A DNA stretch of 61,327 nucleotides, the filler included, from Sphacelaria rigidula (Eukaryota): NCBI GenBank assembly GCA_964200075.2. It is 10 parts of 10 records of this genome, joined end to end, with 100 filler letters (N's around TTAATTAATTAA, not from the genome) between each part and the next. Parts side by side here need not be neighbours in the genome. Positions count along the whole stretch, not along the records: positions 18,431 to 24,473 come from CAXNAA020022611.1; 9 more parts are not named here. One strand, written 5' to 3'. Made by a program: the position numbers and the translations under genes. Every line of letters starts with the position of its first letter. Position 1 is the stretch's first letter. Below the pieces are notes generated by a model. It searched no databases. It worked only from the letters and a program-made list of their open reading frames with translations, and was not told where the DNA came from. This document shows, in pieces, positions 1 through 61,327 of the stretch.

Positions 1-2046
1 AATCGAGGCATAAGTGTGCTGTCGCAAATACCTCGTGGGGGAACGAAAGGCCAGAAATCCCTCAAAATAGTTTTAGGGAGGTCGGGAGGGATGGGGTGGT
101 CCATATGAAAGTAGTTTGTCATAAATTTTGGTCAGGGAAAGCACGGCTTTTGAGTTGAACCTCACTTTTTTTTTCAATCCAATTTTCCAGAATCCACTGT
201 TGGATACTGTCACATTCCGCAGTTTTAATCGTCTCAGACCAAGAGTGGCGGGAAGAGCGGTGGACACTTCCAGCATGAAGAGCTCGCATCACGGGCGGTG
301 TGCGGAGGTGGGAAAAACACCATCACGCACGAGACCCGTCAGAGCACACATCGCAAGTGATTGCTACTGAAATAAGGTCGCGTCCCGGTAGTACACGGCG
401 AACTTGTGCAGGGTTCTCTAAATGCCGGCCCGACCCCGCGCGCACGGATTTCGAATCATACTTGTATACAGTACAGTATATACGTATGATACTGCTTGCT
501 GTCTGTGTTTACGTGGTGTACCACCCCTTGCTCTTCCACATCTAGTACAGCGGTCGGCGTTGCAGCTAAGTGTGCATTCGCCCTAGGTAGCGCACGCAAG
601 AGTAATAGGTCGCCTCTGCCGCTATAATTCCTGCCTATATCTTGAGTGAAGCTGTATGGTAGCACAGCCGCTATGGGGCGCAAGCCGGCTGTAATAATTC
701 ATACCGCGTGGAGACTTCTACACTGTCTTAAAGTCATACTGCGCGCAGTTCCCACTTTTGTACGAGTACTGTGCACGTCGCGGAAGGCAATAGCTTCCAT
801 ACTGTTCACAGTACACGCTTAAAAATTGTATACTGACTGTACAAAGCTCTTGTCTAGGGTATATTACATTTCCATACATATCAGGTGGTGAGATCGTGAA
901 ATAATCCACAGCACATGGCCGAAGTGGAAGTGAGGTAATCACCGAAATATTCGCGTGCAAAGCCGGTGCGGCCGTACTCCCGAGTTGATAACGCTAGAAG
1001 AACACCAGTGCAACGGCCATTTTGGCTGCCGGCCTGTTTGCAGGGCCGTCCCGGTAGTGGTGGGACTATCTATACCGGGATGTCGCCCCCAGTGCCAGGT
1101 AGGCCGGCAAGGGTCCGTGGCACTACCCACTGGTCGCGCGACAGGAGCTTAATCTTTGACTGTCGAGATTTTTTAAGCGGAAATGTTCAGCTCCCAACCC
1201 TCGCATATACAGCGGACCATAAACGACGCTTGTTTGCTGGGTTTCTTCGAGCGTTCGTCCATAACTGGGCGAAGATTGATGATGAGGCCGGCAGGATCCG
1301 TCGCAGCCTGCGTGGACAACTGTCACTGTACCCACTCTCTCTAGCCGTCATCAGAGAGCAAGGTGTTGAAAAAATGAAATGCCACGCACCGTGGGTATCT
1401 ACCGTATTGATGCACACCAGGCCATCAGCGACTTCCCCTGCTGCAGCTGTGATTGTGACCTCTTTCTCTACTACCAATCTGCACATCCTCAGTGTTCTTC
1501 ACCATGCTTTTGTGGATTGTTATGTTCGCATAGTTGGGGCACACATGACGCAGATGTGACCGTGTTTGAGGCTTCACGTCAAAACTAAATGATGAGGGAT
1601 CTCAGATCATTCGACTTGTGTTTGCTGCTGACTAGGTCAAGGCAATGTCCAGCTGTTTTCGACTGCTTTGCTTCCATGTTCTCATGACATTCGCTGCATA
1701 ACCGCTGTCTTCGTATTCCCAAATCATCGAGAACGCAAAGAAAATCACGGTGAAAAAATACCCCGCCATGAGCGGGCTTTTGTGATTCTTGTTTGAACTT
1801 TTTCACGATCTTGAAGGCTTTTGTGGATCGGGATCGACACCCCGCGAAATAGAGTCAGTGTGGGCGACTTTCGATGGCCAGAACACGCGCCACGCGTATC
1901 ACATGACACCTAAACCTCACAGGTAATGTACCGCTGTACCTTCTTCGTACAATGCGAAACAAAGCGCGATATAAGATGCCTTGCCGTCAGAGAAAACTCG
2001 GCAAAAGTGGTGAAAATGACGAAATGATACATGTACACACACTATT

Positions 2047-2248
2047 AGAGAGCTTCGGAATACGCGTTTTCGTCATTTCAGCGTGCAGATATATCAGGAT
2101 CATAGTGCAGAATGAATAAAAGCCCCTCATCGGAGAAAAGTCAAGGGGATACCACATCTGACGGAGGGGGAAATAATTCTTCGTTACAGTCTGATCCTGA
2201 GATATTCGCACTTTGAAATGACAAAAAAGCGTTTTTCCGAAACTCTCG
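2047..2248. mobile_element. Palindromic MITE-like element with long imperfect TIRs and ATT target-site duplication
   Basis: The left arm AGAGAGCTTCGGAATACGCGTTTTCGTCATTTCAGCGTGCAGATATATCAGGATC matches the reverse complement of the right arm. ATT flanks both ends (2044-2046, 2249-2251). The right half recurs at about 45990-46108. Confidence 0.7.
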
Positions 2249-3789
2249 ATTATTCTGTCCAAGGTGAGGAGTATTGCGCTACGATGATCGCGCTGTGGTC
2301 AAGCCTCGACTTGTTTCACGTCGGAAGGCCTGCGCGTGAGTCTTTGGTCAATTATTATGCATGACTTCTTTCCTCTTTTTTTTTTCTTTTCTTTTCCACA
2401 CTATGACCGCCAGGGTGGCTGGCGCGAGGGAGGACATCGGTGGCTTTTCACGTATTTTTTTGTTAGCGCGAAAAAAAGACCGATTGAACGCATGACCCAC
2501 ATCGTGCGGCCGGGTCAACGGGCTCATGGAGACAAGCACACAACCGACAACCGACAACCGGAAAGGCGCAAATTCGACTCTTTTTTTTTTCCTTCGTATT
2601 TTCTTATTTCCCCGGCAAGAATGCGGACATCACATGAGGTGGGGTCATGACGACTGCACAAGAAATATGCGAGATGCACACACACGAATCTCTTTCAACC
2701 GTGGGTCATACGGACGATGACACAGACGTACCAGCCATCCGCAACTACTCTACGCACCCTCCCCGTACAAATGTTTCGGTTGGCTCCGCCGCTTACACTT
2801 TATCTCGTGTACAAGATTGATCGACTAATCGATTGTCGCACTTCAACTGACCCCACCAGGGATCCATCCAGCCGTGGTCACGGGATAGACGTACCCAAAA
2901 CAAAACAAAACCGAATCACTCGCTGAAGAATAAAAAGAAGGAACAGAAAAAGTCCGACAGAGCAACGTAGAGATCACTACTTCGTATTACTTGACGAGAC
3001 CAACTAGGTACGCTTGAACCGGCTTTGCTCCCGTCCCGCTGTCTACTCCACGCGTAGAAGAATGTGGGTGACAGCTCAAAATGTCGCACGTCCGAACCTT
3101 CTCCAATCGTCGGGGGACTTTCTCCTTCTTCTATTTATTTTTGTGTCCCCGCTGCAAGAGCGTTCGTTGCCCGAGGAATGCCAAGTTCGGTGTGTACTAT
3201 TTTTTCCTGTCACGAATACTTTTGAATGGATTTTCAAAAATTTCGAGTAAAATTTGTGAATGACGTGCAGGCGGAATGGATGATCACTCACGACAGATGT
3301 CAGCTACGCGGAGTAGTTTTCAACAGTAGTGAAGTTTACCGCAGTTGGGCGCAAATAAGCGATGTTTGAATATTTGCTTGGTTTTAGTGTAGACGTCATA
3401 TTCGGAACTAAAAGAAGCCGCCCCGCACCGGTGGTCTAAATTAAAACGGTACAGCTGTCGCACCGTAAGGCCGGAGAAATGCGTGTATGATCGACTCCCA
3501 GCAGATTGCATGTATTTTGGATGTTTCTCTGAAAAAACATCATGATTTTCCGTCGTGAAAAGCATGAGAACGTACGTGAGTAGCAAAACACACATATGTG
3601 ACAAAAGTCGACGCGGTGCATGAGTGGTCATCATCCACATCCGCGACACCAAATCGCAAGGTTTGTACCGGAGGGTTAGCGTTAGTTCGAAGTACTTGAT
3701 TTCCGATAAATTTCTTCGAAGATTCAATGGACCAAGTGGTAAGCACACCTCCTTCTCAACCCCTCCCTCTTCCTCGGGACAAAGAAGTA

Positions 3790-4170
3790 GCCGGTGTTGT
3801 CGAGGGATTCAATCCATCTCAAATTTTCCCCGCCTACGGTTCGACAAATACAAAGTATGTGCCAGTCATGCACACCCTAGACGATACGATAAAATATTGC
3901 ATTGTCGAAAACTGTACTGCGTACAGTATGGAATCTTTCGTCTATTGCATCAGACGCAATAGTCAATACTGTACGCGGTAGACTCATTGACCATGTAATC
4001 TATTGTCATCATGCAGGATGTGCAGTCATGGATAATGACAATGGCGCCAAAATTGGGCAAAACTCGCCTCATGTTGCAATATATGACCAGATGTGCACCA
4101 TGCATGACAACGGGTGCGTCGGTCTGCCGAGCATCAAGGGGAGCGAAAAAAACAGCAGCATGCATCGAAA
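3790..4170 (+). pseudogene. Possible decayed Cys/His repeat relic (EsV-1-7-like)
   Basis: Across shifting frames it reads PAYG..CASHA, YCIVENC..SF..QYC, YCHHAGC and CTMHDNGCVGLPS..MH, resembling the CxxxGCxxxPSFG...CxxH repeat. Contains stops and frameshifts. Visual match only. Confidence 0.3.
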
Positions 4171-4756
4171 CTCCTTTTATTTTTTATTTTTTTCCGGGGT
4201 TTTGGTCGCATAACTCAAAAGTAGCGTTGGACGCATAAACAACACATTGCACATTCATTAACGACACTCATCACAGAGAAGCGAGTGCCGCTCTCATTTT
4301 TCGCCCCCCAACAAGTTACACCGCACACCTGATATGTGTATCTATGTCGGAACGACCAATCCCCCGCCTCAAAAAGTTTCTCCGCCTGGTGAGGGGTCAC
4401 ACATCTGGACACGTTCTGAGGACTGCACGGCAAGACCATATGGTTGCAGCTCCTGACAGTGCAGAAATCGAAGCGAGATAAAAGAATAAAAAATAATCGA
4501 AAAGAGAGGGCCGGGAGGAAAGGAGAGGAAGCATCGGCTGTTGATTAGAATTCAGCACAATTTTGCCAAACGGCCAGAAGTACTATGGATAATAAAAATT
4601 GCGTCACATCTATGTCGTCCCAGGATGAAGAAAGTCAAATCACGATGACGTCACAGTTGATATCATGATATAGAATCAAAAACTACTGTTGGCACTGCGA
4701 TTACTCTCCAGTGCGGACTCCCCTGTCCACAAGGGTTTATCATTTGTATTCTTATT

Positions 4757-4792
4757 GGGGTCGGGGTTCGGGTTCGGGTTCGGGTTCGAGTT
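4757..4792. repeat. (GGGTTC)n telomere-like microsatellite
   Basis: Sequence reads GGGGTCGGGGTTCGGGTTCGGGTTCGGGTTCGAGTTCG. Confidence 0.7.
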
Positions 4793-5332
4793 CGATTTAT
4801 GGTTCTGCTTCGGGGTAAGGCTCAACAGAGCAGGTGAACAGGATAGAACAGAACAGAAAAATATGCGCACCCCTCCCACCGTCAGGACCGCACTCCCAAG
4901 TGTACACTACCCACACTCTGTAAAAATAATAATAAATACTCAAGTTTGGATTTCTCGAGAGTATGTGGTCGTAAGATACAGACTTCATGACCGCGACTCC
5001 AAGAAGTCCAAGGTATGCGTTTTGCGCTACAGGATCTCGGCGCTCTGTTGCGCGTACCACAGCGGGAGCTGGGCCGTTTTGAGCACTCCTTCAGTCGTCT
5101 CAGTAGTCACGAATATGTAGAACGGGAGGAACCGGGACGGGGGAGGGATCGGACGGTAATCCTTCCCAATGCCAAAAAAAAAAATGGGACGGGAAAACCC
5201 GTCCCGTTCCAGCATTCTTCCCGCGAGCTGTTATTCCCGTGAAAAGTCCTCGATTACTCTTTGTATTCCGCACGCACAACGTGTTGATGAGGTGAGTAGA
5301 AGAACGGAGAGCGCGCGGGCACGAGGGGGCGA

Positions 5333-5500
5333 GGGGTACTCATAATCTTGCATGCCGTAGTCATTTGACCATTGACCTCGCACCCCTACAAAGCCGGGAC
5401 GGAGCACACCGGGTTTTCACCGGACCAGGCTCGCAGTCAACCACCAAGCGCCAAGTGTCGTGATGTGTTTGGCGAGTCGGATGAAGGATGAACCGCATCC
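5333..5500 (+). repeat. Interspersed repeat family beginning (G)n-GTACTCAT
   Basis: Matches the reverse complement of 35821-35990 over about 170 bp. Partial or variant copies lie at 12101-12170, 24415-24463 (rc), 43002-43070, 43071-43143, 60652-60686 (rc) and 61252-61280. Confidence 0.8.
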
Positions 5501-6044
5501 TAGACACTTTCTATGATAGACCCCCCCCCCCCAAAAGTGCGTGGTTTGGGAAGGCAAAATCATGACGTAAATCAAAATGGAAAAAGCCGAGCACAACAAG
5601 CAGCTGGGAATTCCCACACTCTTGTTTGTTATCGCCAATGTCGCCAATATGAGGCGCATCATGCAGCCTGAACTCAAAGATCAGGCGCTGTATGATCATT
5701 TTTTTCGTGACACTTTTGGGCTGGTTTGGGGGGAAGGGGAGGGGTATCGTAGAAAGTGTCCCTGCTATGATTGTTCGGCCCGAAGCGTACTGATTATCTT
5801 GCATATGATCCCCATCCCGGAGCGATTGTCAGCTCTCCGAATCAATCTTTCTGGCTGATCTGGTATCAATAGTTGAAATCTAACGCCGAGTGCGCCTTGG
5901 TCTGTGGAACATAGATTATCGGATGGGACAAAGACATCGAGGGGAGGGGGGGGGGGGGGGGGGGGGCCCTCTTTTGTCCCTTCCCTTAGTCTTTTGACCA
6001 TTCACCCCCCATCCCTTTCGGGGCGGGGGGGGGGGGGGCGCCCC

Positions 6045-6144
6045 NNNNNNNNNNNNNNNNNNNNNNNNNNNNNNNNNNNNNNNNNNNNTTAATTAATTAA
6101 NNNNNNNNNNNNNNNNNNNNNNNNNNNNNNNNNNNNNNNNNNNN
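6045..6144. other. Artificial contig-joining spacer, first of nine (others: 12188-12287, 18331-18430, 24474-24573, 30617-30716, 36760-36859, 42902-43001, 49044-49143, 55186-55285)
   Basis: Each spacer is 44 N + TTAATTAATTAA (stop codons in all six frames) + 44 N. The segments between them are 6044/6043/6042 bp in descending order. Confidence 0.98.
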
Positions 6145-7031
6145 CGCTGAGCGTGTGCCCTTCAACAGATTCTTACTGCAACCAAAATATCGGGTATACC
6201 TTTAATAACAGAACTGTATCTCTTATACCCCCTTCATCCATATGTCATAATCCAATCACAATATCCATTTCCAACTCATCCAGGCCTGTCCGCGTGTATC
6301 CAACATTGAGTGTGAGTATACTCGATTAAAGATAGCCTCCAGGTGTCTTATCTCACTGCAAAAGGACGGTGTACAACCACACCTGCGCGTTGTATGCAGT
6401 AAGCGTAGGGCCGTGTCATAGCGCGGTGAGGAGACGATGTCAATCTGTAGCAGTAGATCGTGCCTGAACTATTTGTTTTTCCACCTACGCATGTGACTAA
6501 TCACGCGGGGAATTGCACTTCATATTATGCCCGTTTTTACTGTAAAATAGACACATAAACAAAGCATGGTGGTCGCGGCTGCACCCCTAACTTCAAACTC
6601 AGTCGGTTTCTCTTTTCTTTTGGTGACTTCAACTTGCACTTCAAAAGAAGTGAACACCAGGGTGACACCCGGTTGAGCCGGTCCTTGGAAAGAGCCGGAT
6701 CCAACCAAATGTAAAGAGGCATGTTTATGTATTCCGTCTCTTGACGAATTACATCATCCTCACCCCTGACTGCGGTACTAGCCCGCAATCAGCCCTCCGG
6801 GCGCGTAGTGTCGTTTCGAATCGACGGCCCATCATCGTACTGCCCTCATCCACCACGCCACGCCGCGATCCGTAACACCTCTGGGTTCGGTTCTTCAACC
6901 TTTTGAGGGCCTGCAGGCCCTTAAGTGCCTTAGGAGGGTACCGTTTCGCATAATCTCGGGATCTTTGCCTATTTGTCTGCCCCCATAAACAAGTTCGTTT
7001 TCCATCTTTCAGAGTCCTCGGTTCGGTGGAG

Positions 7032-7072
7032 GAAGGGAGGGAGGGAGGGAGGGAGGGAGGGAGGGAGGGAGA
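7032..7072. repeat. (GGGA)n microsatellite
   Basis: Seen directly in the sequence. Confidence 0.9.
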
Positions 7073-7346
7073 GAGGGGTGTTATTGTGAAGCTTTGGTAC
7101 GTCCCATCACATTGATGTTGTAGTAAGCTTTTGTTCTCTGTGGGCAGCGAGACAAAGAAAACAAAACTCACCCTGAGATGCAGGCGGTGCCGCCAAGGTT
7201 GTTGTACGTGCTGACTGTTCCAAGCCGTACGGTGTAGCCCTTGTGTCGACAAGTATTGAGGTTGAGCGATTCGAGTTTTTAGGGTATATGACCTGGAGTA
7301 CAACCAGGACGACGACAACGCAAGTCTGCCTTCTTCGGAGAAGGGG

Positions 7347-7880
7347 CTAGGGGCTGGGGGTTAGGCACCTGAAAAGGAGACACGAACTCCTGGCATCCAT
7401 CTCAACATTGGGCGAGAAAGCGGCCGGAACCACAACGTTTCGTTGCGTTTCGGCGACAAACTCCCTACTCGATCCTGCTGCTGTCGCTGATGTTGCTACT
7501 GCTGATGTTGCTGGTGCTGATGTTGCTGTCGCTGCTGTTGCTGTTGCTGTTGCTGCTGTCATTCGGGGGGGTTCCCCGGATGTCTTGAAGTCAAAAATGT
7601 TCTGTTCCGGTCCGTATTTTACGATTTCTTCATCCTTAATCACTGTCATTTTCTCAAATACTCTCTTGAGTTTCTCTATCTCTTTCGCAAGTCTCTCGAT
7701 CTTCCGTTGTTTCTCCCTTCTCTCGAACTCCGCCCATCTTCCCTCAACCTCTTTCTTCCGTTGCCACTCTCTCTCTGTCTCTCCCAACCACCTTTCGTAC
7801 TCCCCAGGTTCGTATGTCATTACCTCTCCTTGCTCCGAAGAATTCGGCGTTACTCTTTCAACCCATCCTTGAATTCGCAA
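7347..7880 (-). other. Uncharacterised intronless open frame: E/K/R-rich coiled-coil-like segment followed by an Ala/Thr tract, possibly TE-derived
   Basis: 177 codons open (EREWQRKKEVEGRWAEFERREKQRKIERLAKEIEKLKRVFEKM..TAATATATAATATS). No recognisable domain. Confidence 0.3.
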
Positions 7881-9389
7881 TTTTTCGCATCCCGGACAAC
7901 AACAGCCTTAGGTCGCCCATGTTGTCATCTCGTTTCTCCAGTAACAGTGCCTTCTGCACCAACACATGGCTCACCTCACGCCCAAGACTTATACCAGTCG
8001 ACTCTTGCTAGACTACTGCCGAGATAGCCCCCCCCGAACCGACCAAAAACGTGCACGGAGGCGATGATCATAAATGCCGTTAGAGGTGGTTTCGTGCTGC
8101 ACGACGCGACTCCTTTGGGCTTCATAGCTGATTTCGGACTGCATTTGTCGCTAGCTGTTTTCTGATCAGCAGCTACAGTTGGGAATGGACGGTATTTCCC
8201 CCCATAATTATTTTCCTCCATTTTTGAGTCTTGAAGAGTTGAGTGAGGGGGAGAGAGCAGACATGGCTTTTGCAGTACTGGTACCCAGCCGAGGACCCTT
8301 CACGGTCGGCAAACCACAAAGGCGAGTGGATATCAACTGTTTTTATGCATTCCTCTACCACGCGAATGAGACCATCTTCCGAGCTACTGCCGCCCAACGG
8401 GGTATCGTCCTCACCGGAAAACTGGAACCGTGCGAAGGATGCTTCGAGGATAAGGAGTGACGGGCAGGTATTCCGCATTCGGGCTTACGGGCTTTGACGG
8501 TCCTTGACATCGTGCACCTCGATTTGACCGAACTCCATACACGTACTCTGGGAGGGTCCATGTACATGTCGGCCTGCGTCGACAGTAAATCTCGTTTGAA
8601 AATGCTGTAGGAGCTAGCACGGATAGGTCGCCTTGGTGATGGTGAAACGCCACCTCGCTGACATCAACCGCTTCGGTATCCCGCGCTGCTCCTGCATCGA
8701 CAACGGTGGTGAGTTTCCCTCCCAGGAATTCATCGACTTCTGCGATAACGCCCGCATCCGCCGCGAGACCACTGCGCCTGATACCCCAAAGCAGAACGCG
8801 GTCGCTGGAAGCGCAATCTAGCGCACAATGAAGGCCGGGAACGCCGCGCGCTGCGAGGCGTCACGACTATCCCCCAATATCAATTTTGCCGAAGTTCGTT
8901 ACCTAGGCGGCGACCTGGATCGTCTATGGCTAGAGGCCGCCGTCTGGCCAGCTGGTGGTTTCAACCGCTCCGCAACTACGGCCAACCCCGGCAAACTGCC
9001 TCCATACCAAGTTTTCACTGACCGACAGCCACCTCTTCAAATCGTACCTTTTCTACAGCCCGGTATGATCCGCGTCACCCGAAGATCGAAGATGGACGTC
9101 CAAGCTGTGCGCTGCTTCTAACATAACAACGGCAGCAATCACTCCTCAACAACCGTCAAGGTTCTCAAGGCCGACACAGGTGCCGTTTGTTACACTAACA
9201 ATGTGACGTGGACGGTACCTCGACAACCCTTTTCCCAGCCGGCGCCGCTCGACGTCAGAGAGGGGGGGGGTGGGGGCCATCAATCATCCCGCTGCCGACG
9301 CCGCCGACGCACCGACACTACCGCAACCTTTCCCCGATGCCGCACCATCGTGGCTACCACCTGCAACGCCGCCGACACTACACCCTCAA

Positions 9390-9625
9390 TTCTCGCTCCG
9401 ACCATGCCGAATTCTACACCTTTTCGCCTGACTATTCCAAAATCCAGACATTCCATTCCTGCTCCGACCATGCCGAATTCTACACCTTTTCGTCCGACTA
9501 TTCCAAAATTCATACATTCCATTTCCGCTCCGACCATGCCGAGACCTACTACTTTTCAACATGCTCCGACCATCCTGAGACCGACACATTCTTTCCCCGC
9601 TCCGAGCTTTCCAAGATTTACACCT
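9390..9625 (+). repeat. Coding minisatellite (33/66-bp unit) in the Copia INT-RT linker
   Basis: GCTCCGACCATGCCGA recurs at 66-bp spacing. It translates APTMPNSTPFR/LTIPKSRHSIP/APTMPNSTPFR/PTIPKFIHSIS/APTMPRPTTF. Confidence 0.85.
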
Positions 9626-11560
9626 GTCAAAATCATCGTCCAACAACCGCGCCACACACGACCATGTTCCACCTTCACAATCCAGCAATCGCAATCATCC
9701 CTCATTTCTCCCCCTCCACGACCGCCTACGCAACAACAACCGTATTTTGCTTCAATTCCACCCCAACACCCGAATAGATCACCGGCATCACCGCCACTAT
9801 TCAATAATTCACAAGCACCATCACCAATATCATCGGCAACAAGATCTCCACCGCCATCAACAACCAACGTCCAAGATTGTTCGTTTTCACCAATCCCGCC
9901 GAGATTTGCCAGGGAACTTGATTTGGAAACAGATCCACGACAGCCAGGGAGGGCACGCTCGGGTACAGCACAATATCTATCTGGAAGGACTACGTCAACA
10001 TCACTCATTAATCAAGACTTGGGCCTTTTATCACAACTGGACAAGCAATGTTTTCTGTCCGCCCATCTTATCTGCAGAGCAGTAGAAATTGGAAGGAAAC
10101 AGGACTACAATGCAGGGGGGCGAAAGGGTATCCCGTTCCGAGACGCAACGATGCTGGCAACGCGAGAGAACATCAGAGACGCCATGCAGGAACAACATGC
10201 GCCGCGCACGACACCAAACATTCCACAGATTCCAGTGAAGGACCTTAAGACACCCACGACGTAAGCAGAAGCTCTACAGTCGGAGTATGGGGGTGTGTGG
10301 GTAGACTCAATGGCTCGAGAGTTTCAAGGTATTTAAGACGCAGGGACAGTTGATTCAGCCGAGTAGCAATTAGTTCATAATATATTAACGCGAAATAGGT
10401 CTATGCTTGAAAGGCTGATGAGTTTGGGTGGGCTACCAAAGCAAAATCAAGACTGATTGCAAGAGGTGATATGTAAAGAGCAGATGCAAATTTTGGTGAA
10501 TTGTATGATCCAACTGTAGCGACTTCATGTGTCTGCCTGTTAGCTGCCTTAGGGTGTGAGCAGGATCTTTCATTGCGTTATTTTGATGTGGAACAAGCTT
10601 TTGTGTAGTCAGAGTTGGAGGAAAACGTTTTTATGCGACTAACTTCAGGTTGTGGGATATTGTCTGGGAAGATCGTGAAATTGAACAAGAGCCTTTATGG
10701 TCTCAGACAAGCGTCCAGGCAATGGCACAATCACTTGGGAACAAGGTCGAAAGGTCTTGGATTCACGCAATGTATGGCGGACCCATACGTTTTTCGTTCG
10801 ATGGAGGAGGAAAAAATATCTATTACGTTGGTGGTACATGTAGATGATATTTTCGCAGTAGGAAGTGTGGAAAGATGTGATATTTGGTGAGAACGTGAAC
10901 AAAATGGTACCGATCAAGAATCTGGGAGAGCTGCGGTGGTGTTCGGGACTATATTACGAGAGAGATTTGGAGAGGGGAACGCTGAGTATATCACAACAAA
11001 CATTTGCAGAGGAGTTGGCACGGAAATTCAATGTTGAGGGGGGTAACAGTATTCCGATGGGGCCCGGTGTGAAGCTTGGAGAGTTCAGAGACAACGAAGG
11101 GCCAACGAAACTACCGTTCAGAGAACTGGTGGGATCACTCATGTGGCTGACCACTCAAGCACGACCAGATATATCTAATGCAGTGCCAGCAGTAGCAAGG
11201 CGTTATGCGTGTCCCAGAATCCTTCATTGGTATGCCACGCTTGGTATTTTGGGATATGTGAAGCGGACCAGTACACTCGAGATTACCTATCGTAACTGAG
11301 CTTTCAGGCTTTTGCTGACGCTAGCTACGCCACCAAGGCAGTGGACACGCGTTCGGTATCTGGGGGGCTAATCATGTGTGGGGGCGGATGTGCTCCTTGG
11401 TTCTCTAAAACGCAAAAATGCGTAGCGCTGTCTACATCGGAGGCAGAGTACGTAGCCATGACTGACGTGTTGAAGGAGGTGATATTTCTCAGACAGGTAT
11501 GGCAATTCATGTTGTCTCGGGTTGGGGTACCGTGTATTTCGTTGTTCGAGGGCAATCAGG

Positions 11561-11800
11561 GAGTGATGCTACGGTAGGGGTGCAGAAATAATTTCTGAGG
11601 GGAAAATTGTTAGGAGCCCCTTCATCTCATCCAAAACACGACTTATGAAAATATGCGAGCGTACGCCAGGATCACCATTCCAATATGCTAAGGATATCCC
11701 GAATAAATCTGCNNNNNNNNNNGTGCGTGTAGAATCGTTAGGAGCCTCTGAACCAGAAAAAAAATCGCGAAAAAAGTGCACCCCTACCGTAGCATTGCTC
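11561..11800. mobile_element. MITE (GAG...CTC termini, about 25-bp TIR, 4-bp TSD CAGG) inserted in Copia RNase H
   Basis: TIRs GAGTGATGCTACGGTAGGGGTGCA / TGCACCCCTACCGTAGCATTGCTC, with CAGG on both sides. Removing it restores FEGNQG-DIQLAHN. Confidence 0.9.
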
Positions 11801-12594
11801 CAGGGAGACATCCAACTAGCACATAATGCCATCACCAACTCGAACTCCAAGCATATCGATGCTAGAGATTACTTTATCAGAGAAGTAGTGTGGAGGAAAG
11901 AGATTTCGACTATCCACGTAAGATCGGAATATCAACATGCCGATGTCTTGATAAAGGTGTTACCCACAGAGGTCTTTGGATTTCATCGTAATTATGGAAT
12001 GAGTGTTGTGCGAACTATTGGGGGTATTTGATGATATGAAAAGTTTTTGCATGGAATATGTTCCCGCGAAGGGGGGAGTGATATAGTTTTTTTTGGGGGG
12101 GGCGTACTCATTCGTTGCTTGCATTAGTCGTGTGACCATTGGCCACGCGTCCCTTTCGAGACGGAGCACCGTTCCTACTCCTAACAGNNNNNNNNNNNNN
12201 NNNNNNNNNNNNNNNNNNNNNNNNNNNNNNNTTAATTAATTAANNNNNNNNNNNNNNNNNNNNNNNNNNNNNNNNNNNNNNNNNNNNTGTGTGTTTTTGG
12301 TTGTGCTCTGATTGTGTTAGGCTGTGTGGTAAGCCTTTGCATGTGCCCCTGTCAACCGCACACATATGTTCCCCTTCGAGGTGTCCGGAAATCCCCTTTT
12401 GAAAAGGAGATTTCAGGAAGTATTTTTGCACTTCCTGAAATTTCCTCCGGAGAGGGGATTTCTGTGCACGTTGAGGGGATTTTGTGGGGGGGGCTGGTAT
12501 CGCAGTGACCAATCACCGGTCGTTTTTCAAAAGGGGGATTTTGAAAAAGGGGATTATCCCCTCCGTTAAGAAGGGCCCTTACACCCTTTACGTT

Positions 12595-12761
12595 CACGTT
12601 TCACGTCAAAAGCCGTCGAAGTTAAGCCAGGCTAGTACCACGATGGGGGACGGGGACCACGTGGGGAGCCCTGATTTGACTTGATTTTTGAACAGGGCTC
12701 CCTCCGTGGTCCCCGTCCCCCACCGTAGTACTAGCCTGGCTTAACTTTGACGTGAAACGTG
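12595..12761. repeat. Near-perfect inverted repeat / hairpin MITE-like element
   Basis: AAGTTAAGCCAGGCTAGTACCACGATGGGGGACGGGGACCACG..GGAGCCCTG (to 12673) pairs with 12693-12761, with a loop of about 19 nt. Confidence 0.85.
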
Positions 12762-13163
12762 ACACGACGTGACACGTAAAGAGTGTAACGTGTAGACCCT
12801 TTGAAAAAACAACATTTGCGTGTACGGTAGAGAGGCAGCAGCTGCTGCAGCAATGGTACAGAGACAGTAGAAATGGAAATATACTCGAGACGACGCGACA
12901 TGCGCGGAAGAGCAAAATATGCTCCAAGTGTGCTTACCCTACCAAAACAAAGAAGAGTACATTCGACAGCAGGGTCAACAACCGGTCAGCGGTTCTTCGG
13001 GACTATCTTCCCCATATATGCCCAACATCCACGTGTTGACAAATAAAGGCCTCCTGTGTAGTGAAAAAACAGCTGTTCGGAAACCCGGATGTGGGTCCAT
13101 CTGAGTCCATCTAACGGGCGGGGTTCGCGATCGAAAGGCTGAAACGACGAGGTCAAAACCCAC

Positions 13164-16100
13164 CATGAGAACATTGTAGAGATAGACGAAAGTCATCGGC
13201 CTCCACACCGCCTTCTTTTGCACCAATTCCCACAGCTCGTCGGTGTGCTTCTTCAAGGAATCCTTGACCTTGGGCTGCTCGACCAGGCACGGCATCAGCG
13301 GAAGCACCAAAAACAGCGGGACTAGACCGTTGATCCAGAAGAGAGCAGAGATGGACAGGCCCCAGCCCCAGGTGTCCTTGTTGTACAGCACCGCCCCCCC
13401 CACCGCCCCAAGAGCCGACCCGAAATATCTCGCAATGTACCCGCTAGCCTGGATATTTCCCATCTTCGACATCGACTCCTTTTGCGTCCTGTATGAGGAG
13501 GAGGAGGAAGCCGTGAATCATCCTTCATTGAAACATCGATATGAAGATGAAAATTAAAAATTAAACAAGAAAAAAAGAACATGACCAACAAAAAGGGAGG
13601 AAAATGAAGAACAAGTAATGAATAAACAAGGAAGAGAACAATAAAAGAGGGGGCGACGGGGGGCAAGGCCACGACCGTCAGCACAAGGAATGAGATACAC
13701 TTCACATTATTTCTGTGCCTACTTGCCGCTGCGCCCCGGTGGTCATCCACCAGATTAAGCAGAGTAGTGGATTCGAGTCCCGTCAGCACTCATGGTTGTA
13801 CGGCGACAACATCAACGACGACAAATCTCCGTAGATCTCAAATCTGTACGACGCCAGTATCAACAATGACTCAAGTCTCCGGAAAAGCACACCGTCGACT
13901 GCAAATCTCCGTAGATATCGAAGCTGTACGACGCCAGTATCAACAATGACTCAAGTCTCCGAAAAAGTGCACCATCGACGGCAAATCTCCGTAGATATCA
14001 AATATGTAGGACGACAGGATCACCGGAGACTCATGTCTCCGGAAAAGCGCAAGTCATCCTACTCTCAACTCAGGAAATCCAACCGACGACGACGACGATG
14101 ACGACGATGCTGCAAGTTAACAAAAACAAGGCGGCTACAGTGTGTGACCTCACTAGGCAGACATATATATATATATATATGTATTTGTGTACAAACGTAT
14201 CTCGTTAGATATGACGATACTACCAGTAGGTGACATGCGTGCGTCATCAGCCCATCAGCCGTGGAGATCTCCGTGTTGAAGAGAAGTAACTGAACAACAA
14301 CAAAACCAACCACAACAACAACAATAACTTACTTTTCCACGACGATAGCGTCCGTCATCACGTCGCTGAGCAGGTATCCGCACGCGCTGACGAACGACAG
14401 GATAATTGTCCACTCTGCCCCCGGAGTGACCATCAAGGCCAATACGGCGTTGCTCACGATGTGGACGCACCAGCCAATCAACATGTAGGGTTTCCGCTTA
14501 TAACCGCCGATGGGTACACAGTCCGACAGGAAGCCGTACAAGACCTGTTTGTTTGTTTTTTTCCGTGTATTTTTCGTTTTTATCTTGTTTCGTTGTTCAT
14601 TTATAGTCATCTGTTCCAATATGTGCGTGTGTTGGTGTTTCAAAACCATCGTCCGTGCATATTTTTGTCGGGATTACACGTGCAAAGACGGAATTGAAGG
14701 CGGCGAGAACAGGGAGGACAACATGTCGTTTCGCCTTTCGTGATGTTTTTCGATTTTTGAATCCCTTCGTTTACACCCGTCGTGTGTCCTGGCCGGTTTC
14801 TTGCTGCGTGTATGAGAGAGTTGGAAAAAAAGACGAGGAGAAATTCGATATACCTACGAGCGTGTTCAGCCTAGAGACGGATCTGTAGGCTGCAGGCAGA
14901 TTCTCCCCTTAATTTCGAGGGTCAGACTTCAATTTTTGGTGGAGAGAATCGCAAGGGCATGTAAAAGCAGTAACTTTTCAACCTTGAAAAGTTTCCTGTA
15001 TTTCAGTAGTTGGGGGCAAAAAACAAGCTCCGGCTTTTACAAGAACGCTCGGAACTCCTGAAAAAAAAATCACAAGTTACCAATTTTGTCTTTCATTTTG
15101 TCGTGGCGATTTTCCGTACCATATAATCAAGTGCAACTCTCGACACTGAGGTGAGTATGCCAGATTCACAGGCTGAGCCTACTAGTGGAGCTGTATTTTG
15201 TAGGCCAAAATAGCAGCCTAGTATTGGCACTATTGATTTTAGTTTCTGTGGAGAATCGCAAGAGCGAAATATTTTAGAAAATCCGCGGCATATTGAGGGG
15301 TGTTTTTCCGCATGAGTCAAGATCATTTCAATGTAAGAAGGGTCACTTGTCACGAAAGAGAACGCCAACTCATACAAAAAGTAATCCCAAGGTTTTGAAC
15401 CTTTTGATTTTTTTCTGCTCTTGCGAGAGTCCACGCCACATTTCATAGCAAACCTGTAAAAACTTCAAGACGCGAAACTCAGATTGATTGCATTTACTGC
15501 CTCTGCTCGTGATGTATTGAGTATAGAATATTGTGTGTGCCATACTTTTAGATGGATGACGAATCAGGTGAAGGTGAGGGTGTTGATCGTTTCCCTGTGC
15601 TCCAGAGAATGCTAACACCAAAATTTCATCATCACCCGCGGTACACACGCTCTTTTGTTCCTTTTTCTTTTCAAATCTTCAAGCTTGAATGCAGGTTTAC
15701 CAAAATTACAATTACTTGCTCAAAAATGTGTCTGTTTTACGGGATGTGTATTCTGTTGCCCACTCCCCCCCTTTTTTTTCCATCTTCAACGACAGAAAAG
15801 GTCGCGCTCTCATCATTGAGACAGCCACAATAAATCCTTTGCTACCTTAAAGCTCCAAGGCAAGGTCACCAAAATGACCCACACGGTGTACACTCCACTC
15901 TCCGCTCCCAGATCATCGATGAGATAGTAGGCAACGGGAGTGGCCAGCAGCTCTAGAGCAACCCCGACGGAGAAATACGACATGAGGATCGCGAGCGACT
16001 GAATGTTGTAAATGTCTAGCTTTTCTTCCTCGTTGGACTTTCGCTTCCGCCACCGTAGCCACCTGCCGAAAAAAACATGTGGAAGGAGAAAAAAAAAAAT

Positions 16101-16265
16101 GAAGGAAAAAAAAGAAGGAGAACAACGATTTTTCCACCAGCATATCAAAATGAAAAAAATTGACACGCTATGGGGAGGCAGGGGAGGGGTAATCCAAGTC
16201 AATGCTCGGTACCAGCGCGCAACGCAGGAGGTGGTGTAGGTACGAGGATGCCATTTGAGATCGTC
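13164..16265 (-). CDS. BT1 / folate-biopterin transporter family (MFS) gene, partial. Exons 16265-16213, 16062-15846, 14544-14333, 13488-13164
   Basis: GT-AG introns with matching phases give ..SYFSVGVALELLATPVAYYL..TLPWSFK|VLYGFLSDCVPIGGYKRKPYMLIGW..LSDVMTDAIVVEK|TQKES..GNIQASGYIARYFG..AVWRPMTFVYLYNVLM. The LPWxxKxxYGxLSDxxPIxGYxRKPY pattern is typical of BT1/FBT. The 5' and 3' exons were not found. Confidence 0.9.
13822..14050. repeat. Intronic tandem repeat, 80-bp unit x about 3
   Basis: CAAATCTCCGTAGAT recurs at 13822, 13902 and 13982. Confidence 0.9.
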
Positions 16266-16931
16266 CTGTCGAGACCCTGGGCTCGTACCGAGCGAGAAGA
16301 GGTAGAGGGATGCGCGCGGGGGGAGGGGGGGTGGGGTGGGGGTTGAAAGTACTATTCCGTGGTGCGCTGGGCTGCTCCCTTTTCTTTCGTTAGACTGAAT
16401 AATCGGGGTCGTGCGACACTGGCGGCATGGTAAAAGCTCAAACGCAGATTCAACTTTTGTTTTATCGAAATTATGCACACGTCGGACGGATCAGCTCGTG
16501 ACAGATCCGGGTCAGCTCATTGGGGGCATAGATCATGATCCGTCCGAGGTGAGCTGCCACCCCTGCACGTTTGTCCGATGCTGATCCGTAGGACCCACTT
16601 GACCCGTACATATTTACCGAGCGACGACCTGTTAGACCTGCTTCACAGACACACTTTCGTGTACAACTGATCTGCAGACCCGTGTCATCTGTACAACACC
16701 ACATGGTTGTGATTTTTATCACTCGGGTCAGGCAAGCGCAGTAGCTTGTCGTCGACCCGCGCGATCTCAATTTCATGTATACCAAAAGCTATTCCTCATC
16801 TGTGGAATCCGTATCTAGCATACAAAAAACATTCCCCGCACTCGTAAGATCCGGATCAAGTATGCAAGAAAACCGAATGAAGCCTTCTCACCTGTTAACC
16901 TGTATGGCCCGGGTACAATGCATGTTCATGG

Positions 16932-17330
16932 AACATGAAGTACGTGTATTTTATTCCAAGTGGTTCCACGGTGGGGGTGCATATTTTTTCCCAAGGTGTG
17001 CACTGTACCCGCATCCGAATGAAAATGTATACAATAAACAGTATTCAGTATTCCTCATCTGCCAACCTGACCCGCGTACAACGTGCATGTTCACTAGTCC
17101 GTTTGTTGGCTGTAGAAACTCGGGCATATGAAACATGAAGTACGTATACTTTAATCCGAGTGGTTCCACAGTAGGGCTGCATATTTTCCCCGTAGATGCG
17201 CACTGTCGACGCATCCGAATGAAATATACAATAAACAATAGTTAGTATTCCTCACCTCCCAACCCGCATGACCCTGGTACAATGTGCATGTTCACAAGCC
17301 CGTATGTTGACTGGTGACTGTAGCAGCTAC
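16932..17330. repeat. Diverged tandem duplication, about 200-bp unit x2
   Basis: AACATGAAGTACGT..AGTGGTTCCAC..CGCATCCGAATGAAA..TATACAATAAACA..GTGCATGTTCAC occurs at about 16932 and about 17132. Confidence 0.85.
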
Positions 17331-17664
17331 ACGAAGTACGTCTATTATATTTATTGGTGCTTATTCTAAGATGTTTTATTATCGAGGTGTGCACTGCCGG
17401 CGTTGGAGCACGAGTATCTCCCGCAAGTCTGCTCGACGATCGATCGTATGACCTCTGAGATCTGAAATTGATCTGTATCCGTATGACCCGTTTAATCTAT
17501 ATACATTCCTCGTGTGGTAACCTACAGAACCCGGTTGTTCTGCACATGGCGAGATGACTGATCTGTATGACCCGTGTGATTCGTACACATCTGCCTGATA
17601 ATGATCTGTATGACCCCAGAATCCGTACATCCCCTCCTTGGAGACACCCTTGTAATCCGAATCA

Positions 17665-17917
17665 GAGTGATGCTATGGTAGGGGTGCACTTTTTGAGCGA
17701 AAATGTTTCTCGGGGTGTTGCACGGATCATTTTGAGAATCGGTATCATTTTCACTTGAAAAAGACTGAAAATGATGCCAAATCACGAAAAGGCCCCTGTG
17801 TGTATTTCCATGTCCTGTCCCCGGAGATTTGGTTTGCACAGTAAGCCCCATATATTTGGGCTCCTACAGAAACGAGGCCCAGAAACAAAAAGTGCAACCC
17901 CTATCGTAGCACTGTTC
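17665..17917. mobile_element. MITE with the same TIR family as 11561-11800; TSD ATCA
   Basis: GAGTGATGCTATGGTAGGGGTGCAC ... GTGCAACCCCTATCGTAGCACTGTTC, flanked by ATCA at 17661-17664 and 17918-17921. Confidence 0.85.
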
Positions 17918-19645
17918 ATCAGGTGTATACTAAACGTCAAGAAGAACCTGTGTATCCTCATGACCCATGCAAGATACCTCTCTCCTGATCGATGACACCC
18001 GAAACATAAGGACCGTTTCGTAACTAGATGCACTCTTTCATCCGAATCGGGTACACAGGTGTGTTCCCACTCGAGCTGTATGACCCGCGTCCTGTAAAAA
18101 AAAGTGATCCATCCGACGTGCGAAAATATGTACACAAATATTGTGATATTTTTTCTTGTCGCAAATGCTGTGTGTGGTACTTCTCATTTGTCGGACAAAA
18201 CCTCTGCATACGATTACTTTCTTCTACACACCCCTTTATCCTCCGTCTATTCCACCTACCCCCCCCCCCCCCCCCCCCACACTCACCCATTCCACACACA
18301 CTCTGTCCCTTTGGGAGGAAATGTCGGAAGNNNNNNNNNNNNNNNNNNNNNNNNNNNNNNNNNNNNNNNNNNNNTTAATTAATTAANNNNNNNNNNNNNN
18401 NNNNNNNNNNNNNNNNNNNNNNNNNNNNNNGCCGTGGCTTACCACTAGTCGTGATATTAATTACCTCTATAGTGTCCCCCGACATCTGCACTACAGACTT
18501 GACCGCACATTGTTCAATTTTTTTCCAGTACAACCGCTCTACTACGGTATGCAGTTGACACGGGACTGCCAGCCGAGGGCTATATTACAGGGGAGAATCT
18601 TGTCGCTCAAAGGGTCAAGCACGACGCCTATGGGATTCTTCACAAACATGTAGGTGGTGGCGGCGAAGGGATGCCAAGAAAAACAGCAGTAGGCCAGAAA
18701 TGTGAAGACGAAAGCCCGGTGGAAATAACCAAGGAACTACTACTCTGAGTGCATCTTGTTTGCAACCCCCTGAGTGCAGTGCATATATTATTGCTGATCC
18801 ATAAAATATTTGACCTGACAATATTTCGACCAACGCCGTGCATGGAGGGGGAGGAACTGGGTTTTTGTGTGTTTCTAACCCTGACCCTAGCCCTAACCCT
18901 AGTGTATATTTATAGCCACGACAAATCACGCGGGTACAGCATGGATCAATGATCAGCAGTGTACGTCTTTGCATATCGCTTGCGTGGTATGTGTTCGACC
19001 GAGGGTTGATCACAACCTGTCAATACTCGCGAAGGGCTATTCATAGTCACCCACCGACGACCCAACTACGCGGGAAAACGATAGCAGCAAAAAAACAGTT
19101 CAATTTGTTTTTCCACGCATAAACACGGCACGCACTCAACATTCATGACATATAACATGGACCTATATTAACACATGGACTATAACCACTACATAGTAAA
19201 ATGCCATACACGCAATTGTTACATCCTCATTCAGTTCCACCACCTCAGCACTCGAACCAAGATTGGACGCGGGTAAAAGTTCTATAGGCAAACTACACTC
19301 GAGACACCACCATCGTATATATGCATACCAGCGTAAAGTAGTGCACATCATGTGCACTCACTTACTCGTTAAACTTTTCACATAGATAAAAGCCGACAAC
19401 TTTGCTAAGGCAGACCTAACCGGAACACTGTTGAAAATATTCCTGGGCCCTGCCTTCTAAACATTCGAAGTACTCGAAAACCTCATTCATTCGGACGCAA
19501 GCGAATTTGAGCGATCATGCACAGCCGATATCTCATCTAGACTTGGCCAACCGATCACTGTTTGCCACAACCATTTTGAGCAAATGGCAATGTCAAATAA
19601 ACTGCTCCACGACAAATCAGAATCATTTCATCAATTGCATGTGCC

Positions 19646-19762
19646 CTATTGTACGCACTGCGAGTACCAATAATTCTTGTACTCGCACTCGAAATCATCT
19701 TCACAGCAGTCCGGACCGGCATATCCGACACCACCGCATTTGCCATATTTTTCCACACAGTT
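19646..19762 (-). other. CBM1 (fungal-type cellulose-binding module) in the last exon of the LPMO-like gene
   Basis: C-x3-YGKCGG-x-GY-x-GP-x2-C-x5-C-x3-N-x-WYSQC matches the CBM1 pattern (QCGGxGW/YxGxxxC..C...NxYYSQC). Confidence 0.9.
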
Positions 19763-22700
19763 GCTACCTTCGACAGCCACGACAGGGCTTGGGGTACTCT
19801 CGACAGCCGCGACAGGGCTCGGGTTGCTCTCGATGGGGCCGACGGTCACCTCAATCGTCTCTTGAAACAGTTGTCCGGAAGCGTAATCTTTGTCACCTTG
19901 AGAGTATGTTCATCAGCAGAGGAGCGAGGACGAAAGTTCTTGTTATGCGCATGCCTGACACCCAAGCACAGAAACCAAGATGAGAGATTCGACATGTTGA
20001 CTACTTCTGCTCGAGCTGCTTCTTCTAGATATGCGAAGACTTGCATCGGATTCGTCAGCATCTTTCGTCTAAATTCCAGCATACTCGGAAAATTGACTGC
20101 CGAAGGAAACGAACATTTCAAGCATTACAGTCAGCATTCATTACATAGACGGTGACCCCGTCTTCCATCATGATTCAAGACTCATAATAGTACAGGCGGA
20201 ACAGTTTCCGCAGCCCATGTTTTCCTCTTCCACATGGTTGATAGGATGTTGCATATATTAGACCATTTGCAGGGTGTACTCGTACAAGACTCGTACATCG
20301 GAACAGCAGGCTACAATAGCCCCTTCTCTATGAGGCACGGTGCAGTATCTCGCGACATGTGGTTCGGGCATTTGCTGGGTTGGAGTCAAGCTCATTCGAC
20401 AGCAGCACATGTTTTCGATTGGACAGTGAAAAACTGGTTATTCGTGTCACGTGTTGACTCCTCATCTATGTATGAGTCTGCCTCCGAGGCGCTACTTACT
20501 GGAGACGATTTCGATATCCGCGCAGTTCCAGAATTCTTCGGGGTACAGTCCATCCTCGCACAGCTCGGGGCCCAAGTCAAACCACGCCTCTTTGTTGTCA
20601 GCACAGCCGGACGGCCACGAGGGGGGATTGAACTCACGGTATCCCGGATATGTGCACACGTGCGAGGTATCTGAAATGGAAATTTGGTGCATCGTGTGGG
20701 CAGGGGGGCGGCAGACGGGGGATGTGAGATGTGCACATTTTACTTCGTGTGTTAAGGCAGGCTTAGCTCCAACTGCTGGAAATATCCTACTGCGACATAA
20801 CCTGATTGGTTTGTCGATTCTTTGTAGCTCATTGGCTGATCTGCTACAAACTCCAGCCCTGGTCGCACGATACACGTTTCCAAAACGGTTTTCACAGAGT
20901 CATCGGGTGATTGATAACTCAAGGGAGAAGATGATCGAGAAATATACAAACAAGGGTGATTCACCTGAGATTAACCTTAACCCAGTTCAACTCACAGTGC
21001 ACCATCTGCAAGATGCATCGATCGCACGTCAGGCCCTCGGGAAGCTGGTAGCGCATCGTGTTGACCTGACCCGGATCGGCGCCTGCAGGCTTCGTCTGAT
21101 CCGTTTCATCCTCCCGGCAAGGGGGGTCTACGTAGTAGCGACCCGGGTAGTCTAGATCAAGGGGACTCGCATCACCGTCATCACTGGCGCGATCAAGAGG
21201 GTACTCATGGAAGCATTCCTGATTTACGACGCCGTCGGGGCCGTTAGATTGATTCTCTGCGTCGCAGATGAAGAACTCCATGTGGCCCTGCTCAGCCATG
21301 CGTGCAGGATAAAGGTGGATCGTCGGGAACATGCATTGTCCAGTGTCTGAGTTCCGCAGTCTCCCGTTTTAACACCGATTGAGCGGGCTGTAGAGGAGAT
21401 GGGGGGAGTCTCTAATATCAGGGTGTTCGACAGAGCTGTTCGGACAGGGAGACGAGTGCAGACGCGAATGTGGGGCGACATAGTATAATACTAAGAATGA
21501 TGCATCTACAGTTACCATGTGCGCGAAGCAGGAGTAGCGGGCATTTCTGTCGTGTTGACGCTGAACCACCAAATACAGCAGATTGATGCACTAAGCACGG
21601 GCCGTCTAGGATGTGGATATCGCAAATGGGCGTTTATGTCCCCATGAACATCTATACCCCAGATGGATGCACGATAATGCAGGGTTACATGCCAACGGTG
21701 CCAAGATACTGTGAAACGGGGGATAGGACGACCAGCGTTAGTAGCTCCATGTGTAGTCCCAAGGGTTCCTTTACCGAGTGCCTCCTTTTCTTCACCTTTA
21801 GGTATACGACCCGTATACGTCGTCTACCGTGCGGCAATGGTTCGATTCGTAGCATATACGCCTATGTTCATGTGCGACAATAAAGTCAACAAAAAAAAAA
21901 CGTCTAGACGTAACCCAAGCTGTATTTCCCCTTCTCCACGGCAGGGGTCTGTCGGGAGAAGATTTTTCTTTGTTGAATATATTGTTAAGAAATTGATCAA
22001 GAACAGTGACAAAAGTCGAAACGTCTGGTGGGCTTTGCGAGGCTCGTATATTCGCTCTTCCTCCTTGCTCGCTCTGTCTCGATGACCCCCGATGCCGGCC
22101 CCGCTCACACACTTGTATGCACACGAGCGCACGGTAGCGACAGCCTACAGCCAAAGTAGCAACATTATCTCACGCCTCGCCAAACTTGCCCGGACTACTG
22201 CTTGGTAATCGAGGCACACGACACGGAACATGATCCCATAAATGTAAAATCATGGTAGCTGAGCTTGGGGAGGGCGGCGTGTCCGCCATCTCATCAGCCT
22301 CCATGTCAAGGATATCTGGACAGCGGGCTGGGTCCCCCCCTCCCACCACCACCACCACCTCAACAACTCATTTGTTCGATTTTGAAGCCCATTCTTCGAC
22401 AAGGCCCCTGTCCACGGCATCATTTCGATTTAATAGAATCCTATCCATGGCATCAATTTCCGATTTTTGCTTGCTCACCCCATGAAACGTGTCCACGGTG
22501 ACCTTTATCTCGATGATCTGGCCCTCCACGTACGAGTCGTGGACGAGGTAGTTTGCGTTCGCCTGGCTATAAAGATTGGTGTTTTCATCCTCTTCCTGCA
22601 CGAAAAAGGGAACAGCGGGTAGGAGGTTGAGATGAAGAAGATGGAATGCCGAGGATACATGCCAAGTGAACAATTAGTGAAAGGTCAAATCAGATATTGA

Positions 22701-24062
22701 AGTAGTTTTTACGTTTTTACCCACTGTGGTGTGCACACAGCGTCGATACTCCACATTTATCTCCTGCGCTGCACTGCACCAAGCAGTGTGTGTTGCTATA
22801 ATTGGGGGTAATGACAATATTTGGCGTCCGCACTGCTGCCATGGCGCTGTGTTATGGGATGTGAAATGTAGTATGTGGGCTGAAACTGTGTCATTATGTC
22901 ATGGCAGATGCTGTACTCACGTTTTCTGGTGGGAAAACGGGGAATAGCGCAGGGAACGTGTTCAGCCACCCTCACCATTTTGAACGGGCCCGAGACATCC
23001 CGGCAATGATGGTGTGTGAATCAAGCACCAGGGTTTCTCTGCAAAGGATTATAGTAATGTCATGCGATGTCTCGACAGCAATCGAAAACATTTGGTGACC
23101 GCTGCGACATGATCTTTCTCGTGGCAAGTGCCTGACCGTAGCGGAACATACTATTGATTGCACCCACTTCAACATTATCGGAGAAATATCTTGTGTGTCT
23201 ACGAGAAACGTTTTGTATATCGCGCACCTGACCGGGGTCGCCACAAACTCCGTGGCGTACAGCGATCTCATCCGGCTCGAGAAAGTTACCGTTGTCCGCT
23301 AGAAGATCACTGTGCCCCATTCACATTTGTCAAATACACGTTTGGATGCAAAGCAGATTTAGCTGGAGTCCGTACGCGCGTGACGGTGGGAATTACGGTT
23401 CAAGGCAGTCTCGCCCCTCACTCAAAGCGAAGTACATACCCCCCCCCAGCGGTCGGCGGGGTTTTTGTGCACCGTCAGGAAGAAAATCTCTGTTCGGTAC
23501 GTTCATCCGCCGTCAGGATGTCTTCCTTCAGCGTGCTTTGGCTTCCAGTGGCGCAGAGAACCCTGTTCAACGTGGTGCTTACTGGTCTCTCTTCTCAAAC
23601 TGATCATGAAAAGGTTAGGATGTAACCAGGAGAAACAGCGACCGGTAATAATCACATGAAGTGGTCCATTGCCTTACAAAGCACTGACATGGACTGCTTA
23701 TTGGAGAGGGTGGAACAGATAATGTGGGTTGTCGCCTAGGAACTTCAAGTGCTTGAGTACGCCGCTCGAAATACCCGTAAATGTAGTCAAAGTTGGAGCG
23801 CAACGATTGACACATCTCGGGTATCAAGGCACAGGCAACCCACGAGGCGCAACACACCTTATGCATGCTACACAGAATATCAGCGAAACACGTGGCATAC
23901 ACAACACCAACTCACTTGTTGTATGCGGTCATACCAGGCCACTCCCCGCCGCCCCACGCGTTGAGGACTGCAGCTTCTGTGTTCTTGATGGCCCGTTTCG
24001 GTACATCTTCATTACCCTTTGCCTGCAAACAGTGCGGGCAGTACTCGATATCTTCGAAGGTA
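19646..24062 (-). CDS. Lytic polysaccharide monooxygenase-like protein (AA15/AA10-type) with C-terminal CBM1, 5'-partial. Exons 24062-23916, 23309-23228, 22595-22479, 21287-20996, 20670-20500, 19860-19646
   Basis: Six exons splice in phase with no internal stop: EYCPHCLQAKG..RHGVCGDP..YVEGQIIEIKVTVDTFHG|GHMEFFICD..QECF..YQLPEGLTCDRCILQMVH|YTSH..PEEFWNCADIEI, then a P/S/E/V linker and CVEKYGKCGGVGYAGPDCCEDDFECEYKNYWYSQCVQ*. The signal peptide and His1 exon were not seen (the contig ends). Confidence 0.85.
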
Positions 24063-25693
24063 CTGGCGTAGTCACGAACATATCAACGGCCGAGGACAGC
24101 ACGCAGGAGAGGAGAAGGCAAGACAAGGTCAGGTTGAGCAGAGAACTGTTCGGGAAATGGTACAATTGAAAGTGCGCAGGGTAGGATAAAGTACCCCCAA
24201 ATTCCCCCCCTACCCTGGATTTTTTGGCGTACCTGGTATTTCGACTGCCGAAAATATCACAACACGAGTATCCAGGATACCCAGAGTGTCAAATGCCGAA
24301 AATACCCGGTTTGACCCTAAAGTACCTGACATTTCAGGGTACCAGGGCGGGCAAGACGTATTTATCGACGGCGGGAGGGATCGAGTAGTCTAGGACACTG
24401 CCCCCCCCATAACGCAGCCTGATCCGGCGAGAACCCGGCGTGCTCCGTCCCGGCTTTGTAGGGGCGGACCCCCNNNNNNNNNNNNNNNNNNNNNNNNNNN
24501 NNNNNNNNNNNNNNNNNTTAATTAATTAANNNNNNNNNNNNNNNNNNNNNNNNNNNNNNNNNNNNNNNNNNNNAGCGGTACACCTCATGTGCGGGTTCTT
24601 GTTCTTAACCCCAGGTCCAATTTGAGCACGTGTTCTTATGAGCAAGTTCTTAATATTTCAATTTTTTGAGGCTCAAATTCTCAAGTGCCGTATTCTTAAG
24701 TGGTGACCGCCTCTGTAGCCCAAAAGGTTTTCCCGTAGCACACAACAGTATACATCCTGTGAAAACGTCAAAGAGTATGTACCCTGGTACTCAACACCCT
24801 CGAATCCAGCCATATTACTAATATATTAGCATTGCACACTCACGACCCTGAAATCCCCTGTATACACTCAAGTCTCTGCCGTACTTGGACATTTCTGTGG
24901 GGTACAGTGTAGACGGGGAGACAGCTTTCGATAGTCTCGTTACCAGACAAAGGTGTATTCTCATTAGTACTAGAACATCGAAGTCGACCGGTTGTTCATG
25001 CATCCATGCTTGTATAAAACAATTCAAAATCCTCGGGTCTAAAAAGAACACATCATGTCCGTCATGAAGCTCAGCTGCCTAAGGGGAGATAAAAAATCAA
25101 ACATAGTTGCATATTCACTCTTTTCACAGAATCCATAAGCGCTTAAGTCGTTCGTCATCCTCCTACTTGCGTCCCAGGTTTGTCCGGGTAATCCCACTTG
25201 CTGTACATGGTTCTTCATGCTACCTCAGTGGATGGTGGTTCCAGGAATGGTCTGTCTTGTTCCTTGAGTGGCCATGCTGCCTAGGCGAGCTCTTGCGCGT
25301 GGTGTTACGCCATGATTCCTCATCGCCTACTAGCGAAAATTGCGGTCGTTTCTGGTGTTAACACCATCACGTATCGCCTGTCGGCGCGTGTTGCGGGGGG
25401 CTTTTCCACGGTTGTTGTTGAGGTGGTTGGCGTTGTTGGAGTTGTGTCCTGATCCGCTCATTGTTGGAGAAGGGGAATAGTGATGTACGGTGTTGGTAGG
25501 TGAAGATGAGGAAGGTGTTTTGAAATTTGTGATTGGGTGTGCGTCGGTCTTGAGTCTAGCTCGGTCTTGTTGAAGTATTTGACGTACGAAAGTTCGATAC
25601 GTCCCCTTTGAAAATGACGCACCGGAAATGACTCACGCCGGGTGGTACGTCACCCTTAATAATGACGCACTCCTGTTGCCTCCGTTGGTAGGT

Positions 25694-28600
25694 TCACTTT
25701 CCGAAATCGACGACTGCGTTCAGGAGTCGTCGGTGGATTGTCCTATCGCAATACTCAGTGAGTATGTCGGCCAACTGACGACTAGTACTGACATGGTTAA
25801 CAATTAGTAGGTCGTTGTTGATAAGATCCTTGAGGCTGTAGAATCTGATCGCCAGATGTTCACTTTCGTTGCTTTAGTTCGCGCTCGACGAAAGATGAAG
25901 GGCGCCTTGGGCATCGGAGGAAACGATTTGAGGCCGTATGGACGACCACCCGAGCTCTCGCAAAAGATTGAAATGGTATGTACCGAATTTCCCTCTTCTT
26001 GCCAGTGCTATAAGTCCAGCTTCGATTGTAGATGAGGCTGTGATCCGTTGTAGACTTGAAGAAGAAAAATTATAAGTCTGTTCGCCAGAAAAAACATGGT
26101 GCCCGATGTTGACTTCATTTTCCTCCAAGATTCTCGTTCCCATGTGACGAACTCACAAAACCTTTTACTTCTAAGTTGTTTCTTGAACTGCGGTAGGCGA
26201 TGGGTAGATCCGGTGTACCTTTCAGATAGCGAAAAATACGTTTGACAGCTGCCAAGTGTTCCGTCGTAGGTTTACTCATGAAGCGGGCGACCTGGATGAC
26301 GCTGAAGGCTACGGGGATCTCGTGCACTGGGATAGAAAAATCGAGCTTCCCACTATAGCTTGGTACTGCTTTATCCCTTGACGATCCAGTAGATGTTCCT
26401 CCGAGGCTGCAAGGGTACTATTGGTGATCCGAGGCGTATGTATTGAATTACAGTACTCCACATGAAATTGTTGTAGTAAAGAGATGACGTATGTGTGCTG
26501 AGAAAGTTCGAGTGTCCTCCTCTCTGTATCTCTCCTTATCTCCATGCCGAGGATAAGAGACCCTGATCCAAGCTCTGAACTGGAGATCTCTTTCTTTAGT
26601 GTATCTTGAGGATCTTGTAGAAGCTTGATCGAAGGTCCGGTGAGAAGGATGTCATCGACAAATGACGTAAGCATGACGTATTTATCGTTTTTTCTTCTCG
26701 TATAGACGCAGGGGTCGCTTGCAGTAGCAATAAAGCCGATTCTTCTCAACTCGGAGTCTACCGTTGCGTTCCAAACATTCGGACTCTGGCGTAGACCGTA
26801 CAAAACTCGCCTAGGGCGCATCACTTGTGGCTGACCGGTAGTAGGATCCGTTGTCTCAAAGCCCGGTGGCTGCTTGCAGAATACCGTCTCCTGTAGTTTT
26901 CCGTTCGAGAAGGCTGTTCGAATATCGGGCGCAATTACTGGCCAGTTCTTTGCAGTTGCAGTCGCGAGGAGCATTCATAGACTCTTAAGTCGGCAGACGG
27001 GTGCAAAAGTTCTTCCGCAATCGAAACCGCGTCGGTGTGCCCAACCTTGTACAACTAGTCGAGCCTTGAATCGTCCGTCAGCTTTGACCTTATAGACCGA
27101 TCGCGTGCCAATTATGTTGTTGTTCGGTGGAATGTTTCCAGCTGGAATAGTGCCAGCCACGCGATGGTCTTGTATGCTGCGGAGTTCGTCCAACATGGCT
27201 GCTCTCCATTTCGATGCGAAAGGTGAGGAAGACGCTTGCTTGAAGTTGTTAGAACGGGAATTGATGCAGGTGGCAGTACGCTTTCAATGCCAACCGTTCC
27301 GATATACTGTAGAACAGTTTCCAAAGCCATGTATAGGTGTGGTGAATGTTCTGCCGTCGGGGCTAGTTTACGTAGTTCTCTGGACTGCTGTTGAGTAGTT
27401 GGAGATGGTGAAGTAGTATGGTCCACGCTGCCAGCAGATCATAGTCGCATTGGATGAGTAGAAGTAGGAAAATTGTCGTCGAAGTTCTCCAGCTTCTTGA
27501 TACCTTCGAAATCGTTGTTGTTGAGGTCGAAAATCTGCTTAGTGTGTTCCTCGTATTGTTGAGTGGTAATATTTCCCACCCGAGTAGTCGGAGTTGATTC
27601 TTGCCAGATGTTGGTTGGTGCTCCGGATGCTTGTTCAATAACTGTAACGTTCCTGGAACTGCTAATCCTGCCGGAGTGCCGGTCGAAGATGCGGTATAAA
27701 GGGCTGTCGCTGCCGTACCCTATTAGAACTCCCTCCCAGGCATTATCCTCCAGTTTGTTGGGGTGTCCTTCCTTGTGTACGAACGCACGATAACCTATGG
27801 TACGCAGAAATGATAATTTTGCCTGTTTCCCGAACATCTTGTAGTACGATGTTTCGCTGTTGACGCTCCGATGCGGTAGGCGATTGATTAACAATAATGC
27901 AGTCGCAGCGATCTCCCCCCACAGGTATTTGGGTAGTTTCGCTTCGCTCAAGAGGCAACGAGTTATGTTCAGAATAGTTCTCCCGTCGCGTGTTGACATA
28001 CCATTCTATTGTGGGGCATAGGGCGCCGTAAATTCTTGGAGAATTCCAGTTGTTTTGCAGTATCGACGAAAGTATTCCGTGATATATTCTTCGCCGCGGT
28101 TCGACCGCAGGCGGTGTATTCGAAGTCCTCAGGGAATTGCCGCGTCTTGAACGCACTTGCATAGGGTAGAAAGCGCCTCACGATTTGCCTTGATGACGTA
28201 CACAACTTTCAGTCGATTGTAGTGGTCGGTAATTTTAGCCATGTACCTAAATCCTCCTAATGCAGTTGGTGTGACGGGTCCTAACAGATCGGTAGTTATA
28301 CCAACTGTAGACGCTCCGTCACTGATGAATAGTCCGCGGTCTTGGGATCGTTCTGCTGGGTGCTTTATTCAGCAGGCAGGTGTCACAGGAAGAAACTGAA
28401 TCTAAAAACTTGACAACTGTCTCAGGTGTATTCATTATACGACGCATAACCTATTCAGTTGGATGATCCAGTCTAAACCGAATTTCTGCCCTCACAGTGG
28501 TTGAAATAGCCGAGGGGTCTTCGTCGGTGGTCGTGGCTGTAAATGCTGTCCCCCGGCCCATACATTCTCCAGACATCACCTCAGCAGTAAGAGTTGACCC

Positions 28601-30560
28601 GGAGTTGGTGTTGAAGGTCTCTTAATCCCGAATAATCTTCATGTTGAGGAAGTGTAGCGTGCAAGTATTGTCGATGTGGATTGAGATTTTGAATATTCCA
28701 AGATCCACGTGAGAGTTGACGGAGAATGTGGTTGATGCTCCTTTCGATAATGCTTCGACAGGTGAAAAGAGATGTCTACCAAGTCCCGGAACAATAATGG
28801 CTGGAAGACGGACGGAGTGCTGATTACCCTGCTGATCACGGACGATGGAGTGGGGCACTCATTTTCCTGTTCCGCTAAGACTTATGCCGAGATAGCTAGC
28901 CCCTCCACAAAAAGGGCACCGGAGACCGTCCGACAAACCGGCTGCGATCCAACTCTTGGGCTCATTTTCAGTAATGTCACCCACATGAGGGGCGCGTAGC
29001 AGTCCGAAATCAGCTAAAACGCCCACATGAGTCGCGTCGTGTAGCACGAAGCCAGCTCTAATGGCATTCATGATCACCGCCTCCATGCACTTTAAAGGCC
29101 GGTTCGGGGGGGGGCTATCTCGGCAGCAGTCCTAAGTAGATGGCGATCTGCTGTCAGAATTCTCAGGGGAGGATCGAGTCTCACATGTCAAACATCTCCT
29201 CTTCAATTTTGGGCAGTAGCTGATCGTCGATGCAATGGTGGCTGACCCCGGAGTCTCATACCATCTTCATAGAAGCCGGTGGCCGTGTGTTGTCCCTGTC
29301 TGCAGGATCAGAATAAAAGGTATGGCCTATGCCGCTTGGTGGCGAGCATGCGTCAGTCACTGTTGAAGATGAAGGTCCGCTCGTGTCTTGACCCTTAGAC
29401 CGCGAGATTAGTCTTTCTGGATCATGCATACTTTTTTTCACTTGAAATTGATGCCGATTCAACAGAAGACTAACCTCGCGGTCTATGGGTTAAACTTGAT
29501 TATTGGGAGGAACAGTAGTTGATGTAGTAGTTGATGTAGTAGTTGATGTAGTAGTTGATGCAGTGGTTGATGCAGGATCCATGGTGACGGTATTAGCTTG
29601 ATTCGGACGATTGATTATGTTGTTTGCGCTGGAGCCAGATTTATTGTTGTTGTTGCGTGTGTTGTTGCGACGGCGATGGTTGTTCTTGTTGTAGTAGTTG
29701 TCGTCCCTGCTGCTGCACGTAGACGCACTACCGTTGTTGACTTGAGTCTTGCATTCGGACTTGTCATGTTTATCTGTATGACGCAGACTGCACCATTTCA
29801 CAGGCCTGCTCCTGCTGTTAGGCTGTATTGTAGAACGACAGTCACGCATATGGTGACCTGGTTTACCACAGGAAATTGTTTTGCAGATGAGTCCAGCGGC
29901 GATAATGCCGCTATCATGGCGGAATCATGGCTGCGTAACCCTTTCGATAAAAATTCCGCGTGCGACGCGATTGGAATACATATTCCCCATTTTTACTTCG
30001 ATGTCAAAGATGCTGAAGTCTGGGTCACGGTCCGCATCATACTTGATCCTGTCGTATTCATCTGTCAAGCCTTCCACCACAATGCCCGTGAGTCTATAAT
30101 CTAAAATGGGTTCACCCATGTACACCAGCTGGTCACGCAGTTCATAGATCTTGGTCAGAAACACGTCAGGATCTTATGCAGGTGACATTTTGATGTTATC
30201 TAGCTGACGGATGAGAATATGCCGCCGTTGTTCCGACGAGTTCTCGTATTTACCGACCAGTGCCTCCCATTCAATTTTGCCATTCGATCTTGCGTGGCCC
30301 TTCGGCGCGGAGCGAAGAAGAAAACTGCCAGCCGGGCCTGTAGTTGTCAAGTGTAGAATATTGAACAACTGTTCGTTGCGGCGATCCCAATTCTCAACTT
30401 CACATCTGTTCACCACAATTCTCACATGTGTATCCTCCCGAGAGAAGTCCACTTTGCCACCAGCCGGGTCCTCAACTGGATCACGACACTTTCTACGAAA
30501 GCCCCCCCCAAAACCAGCCAAAGTGTGTCACGAAAAAAATGACCATACAGCGCCCGATGT
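25694..30560 (-). mobile_element. Ty1/Copia retrotransposon gag-pol, degenerate
   Basis: Gag: WDRRNEQLFNILHLTTTGPA..WEALVGKYE; PDVFLTKIYELRDQL; CGKPGHHMRDC knuckle. Integrase: YLWGEIAATA..INRLP; KLEDNAWEGVLIGY. RT: FKARLVVQG; LYGLRQSPNVWN; FVDDILLTG. RNase H: ASSTIEAGLIAL; QLADILT, stop at 25694. Many disruptions. Confidence 0.95.
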
Positions 30561-31189
30561 TTGGGTTCAGGCTGCATGAAGCGCCGCATATTGGCAACCT
30601 TGGCTAGAACGAACCCNNNNNNNNNNNNNNNNNNNNNNNNNNNNNNNNNNNNNNNNNNNNTTAATTAATTAANNNNNNNNNNNNNNNNNNNNNNNNNNNN
30701 NNNNNNNNNNNNNNNNGATTGATTCGTCACGAGTCGACTCATCGTACTAAAACCAAGTAATTTTCAGACGAATCATTATTCGTCCGACCCTTGAAACCCA
30801 TGATTCATATGCCGCATGAATGGAAGGTTTCGAACCGCTGTTGTCTGTTGTCCGCTGTGAAGATTGTACAGTACTGGACTGTACTGCACTGTTCTCCACT
30901 GTCCATTTGCTGCAGTGGCCGCTGCCGGGGTGTTTCCAAAATCTCACGCGAACATGCGTGGACGATTCTTGCAGCGCTGGTGCTCCCTGAAGCTGTCTCT
31001 GTACTTCTTTTTTATATTCGGGGCACTGTACTCAGTATGTCCAGGTCAATTGTACCGCAGAACACAGCATGAAAACCACAGAAGCTGTCAATACATCATA
31101 GCTCGGGGGAAAAAAAAAACTGTCTAGGAAAACCGCTCTGGGCGCGCAGACGCGTGTTTTGTACTATCGTTGATGCGTTACGCGTGAGT

Positions 31190-32092
31190 ACAAAATTTGA
31201 AGTTGGGTTTATTGCGGATTGGGGTAACAAGGGGTTCGCGACCTGCACGCTTTTTTGTCGCGTATCCCACCTGCAAAAAAGCCGCGCCACCGAAGAGTCG
31301 CGGTCCATGAAATTAAAGGTGGGAAACAGCATGTTCTCCCGATTTATATCATATAAACAGGAGGTGGGGAACACGCACGTATGATGCGTACACTTGATTA
31401 ATATCATATGAGTGGAAGGTTGGCAACATGTGCGTATGATTCATGCTGCATGCATGGAAATTGGGAATCACGTACCCTTGATTCACCTCGTATGAATGGA
31501 AGGTCGGTAACATATACGTGGGATTTTATGCTGCATGAACGGATATTAGGAACCATGTACGCTTGGTTCACCTCGTATGAATGGAAATTGAGAAACATGT
31601 GTCTATGAGATACATCATACGAATGGAAATGAGAAAATGTGTACCTTCCATGGGTCGGACGAATACAATCGTGGTTCGAATCATATTCAACATTTGGACG
31701 AATCAATCATACTATTCGTACACAAGTTGTGATTTGTACATGTTTTGAGTTGTACGACACTTCATGTAGTATACACATTCCTCGTTCGTGATTCGTGCGG
31801 TACACCGTCGAAGGTACACGTTTCCTACCTCCCATTCGTATCGTATGAATCATAGATACATAAATCCCAATTTCCACCCGTGTACCATGAATAATCGGTA
31901 CATGTTCCCCACCTTCCATTCATACGAGATGGATCAAGTTTACATATTTCCCGATTTTCATTCTTGCAGCATGAATCGCATGTATATGTTGCCCACCTTC
32001 TGCTCATATGACATAAAATTATGAGAACATGTTGTTTCTCACCTGTCATTTCATGGGGTGCGACTAGGGTTGTACACCAACTTCAAAATTGA
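31190..32092. mobile_element. Foldback-like element: long imperfect inverted arms built from about 40-bp subrepeats
   Basis: The left arm (about 31295-31660) mirrors the right arm (about 31800-32065). Repeated TCGTATGAATGGAAGGT..AACAT units. Outer AAATTTGAAGTTGG / CCAACTTCAAAATT. Confidence 0.75.
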
Positions 32093-33259
32093 GTTGATTG
32101 GATGGTTTGAATTTTGTCCAAATACTGCTTGGTTGATATGTCATGACTAATTGATTATTTCTCAAGTGTTATAACATTAAGTAAGCCTCAATGAGCTGAT
32201 ATTTCAACGTGAATCGGTTCGCTGTACACGTGCACGCCAGTAGTATTGTTCTTGTATCCCTACAGCCGATTCAGTAGACACCTCCAATGTTTTAGTAAGA
32301 CGTTCATTTGAAACAAATCATGCACCAGTCCACTTGTAGGTTGCTGAAATATCCCTCATGGTTGTACATGGCGAGATACAGTTGTACAGTACGTCACCTT
32401 GTGGGTGCGACGGATGATCAGGTACGGTACCGTCCTGCCCACTAACCAAAAAGGGTCGTCAGAGATAAAACCACGCGCATCTCATATGATGCGCACGTAC
32501 GCCACGATATCATATTTCCTTTCCGTTCGGTGGCCTGCAAGGAGTGTCTGAAGACAACCGAAATGAACGGTGAAGCAGCAGCTCATATTTCAAATCACCG
32601 TGGTGGTGCTCTCCACCAGAGGTTGTGTTTCACGCTCTCGTGGAGGAAAACGATGTCTGCCGCGCGCTCCCCACTCAGACCGTTGCGCGTTTTAGTTACC
32701 TCAAGTCCATCTACAGAAGAGATGCGTTTGGACGCGGCAGATGAAGCCTGGATCGCAAGGTACTTGCGGGCTAAGATGGCGACAGGGATACACGTGCCTC
32801 GCCTTCGACTGCCACCCGCCTCAAGAATCGCCGGCATTGATCACATCTTTTTTCGATCCGTTTTTCTCTTTGTAGGCGGCCCATTCAGTACGAATTCGGT
32901 CCCTTTTAGACACTGCTGTGCTGTACGGCGTATGTTATGTTATGTGCTGCTACTCCTTTTGATTTGATGGATTGGTGGTCGCACTTTGACTGACCTCCCG
33001 GGAATCCAGCCGTGATCACATGATGAACAGACCCGGGGTTGAAACAAAAGTGACTCACTTGCTGAAGGAAGAAAAAGAAGAGACAGAAGAGGTGAAACAG
33101 AAGATAGTATACCAAGACATGCAGAAGAAAAGAACTGAAGGAGAACAGAAAAGAAATGACCGTCCTCTGCCACATGACCTCGGCGAAAAAGGTCTTGCGC
33201 AGAACCATGCTCGATCCCAGCCGTGAAAAACTAAAGGCCGTGGAATAGGAAATATTGCG

Positions 33260-35700
33260 GCTCATGTACTACGGCCGCTCTATTCAGGATACGCATAAAC
33301 CCTCTCATCCATGAACAAGCACAGTGAAGCGAGGTACCACCCTGCTCTGCCGTATATACACCGGCAGTAACGAACACATATAGAGAGATGGAGATGGGGA
33401 AAAGGAAGAACAGAGGGAGGCGAGACGTGGTGAAGCCCAAATAATTCAAAGCAGCGTAGTAGATACACACACCAGGGGGCATCACAGAGCCACCGACCAA
33501 TGGCACAGTCCACGAGCGATATGAGGAGACGGGATCCTTCGATTGGCGGCCCTCGACGCAACAGCCTGTCGTTTGCCACGGCGGTCCGGTTCTCGTTTGT
33601 CCTCGCGTCACCACGCGTCCTCAGACTCTTCCGCTCCTTTTTCGACTACAGTATGCTATTTGCCCATTTTCTTCGCCGCAGTGATCCAATCGTATGCATC
33701 GTAAGACTCTACACCCTAGACGAACCATTTCCGTCGTGCTCCTTTCTGCGGAACAGCCCCTAGTGCACGTAGGTTCTCCTGGAGGGTTTCCTGCCATCGC
33801 TTGGAGAGGCTGCCAGCCTCCTTGGAACCTCATGCGGTGAACCGTCCGTTCATGACGCGTTTATGACGGCGTGTTTCCTTCTACCGGACAAGGGCTCCCG
33901 CGAACCGGAGTTGACGTCTGCGGGTCCTCGTCTCGATACGTTCGCAGTTGGTAATCTCGAGCACCGCTCAGTACAAGAGAGTCTTGTAGCCATTCCGATA
34001 TCTCCTGCAAAATCCAACCACTCGCAGCAAGAGCTTGTGATGCGCAGTGCGTAGACTGTCGGAGTCCTCAGAATGCGACGTCCATGTGGCACATCCGTAC
34101 AACGAGCTTCTCCCGCCTCCGCTTTAAGCAGCCGGACTTCCGAGAATAGCTGGGCGTTGGGTCGATCGTAGAGCTGGGAGGTATATTTGCGAATACGCGC
34201 TCACGCTGCGCTAATGCGGCGATTGGTTTCGATGAACATTTTCGCATCCGCGCTGATATCACCAAGCTAGACGAACTCCCCCGTCTGCTGATACCGTTGA
34301 CCGGCAGCTTTGATGTGCTGGGAGGCCTCCGTGGGACTGGGTACTGACCAAAGGCGCAGGGACTCTGTCTTGCTCTCGGAGACCGTCAGGCCGAATTCCT
34401 AGCAGGTCACCACTATCACGGCTATCATCGGAGCAAGGCCGTCTGAGGTCCTCGAGACTTTGCCGGCGTCGTTTACATGAAGTATTGCCTACACCACGCC
34501 CCGCACCTTCTCCAGCGGCGTCTCTTCCAGGGGTTCACCACCGTCACCTTTTGGCACACAGTCTAGAAAAACCAAGTCTTCAGACGATGACTGGATCCAC
34601 CGCGAACCGCTGAACGATCACGTCGACCAAGCCTGCTCCGAAGATGTTGAACAACGGCGGGGACGAAGCGCATCCGTGACTGAGTGCCTGGCAGACGTGA
34701 AACCACGCTGCTAGTTCGCCACCATCTAGCTGTACCCGAGCTCGTATGCCGTCGTGGAACATACGGATGATCGTGATCATTCGCGGCAGGACTTCGACGC
34801 GGGCAAGCACTCCCCACAGGAGCGTGCGGTCTACGGAATCATAAGATTTCTGCAGATAGATACAGCACATGTTAGGTGGGACGCTGCTCGCCCGTCTCAA
34901 CTCCCGAAGTCGGCGTACTACAAACACCATGTCTGTGGTGGGTCGCTGGCGCCTAAATCCGCACTGCTTTTTCTAGAAGATATCTGTTTACTCACAGAAA
35001 TCACCGAGCATGTTAGCCACGACTTTGAGAAGAAAATTTAGCAGCAAGTGCCACTCGTGAAATGGCCCTGTAGCTACCCTACTCAGCCTTATCCTTTTTC
35101 TTGTGCAGCACGCTGGTAGTGACGTATTTCCATTCATTGCGGCACCTCGCCAGATGTCCAAACCGCTGAAACGATGCTATGGAAGTGGTACAGAATTTCC
35201 GACACCTCCCCGTTCAGTCCAAGCTTGAGGGTTTCAGCAGGTAGACCGTCCGGACCCGTGGCTTTGCAGTTCGACATGGCTCGCAGAGCCTCCTCAGTTC
35301 CACTTGTGCTTGGTGAGTCTTATGGTGAATGCTGTTGGTCGTTGTGCAATCTTTTAGTCGCCGATATGGCGTTCAGCAATGTGAACAATTACCGTTCTCA
35401 TCTCCCACTGATCAAACCTTTGTCCCGCAGTATATTGCCGTCCCCATCTCGAATGTACTGCTCACTCTCGATTGGTCTTCCAGACAGTCTCCACCCTCCG
35501 TTGAGATGTCTGTAACATCCTCTCATGTCCTCCACTCGTCAGGTGGTCAACCAGGTTACCGGCGGTTTCTCTGCTTGCTTTTTTTTTTCGCGGTAAGTTT
35601 AATGGTGTGCGAGTTTCAAGAAAGTATGCGGGGTGGAAAACCCGAACTCCGCGTCAAGGGGATGATCGTACTCCGTAGTGTTTTCACGGTGAGACAGCAA
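33260..35700 (-). mobile_element. Non-LTR retrotransposon (LINE, RTE-like) reverse transcriptase, degenerate
   Basis: Motifs KATGPDGLPAE; QCGFR..TTDMVFVVRRLREL; LQKSYDSVDRTLLWGVLAR..IIRMFHDG; GCASSPPLFNIF. Multiple stops and frameshifts. Confidence 0.9.
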
Positions 35701-36859
35701 TGAGGCAGTGTGTGGCCCGTGGCTGTCTCTGGAAGTGGCGATACCAGAAAATGAAACTCATCGTAGGCTGTCAGCCCTGTGTAAGATAGTCAGTAGGCTT
35801 CGGGCCGAGCGATATTGGCAGAATGCAGCTCACCCTTCATGCGACTCGCCGACCGCATCACGGCGCTCCGCGCTTGGTGATTGATTGTGAGCCTGGTCCG
35901 GCGAAAACCCAGCGATCCGCCCCGGCTATGTATGGATGCGAGGTCAAGTGTCTAATGACTATGGCATGCAAGATCATGAGTACACCCCAGCCCCTCGGGG
36001 TCCAGCGCGCAAGGCACGTAGGATGAACACATTTATGTCGCTCTCTATTATTTCGTATCTACTCACCGGCGTACTCTATGGTGTTTGTCACTGTCCCGCT
36101 GACTCGTGCATAAACCCAACCAAGAACACCCGCTACACCTGTGCTGAATTACCGCCGGGTTGAAACCACACAAAAAGGTCAATTTTTTTATTTATCTCTT
36201 TTCCTTTCTTCTTCATTTGCCTCATCGCCCCGAGTTTCCTTCGGCGACTCTTCCGTGTACTTATCTTGGACACGCCTATCTCTCTCTCGTAACCGCAGCT
36301 GGACTCGTAGGGGTACAATGCATACCCGTCGATTAATCTACCAACCAGTCAATGTGCGGGGCAGATGAATGAACGGAGACCAAGCGCCGAATGCGTAGTC
36401 TTTTTTTTTTAACAGGACGTTACGGGGCTTCTTCCTGTGTAAGGTCCCACAGTTCATTTGCCCTCCGCGCTGGTGCTTGATTGTAAACATGTGTCGTATC
36501 GGAGGGGGGTGGATGATGTCACAATTCAGCTCATGCGAGAAGCGTATGATGATCGCGCATACATTTGCTTGATGTGTTTTTGAACCTTGAAAAAAACGAA
36601 GGATTTGATATTCTTGGCATGACACGGTTTTTATACACATGCAAGCAAGAGTGGCACAGCAACTCTAAAGTGTTGGAAAACAATTCCGATACGTTGCGCT
36701 CCCTCCCATTATTTAGTGTCGGCAAGCCAGCGAAAGAACCGGAAACTGCCAGACCCCCANNNNNNNNNNNNNNNNNNNNNNNNNNNNNNNNNNNNNNNNN
36801 NNNTTAATTAATTAANNNNNNNNNNNNNNNNNNNNNNNNNNNNNNNNNNNNNNNNNNNN

Positions 36860-37310
36860 GGAGGTGTGGGTAAACTCAATGATGAATAACACCCCCCTAA
36901 GTTCAAACTGGATCTATCTGTTATTGCCGAAGCACCGTCCTTGCTGGCATATGTGTGTGGCAGAGAACAGTGGTAGCGGTGACGGGAGCATTGCCCTGTT
37001 TTTTCAATATGTTTTCAGCGCACAGAGGCACGTCCTGTCCAAAAGGAGAGGCAGAGAGAAATCGATGTTCGCGTTGGCGACAGGCAAGAAGAGACCGCGG
37101 AATTTCTCCGCACGTCGATGCTCTGGTATATGAAAAAGTTTGCACATGCTGGCAAGATCAAGGATGCCAGTCTCTCGAGAGTTTGGTAATCGCCGAGCGG
37201 GGACACACAAAGGGCACGGGCGAGGAGCTTCCTCTCTGTCGTTGCTTCTCTCTCTGGTGATATTGTCATCGACACGCGTGTACACCGCATTTCGATGGCT
37301 GCAGTTGCTT
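36860..37310 (-). repeat. Interspersed repeat of about 450-480 bp; second copy at 53890-54372 in the opposite orientation
   Basis: Long collinear identity, also visible as matching translations (TRVDDxITRERSNDREEAPRP) in both contigs. Confidence 0.9.
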
Positions 37311-38450
37311 AACCCTTGGACCGCGGTGCCCGTAGTCCATCTGGACCACGTGTACTTTTTTCAAGTGAATATTGATGCCGATTCAGCAGGTGACCTACTC
37401 TCGCGGTCTAACGGTTAACTCCAGCTGCGGAGGTTTGGGAAGGAAGATACTTTCGCTCTGTCTTACTCTTTCGTATCTTCCCTGCAATAGAGAAATGAGA
37501 CTTCGGCCTCATTTTTTGTTTCAACCCCAATTTTTCAAAATCGGCTGCTTATAGTTTGAATATCCCTCCTGTCGGTCTCAAAGGGGGTCTGAACTAGCGA
37601 TGGAAAGTGCTGGCACCCTCCCCCTCAGATAGCATTTGTGACAACTGGGGGGGGGGGTATTTCGGGAACATCGCTAGGAATGAAACACGTAGAATAGTAT
37701 CCAGGGGTATCGTAGTACATGTTTCCCTGTTCAACATCGAAAGCTCCTCGCCTGAACGCTTTATACCCGTTACAATGAACGACTTCTTTCCAAGAAAATC
37801 ATTCGTTATTTCAGGACTTTCCCTGGGCGCTAATCCTTACCCTGAGGTGCTGATAAAAAACACTGAAGTACTGTACATGGGTGTAGTGTGTCGCATCTGT
37901 AGTGTCTAGGCTACCGGGTTTTCAGATTCCACATGGGTATAGATACAACTTGACCGTCTACCACGGAACATCTTTCGTCCTGCTCGTGCGGGACGATCGA
38001 AAAGAGCGACAGTTTTCTCGCCTTCAGTCTGTGCGGCTGGTGTAATATACTGTTCCGAGAAGGATCATTCGATCATTTGGACAAAGTATAGACCCCAAAA
38101 TGACACGACTTACTTGATTGCAGTACCAAGCGGGAGACATTTACGCCAATAATGTATTTGATGGATGATTGGCTGTTATTTGCACAGTTTCGTAAACATG
38201 TCAGCAACCGTTCCCTCCATTTCTCGAATCCTGTAAAAACTGTATTATTTTACAAATATAGTAGTATAGGGGTCAGTGGTCAAAAGCAGTGATGCACAGC
38301 CACGTGTTGACTTTCATCATTAGCGGCACCAATATATCAATTCATCGCAGGCATACTGCAGTTTATTTTCCAATCAGGATTATTATGTTTTTTTGCGTCC
38401 ATCACGCTTTCGACCCGTCCCCTCCCTCGGGAGGAATCTGTGGCCTTCAG

Positions 38451-39242
38451 GTTCCAAGCCATCGCTCCCCGACCAATTACTTCTTCAAAAAGGGTCCTCC
38501 TTAGGCCAAGGAGGCCTCAACCACGGAATCCAGGTCAACATTTTTCTTTCCTTTTTTCGAGTGTTTCATACACTTCATGCACATCTACTATATATTCTTA
38601 GTTCCAACTGTAGGAGAGTGCACGGTATTGCTTCTCGTCGCCGCGTTGGTTGGTTCCCATTTTTTTTCAGGTTTGAGAAAAAAAATGGGCACCGGTGGAA
38701 ATCAGTCCCGCTTGCTTCCCAACGTGCAGTCTTGGACCGTTGCGGCACACGTCACGATTGCTCTGCATGTTTTTGCGATTTTGCTTTCCTCGGGAATCAT
38801 CATGATTTTGTACAGTGCTTGCGCTCCTGGCTAACACCGTGTAATGGAGGTATGGAATCAACAGAGAGCATGGACCCAACCGCTCAGAACGAAAGTGTCA
38901 TTTGTCCATTTCCCAGTAAACCAACCCACGTCGTCGCTAGTTGCCTCGGTAGCTACAGCTCCAAAGCCGTCGAAATAAAAGAAGCGGAGTAGGATGGGGG
39001 AGGTGGGGTGCTACACATGCTGCTGCACTTTTCCCCACGTCGTTCATGTATCAATTTCCGCAGCCAGGAACATCATCCAGCACACAAAAAAAGTTAAGCC
39101 TGCGAGGCTGCCTGGACTGAGAAACCCGTATCTTTCTGCCCTCAAAGTCGGCGCGCAGGCGGCCGGAGGGGAAGAGTGGAGGGTATGGCTCCTGGAAGAA
39201 TATGCCCATGACATCCACCAGATGAAAATGGAAAAGCGGTGA
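38451..39242 (+). other. Candidate three-exon gene fragment of unknown function (38451-38533, 38816-38849, 39064-39242)
   Basis: AG/GT boundaries are phase-compatible and give ..LLLQKGSSLGQGGLNHGIQ|CLRSWLTPCNG|ARNIIQH..GGEEWRVWLLEEYAHDIHQMKMEKR*. No confident homology. Confidence 0.25.
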
Positions 39243-40831
39243 AAGAGTACCCAACCGTCAACCCACCGGTACAAGCGGGTTCAACCACTTGCGGCGATTC
39301 TCATCATAACAGAGACGGTGAACTGTGTTGTGATAAAATCAGTGTAGTATTCGCAGTAGAGTAAATATCCTACTATGAACTAAACCGCTCAATTCAGCCT
39401 AAAGAGTAAAAAATATCCCCACAAAAAACGACTACAAATACCGTGTGACAATATATATATATATATTGCGTCATAGCTCGAAAGAGAAATAAAGGGCCCA
39501 CCGCCCTGTGCTCCCTTCTTCATTCTGTACTTATGTACGCGGCATATTCCCCCGTGTCCCCCTAATCGCTTAAAAATTCAAAACGTTCTAAGAAGAAAAA
39601 AAATGGCGTCAGGGTAGAACAGCCAGTACCGCTTAAAAGCATCCCATCTTAAACAAACAGGGTTTTGGACTAGACACGAACTCACGCGTGTACGCTGGGC
39701 AGCCCCTTGCACCGGCGCGTAACAGGCTTCCGACGGATACACCGCCGGATACGCAGTTCATCACCCCGGGCTGAGATTCCCTTGTTTCCACCACGATAAT
39801 CCTCGGGAAGGAATGAGGCACCGCGTCTCCCATAGACCTTGTCTATATCCACAGATAATGGCATGTCGTCAAGGAGACACGTTCAGCGGGGATGGCTACT
39901 GCTTCCAAGGGCACCGAGGTCGAACGTTCATGCCCCCGGGATGCTGAGCTCCGTCACTTACGCTACGTGACTCAAGCCAAACCCATGTAAGGCTGAAAGT
40001 AGCGACAGAACGCGAGCTGACTATCAAAAAAGCCTGCAAGACCCGGCACTGCGCGGCCAACCTTTCGTTTTTCTCCCAGATGGATCAACGAGCACTCCAA
40101 CCATTTCATGGATGCAAGGCACCGAGATCTGAACGCGAACCCAGTGGAGTAAAACAAAAAAACCAATGAACTTTCATGCCGCGTACAAATACAAGTATAA
40201 GTACCCAACTATTGCATCTCCCCTTCTAAACAGTAGATAAGTGCCCGGTTCGAATAAAAACGTTCGGAACCATACACAAGTACAAGAAGAAAGAGGAAGT
40301 CGAAACGCAGGATTACACTACCCAAAACGTCATACACGGAAACACAGCTACTGTTCCCCAATCTCGCAGCACATACCCGCGGCGCTTTTGTTACCCCCCA
40401 TGCACGTACCAACAACTAGTGTGCCCAACACATGGCAACACCAGCCTCGCAGCAATGAGGCGCTCCATCTTCGCGACACCTTAATACGGCCGTCGACAGG
40501 GATAACTTCGCACGACTTTGGTCATGCGTCCGTGGCCCTCATCTTCCGCGGGTGACACCAAAGCGAGATACCTCGCCCAACTCTCCGTGTATAAATTGTC
40601 AGCGTCTTTGCGAGGCAAAACTACTGGTACAGATAGGAAGGAGGGAAGGGTGAGATGTGGATAACGAACCGTACCAAATGTACAGTCGCACTTGAAAAAA
40701 GTGCGTCGATGACAGGTACCGCCTGCTCACATCACAAGCACGAAAAATCAGAGGGCGTGACGTCCAGTCTTCTCCCGGCGCGGTGCTGATATCCTACCCT
40801 CCTTCAGACGTTTCTCCGTCTGCCGATTTTG

Positions 40832-41104
40832 CTACTGTGGCTGACGTTTCTGGGATTTCTTGGAGATCTGTGTTCGGCCATCCTGTTGCCCCTCGATTTT
40901 TCCTTCCGATTCTTCGTGCGCGCTACTCGACCCCTGCTCGCTCACACGTCCCTTGTCCAACTGCAACGACGGGACAGAGGGTGGAAAGTTCGCGCACGGG
41001 CAGAAGACCGGCCGAGGAAAATGAAGAGAAGGGAAATGAACCACAGCAAACACGGTGAGAATAATCAGTGTAGTCTACACGTTGCAAAAACGAATAAGTT
41101 GCAC

Positions 41105-41167
<63 letters not shown>

Positions 41168-42786
41168 CCACCATCATCATCATCATTACTACTATTATTA
41201 CCATTATTTTATTTCCATTTTATTGTTATTATATTATTTTCGTTACTATATTATGGTTATTACTATTAACATCACCATCATATGACCATACTTTTTAGTG
41301 TTGTTAATCCCGTCATATCAGCTTGATCTCTCGAACCCGTGGTCACGGAGGGCAAGGAGCATACCATCCATACCCATACATCGAACAGTGGAGCTCGGAA
41401 ATGGTACCAGTTATAGCTGGCCATTATCATTATAATAGTCATAATGGAAATGGTCAGATGAAAAATTTGGATAATGGTTTCAAACCATTATTTTTCGGTA
41501 CCGGCTTACCGCCTTCCTCCTGTGTGACCCCGGCCGATACGTCCGCAATACCGTAAGGTGTACACTGACGTCCAGAATAGACGGGATGAATAGACGTGAT
41601 GAAAACACACACACACACACACACACAGCAGGACTACACCCTTCTCGTCGGCGTGCCACCGGCGAGCGATGCTGTACTGCGTGCTGCAACCAGTGGTGCC
41701 CAGCGCTGCTCAATGTCAAGTTCAATCGATGCACAAATAGCGTACTCCAGAGCCAAAGCTCTCAAGAGTAGGGCAACGCGTGAACTGCGACAAGTTGATA
41801 CGGTTCCAAGAGTAGGGCGGAGCGTGCACTGTGACAAGTTGACACGGTCCTAGTGAGTTCAACGCCCACACTGCCTTGAGCAAAGCTTTCCGAACGCTCG
41901 AGGCACCTACAACACATCACTGCCGTCAGGCGGTCTAGCCGAGCCTGCGAGTAATCGGACGAACCCCGTCGCGGGGGTAGATGTTGGTGAGATTTCCTCC
42001 CTCCTTCAAGCAACCAAAAAAATAAAACATACTGCAGTAAAAAAATAGGGCGGGCCCACAGCGAGTGCGGGAACTCCCAGTACAGCTAATTAAGCCATCA
42101 GACGGCTACCTACCCTTTACAGGACCAACCCGATTGCATCATCGAAAAAGAGCGTGGCAACATCCAAACTTCAGTCGGTCGTGCTCCCACACACTTACAC
42201 ATGACTTCGAACCATGCGCACACACATATACCTTCTCTGCGTACGCACAAACCGCCGTAGCACTCTGACAACACGCAAATGCACACAACAAACATGTCAG
42301 CCATACATGAAGAAGAAAAAAAACAGTACGAGGACTAGGTCGTGTTCCATCCTTTGATACACATGAAAAACGTCATGCCACGCCACAAAATGTCGTTCCT
42401 CTCCGTTGTAAAAAATTTAGAGAAGAAAAATTGTACGAAACTAGAATGAATCGAACGCAAAGAAAAAGAGTCAGCGATAGGAACAAAAAAAAAAAAAAAC
42501 ACTCACCAAAACGACGAGGCACCTCACAAAAACCCCTCCTCCCCCCCCCCCCCCCCCCCAATCCCCCGCNNNNNNNNNNAAAATAGAATGAAGAGAACGC
42601 AAAAAAAAAGAGACACAGATAGAAACAAAAAAAAAAAACACTCACCAAAACGACGAGGCACGTCATGTTGTCGCCTCCGATCCCCGCGGTCCTCCTTGGA
42701 TCTTCCGACAAACACTTATCCATAACCGCCTCGCACACCTTTGACAAACTCATTTTTCCCACACGCTCGGCAACAAAGTCCACACA
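40832..42786 (-). CDS. Protein phosphatase 2C (PPM family), 3' end. Exon 42786-42646 and probable terminal exon 40960-40832
   Basis: The exon bounded by TTTTTGCAG and GTGAGT encodes CVDFVAERVGKMSLSKVCEAVMDKCLSEDPRRTAGIGGDNMTCLVVL (PP2C C-terminal G.DN.T metal-binding motif). The phase-0 terminal exon LDKGRV..KRQPQ* is less certain. Confidence 0.8.
41105..41187. repeat. (CAT)n microsatellite in a PP2C intron
   Basis: Seen directly in the sequence. Confidence 0.95.
41500..41628 (+). mobile_element. 5'-truncated copy of the SINE family seen at 56993-57358
   Basis: TCCTGTGTGACCCCGGCC..ATACCGTAAGGTGTACACTGACGTCCAGAATAGACGGGA followed by (CA)n matches 57260-57358. Confidence 0.7.
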
Positions 42787-43399
42787 CTGCAAAAAAAAGG
42801 GTTGGGGGGGGGGGGGGGGGGGAAAAAAAAAAGACCCTTATAGACACAGAAGGGGGGGGGGGGAGAAGAGGGATTTGGTGGAAGGGCAGCGGACCGGGGG
42901 GNNNNNNNNNNNNNNNNNNNNNNNNNNNNNNNNNNNNNNNNNNNNTTAATTAATTAANNNNNNNNNNNNNNNNNNNNNNNNNNNNNNNNNNNNNNNNNNN
43001 NCGTACTCATTTGTTGCTTGCCTTAGTCATTTGACCATTGACCACGCATCCCTTTCGAGACGGAGCACCGGGGCGCGTATTCATTTGTTGCTTGCCTTAC
43101 TCGTTTGACCATTGACCATGCATCCCTTTCGAGATGGAGCACCGAGAGGGGGGTATATGATTGCACGAAAAGAAGAGGCCCATAGATGTGTCCGACGACC
43201 TGCCACACTCGCGGTGCGCCTTTATTTGGCTGAAAACGGTGCCAAGCAGCACGAATGAGCGTAATTTATCTATAACAAGCTCGTTCAAACAACCGTTGCT
43301 GCTTTCAAATCCGATTTGACATGAAATTTCGTGCAAGAAGTGGCCCAAAATATCCCCCCCCCCCCCTATCGAAGGATGACCTCTGAGGTGCACCAGCAT

Positions 43400-44579
43400 C
43401 ACCGTGCCACTCTTCATAAGAAGGTCTGGAAACAGAAGACGCCAATTATCTCAATTCAACAAGCTCACCACTATCGCTCTTGGACTCCACCTCAGTCTCC
43501 AGAGATGGAGCCTTGATCACCCGGGCTTGACAACCCCGAAACATGTGCGGAAGACCACAGCGAAAACATTCCACCGGCTTCTTGTTCTTCTGGTCCCGGG
43601 AACTGTTTTTACCCGATTTTCTGCCTTGATTTCTGCTCTCATCTATACCCTTGGCAACCAGTGCTTACCCATTCTATTCTTCCGTTCTTCCTTTCACTGA
43701 TAGACCTAAGTACTTGTGTCGTACATGTTTCTCTATGGCCTCTCTGTTACGAGGATAAATGATCCTCATCTTGTTTGTTACATTGTTGCCCTCACGCGTG
43801 ATTCCGTTCAGCGTAAAGAAGCATACTACTCCATCTTCTTTCTCCACTCTTACTGTAGCATGAGTAATACTCCAAGGACCTCCTTGAACTGCGAGAAGAA
43901 TATGTGAGGGTCTTCCCCGTGTTTCATCTCCAGGCTTGAAATGGTTTGCTCGTGTAAGTTTATTTGAGCGTCGCTACGGGGAAGATAGTGGTTATTTAGG
44001 TTACGTCATGCTTTACAGGGGGATCCCGCATTGTGAACCATAGCCTTAACACTATCGCTTGTTATACATTCAAGAAGATACCACCATGCTGCCTGAGCTC
44101 TCTTGACTTCGCCAACTGTATAGCCTTGGAGTGATGCTACGGTAGGGGTACACAAACATTTTCTGAGGTTAGAATTGTTAGGAGCCCTTTATCTCATCCA
44201 AAACACGACTTATGAAAATATGTGAGACTACGCCAGGATTACTTTCCCAATATGCTGGGGATATCCCGAACAAATCTGCAAACGGGGATGCTCTGACCCA
44301 TGATCTTGTGAGTCTAGAATCGTCAGGAGCCCCTGAACCAGGCAACATTTTGCGAAAAAAGTACACTCCTACCGTACCATTGCTCCTTGCTCAAACTTAG
44401 GTGTTAGATCTACTGCGGCGTCTACCATCGAAATGCCATTCGAGGTGGTGAAAAGGTCGAGCAACCCACAGTGTCTCTGCAGGCATGGAAAAACTGTTTT
44501 TCCAAACGGGAAATTCAGTTTCTGAGCGGTCGAACTTGGGACCAGCTGGCGAAGGAATACCTCTAATCGCAAGCGACAT
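43400..44579 (-). mobile_element. Ty1/Copia-type gag fragment, degenerate, interrupted by a MITE
   Basis: Reads PKFDRSETEFPVWKNSF; after the MITE, AQAAWWYLLECI..AGSPCKA*RNLNNHYLP..GEDPHIFF; then a CFRCGLPHMFRGC knuckle-like motif near 43520-43570. Confidence 0.7.
44129..44385. mobile_element. MITE, same family as 11561-11800; TSD CTTG
   Basis: Same TIRs and interior as 11561-11800. CTTG at 44125-44128 and 44386-44389. Confidence 0.9.
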
Positions 44580-45600
44580 TGCTCTGGTATCACCACTCCC
44601 GAGACTAGACCCAAACCCCTCAACAGTTTTCCACTACTCAGCTGTCCCAGCTGCTCGATGGGTTGCAAGACCCAGGTCTTCAAATTCTGCTGATTCCGCC
44701 CGGAGACCCGTCGTTTGCAAAGGCAGGTGTCCTGTTGGGGACGTCTGCAACCCGCCCCCCGCCGTACTCCACAGTTGCTGCTCCCGGCGCGCCAACCCCT
44801 GTGGAGGACTCCTCGTGACCCACATCCTAGTCGCGGTTTCCCCCCTGTACCTGTGTACTGAGCTTTGCGACATTCTTCAAGTAATTCATCGTTTTCATGA
44901 GATTCTCCTTTTCGCTCTGTACACTGGCCAGGTCTTTATCCCGTGTAGTTGGAAAGCTACTGCCATCTACTTGGCTCCCAGGCGTAGACATCACGCCGCA
45001 GGTGATCTATCTGTGCTGTCGGCCGAAACGCTAGTATACTCAGCATTTGAGGTCTACCGCTGGCACCCTTTGTTCATTAACCACAAGAACTGCCGCTTGC
45101 CAATGATGGATGAAGATTGGGAACAAAGAAGTAATCTTGGTGGGGGAGCATACGCACCGTCCACCTTGCCCGTCCACATATCATTATATCATCCTACTAA
45201 ACTTGTATTCCGGAAGACAGTTCTACCGTATATACTTCCTATCGAGTACCACTTTACGGAAGTATCGTCCTAAAGTATATTGCTGGTGCACAAAAAACCA
45301 AACAATGAACACAATTTCCCTTGTTTCGCCGTGAGGTTGTCATCCCTGCAATGAACGCTGCTAATCTGTAGCGTTTGTTGTGCTTATTCTGGCATTTTCT
45401 TTACTCCGAGAAGACGATCGGCCTCGAACGATCACGAGAAAAATCGAACCCCGTTACGACGTTCCAATAACCGACGAGACATTCGGACACCCAGTTGGCC
45501 AAAAAGGACATTCCGCCCGGGAGACTTTGTACATTCAGAAGAACAGTCCGGGTTGGGTCTAGTCTATACGCATCCCGCCTGGAAGACTTTGTGCGCATGG

Positions 45601-46250
45601 TCACTGACTAAGCGGCTCAGTGGCCGAGTGGTATTTGTGACGTCTCAACAAACGTTACTTCCGTTGTCCGTTCAAGCTGCCAAGCCTATAGATCGCTGAC
45701 TGAGTATCCGAGTGACCCGGTGGTCATTTTAAGGTCTAAAGAACAGCTCGTCCCAAGGTCCGATTCTCCCGGAGTGGTGTCACCGTAGGGATGCGCAACC
45801 TTCTCCTGAGGCTCTTCACTTTCGGAACCCATGAATGAAAAACATCTGGGTCAATGTGTGCGCAACCTCAGGCGGTTTTCGGCCCAATTAGTAGACCTGT
45901 ACCGTGGCACCACTTCCTGACAACCGTTCTTGACCGGATTTCTGTGTGATAAAGAGCCAGAACAAGCACAACGCAACAAACTCCATATCGAAAAGAAATC
46001 AAGGGGGTGCCACATTTGACGGAGGGGGAAATAATTTTTCGTTACACTCTGATCCTGAGATATTTGCACTCTGAAATGACAAAAAAAGGTTTCCCGAAAC
46101 TCTCTATTAGAAGCGTTGATTTCAGGGATGACGACCCTGAAGCGAAAAGGGGGTCCGATCTACAGGCTTCACACCTTGGACGGACATCGGGGTACAATTT
46201 TGTGAAGACGTCACAGTCACTACTGAGCCACTGAGCCACCGAGTCAGTGT
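45601..46250. mobile_element. Non-autonomous TIR element (about 95-bp imperfect TIRs) carrying half of the 2047-2248 MITE
   Basis: 45601-45695 (CACTGACT..GGCTCAGTGG..TGTGACGTCT..GTCCGTTCAAG..AAGCCTATAGATCG) pairs with about 46155-46250. Confidence 0.65.
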
Positions 46251-46764
46251 TGACTGAGTGGCTCGGCGGCTCAGTGGTTAGTTATTGTGCAAGTGGGTGT
46301 CTCAGTGGCCAATTGGCTACCGTGAAGCCTCAAAAGGTATCTTTGAAGCGGGGGGAAAAAGTGGCAATCTCACGAGGTCATCCTTGAACCGGGCACAAGT
46401 TTCGCATGATCATCATAGAGCCGGGCGGCACAAGTGAACATCTCACATGGCCAACCTTCAAACAGACTCAGGAACATGGATGCGTGAAAAGGGGACGTGT
46501 AACGCAGGGCGCGTAAGAAGTCTTGCTTTTTACCGGTGGGTGGGAGACGGGGAGTCTTCAAGGTAAGCGGTTCGAAAGAAGCAGTGTCCGGAGGTGCTGG
46601 AGCAGATGGAGTCTTCGTTGGCTCTGGTCACCTTAGTCGTGGTCCAGGGACCGAGGCACTACACAAGTGCCGGCCGTTAAGAAAGCGGGGACAGAACCCG
46701 ACGCGACTGCACAAACCAGGCGGGGAGATGCTGTGATGTGCATGGCGCAGGCTGGACATAGAGA

Positions 46765-47025
46765 TAGAATAAAGAAGCTAACCATCATTTTTCTTCAACC
46801 TACCATACCACAGCCCGGACATGGACATGAAATAGCGAAAGCTAACCATGGTTTTTCTTCAAACCTACCCTAACACAGCCCGGAAATATACATGAAATGA
46901 CGAAGCTAACCACACCTTTTCTTCAACTTACCATGACACGGCCCGGACGTAAACTTGAAATAAAGAAGCCAACCGTATTTTTTTGCGTTCACCGGAACAT
47001 AGCCCGGATATAGACAGAAAATAGC
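46765..47025. repeat. Diverged tandem repeat, about 60-65-bp unit x4
   Basis: Recurring GAAATA..GAAGCTAACCA..TTTTCTTCAAC..ACAGCCCGGA. Confidence 0.8.
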
Positions 47026-47129
47026 GAGAAAAAAACGGTTCCATCTCCCCATATCAAAAGGGAAACAACCGAGATTCATCCCCCCATATCATAACAAAGG
47101 CAGGACACGGAAAAAATGGCTAGTAATTC

Positions 47130-47680
47130 GAAGGGGAAGATAGAAGTACTGGTAGAGCACTGCCGTAAGCTAGAAATACCAAGCACAAAAATAGGTTCGA
47201 CACGGAATTTGATAGATAAATCAACGCGTAAGCAGAGGCAAATGTAGAGGCGTCAAAGCCGGAGGATATAATGGCTCCAAAGAAATTGCATAAAGAATTT
47301 ACCAGAGGCGAAGTAAAGGAGTGCGTAGCTGAACGCAAAAACAGAAAGGAAACAGATTCAGACGAAATACAGTAGTGAGTGGGCTTCTCAAGTACGGGGG
47401 GGAGAGAACGATCACCATGATGGTTATGCTGTGTGATTGGATGCGGGGGAACGAGTACTCACCCAAGAGGCGGAGATAAGGCGTAGCCGTAAACCTTTAA
47501 AAAACAAAATGCAGGGGTGACCCAGGGAATTATTGAGGGATTACGCTACTGAGCACCGTAGAGAAAACGTTCTGTAAGATTCTGAATAATAGAGTGGGAA
47601 CGGTGCCAGAGAAGGGGGGAAAAAACAACGAGGGGCAAGCAGTTTTGAGACCAAACCGCGGTTGCTTATACTGTGTGCGT
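47130..47680 (+). mobile_element. LINE reverse-transcriptase N-terminal fragment, degenerate
   Basis: Reads KEFTRGEVKECVAERKNRK..DEI and DPGNY*GITLLSTVEKTFCKILNNRV..EGQAVLRPNR. Confidence 0.75.
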
Positions 47681-49143
47681 CCATCTCGAAGGAGAACCCG
47701 GTGATGGAGATGGGGAGATTGGCGACCGTTCGGTACCGCGTGGCCGAAATGATCCCGAGGGAGAGGCGAAAGGCGTCGTTCATATGCTCCGACGAAGGTG
47801 AGCATCTTGTGAGACCTCGGAGAAGAGATCCCACCCCTGTTTTTCACCCTCAATCAGGTTATTTTCAGCACCCGAGGATGGGCAAAAGGGCCAAGATTTA
47901 CGACCGCGGCGAACACAACATCATCGTTAGACCTTTCCATGTAACTGCCGTGATTTGGATTCAAGTTGGCTTCATGTGAGCGTTATCCACGATGTTCAAA
48001 TACTTGTGAGGCGGAGAGGACGGAGGGAGGTGGATCCTGTGGTTGTCCTCGGGTTCTTCTCACCGCGAGGAGATCTCGAACATGCATGTGTATCGAAAAT
48101 CTAGAATATGGAATTCCGTCCGATTGTCAGAACACCACTATTTTCCCCTCGTTCCTTTCATGCTGGCGTTTTGCAGCGGATAATCAATGGACGGGCAGAG
48201 AGGCACGTCCGACGGTGTCAATTTTGACCCGGAAGAGCGAGCGCGCAATGGTCGTTCTTTGTTGTGTCGGTGCATGTTTTGTTTGAAATGATGTAAAAAC
48301 TAGGACCAAGGGGTGCAGCGCGCCATTGCCAGATTGGAAGCTTTGCAGGTATCCCTGAAGGTGGTGAAACAGCATGCGTATAGCCTCATACGGACTACAA
48401 CTTGATATGATTCTGGCGAAAGGAAAATACATGCGGGATTTGTGATGACATCGTACAAAGTAGGGTAATCCAAACGTTGCATTTTCCTCCATATGTTCTC
48501 ATTTTGCAGATTTTCCACTCGCTTTTTCAACCTTTACTTCGTTTCGTAAAAGCCATTTTTCCCTATGACGTTTTTCGCCGCACGTGTTCAAGTTTCCGTT
48601 GATGGACGGGATGAAGGCCACCCACCAGCCGATTCCCGTGTTCGCAAGCCGTGTTCGCAAGATCAACATTTTGATCGGTGGAAAATATGGATCCCCGAAA
48701 GTAAGTAAGTGCCCGGGCTTGTCACAGGTGCTGTCAGCCTCAATATTACGTTATACTTGTAGCACATCGCGGAGGCGAAATGTTCTCAAGGTGTTGATGA
48801 GGATGTTGAGCGCTTTGGGTGCTGTTTTGGTGCGTTGAGTTGGGGCATGGAACGTAACAAATGGCCCGAAAACCGCGCATCATAGAGATGCCCCCCTCTC
48901 GGCGAAACCCCGTTGGGGTTGGCATCGGTTGGCGATGACGCTGTAAAACACGCCACTTACTGCGGAAGCTGTGCAACCAAGTTACCGACTGTTTTTGCGC
49001 GCTTGCGTTTTTTTGCGGTAACCATGATGGTAGTCGAGCTAGANNNNNNNNNNNNNNNNNNNNNNNNNNNNNNNNNNNNNNNNNNNNTTAATTAATTAAN
49101 NNNNNNNNNNNNNNNNNNNNNNNNNNNNNNNNNNNNNNNNNNN

Positions 49144-49951
49144 CCGAATGCCAATCGCTTCGGTAGTAGTCCGTCCTGTTGTCTAGCTAGGGCTCCTGCG
49201 AACAGTAGTCGCCGTTGCCGAACGATGGCTGCAGCACTTTGACAGCCGGTCTTCTTGAGGACCTGGGCGTACGATAACTGCCGGTATGTGCCACGCACTC
49301 GGTGGTACCCGATAACCCGCCGCAGGAGCCGGTGGTGTACCGTCCTCAATAACCGGTAGTGTTTGCGGCGTGGGGCCCACGTCATGCATCCGTACAGTAG
49401 GGCCTCCATCGCCTCTGCCTTCAGTAGGCGGATCTTAAGTTCCCACGGTGCTTTCGGTCGGTCAAAGAGTTCTCGGGAAAACCTTCCGATGCATGCCCAC
49501 GCGGCTCTGCTCCGGTTGTTGATCTCTTGTGTGAGCTTGCCATCTTCGGTGACGAGCCCGCCCAAGAATCGGAACTGCGTAGTTTGTGCGTATGTCTGGC
49601 CCGCTGCTTCGATGACCAGTGGGGGTGGGGGTGGTGCTGGTGGCTCCCCTTTCTGTGGTGGTTTCGCGGGTACACGCATCAGAAGCGTCTCTGTCTTCGT
49701 TTAAGAGACCGTCAGTCCGAAGGCCCCAAACACTTGCACTATATCATTCATCGTTCTTACCAGGCCGTTAGGTGACTCGATACGACGGCCGCGTCATCGG
49801 CGTAAAGCATTCCCCATACCGCCCGCCGTGCGCGTTCTAGACTTGTCTCCGTCTCCCTCACCGTCTCCTCGTCGAGGTATACCATGTCCTCGAGGATTAT
49901 GTCGTCCTCGCTGAATCGCACGAGAACTACCTCGAGCGCCGCAGCGAAAAA
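49144..49951 (-). mobile_element. LINE (RTE-like) RT C-terminal fragment, 5'-truncated
   Basis: Reads AVWGMLYADDAAVVS; QFRFLGG..EINNRSRAAW; LKIRLLKAEAMEALLYGCMTW; VRQRRLLFAGALAR..LPKRL. Confidence 0.92.
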
Positions 49952-51625
49952 GTGTATGGTCTGTGTGAACCTGATGACTCGATGCTGTCTAAATCCATTG
50001 TCCGCCAAGCGCAACGAAAACACCTTGGTACCGAAGATGCGGATGTGCAATCTTTCGAGTCGGACGTTGGTACTGCAATATTGAACAATGAAAGTCGGTT
50101 TCGTGTGCAGGTGCGTGGCCGAAACGTTTTGTGGATTCCGAGTTCTGACAAGCAGTTGCAGGTACGTCTGATGATTTGCGCGCACATGCGCGACGCCGTG
50201 CATCGTGGTGTGACTGCGACGCTCGTGCGCTTGCAAGAGTTTTTTTTGTCTAGCAGGGGATAGAAACTCATGTGCGCGAATTTGTCGGCCAGTGTCTTCA
50301 CTGTGCTGACACGAGGGCGGGTCACGTTGTTCCCCGCCCGCTCGGCGAACCGGTCCATGGGACCACGCCGAATGAAGTCGTTCATTTTAACTCCTTGTAC
50401 GTGGGCGAGAGTGGCCCGCTAGCTTCCCAAGGTTTGTCGGAGGATGCCGGGTTCCGATATATTTTGGTAATCACGGATGATTTGAGCAACTTCGTGGCTC
50501 TGGAACTAGTAGAAGTGTGTACTGCTGAATCGCCCGCTGATCTTTGCTGAATTGGTTCAAATCTTTGGGGGTGCCGCGTGTGTGGGTGAATAATACCGCC
50601 ACGCATTTCAAGAATGCGATCTTGGCCCGATTGCGAGAGGCTTTGCGCGTTGATCACCAGTTTGCGGTAGCGGATTCTCCGTGATCTAACAGTACGTGCG
50701 AACGCATGGTCAAGGGAGTAGTTCGTGCTCTTCGCTCTATTCTTCTCGAGCAGCGTAGAGCGGTTTCCGAGTGGGTGGACGTGTTGCCGGCGGTGCAATG
50801 GGCGCTTAATACAGCGTATCGTCGTCGTTACGATAGTACGCCGTACCACGTGATCTTTGGTCGTGCTCCTCGGACGTCTTTCTCGGTGCTAGCGTCTTCG
50901 TCGGCGGGGGGAAGGAATTGTGATGTTTCGGACGATATGTAAATTAAGAGTGAGTTGCATTGCAAGGAGTCTTGAACTTACAAGAACGCCTTCACGTTCA
51001 AGTGCAGGGACGTGTTACCGCTGAACGTGCGCGTAGATGTGGGGGATCCTCTTCGGGGCTGGAACTGCCGAATTTTGAAGTCGGCGACTATGTCTTGTAT
51101 GCACGCGTGCGTCGTCCGGGTGTTACGCCCAAGTTGATGGCGACTTGGACTGGTCCATGGAGAGAGGTTGGTGCTCACCACCCGCAAGTGTTTGAGATTC
51201 AAGACATTGTTTCGGGTCGTGTTCAGACCGCCCATGTAGCTCGTTTTCGTTTTTATGCAGGCTCGCAGCTTAGTGTTACGGCTGACGTCAAGGACGTGTT
51301 CCAGCATGCTTTCAATCAGGGGCAATTTCAGATGGCTGGTATTGCCCGAGTGGCAGAAGCAGACGATCGTTCGTTGATCGTGTTGGTCGACTGGGTTGGT
51401 TTACAAGTTGAGGAGCGTACGTGGGAGCCTTTCAAGGATATGCTTGAGGCCGCTCCGGAATTTCTTATGAAGGAGTTGCGTAGATTGCGCGTGACTCGTG
51501 CTGTTGCTGCTCGTATTTCGAGTGAGTTTGGTATTCAATTGTGACTTACTCATCGTTTTGGCGTTTTCCATGTTTCAAGCTTGTTAATCGATTTTCGTCC
51601 AACGTGCTTTGGGGGTGCTGTGACG
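49952..51625 (+). mobile_element. Ty3/Gypsy integrase with C-terminal chromodomain, degenerate; probable 3' LTR start near 51619
   Basis: H2C2 finger (CAH..VHRG..FVGQCLHC), rve core (YILVITDDLSNFV; ERMVK; WVDVLPAVQWALNTAY), GPY/F region (FEVGDYV..KLMATWTGPW), chromodomain (LVDWVGLQVEERTWEP). A G-rich tract is followed by TGTGACG. Confidence 0.9.
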
Positions 51626-53889
51626 AAAATACGCCGTACGTTGAGTTGGTAGTGATGATATGGATAATGACTGAGGGCACGGACATTCTGGAGGGCTTTG
51701 GATAATGACCGGGGGCACGGAGATGATATCTGCAGGTCTAGAAAGCTGGTGCCCTGGAAGGGCACTCCTGAGTGATGAGAATGTTGTAAAGGCTGACAAC
51801 TGAGACTGAGGCCAGTAAGACTGGGGAGTCCCTCAACAGCAGTGATCCAACAGTGTTTCCACTGGCTGGCGTCACAGGTTGCACAGTGATAGTACAACCA
51901 CTTGCTTCTGCAGCAGACAGAAAGTAGAAAACGACAGATGGTGTTTGGGGCTCGTCACTTGGCCGAACAAAATCAAGCAGCCTCTTTAGCAAGCAGAGGG
52001 CTGGAGGAAACGAAGGATATCTGGGTAAGCTTGTGAGAGTGATTGCATAGGCGGTAGTGGTTACCGAATCCAAGCACACTCAAACCTGGAGCAAAAAGCA
52101 GAAGTCTCTACACGTACCTGAGATCAAATCTTGTAATCAAATTCAAAATTGGTACTGCTGACGAGGTAGCCTTGCCAGCTCTTTCGCTTAGATCAACTGC
52201 AATCTTGCGCACAAGACATTTTATAACCTACTTGGCCTAAATACTCTGCCAGAACATCTTTGATGGTCAGATCATGGCAACACGCCTACTCCAGCAATAC
52301 CCTGCTCGAAGTATCATTCAAATAAGTAGACTATAAATGAACACAGAAGAGGCGCTCTCAGTAAAAAAGAAACGTGGTTCGCGATTTCCTTTAACCATTA
52401 CAAGTTGTATCGCTTATCTTCGTTGCAACGACTTCATTCAAACGCACTGAATATAGACTGTATCATCTAGATTCGCCACCCCCCCCTCATGAATGAGATG
52501 TCGTTACCAGAGTAACGTAGTGTACTACTCAACACGCTAAGTGTAGTAGTAAGAAATGCATTCAGAAGAAAAACAACATACATCATACGAGTACTGCTGT
52601 GCCATTCCCTGGTTATGCTGGACTGTCACTTTTTCCAACAAAAGCCAGCCCAAATTGGTTAGACCTGAAAACGTTTCATCCGTATGCCCGCGTATATGCT
52701 TTTGCGCTACTTGCATAGGCATCAAAATTTTGTGAGCCCTTTAGACAGAACGAACAATAACAATGTGCGACGAAATCTTTCTAAAAGGGTCTGTGAGCCG
52801 TACAGTCGTCACACGTGGCATCAGATGCCTATATACCCTGTAAAATCAACGAATAGAACATCGTTATCACGGAATATCAACTCGAGAATTGCTTCTTGAC
52901 ACGAAAGTTGAGCCATAGAGGTCACTACATGCACTTGTATTTTTTGCAGTGTGTACCCTGAAATTTTTGAAGCATATCATACATATGCCTCCAATAATAA
53001 ATCAAGGCAAAAATGAATCATGTACATGTTATACGCGATGCATGTGGTACACTATTCTGTGTCCTACAATGTACATCGATCATATGCACAGGAAGTTTTT
53101 TCCTGTTTACCCACAATCAATCATGCTTATCAACATTTATGCAAAATAGCAAGCCCAACAAGAACATAATACACACCTTACTGATGTGTATTATCGTTGT
53201 ATCACTTTTTTCTGCCCCAACGTTTCTGAGCGCGACTGTTACAGCTAGTTGATACTCGAATCCAAAGCATATGGGCTTAGTACGCAATCAAAAACTTCTG
53301 TACACAAATTGATGAACGAATCCACCCTTGTACGGTACAATACTCGTGCTAGACAATTTTCAAATGAAGCAAGGTCCTGCATACAGACCGATGCAGTAAA
53401 ATCAGTGACGAACCCTCAAACCAATTACGACGTACTTACCAACCATGCGCGATGGCGTACAGCCAATCTCTCCTCGAATAATGTTCCAGGAAATTTTTTG
53501 ATACTTGTGTACAGTCAAATGAGCATTAAAAAGATATACGTCCACAGCATGGTTTTCTGCGCTACCAGTCATGCATTCAGGAGCAAACATCGAGTAGTGG
53601 CGTTCGTTGACCTCGCTGGGTCCGTACTCGATAATGATATTATAGTTGTAGTGGCGTTCGTTTATCTCGTTCAGCCTGTTCTTGGTGGTGATGCTGTAGC
53701 TGCTCGCCTTAGTCCGTGCCCTCACTCTATCGCAGTTGCTTAACATGTAGTAACAGCGGATCCTAGAAAATGGCGTCGATCTCAAAGATGAGATTCAAGT
53801 TGCACATACTTTTTGCAGAGATGACGCGACACAGTTATACACAGGACGAAATAATCTTTCCCCCCCAAATTTTGCAGCAGTGGAGAAGT

Positions 53890-54372
53890 TGTGGCTAGGT
53901 GCACCCAACGAATGCGGTGCACACGCGCGTCGATGACGATATCACCAGAGAGAGAAGCAACGACAGAGAGGAAGCTCCTCGCCCGCGGCCTTTGTGTGTC
54001 CTCGCTCGGCGATTACCAATCGCTCGAGAGACTGGCATCATGCATGTTACCGACTTGTACCGAATTTTTCATGTGGTAGGGATGTTATCATGTTGCTGCG
54101 CACAGTCGCCCAAAGTACATGGAGGTGCGGAGAGATCGCGTCTCTTCTTGCCTGTGGAGCTCACCAATGCGAAGGTTGATTTTTCTCTGCCTCTCGGTTT
54201 GGACAGGACGCGCTTCTGTGCGCTGAAAAACATGCCGTTGAAAAACAGTGCAATGTTCCCATCACTGCTACTACTGCTGTTCTCTGTCACACACATGCCC
54301 GCAAGGGCGGTGCTGCGACAATAGGAAAATATATAACTGAACTTGGGGAGTGTTGTTCATCGCTGGGTTCAC
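53890..54372 (+). repeat. Second copy of the interspersed repeat at 36860-37310
   Basis: Collinear reverse-complement match. Confidence 0.9.
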
Positions 54373-55371
54373 CCGACATGTATGTGACCATCTAGGCGCC
54401 CGACCACAACAGCATGCCACAGGCCAGTTGGTGTGTGTGTGAGAGAGAGATCAAACAGTTGTGGAAACTTTCTTGATATGCGGAGTGATAACAGATACCT
54501 ATGTGACCTAACGTTTTGAGCGTGGTGCAAAGGGGTGTGTCAATGCTTCAATCTGGAGCTTTCGTCGCTCTACTTTGCTGACTGCCGTCTGCACAGAAGT
54601 CGCCCACCGTAACAACATGTAAGTACCGAATTTCGGAACAGCTATGGAAACAAAACAGTTCGATTTGATACACGACGTCCACATGATTCAAATCACTCTT
54701 GTGACCTGAGGGAAAGTGGTCTCTTTTGGTCCGGCCAAACCTGCGAAGACACTGTCTAACAGCATTACCAAGCTTTGCTGGCATTGACATGTGCCAATCA
54801 GTACAGAACCGAACAGAAATCGACAGTTTAACGTTCTTATTAGAAAGCAACGAGCATAAAATGGTTTGCACGTGGGAAAAGTGGGATTTTCACACAGGAG
54901 AAACTCTCTATTCTCCACGAGTGTTACATGCACTCGCAAAAACTCTGTCGGCGTTCTTTAATATCTGCTCGGGAATTGTGCTACAGCTTGTGCGGCACCA
55001 CGCGGTACAAAACTCACTGTAACTGAAAATCCAGTCTTAGCCGTTTTCTTTTGGCTAATTTCGCCGCACATAGTACCCTCAGCTCTTTACACTTTCGCAC
55101 TTGACTACGGAGTCATCCTACGATAGGGGGGGGGGGGGTATTTGGTTGCACGAAAAAAGAGGCTCATAAGTGTGTCAGCCCTCCTNNNNNNNNNNNNNNN
55201 NNNNNNNNNNNNNNNNNNNNNNNNNNNNNTTAATTAATTAANNNNNNNNNNNNNNNNNNNNNNNNNNNNNNNNNNNNNNNNNNNNGGGGGGGGGGGGGGG
55301 GGGGTGGGGGGGGGGGGGTGTTGTGTGGTGGGTTTGCTTCATGATTTTGCTTTTTTGTATTTTTTTCACAG

Positions 55372-58300
55372 GACAACATCCCACCGGCGATTCTGAAAAA
55401 AGTCAAGCCGTACGTGGAAAACCCCAACATGCAGGTGGACGTGGTGACCAAGGTGTCCAAGGCTGCTTCCGGGCTCTGCATGTTCGTGCACGCCATGGAC
55501 GTTTACTCTAAAGTAGGTGCCTGACCGAAGTTTGTACCACCGTTACATAGCTGACTGACGCTAACGATATAGAGCAGGTTGAAGGTCTGACGAACAGCGA
55601 ACACGAGGGTTCAGAAAAACGTTTGATGCCGTCATCTACCTGCAAGCATTGTCTGCCCGGTTGCACGACCGCGTAGAGCCCCTGTATCCGAGTACGAATA
55701 CTTGTCTTTTTGTATTCTCCCCGGTAGAAATCATTCGGAGAACCTGCCTGCACCTCTTGAATATTCGTGTGGAGGACGACAGGATGTAGAGATGATCAAC
55801 CGCCGGAATTTTACCCCGCCGATTATGTTACGCACCAAAGGGCGCACAAAAGCAGCTGAAAAACAGTCACAGCACGAATAACGCTTCTTCTCGGTGGTCC
55901 GTAGCCGTCGTTTGCTGCGCCCTGCTGGGCTCTGCTACATCTTGGTGGTCCGTAGCCCCTTGCCTAATCCTCTTGCGCTGCGTGTACGCCTGTTGTCAGG
56001 TGGCCAAGGTGGTTGCACCGAAGAAGGCTCGGCTGGAGGAGATGAACACCATACTCAATGCCGCAAATGCTACGTTGGCTACCAAGCAGGTTTGGCTCAA
56101 AGAGTTTAGACTACAAGACTCTCATTACTTGGGTTTAGAGGATCCCGACACAAATGACTTGGGGTTAGTATGGTATATCGAATCACTTGGCTCTAATGTG
56201 GTGGGTATAAGTCCTGTAAAATAGCCGAAATGTCTCGAGTTCAGACTGCAATAATCTAATCACTTGGGTGTAGACTGCCCCGACACATATGACTTACTAC
56301 GGGACGAGGGGAGGGCATTTTAAGCACAGGACGAGTCTGTCTGATCAGCCTTGAAAACTGCATGTACCCCCCACAGTATACGGGTATGTACAGTATGCGA
56401 GGGTCGAGTCGCACTGAGAAAGTCTTCCGTCTTCAAAAGAGGCATAGGTGTTAATGATCGACTCACCAGTGAGGAAAACGTACTCGCATACGACTTAATC
56501 CCAAGCATAGCACATGGTTACTATTTGCTTTCAGAAAAATTACAGGAACGTCACATACTTGGTCGCCGAATGGAGTTTTCGCCCGTGACGTACGGGTGTT
56601 ATACACACGCATTTCTTTTGTGGAAGCAGCATGGGCGTAAAACAGTCCCATCTGCAGCAGGCACGGTCTCTTTTTTTCACCACGCTCTCGAGAGGGTGGT
56701 ATGGTACTGTATTCTCGGCAAAACACCTTGGAAAGATTCACCCCGCTGCATAGTGTTTCCACATTTTGATGACGTACATGACACAGTTTGTTTTTCACTG
56801 CGTTGATCGTGAGGGCGTCAACGTTCTCGCCGACACGTTTCCAGCTTTATTTCGTCAGCATGTTGCGGAGAAGCAAAAGTACGCAGCGCGACGTTACCGT
56901 TCAACAGGGGATCCCGACGAGTGGGAAGGACATTTCTATCTGGAAACGAACTGAGGTCGAAATTGTGTATACTATTGCAACTGGTACCCGCCGGTCGCTC
57001 CAGTGGCTCAGTTAGTAGCCTCGAAACCTTCTGACGGTTGGTTCGTGGGTTCGAATCTCGGAGCGATCTGGGATTTTTCTCACACAATGCCCAACAGTGG
57101 AGAGCGACTATGTCGTGGGTACACGAAATTCGACTCAATAATGTACGAGGGAAAGGGACTGCTGAACCCCTCTCGCGATAAAAAATAAAGGCAAGCACCG
57201 CAGAAGGAAGGTGCAGAACTAAAACAAAACAAAAAAGAAAAACGCTTTTGTTGGCCTCTTTCCTGTGTGACACCGGCTGGTGCGCCCGCATATACCGAAA
57301 GGTGTAGACCGGCGTCCAGAATAGATGGGACGACAGCACACACACATACACACACACGTAAAACGTAAAACGTAAAACGTAAAACGTACCTTTGAACGGT
57401 TCAAAGGTACATTTGGCGGGTACCAGTTGCAATAGTATACACGATTTTAACCTCAGTTCCTTCCTATTTAACACACCATTCCCATTTTTCAGGATTCCCT
57501 GATATTTCTTGAGTCGGAGATATGTAGCCGTTCTTAACCCCTCTCTCTCTCTTACGCTACATCCGTCTCCAACTTGCCCTGCCCCTCTATAATATACCAA
57601 CTATCAGTTGGCGTAAAATGGCAGCGATGAACTTTCTGAAGGACTGCGATGATATATTTTGGGACATTCACTCTTTTTGGAACTTTTTTTTGTGTGTTTG
57701 TGTTGAGAAGTGGAGGTGCTACCCTTTCATCTTTGGTCTTGGGCTATAGAACACTTTTTCCCAATAACTACCCCAGTCACCGATTTCACGCGTGGTGTGC
57801 GAATTGGTTCCGTCCAAACAGTCCATGTCGCCGTACTAAATACATGAACAGTAGATAGCCCTATTTCAGTGGATTCGCGTGTAGCAGAAAACATAACTCT
57901 CTGTCAATCTTCAACTCCTGGGGATCCGCCACAACAGGGTGCAAGGCTCACAGTTGGCCTTAATGTCGATGAACTTCTTCTGGGTTGATGCAGGCCGAAC
58001 TGAAGGCGGTTGTGGACAGGGTGGAAGCACTGGAAGCCCAGTGTGCGGCGACGGTCGGGGAGAAAAAACGCCTCGCCGATGAGGCGGAGACCACCGCTAA
58101 CCGCCTCGTGCGCGCTGAAAAACTGACATCCGGTCTTGAGTCGGAGGGTGTGCGTTGGCACGCCTCGCTGGAGAGCCTCGGGAAGCAAAAGGTGGGAACC
58201 ATGGGCGTGGTAGAAGTGTTTTGAAGACCGGGTGGACAGTGTTGTCGCTTCCTCTCGAGCTTTTTGCTTTCACTATTATCGGCTTTTTTTTACTCCGTGA

Positions 58301-61170
58301 TAGATAGAGCAAGCGTGACAACCGTTAGGCCGTTTCCACGTTGGATATCCTTGGGCGGTGGGGAGAGATAGCGGACCGTGCTGTGTCAGCATGAGAAAAG
58401 CAGACGCTCAGTGTACGGTCAACGAGCGAAATCACTTGTGCGCTGTCTTGCGACGAACCGGAGCGGTGCACCCGCAACACCGGGGGAAATATGGCACGGA
58501 AGCCGTACGTTTTTTCTCCGCCACGATTGGAACACGCTCGCCCCATCTAGTCCTCCCCGCGCCTGCACCACCTTCAACAAGTACCGAAAAAACAAACGAA
58601 GATGAGCAAACAGCGGCTCACCGATGGATAGAATGAGGGTTACCAAGTATGATGTGCGCGTGAGTTGTCCACGGTTTTGGATTATCGGTTAACACCCATG
58701 TGGAGATATGGATATCCATATCCCAAATAGCTATCCCCGAAGAATATTCTAGGTCGGCATCCCAAGTCGACAACCTAGATGATGGACATCCTAGATGGAT
58801 GTAATAAATATGAATATATCCCGGATGGATATCTAAGGTACATCTGATACCCCAGATGAATCTCTCAGGGGGACATGATAGGTCAGATTGATGTCCCAGA
58901 AGAAAAAAAAAGACATCCCAGATGGACGTTACATCATAATAGAGGTGTACCGCATATTCTACCTGATTCGCTAGAACTCGTGTCATTTGCGCCTTTCCCC
59001 TCCTGTGTCTTTTTCCCGCCCGCGCACCTTCTCGTGCTCCTCGGGAACAAAACTCGACAGGAGGCTTTGATCGGTGACGCTTTTTTATCGTGCGGTTGTT
59101 TGTCCTACTACGGTCCGTTCACCGGGAGTTACCGCGACGAGTTAGTCTCGTCTTGGATGGAAAGAGTTAAAACGGAGGGGATACCCTGCGGCAGCGATGG
59201 TGGCAAAGGGGGCGGGGGCGGAAACAACGATTTTTCATTGATTGACACGCTCGGCGATCCAGTTGAGATCCGAGGATGGCAGAATTATGCGCTGCCCACC
59301 GACAAGGTAATGAGCAACTTGAGGTATAGAATCGGGAAGAATGCGTGCTTTTCTGCAATTTTTTCATTTTGATTTTTCGTAACAATGACCCGGTTGGTTG
59401 GTACCTGCACGGTAGGTGGGAGAGTTGGTCACATGCAAAAGAATATATTCTGCGGCTAGTTTTGGTGTGCAACATTGAACGTATTCAGCCGTCATTGCTG
59501 TCTTCTGGTCGACTGATCAGATTTTTTTAGTCTCACCCACGTTTACGTGAGATTTGAAGCGTGGTACATGAAGCCACCCAATCTCCTTTCTCCATGAGTT
59601 GCACCCTCCCGCCCCGACTGCTTTTTGTCACTCCCGCCTCCATGGTGTTCTCGTGATGGAAAATAACAAAAACAACAAGAGTGGTGGAATAGGCAAAGCA
59701 CGTCTTGCTGTCTCATTGATGTTCGCCCCTGTCAAAAACTCCAACACTCAGCCTCGGATCATCTGACTGTCGTGCAACTTACCGATTTATCATTGCCTAG
59801 GCTTTGTAGGATCCCCGCCGAGTACTTGACTTCAGATTGGGCTGAGCAACTACTCGGATACCTGAGAGTATCGCCACTATCACTCGCTTTTGACGCAACC
59901 GAACCCGTCGTTGCTATCATTCTGTTTTCGCCAGGTGTCTACGGATTCGGCCATTCTAGTGACGAAGGGCACAAGGTGGCCTCTGATGATAGACCCGCAG
60001 GGTCAGGCCAACAGGTGGATCAAGAAGATGCACGAGGGAGACGATATTGAGGTGCGCAGAAATCCGCGACATTTCACGTATGGTTTTCAACTGTATCCCT
60101 CCTAGAAGAGGATTCAGTAGCTGTGGACGTCATGCCCAGATTAGGTGCCAGCAGAAGCACACCCAGGTCATTTTGGTGTGAGTGCGGCCCTTGAATGAAG
60201 AAGAAATAATAACCAATGGAAATGTATATGATAAACAAAATAAGGCGAATACGCGCAATAAAGTAAGTGTCTTAACGGCGCACCTGCTATTGTTTTTCAT
60301 CGTTTCGCGCGTTCTTGAGGTCACAACCATGACGAACGCGAAGCTCTTGAGATCTCTGGAGAACTGCATCCGAGTGGGAAGGCCACTGCTGATCGAGGAC
60401 ATCACGGAACACATCGAGCCGGCGTTAGAACCCGTCCTACAGAAAGCAACTTTCAAGTGAGATTTGATCTCGTTCCCACTTGTTTTGACCCCGGCGAGAC
60501 CTCGCCTCACGACCATTGCCTTCCTCTTTCTTGAAGAAATGAGTACCTCACATGCTTGGTTTCTGCGCGATAACACGGTGTCAGTTGCTTTTGAGTAGAC
60601 GCCGGATGGTTACTTTAATGTCCTTCACCCCCTTCCCAGCTCAATAGCCGTATGACTACGGCATGCAAGATCATGGGTACACTCCCCTCCTCCCTTCCAC
60701 AAGCAACCCGTTTCCCCTCATTTCTCAGTCTACATACCGTGCACACCGGCCCTTTTTATGTTCCAATGGTAAGATTGTCCACTACACAGGCGTTGTTCCG
60801 ACTTGTACTCCAACCGATTCACTCATCACACGGTCATTATCTACATGGGTTAGTACGCCATTTTTTCTTCATCTTGTGGGGGCAACCAACCCCTTGGTAC
60901 TGTTGTGGTAATTTTCATGTACGGGTATTATGCTACATATTCACCGAGGCTGCCGCCCTCCCCGCCCCCGCCCCCGGCTCCTGCAATAGACAAGGCAACC
61001 GTGTCCTGATTCGCATTGGAGACTCCGACGTGGACTACTGCGACTCGTTCAAGATGTATCTCACCACCAAGATGCCCAATCCGCACTACCTCCCTGAGGT
61101 GTGCATCAAGGTCAACGTTATCAACTTCACCGTGACCATGGATGGACTCGAGGATCAGCTCTTGGGGCAG
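55372..61170 (+). CDS. Axonemal dynein heavy chain (stalk/MTBD to AAA5; inner-arm DNAH6-like), partial. Exons 55372-55512, 56000-56089, 57994-58191, 59061-59306, 59935-60051, 60320-60456, 60990-61170
   Basis: In-phase splicing gives [121 protein letters not shown]. Confidence 0.95.
56948..57459. mobile_element. Palindromic MITE split by a SINE insertion (dynein intron)
   Basis: 45-bp arms 56948-56992 and 57415-57459 are reverse complements with 3 mismatches. Inner hairpin GTACCTTTGAA-CGG-TTCAAAGGTAC at 57386-57410. Confidence 0.85.
56993..57385 (+). mobile_element. tRNA-derived SINE
   Basis: The head has Pol III A-box-like TGGCTCAGTTAG and B-box-like GGTTCGAATCT at tRNA-like spacing. The 3' end is (CA)n followed by (AAAACGT)n. 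The body's 3' part recurs at 41500-41628. Confidence 0.75.
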
Positions 61171-61327
61171 GTATAAGTGAGAACTTCGAGGAGGGGACAG
61201 AAGGGATGGAGACGGGAACGGCGCGCGCGCGGGGGGGAGGGGAGGCGGGGGGGGGCGTACTCATTTGTTGCTTGCCTTAGGGGAGGGAAAGGGGAACGCG
61301 CATCGGGTGCGGGGCCGACAAAGGAGG

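What the first reader, a model, noticed from the sequence alone, without database searches (positions are those of the whole stretch)
19646..24062. Intact, intron-containing LPMO-like gene fused to a cellulose-binding CBM1 in a probable brown alga
Seen: six exons, scattered over separate ORF calls (the first visible exon has no ORF call in its frame), splice in phase into a stop-free protein. It has CPHC..GVCGDP, TxxxHxGxxEFxxC, LPxGLTCxxCILQ and EEFWNCADI, then a Pro/Ser/Glu linker and a CBM1. Established: these motifs characterise copper-dependent AA15/AA10-type LPMOs, where H of HxG is the second histidine-brace ligand and F of EEF is the axial aromatic. CBM1 binds crystalline cellulose or chitin. 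Inference: an endogenous oxidative enzyme for remodelling the organism's own cellulosic wall or attacking oomycete/fungal walls. It carries extra acidic, Cys-containing inserts (DRASDDGDASPLDLDYPGRYYVDPPC; PSWPSGCADNKEAW) that may define a lineage-specific subgroup. AA15-like sequences are known to occur in algae, so the novelty lies in the function and architecture, not the fold.
Basis: partly seen in the sequence, partly recalled or inferred. Interest (0 to 1): 0.8.

Follow-up and report, generated by a model that had tools for sequence, protein, structure and literature searches.

The report
Brown-algal AA15 LPMO gene with CBM1
This is an expressed, intron-containing brown-alga gene for a copper-dependent polysaccharide-cleaving enzyme (AA15 LPMO) tethered to a cellulose-binding module; the gene family and this domain pairing are already known, so it is a real but fairly ordinary find.

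Summary
Six minus-strand exons (24062-23916, 23309-23228, 22595-22479, 21287-20996, 20670-20500, 19896-19646) join through GT-AG introns into a 352-residue open frame. Contigs of one public run skip exactly introns 2, 3 and 5; a DNA run does not.

It is an AA15-type LPMO with a C-terminal CBM1. The nearest relative is a 414-aa Sphacelaria rigidula protein, 76% identical over the catalytic domain and its sister in the tree. A model of that relative superposes on Thermobia AA15 (5msz) at Z 19.7, starting at His1. In the window, the second brace histidine and the axial Phe align with His91 and Tyr184 of 5msz. The CBM1 passes Pfam's threshold.

The exon(s) for the signal peptide and His1 are missing because the window piece ends at 24473, so "intact" is unproven. 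26 of 27 aligned relatives have His1.

AA15 in brown algae, AA15-CBM1 fusions and AA15 amplification in brown algae are already published. This is a new member of a known kind. Action on cellulose is inferred, not tested.

The parts
23916..24062 (-). Exon A, the first exon visible (starts with 1 base of a split codon). It encodes the ..FEDIEYCPHC.. start of the long L2-like region. The acceptor AG is at 24064-24063, behind a pyrimidine-rich tract.
   Evidence: tblastn to P0001 residues 48-96, E 5e-15. In one search the X1 contig ends at 23916, and the X2 contig covers 23934-24064 and then runs on for 20 unlike letters.
23228..23309 (-). Exon B, encoding ..NGNFLEPDEIAVRHGVCGDPGQ.
   Evidence: One search shows the joint 22594/23227 (skips 632, CT..AC) in an X2 contig.
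22479..22595 (-). Exon C. It ends with ..TFHG. The His codon at 22484-22482 is the predicted second histidine-brace ligand.
   Evidence: One search aligns it with His91 of 5msz. In one search this column is His in 27 of 27 relatives. One search shows the joints 21286/22478 and 22594/23227.
20996..21287 (-). Exon D, the core of the catalytic domain (GHMEFFIC ... LPEGLTCDRCILQMVH). It includes the acidic loop DRASDDGDASPLDLDYPGRYYVDPPC.
   Evidence: LPMO_10 E 0.0018, 19.4 bits, below the 23-bit cut-off on its own. (5msz E 0.0097). (77% identical to P0001). In one search an X3 contig ends at 20996.
20500..20670 (-). Exon E, encoding ..TSHVCTYPGYREFNPPSWPSGCADNKEAW..YPEEFWNCADIEIVS. The Phe codon at 20533-20531 is the predicted axial aromatic.
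   Evidence: (94.5% identical to P0001 residues 263-317). One search aligns Phe with Tyr184 of 5msz. In one search this column is Phe in 24 of 27 relatives.
19646..19896 (-). Exon F, holding the linker, the CBM1 and the stop codon (19648-19646).
   Evidence: One search shows the joint 19894/20498 (skips 603, CT..AC) in an X2 contig.
19751..19896 (-). Pro/Ser/Glu/Val-rich linker containing a 30-nt tandem repeat (19770-19833, 2.1 copies).
19664..19750 (-). CBM1 module. The aromatic residues (Tyr, Trp, Tyr) and the four Cys that align with those of Cel7A's module are present, plus one extra Cys pair.
   Evidence: CBM_1 E 2.4e-7, 31 bits against a cut-off of 20.6, profile positions 1-29 of 29. One search gives an end-to-end alignment to the Cel7A CBM1 5x39/1cbh, E 6e-8.
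19548..19645 (-). 3' untranslated region, minimum extent.
   Evidence: In one search, contigs of X1 (19548-19849) and X2 (19550-19740) run through the stop codon.
24063..24473 (-). 3' part of the intron upstream of exon A. The piece ends at 24473, so the exon(s) for about 50 residues (signal peptide + His1 + about 20 residues) are not in the window.
   Evidence: Searches found no match to residues 1-47 of P0001 anywhere in the window. The linker starts at 24474.

Best explanation
This is a nuclear gene of a brown alga for a secreted copper-dependent lytic polysaccharide monooxygenase of CAZy family AA15 (Pfam LPMO_10). A Pro/Ser-rich linker joins the catalytic domain to a C-terminal family-1 carbohydrate-binding module.

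Shown here:
- the exon structure;
- spliced contigs in a public run;
- family membership by sequence profile, and by fold for the 76%-identical orthologue;
- conservation of the second brace histidine (FHGGH) and the axial Phe (EEFWNC);
- a complete CBM1.

Inferred:
- The missing 5' exon(s) supply a signal peptide followed directly by His1, as in 26 of 27 aligned relatives.
- His1 (amino group and imidazole) and the second His hold one Cu in a histidine brace.
- After reduction, the Cu uses O2 or H2O2 to oxidise C1 or C4 of a glycosidic bond in a crystalline polysaccharide.
- The CBM1 docks the enzyme on the flat face of crystalline cellulose through its Tyr/Trp/Tyr face.

The most likely substrate is therefore cellulose. 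That could be the alga's own wall, with a role in loosening or remodelling, or the cellulosic walls of oomycete pathogens. Confidence is about 0.9 for the family assignment and about 0.55 for cellulose as the native substrate.
For: Gene model and splicing:
- Six GT-AG exons give an open 352-aa frame.
- X2 contigs skip exactly introns 2, 3 and 5.
- DNA-run X5 contigs run across the same borders unspliced (records 24, 27 and 29).

Family by sequence:
- 13 of 18 hits carry PF03067, and 5 of 18 carry PF03067 + PF00734.
- Orthologue P0001 scores 52.9 bits for LPMO_10 (cut-off 23), with profile position 1 on His29.
- The family profile, which includes the window's exons, hits TdAA15A (5msz) at E 9e-19. 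It pairs the brace His with His91 and the Phe with Tyr184.

Family by fold:
- The AF2 model of P0001 (pLDDT above 90 over most of residues 31-320) matches 5msz at Z 19.7, rmsd 2.7 A, 185 of 195 residues, model 29..319 = chain 1..195.
- That is ahead of AA13 (Z 16.1) and AA10 (Z 14.6 or less). Foldseek also ranks 5msz first.

Conservation across 27 relatives:
- His1 in 26 of 27, each behind a hydrophobic leader.
- Second His in 27 of 27.
- Axial Phe in 24 of 27.

CBM1: 31 bits against a cut-off of 20.6, with an end-to-end alignment to the Cel7A CBM1.

Cellulose leaning: relatives in this clade are fused to GH9 (P0129), GH5 (P0115, P0156), CBM2 (4) and CBM1 (20 of 81 scanned).

Literature (passages read): TdAA15A cleaves cellulose and chitin, and CBM1 fusions are taken to point to cellulose (PMC5823890).
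Against: - His1 and the signal peptide of this particular gene are not in the window.
- The window's own exon D scores below Pfam's threshold when scanned alone (19.4 against 23 bits). The spliced protein could not be given to the profile or fold tools.
- The fold evidence comes from the orthologue, not from this protein.
- The runs with spliced contigs are only guessed to be RNA. They belong to one study, each joint rests on one low-depth contig, and the same runs also hold intronic contigs.
- Introns 1 and 4 have no listed joint.
- Some relatives are fused to chitinases (GH18 P0104; GH19 P0099), and characterised AA15s include chitin-only enzymes. Substrate cannot be read from sequence.
- No brown-algal AA15 has been assayed in any paper that searches found.
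Confidence: 0.75

Rival explanations
1. It is the same enzyme family, but the native substrate is chitin or another non-cellulose glycan. On this reading it is a defence enzyme against chitin-walled fungi or epibionts, with the CBM1 serving as a general anchor to crystalline polysaccharide.
For: Characterised AA15s act on chitin; the oomycete A. astaci enzymes are chitin-specific (PMC8393829, passages read), and AA15 as a family is active on chitin as well as cellulose (PMC5823890, passages read). Relatives are fused to GH18 (P0104; P0157 weakly) and GH19 (P0099, together with three CBM1s). Brown-algal paralogues carry WSC (6 of 81) or F5/8-C (P0007) modules instead of CBM1, which shows that targeting diversifies.
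Against: CBM1 is classed as cellulose-specific in both papers read. Other relatives are fused to the cellulase families GH9 and GH5 and to CBM2. Brown-algal walls contain cellulose and are not known to contain chitin (established knowledge, not tested here).
Confidence: 0.15
2. It is a non-catalytic LPMO-like protein, for example a copper-binding or wall-structural protein, or a 5'-decayed gene copy that has lost His1 or its secretion signal.
For: The exon(s) for His1 are not in the window. LPMO-like proteins without oxidative activity exist in other families (recalled, not checked here). DNA run X5 carries a second sequence variant over exons A and D, which could be an allele or a paralogue.
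Against: All visible catalytic-site residues are conserved. The frame is open for 352 codons and the splice sites are canonical. Spliced contigs exist. 26 of 27 relatives keep His1 behind a leader peptide. An X2 contig runs 20 letters beyond the exon A acceptor into unlike sequence, as expected if an upstream exon is spliced on.
Confidence: 0.07
3. The piece is not algal. On this reading it comes from an oomycete, fungus or other eukaryote living on or in the alga and was co-assembled.
For: AA15-CBM1 is common in Saprolegniales oomycetes (PMC8393829), and CBM1 is typical of fungi.
Against: All 15 named hits of 18 are brown algae. The gene is sister to a Sphacelaria protein (SH-aLRT 100) inside a clade whose named members are all brown algal (SH-aLRT 99), with Chromera and Platyproteum outside it. 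Depth in DNA run X5 is an even 65-86 over the unique parts of the piece.
Confidence: 0.03

Closest known systems
TdAA15A, Thermobia domestica AA15 LPMO (PDB 5msz; PMC5823890)
   Same: The fold matches: the orthologue model scores Z 19.7, rmsd 2.7 A, with 185 of 195 residues aligned from His1 onwards. The profile E-value is 9e-19. Shared motifs are CGD, HxGxxEFxxC, LPxGxTCxxCxLQ and EE(Y/F)xNCADI.
   Different: The axial residue is Phe here and Tyr184 in TdAA15A. The catalytic domain is about 290 residues against about 195, with a much longer helical L2-like region (CPHC ... WP ... NGNFLE) and two longer Cys-containing loops. TdAA15A has no CBM. Sequence identity is only about 22%.
Sphacelaria rigidula unnamed protein (P0001, 414 aa, NCBI)
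   Same: Probable orthologue. It is 62.5% identical over 363 aligned positions and 76% over the catalytic domain, and it is the window gene's sister with SH-aLRT 100. The architecture is the same: LPMO_10, linker, single CBM_1.
   Different: It comes from a different species. Its linker has a different length and sequence. Its brace motif is YHWGH, against FHGGH here. It is full-length, with a leader peptide and His29.
Oomycete AA15-CBM1 proteins (Saprolegnia, Achlya; PMC8393829)
   Same: These are also stramenopiles, with the same AA15 + C-terminal CBM1 architecture (passages read).
   Different: I did not compare sequences, and no oomycete sequence was identified among my hits. Those of A. 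astaci are chitin-specific virulence factors and mostly carry X473/X474 modules rather than CBM1.
Bacterial AA10 LPMOs (CBP21 2bem; ScLPMO10C 4oy7)
   Same: They share the Pfam family (LPMO_10), the beta-sandwich fold and an axial Phe. Z is 13-14.6.
   Different: The structural match is weaker than to AA15. AA10 is a bacterial or viral family, its CBMs are usually CBM2, CBM5 or CBM73, and there are no introns.
Fungal CBM1 of Cel7A (1cbh, 5x39)
   Same: There is an end-to-end alignment. The four Cys, the Tyr/Trp/Tyr positions and the Asn/Gln that align with those of Cel7A's module are conserved.
   Different: The window's module has an extra Cys pair (SNC.. and ..DCC..). From recall, this resembles the three-disulfide CBM1 of Cel6A. 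It sits on an LPMO in an alga rather than on a fungal hydrolase.

Membership tests
AA15 LPMO (Pfam LPMO_10, PF03067) | Significant match to the family profile | tested here: inconclusive
   The window's exon D alone scores 19.4 bits, E 0.0018, below the 23-bit cut-off. The spliced protein could not be submitted. Orthologue P0001 scores 52.9 bits over profile positions 1-183. 55 of 81 relatives scanned carry LPMO_10.
AA15 LPMO (Pfam LPMO_10, PF03067) | Closer to AA15 than to the other LPMO families | tested here: met
   The profile containing the window's exons hits 5msz (AA15) at E 9e-19. The next LPMO-type hits, 7okr (an AA10) and 7ze9 (AA16-like), score only E 0.004 and 0.017. For the orthologue model, Z is 19.7 for AA15, 16.1 for AA13, 14.6 or less for AA10 and 9.3 or less for AA16, AA11 and AA9.
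AA15 LPMO (Pfam LPMO_10, PF03067) | Signal peptide followed directly by His1 (the N-terminal brace ligand) | tested here: inconclusive
   The exon(s) are outside the window piece. 26 of 27 aligned relatives have His at this column behind a hydrophobic leader of typically about 17-39 residues; the remaining one lacks the N-terminus.
AA15 LPMO (Pfam LPMO_10, PF03067) | Second brace histidine | tested here: met
   The His of FHGG (codon 22484-22482) aligns with His91 of 5msz. The column is His in 27 of 27 relatives.
AA15 LPMO (Pfam LPMO_10, PF03067) | Axial aromatic residue (Tyr or Phe) in the EE(Y/F)xNCADI motif | tested here: met
   The Phe at 20533-20531 aligns with Tyr184 of 5msz. The column is Phe in 24 of 27 relatives.
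AA15 LPMO (Pfam LPMO_10, PF03067) | Copper binding and oxidative cleavage of a polysaccharide | not testable with these tools
   This needs recombinant protein, EPR and product analysis.
CBM1 (Pfam CBM_1, PF00734) | Profile match above the curated threshold over the whole module | tested here: met
   31 bits against a cut-off of 20.6, E 2.4e-7, profile positions 1-29 of 29.
CBM1 (Pfam CBM_1, PF00734) | Four conserved Cys and three aromatic residues of the flat binding face | tested here: met
   The alignment to the Cel7A CBM1 (5x39) conserves Tyr, Cys x4, Asn, Trp-Tyr and Gln. Which residues form the binding face is recalled knowledge.
CBM1 (Pfam CBM_1, PF00734) | Binding to crystalline cellulose | not testable with these tools
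   This needs pull-down or isotherm assays on Avicel, bacterial cellulose or algal cellulose, and on chitin.

The most novel reading that the evidence does not exclude
The amplified brown-algal AA15 family, with this CBM1-bearing orthogroup as its cellulose-directed arm, would be the alga's main endogenous cellulose-cutting activity. On this reading oxidative cleavage, possibly fuelled by the H2O2 and phenolic reductants that brown algae make in abundance, does the wall-loosening job that endoglucanases and expansins do in land plants. The WSC- and discoidin-tagged paralogues would carry the same chemistry to other wall polymers. Nothing here excludes this reading and nothing here tests it. 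The premise that brown algae lack canonical cellulases is recalled, and I could not verify it.
Probability: 0.2. Interest if true: 0.6.

Novelty: new member of a known kind. Interest (0 to 1): 0.3.

Why it matters
No brown-algal LPMO has been assayed in any paper my searches found. The Phaeoexplorer preprint nevertheless reports AA15 as one of the few carbohydrate-enzyme families markedly amplified in brown algae (10.1101/2024.02.19.579948, one passage read). A clean, expressed AA15-CBM1 gene is a reasonable candidate for a first biochemical test of what these enzymes do in a cellulose/alginate/fucan wall.

[quoted passage not shown] Pfam CBM_1 passes its threshold here and in Ectocarpus, Sphacelaria, Choristocarpus, Nemacystus and Hapterophycus proteins.

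Beyond that, the finding is an annotation-level confirmation and not a surprise.

Tried and rejected
- **Whole genome:** none is held for this window, so the missing 5' exon could not be fetched.
- **Exon 1 within the window:** tblastn with seven full-length relatives found nothing for their first 47 or so residues. The apparent extension to 24127 for P0004 runs through a stop codon and is spurious. The pyrimidine-rich stretch at 24090-24170, which translates like a hydrophobic leader in another frame, has no ATG. I read it as the polypyrimidine tract of the intron.
- **RNA runs:** no RNA holder is listed. Runs X1-X4 are only guessed to be RNA. Introns 1 and 4 have no listed joint. Contigs merely stop at 23916, 20996 and 24064, with short unlaid tails.
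- **Rfam:** no family reaches threshold on the piece 18431-24473.
- **Earlier findings of this scan:** none, by place or by words.
- **Literature on cellulases in brown algae:** Michel et al. 2010 is not held. Two searches and the review PMC8307928 (one passage) gave no statement either way.
- **Search:** too loose (2,595 papers). It only re-found the Phaeoexplorer preprint.
- **Single-sequence PDB searches:** weak for the catalytic domain (E 0.006-0.01). Only the profile search was convincing.
Full report
**1. What is in the sequence**

The window is not one contiguous stretch. It is ten pieces of 6043 nt joined by N44-TTAATTAATTAA-N44 linkers. The finding lies in the piece 18431-24473.

On the minus strand, six blocks of open frame join through canonical GT..AG introns into one reading frame of 352 codons ending in TAG:

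| Exon | Coordinates |
|---|---|
| A | 24062-23916 |
| B | 23309-23228 |
| C | 22595-22479 |
| D | 21287-20996 |
| E | 20670-20500 |
| F | 19896-19646 |

- The introns are 606, 632, 1191, 325 and 603 nt long.
- The donors read GTGAGT, GTGCGC, GTGAGC, GTGAGT and GTAAGT.
The HxGxxEFxxC motif (FHGGHMEFFIC) is created by the exon C/D joint.
- The six exons match a single Sphacelaria rigidula protein colinearly, at tblastn E-values from 7e-7 to 4e-47. The arrangement is therefore not chance.

**2. Is it transcribed and spliced as modelled?**

One look-up found eight public runs of one coded organism.
- Three hold 83-89% of the sampled words. I take these to be genomic.
- Four runs of another study hold 12-21%, about the exon share of the stretch (1060 of 4417 nt). 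They are only guessed to be RNA.

I laid three of the low-share runs and one genomic run.
- Contigs of X2 skip 603 nt (19894/20498), 1191 nt (21286/22478) and 632 nt (22594/23227), each with CT..AC ends on the + strand. These are exactly introns 5, 3 and 2. One 421-nt contig spans exons D, C and B.
- Other contigs stop at 23916 (end of exon A), 20996 (end of exon D) and 19896 (start of exon F), with a few unlaid letters.
- One X2 contig covers 23934-24064 and then continues for 20 letters unlike the window, as expected if an upstream exon is spliced on.
- The genomic run X5 shows none of these joints. Its contigs run straight across the exon/intron borders.

Caveats:
- Each joint rests on one contig of depth about 4.
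- All the spliced contigs come from one study.
- The same runs also hold a few purely intronic contigs, which could be unspliced RNA or DNA carry-over.
- Introns 1 and 4 have no listed joint.

**3. What it is**

*Single-exon scans.* Exon F gives CBM_1 above Pfam's threshold (31 against 20.6 bits). Exon D gives LPMO_10 just below it (19.4 against 23 bits).

*Homologues.* A word-seeded search with exon D returned 18 proteins.
- All 15 that carry an organism name are brown algae: Sphacelaria, Ectocarpus, Scytosiphon, Choristocarpus, Laminaria, Discosporangium, Pylaiella and Hapterophycus.
- 13 of 18 are pre-annotated with PF03067, 6 of 18 with PF00734, and 5 of 18 with both.
- An exhaustive HMMER search found 193 cluster representatives at E <= 1e-3.

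*Orthologue.* The full-length Sphacelaria protein P0001 matches LPMO_10 from profile position 1 (its His29, right behind a 28-residue leader) to position 183, at 52.9 bits, and carries one CBM_1.

*Profile against solved structures.* A profile of 27 relatives plus the six window exons hits the founding AA15 structure, Thermobia TdAA15A (5msz), at E 9e-19.
- The His of the window's FHGG pairs with His91.
- The Phe of EEFWNC pairs with Tyr184. These are the two residues that PMC5823890 (passages read) names as brace ligand and axial residue.

*Conservation.* Across the 27 relatives:
- the His1 column is His in 26; the other lacks its N-terminus;
- the second His is present in 27;
- the axial Phe is present in 24.

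*Fold.* An AlphaFold model of P0001 (mean pLDDT 81.5, above 90 over most of residues 31-320) is ranked nearest to 5msz by Foldseek. By VIA-align it scores Z 19.7, rmsd 2.7 A, 185 of 195 residues, with model 29..319 on chain 1..195. That is ahead of AA13 (Z 16.1), AA10 (14.6 or less), and AA16, AA11 and AA9 (9.3 or less). This evidence is for the orthologue, which is 76% identical over the catalytic domain, not for the window's protein itself.

*CBM1.* The window's module aligns end to end with the Cel7A module. The four Cys, the Tyr/Trp/Tyr positions and the Asn/Gln are conserved.

*Linker.* It contains a 30-nt tandem repeat.

**4. Where it sits in the family**

I built a quick maximum-likelihood tree of the spliced window protein with 43 of the 169 proteins held. 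I picked those 43 for length or a known name and left the rest out.
- The window gene is sister to the Sphacelaria AA15-CBM1 protein (SH-aLRT 100).
- Both lie inside a clade of 25 rows (SH-aLRT 99) whose named members are all brown algae.
- That clade contains several paralogue lines with CBM1, two CBM1s, WSC, WSC + CBM1 or an F5/8-C domain.
- Chromera and Platyproteum sit just outside. A second large clade holds choanoflagellate and ichthyosporean sequences (names).

Among 81 relatives scanned with Pfam:

| Pfam domain | Relatives |
|---|---|
| LPMO_10 | 55 |
| CBM_1 | 20 |
| WSC | 6 |
| CBM_2 | 4 |
| GH5 cellulase | 2 (P0115, P0156) |
| GH9, full domain | 1 (P0129) |
| GH18 | 1 (P0104) |
| GH19 | 1 (P0099) |

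The catalytic domain is about 290 residues against about 195. But their conserved cores also occur in the non-algal relatives. They therefore mark a broad protist AA15 subgroup and not brown algae alone.

**5. What is missing**

The first 50 or so residues of the orthologue have no counterpart in the 411 nt upstream of exon A or anywhere else in the window. These residues are the leader, His1 and the HAYLMSPVSRNF.. strand. The piece simply ends. No whole genome is held. "Intact" is therefore unproven for this copy, although everything visible is intact.

**6. How it most likely works**

By homology, this is a secreted enzyme in which His1 and the FHGG histidine hold Cu in a histidine brace, with Phe in the axial position. 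After reduction, O2 or H2O2 is activated to oxidise C1 or C4 at a glycosidic bond of a crystalline polysaccharide. The CBM1 keeps the enzyme on the crystal face.

Cellulose is the favoured substrate for three reasons:
- the CBM1 itself;
- the GH9, GH5 and CBM2 fusions among relatives;
- the cellulose content of brown-algal and oomycete walls (established knowledge).

Chitin is the main alternative, because of the GH18 and GH19 fusions and the chitin-active AA15s in the literature. All of this step is inference.

**7. Comparison with what is known, and novelty**

- PMC5823890 (passages read) already lists Phaeophyceae among the taxa with AA15 and reports CBM1 fusions in the family.
- PMC8393829 (passages read) reports that over half of the AA15s of several Saprolegniales carry CBM1.
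- The Phaeoexplorer preprint (one passage read) names AA15 among the families markedly amplified in brown algae.

The gene is thus a new member of a known kind. Two modest points of interest remain:
- No paper found by searches assays a brown-algal AA15.
- PMC3532174 (2012, passages read) states that brown algae lack CBM1 genes, which current data contradict.

**8. Verdict**

Interest is 0.3.

Noticed in passing
window 6045-6144, 12188-12287, 18331-18430, 24474-24573, 30617-30716, 36760-36859, 42902-43001, 49044-49143, 55186-55285: The window is ten 6043-nt pieces joined by N44-TTAATTAATTAA-N44 linkers, so neighbouring pieces need not be adjacent in the genome. Two further short N runs lie at 11713-11722 and 42570-42579.
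   Followed up: partly
window 22120-22289 (intron 3) and 24330-24473 (end of the piece): Summed contig depth in DNA run X5 is about 1e5 and 3e6 here, against about 70 over the rest of the piece. It is also very high in runs X1-X3. These look like dispersed high-copy repeats. 24416-24464 has a 92% copy at 5431-5383 in another piece. There is no Rfam match.
   Followed up: partly
window 20999-21195 and 23933-23936: DNA run X5 holds a second contig variant over exons D and A, with nine single-base differences such as 21131 C>A and 21154 A>G. It could be a second allele or a very recent paralogue of the gene.
   Followed up: no
proteins P0129, P0156, P0115, P0130, P0151, P0163, P0104, P0099: Unnamed relatives of this AA15 clade are fused to GH9, GH5 (+CBM1 or CBM2), CBM2, GH18, or GH19 with three CBM1s. 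These are single polypeptides that combine oxidative and hydrolytic cellulose or chitin attack.
   Followed up: partly
proteins P0015, P0016, P0054, P0068, P0079, P0102, P0007: Brown-algal paralogues swap or add WSC or F5/8-type-C (discoidin) modules in place of CBM1. The WSC line has also lost the CPHC motif and changed EEF to GN(I/V/L)F.
   Followed up: no
literature: PMC3532174: This 2012 survey states that brown algae (Ectocarpus) and diatoms are devoid of CBM1 genes. Pfam CBM_1 above threshold in several brown-algal AA15 proteins, including Ectocarpus ones, contradicts it.
   Followed up: partly
window 20323-20527, 20732-20909, 21288-21515: The runs with spliced contigs also hold low-depth contigs lying wholly or partly in introns 5, 4 and 3. 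These could be unspliced precursor RNA or genomic DNA in those libraries.
   Followed up: no
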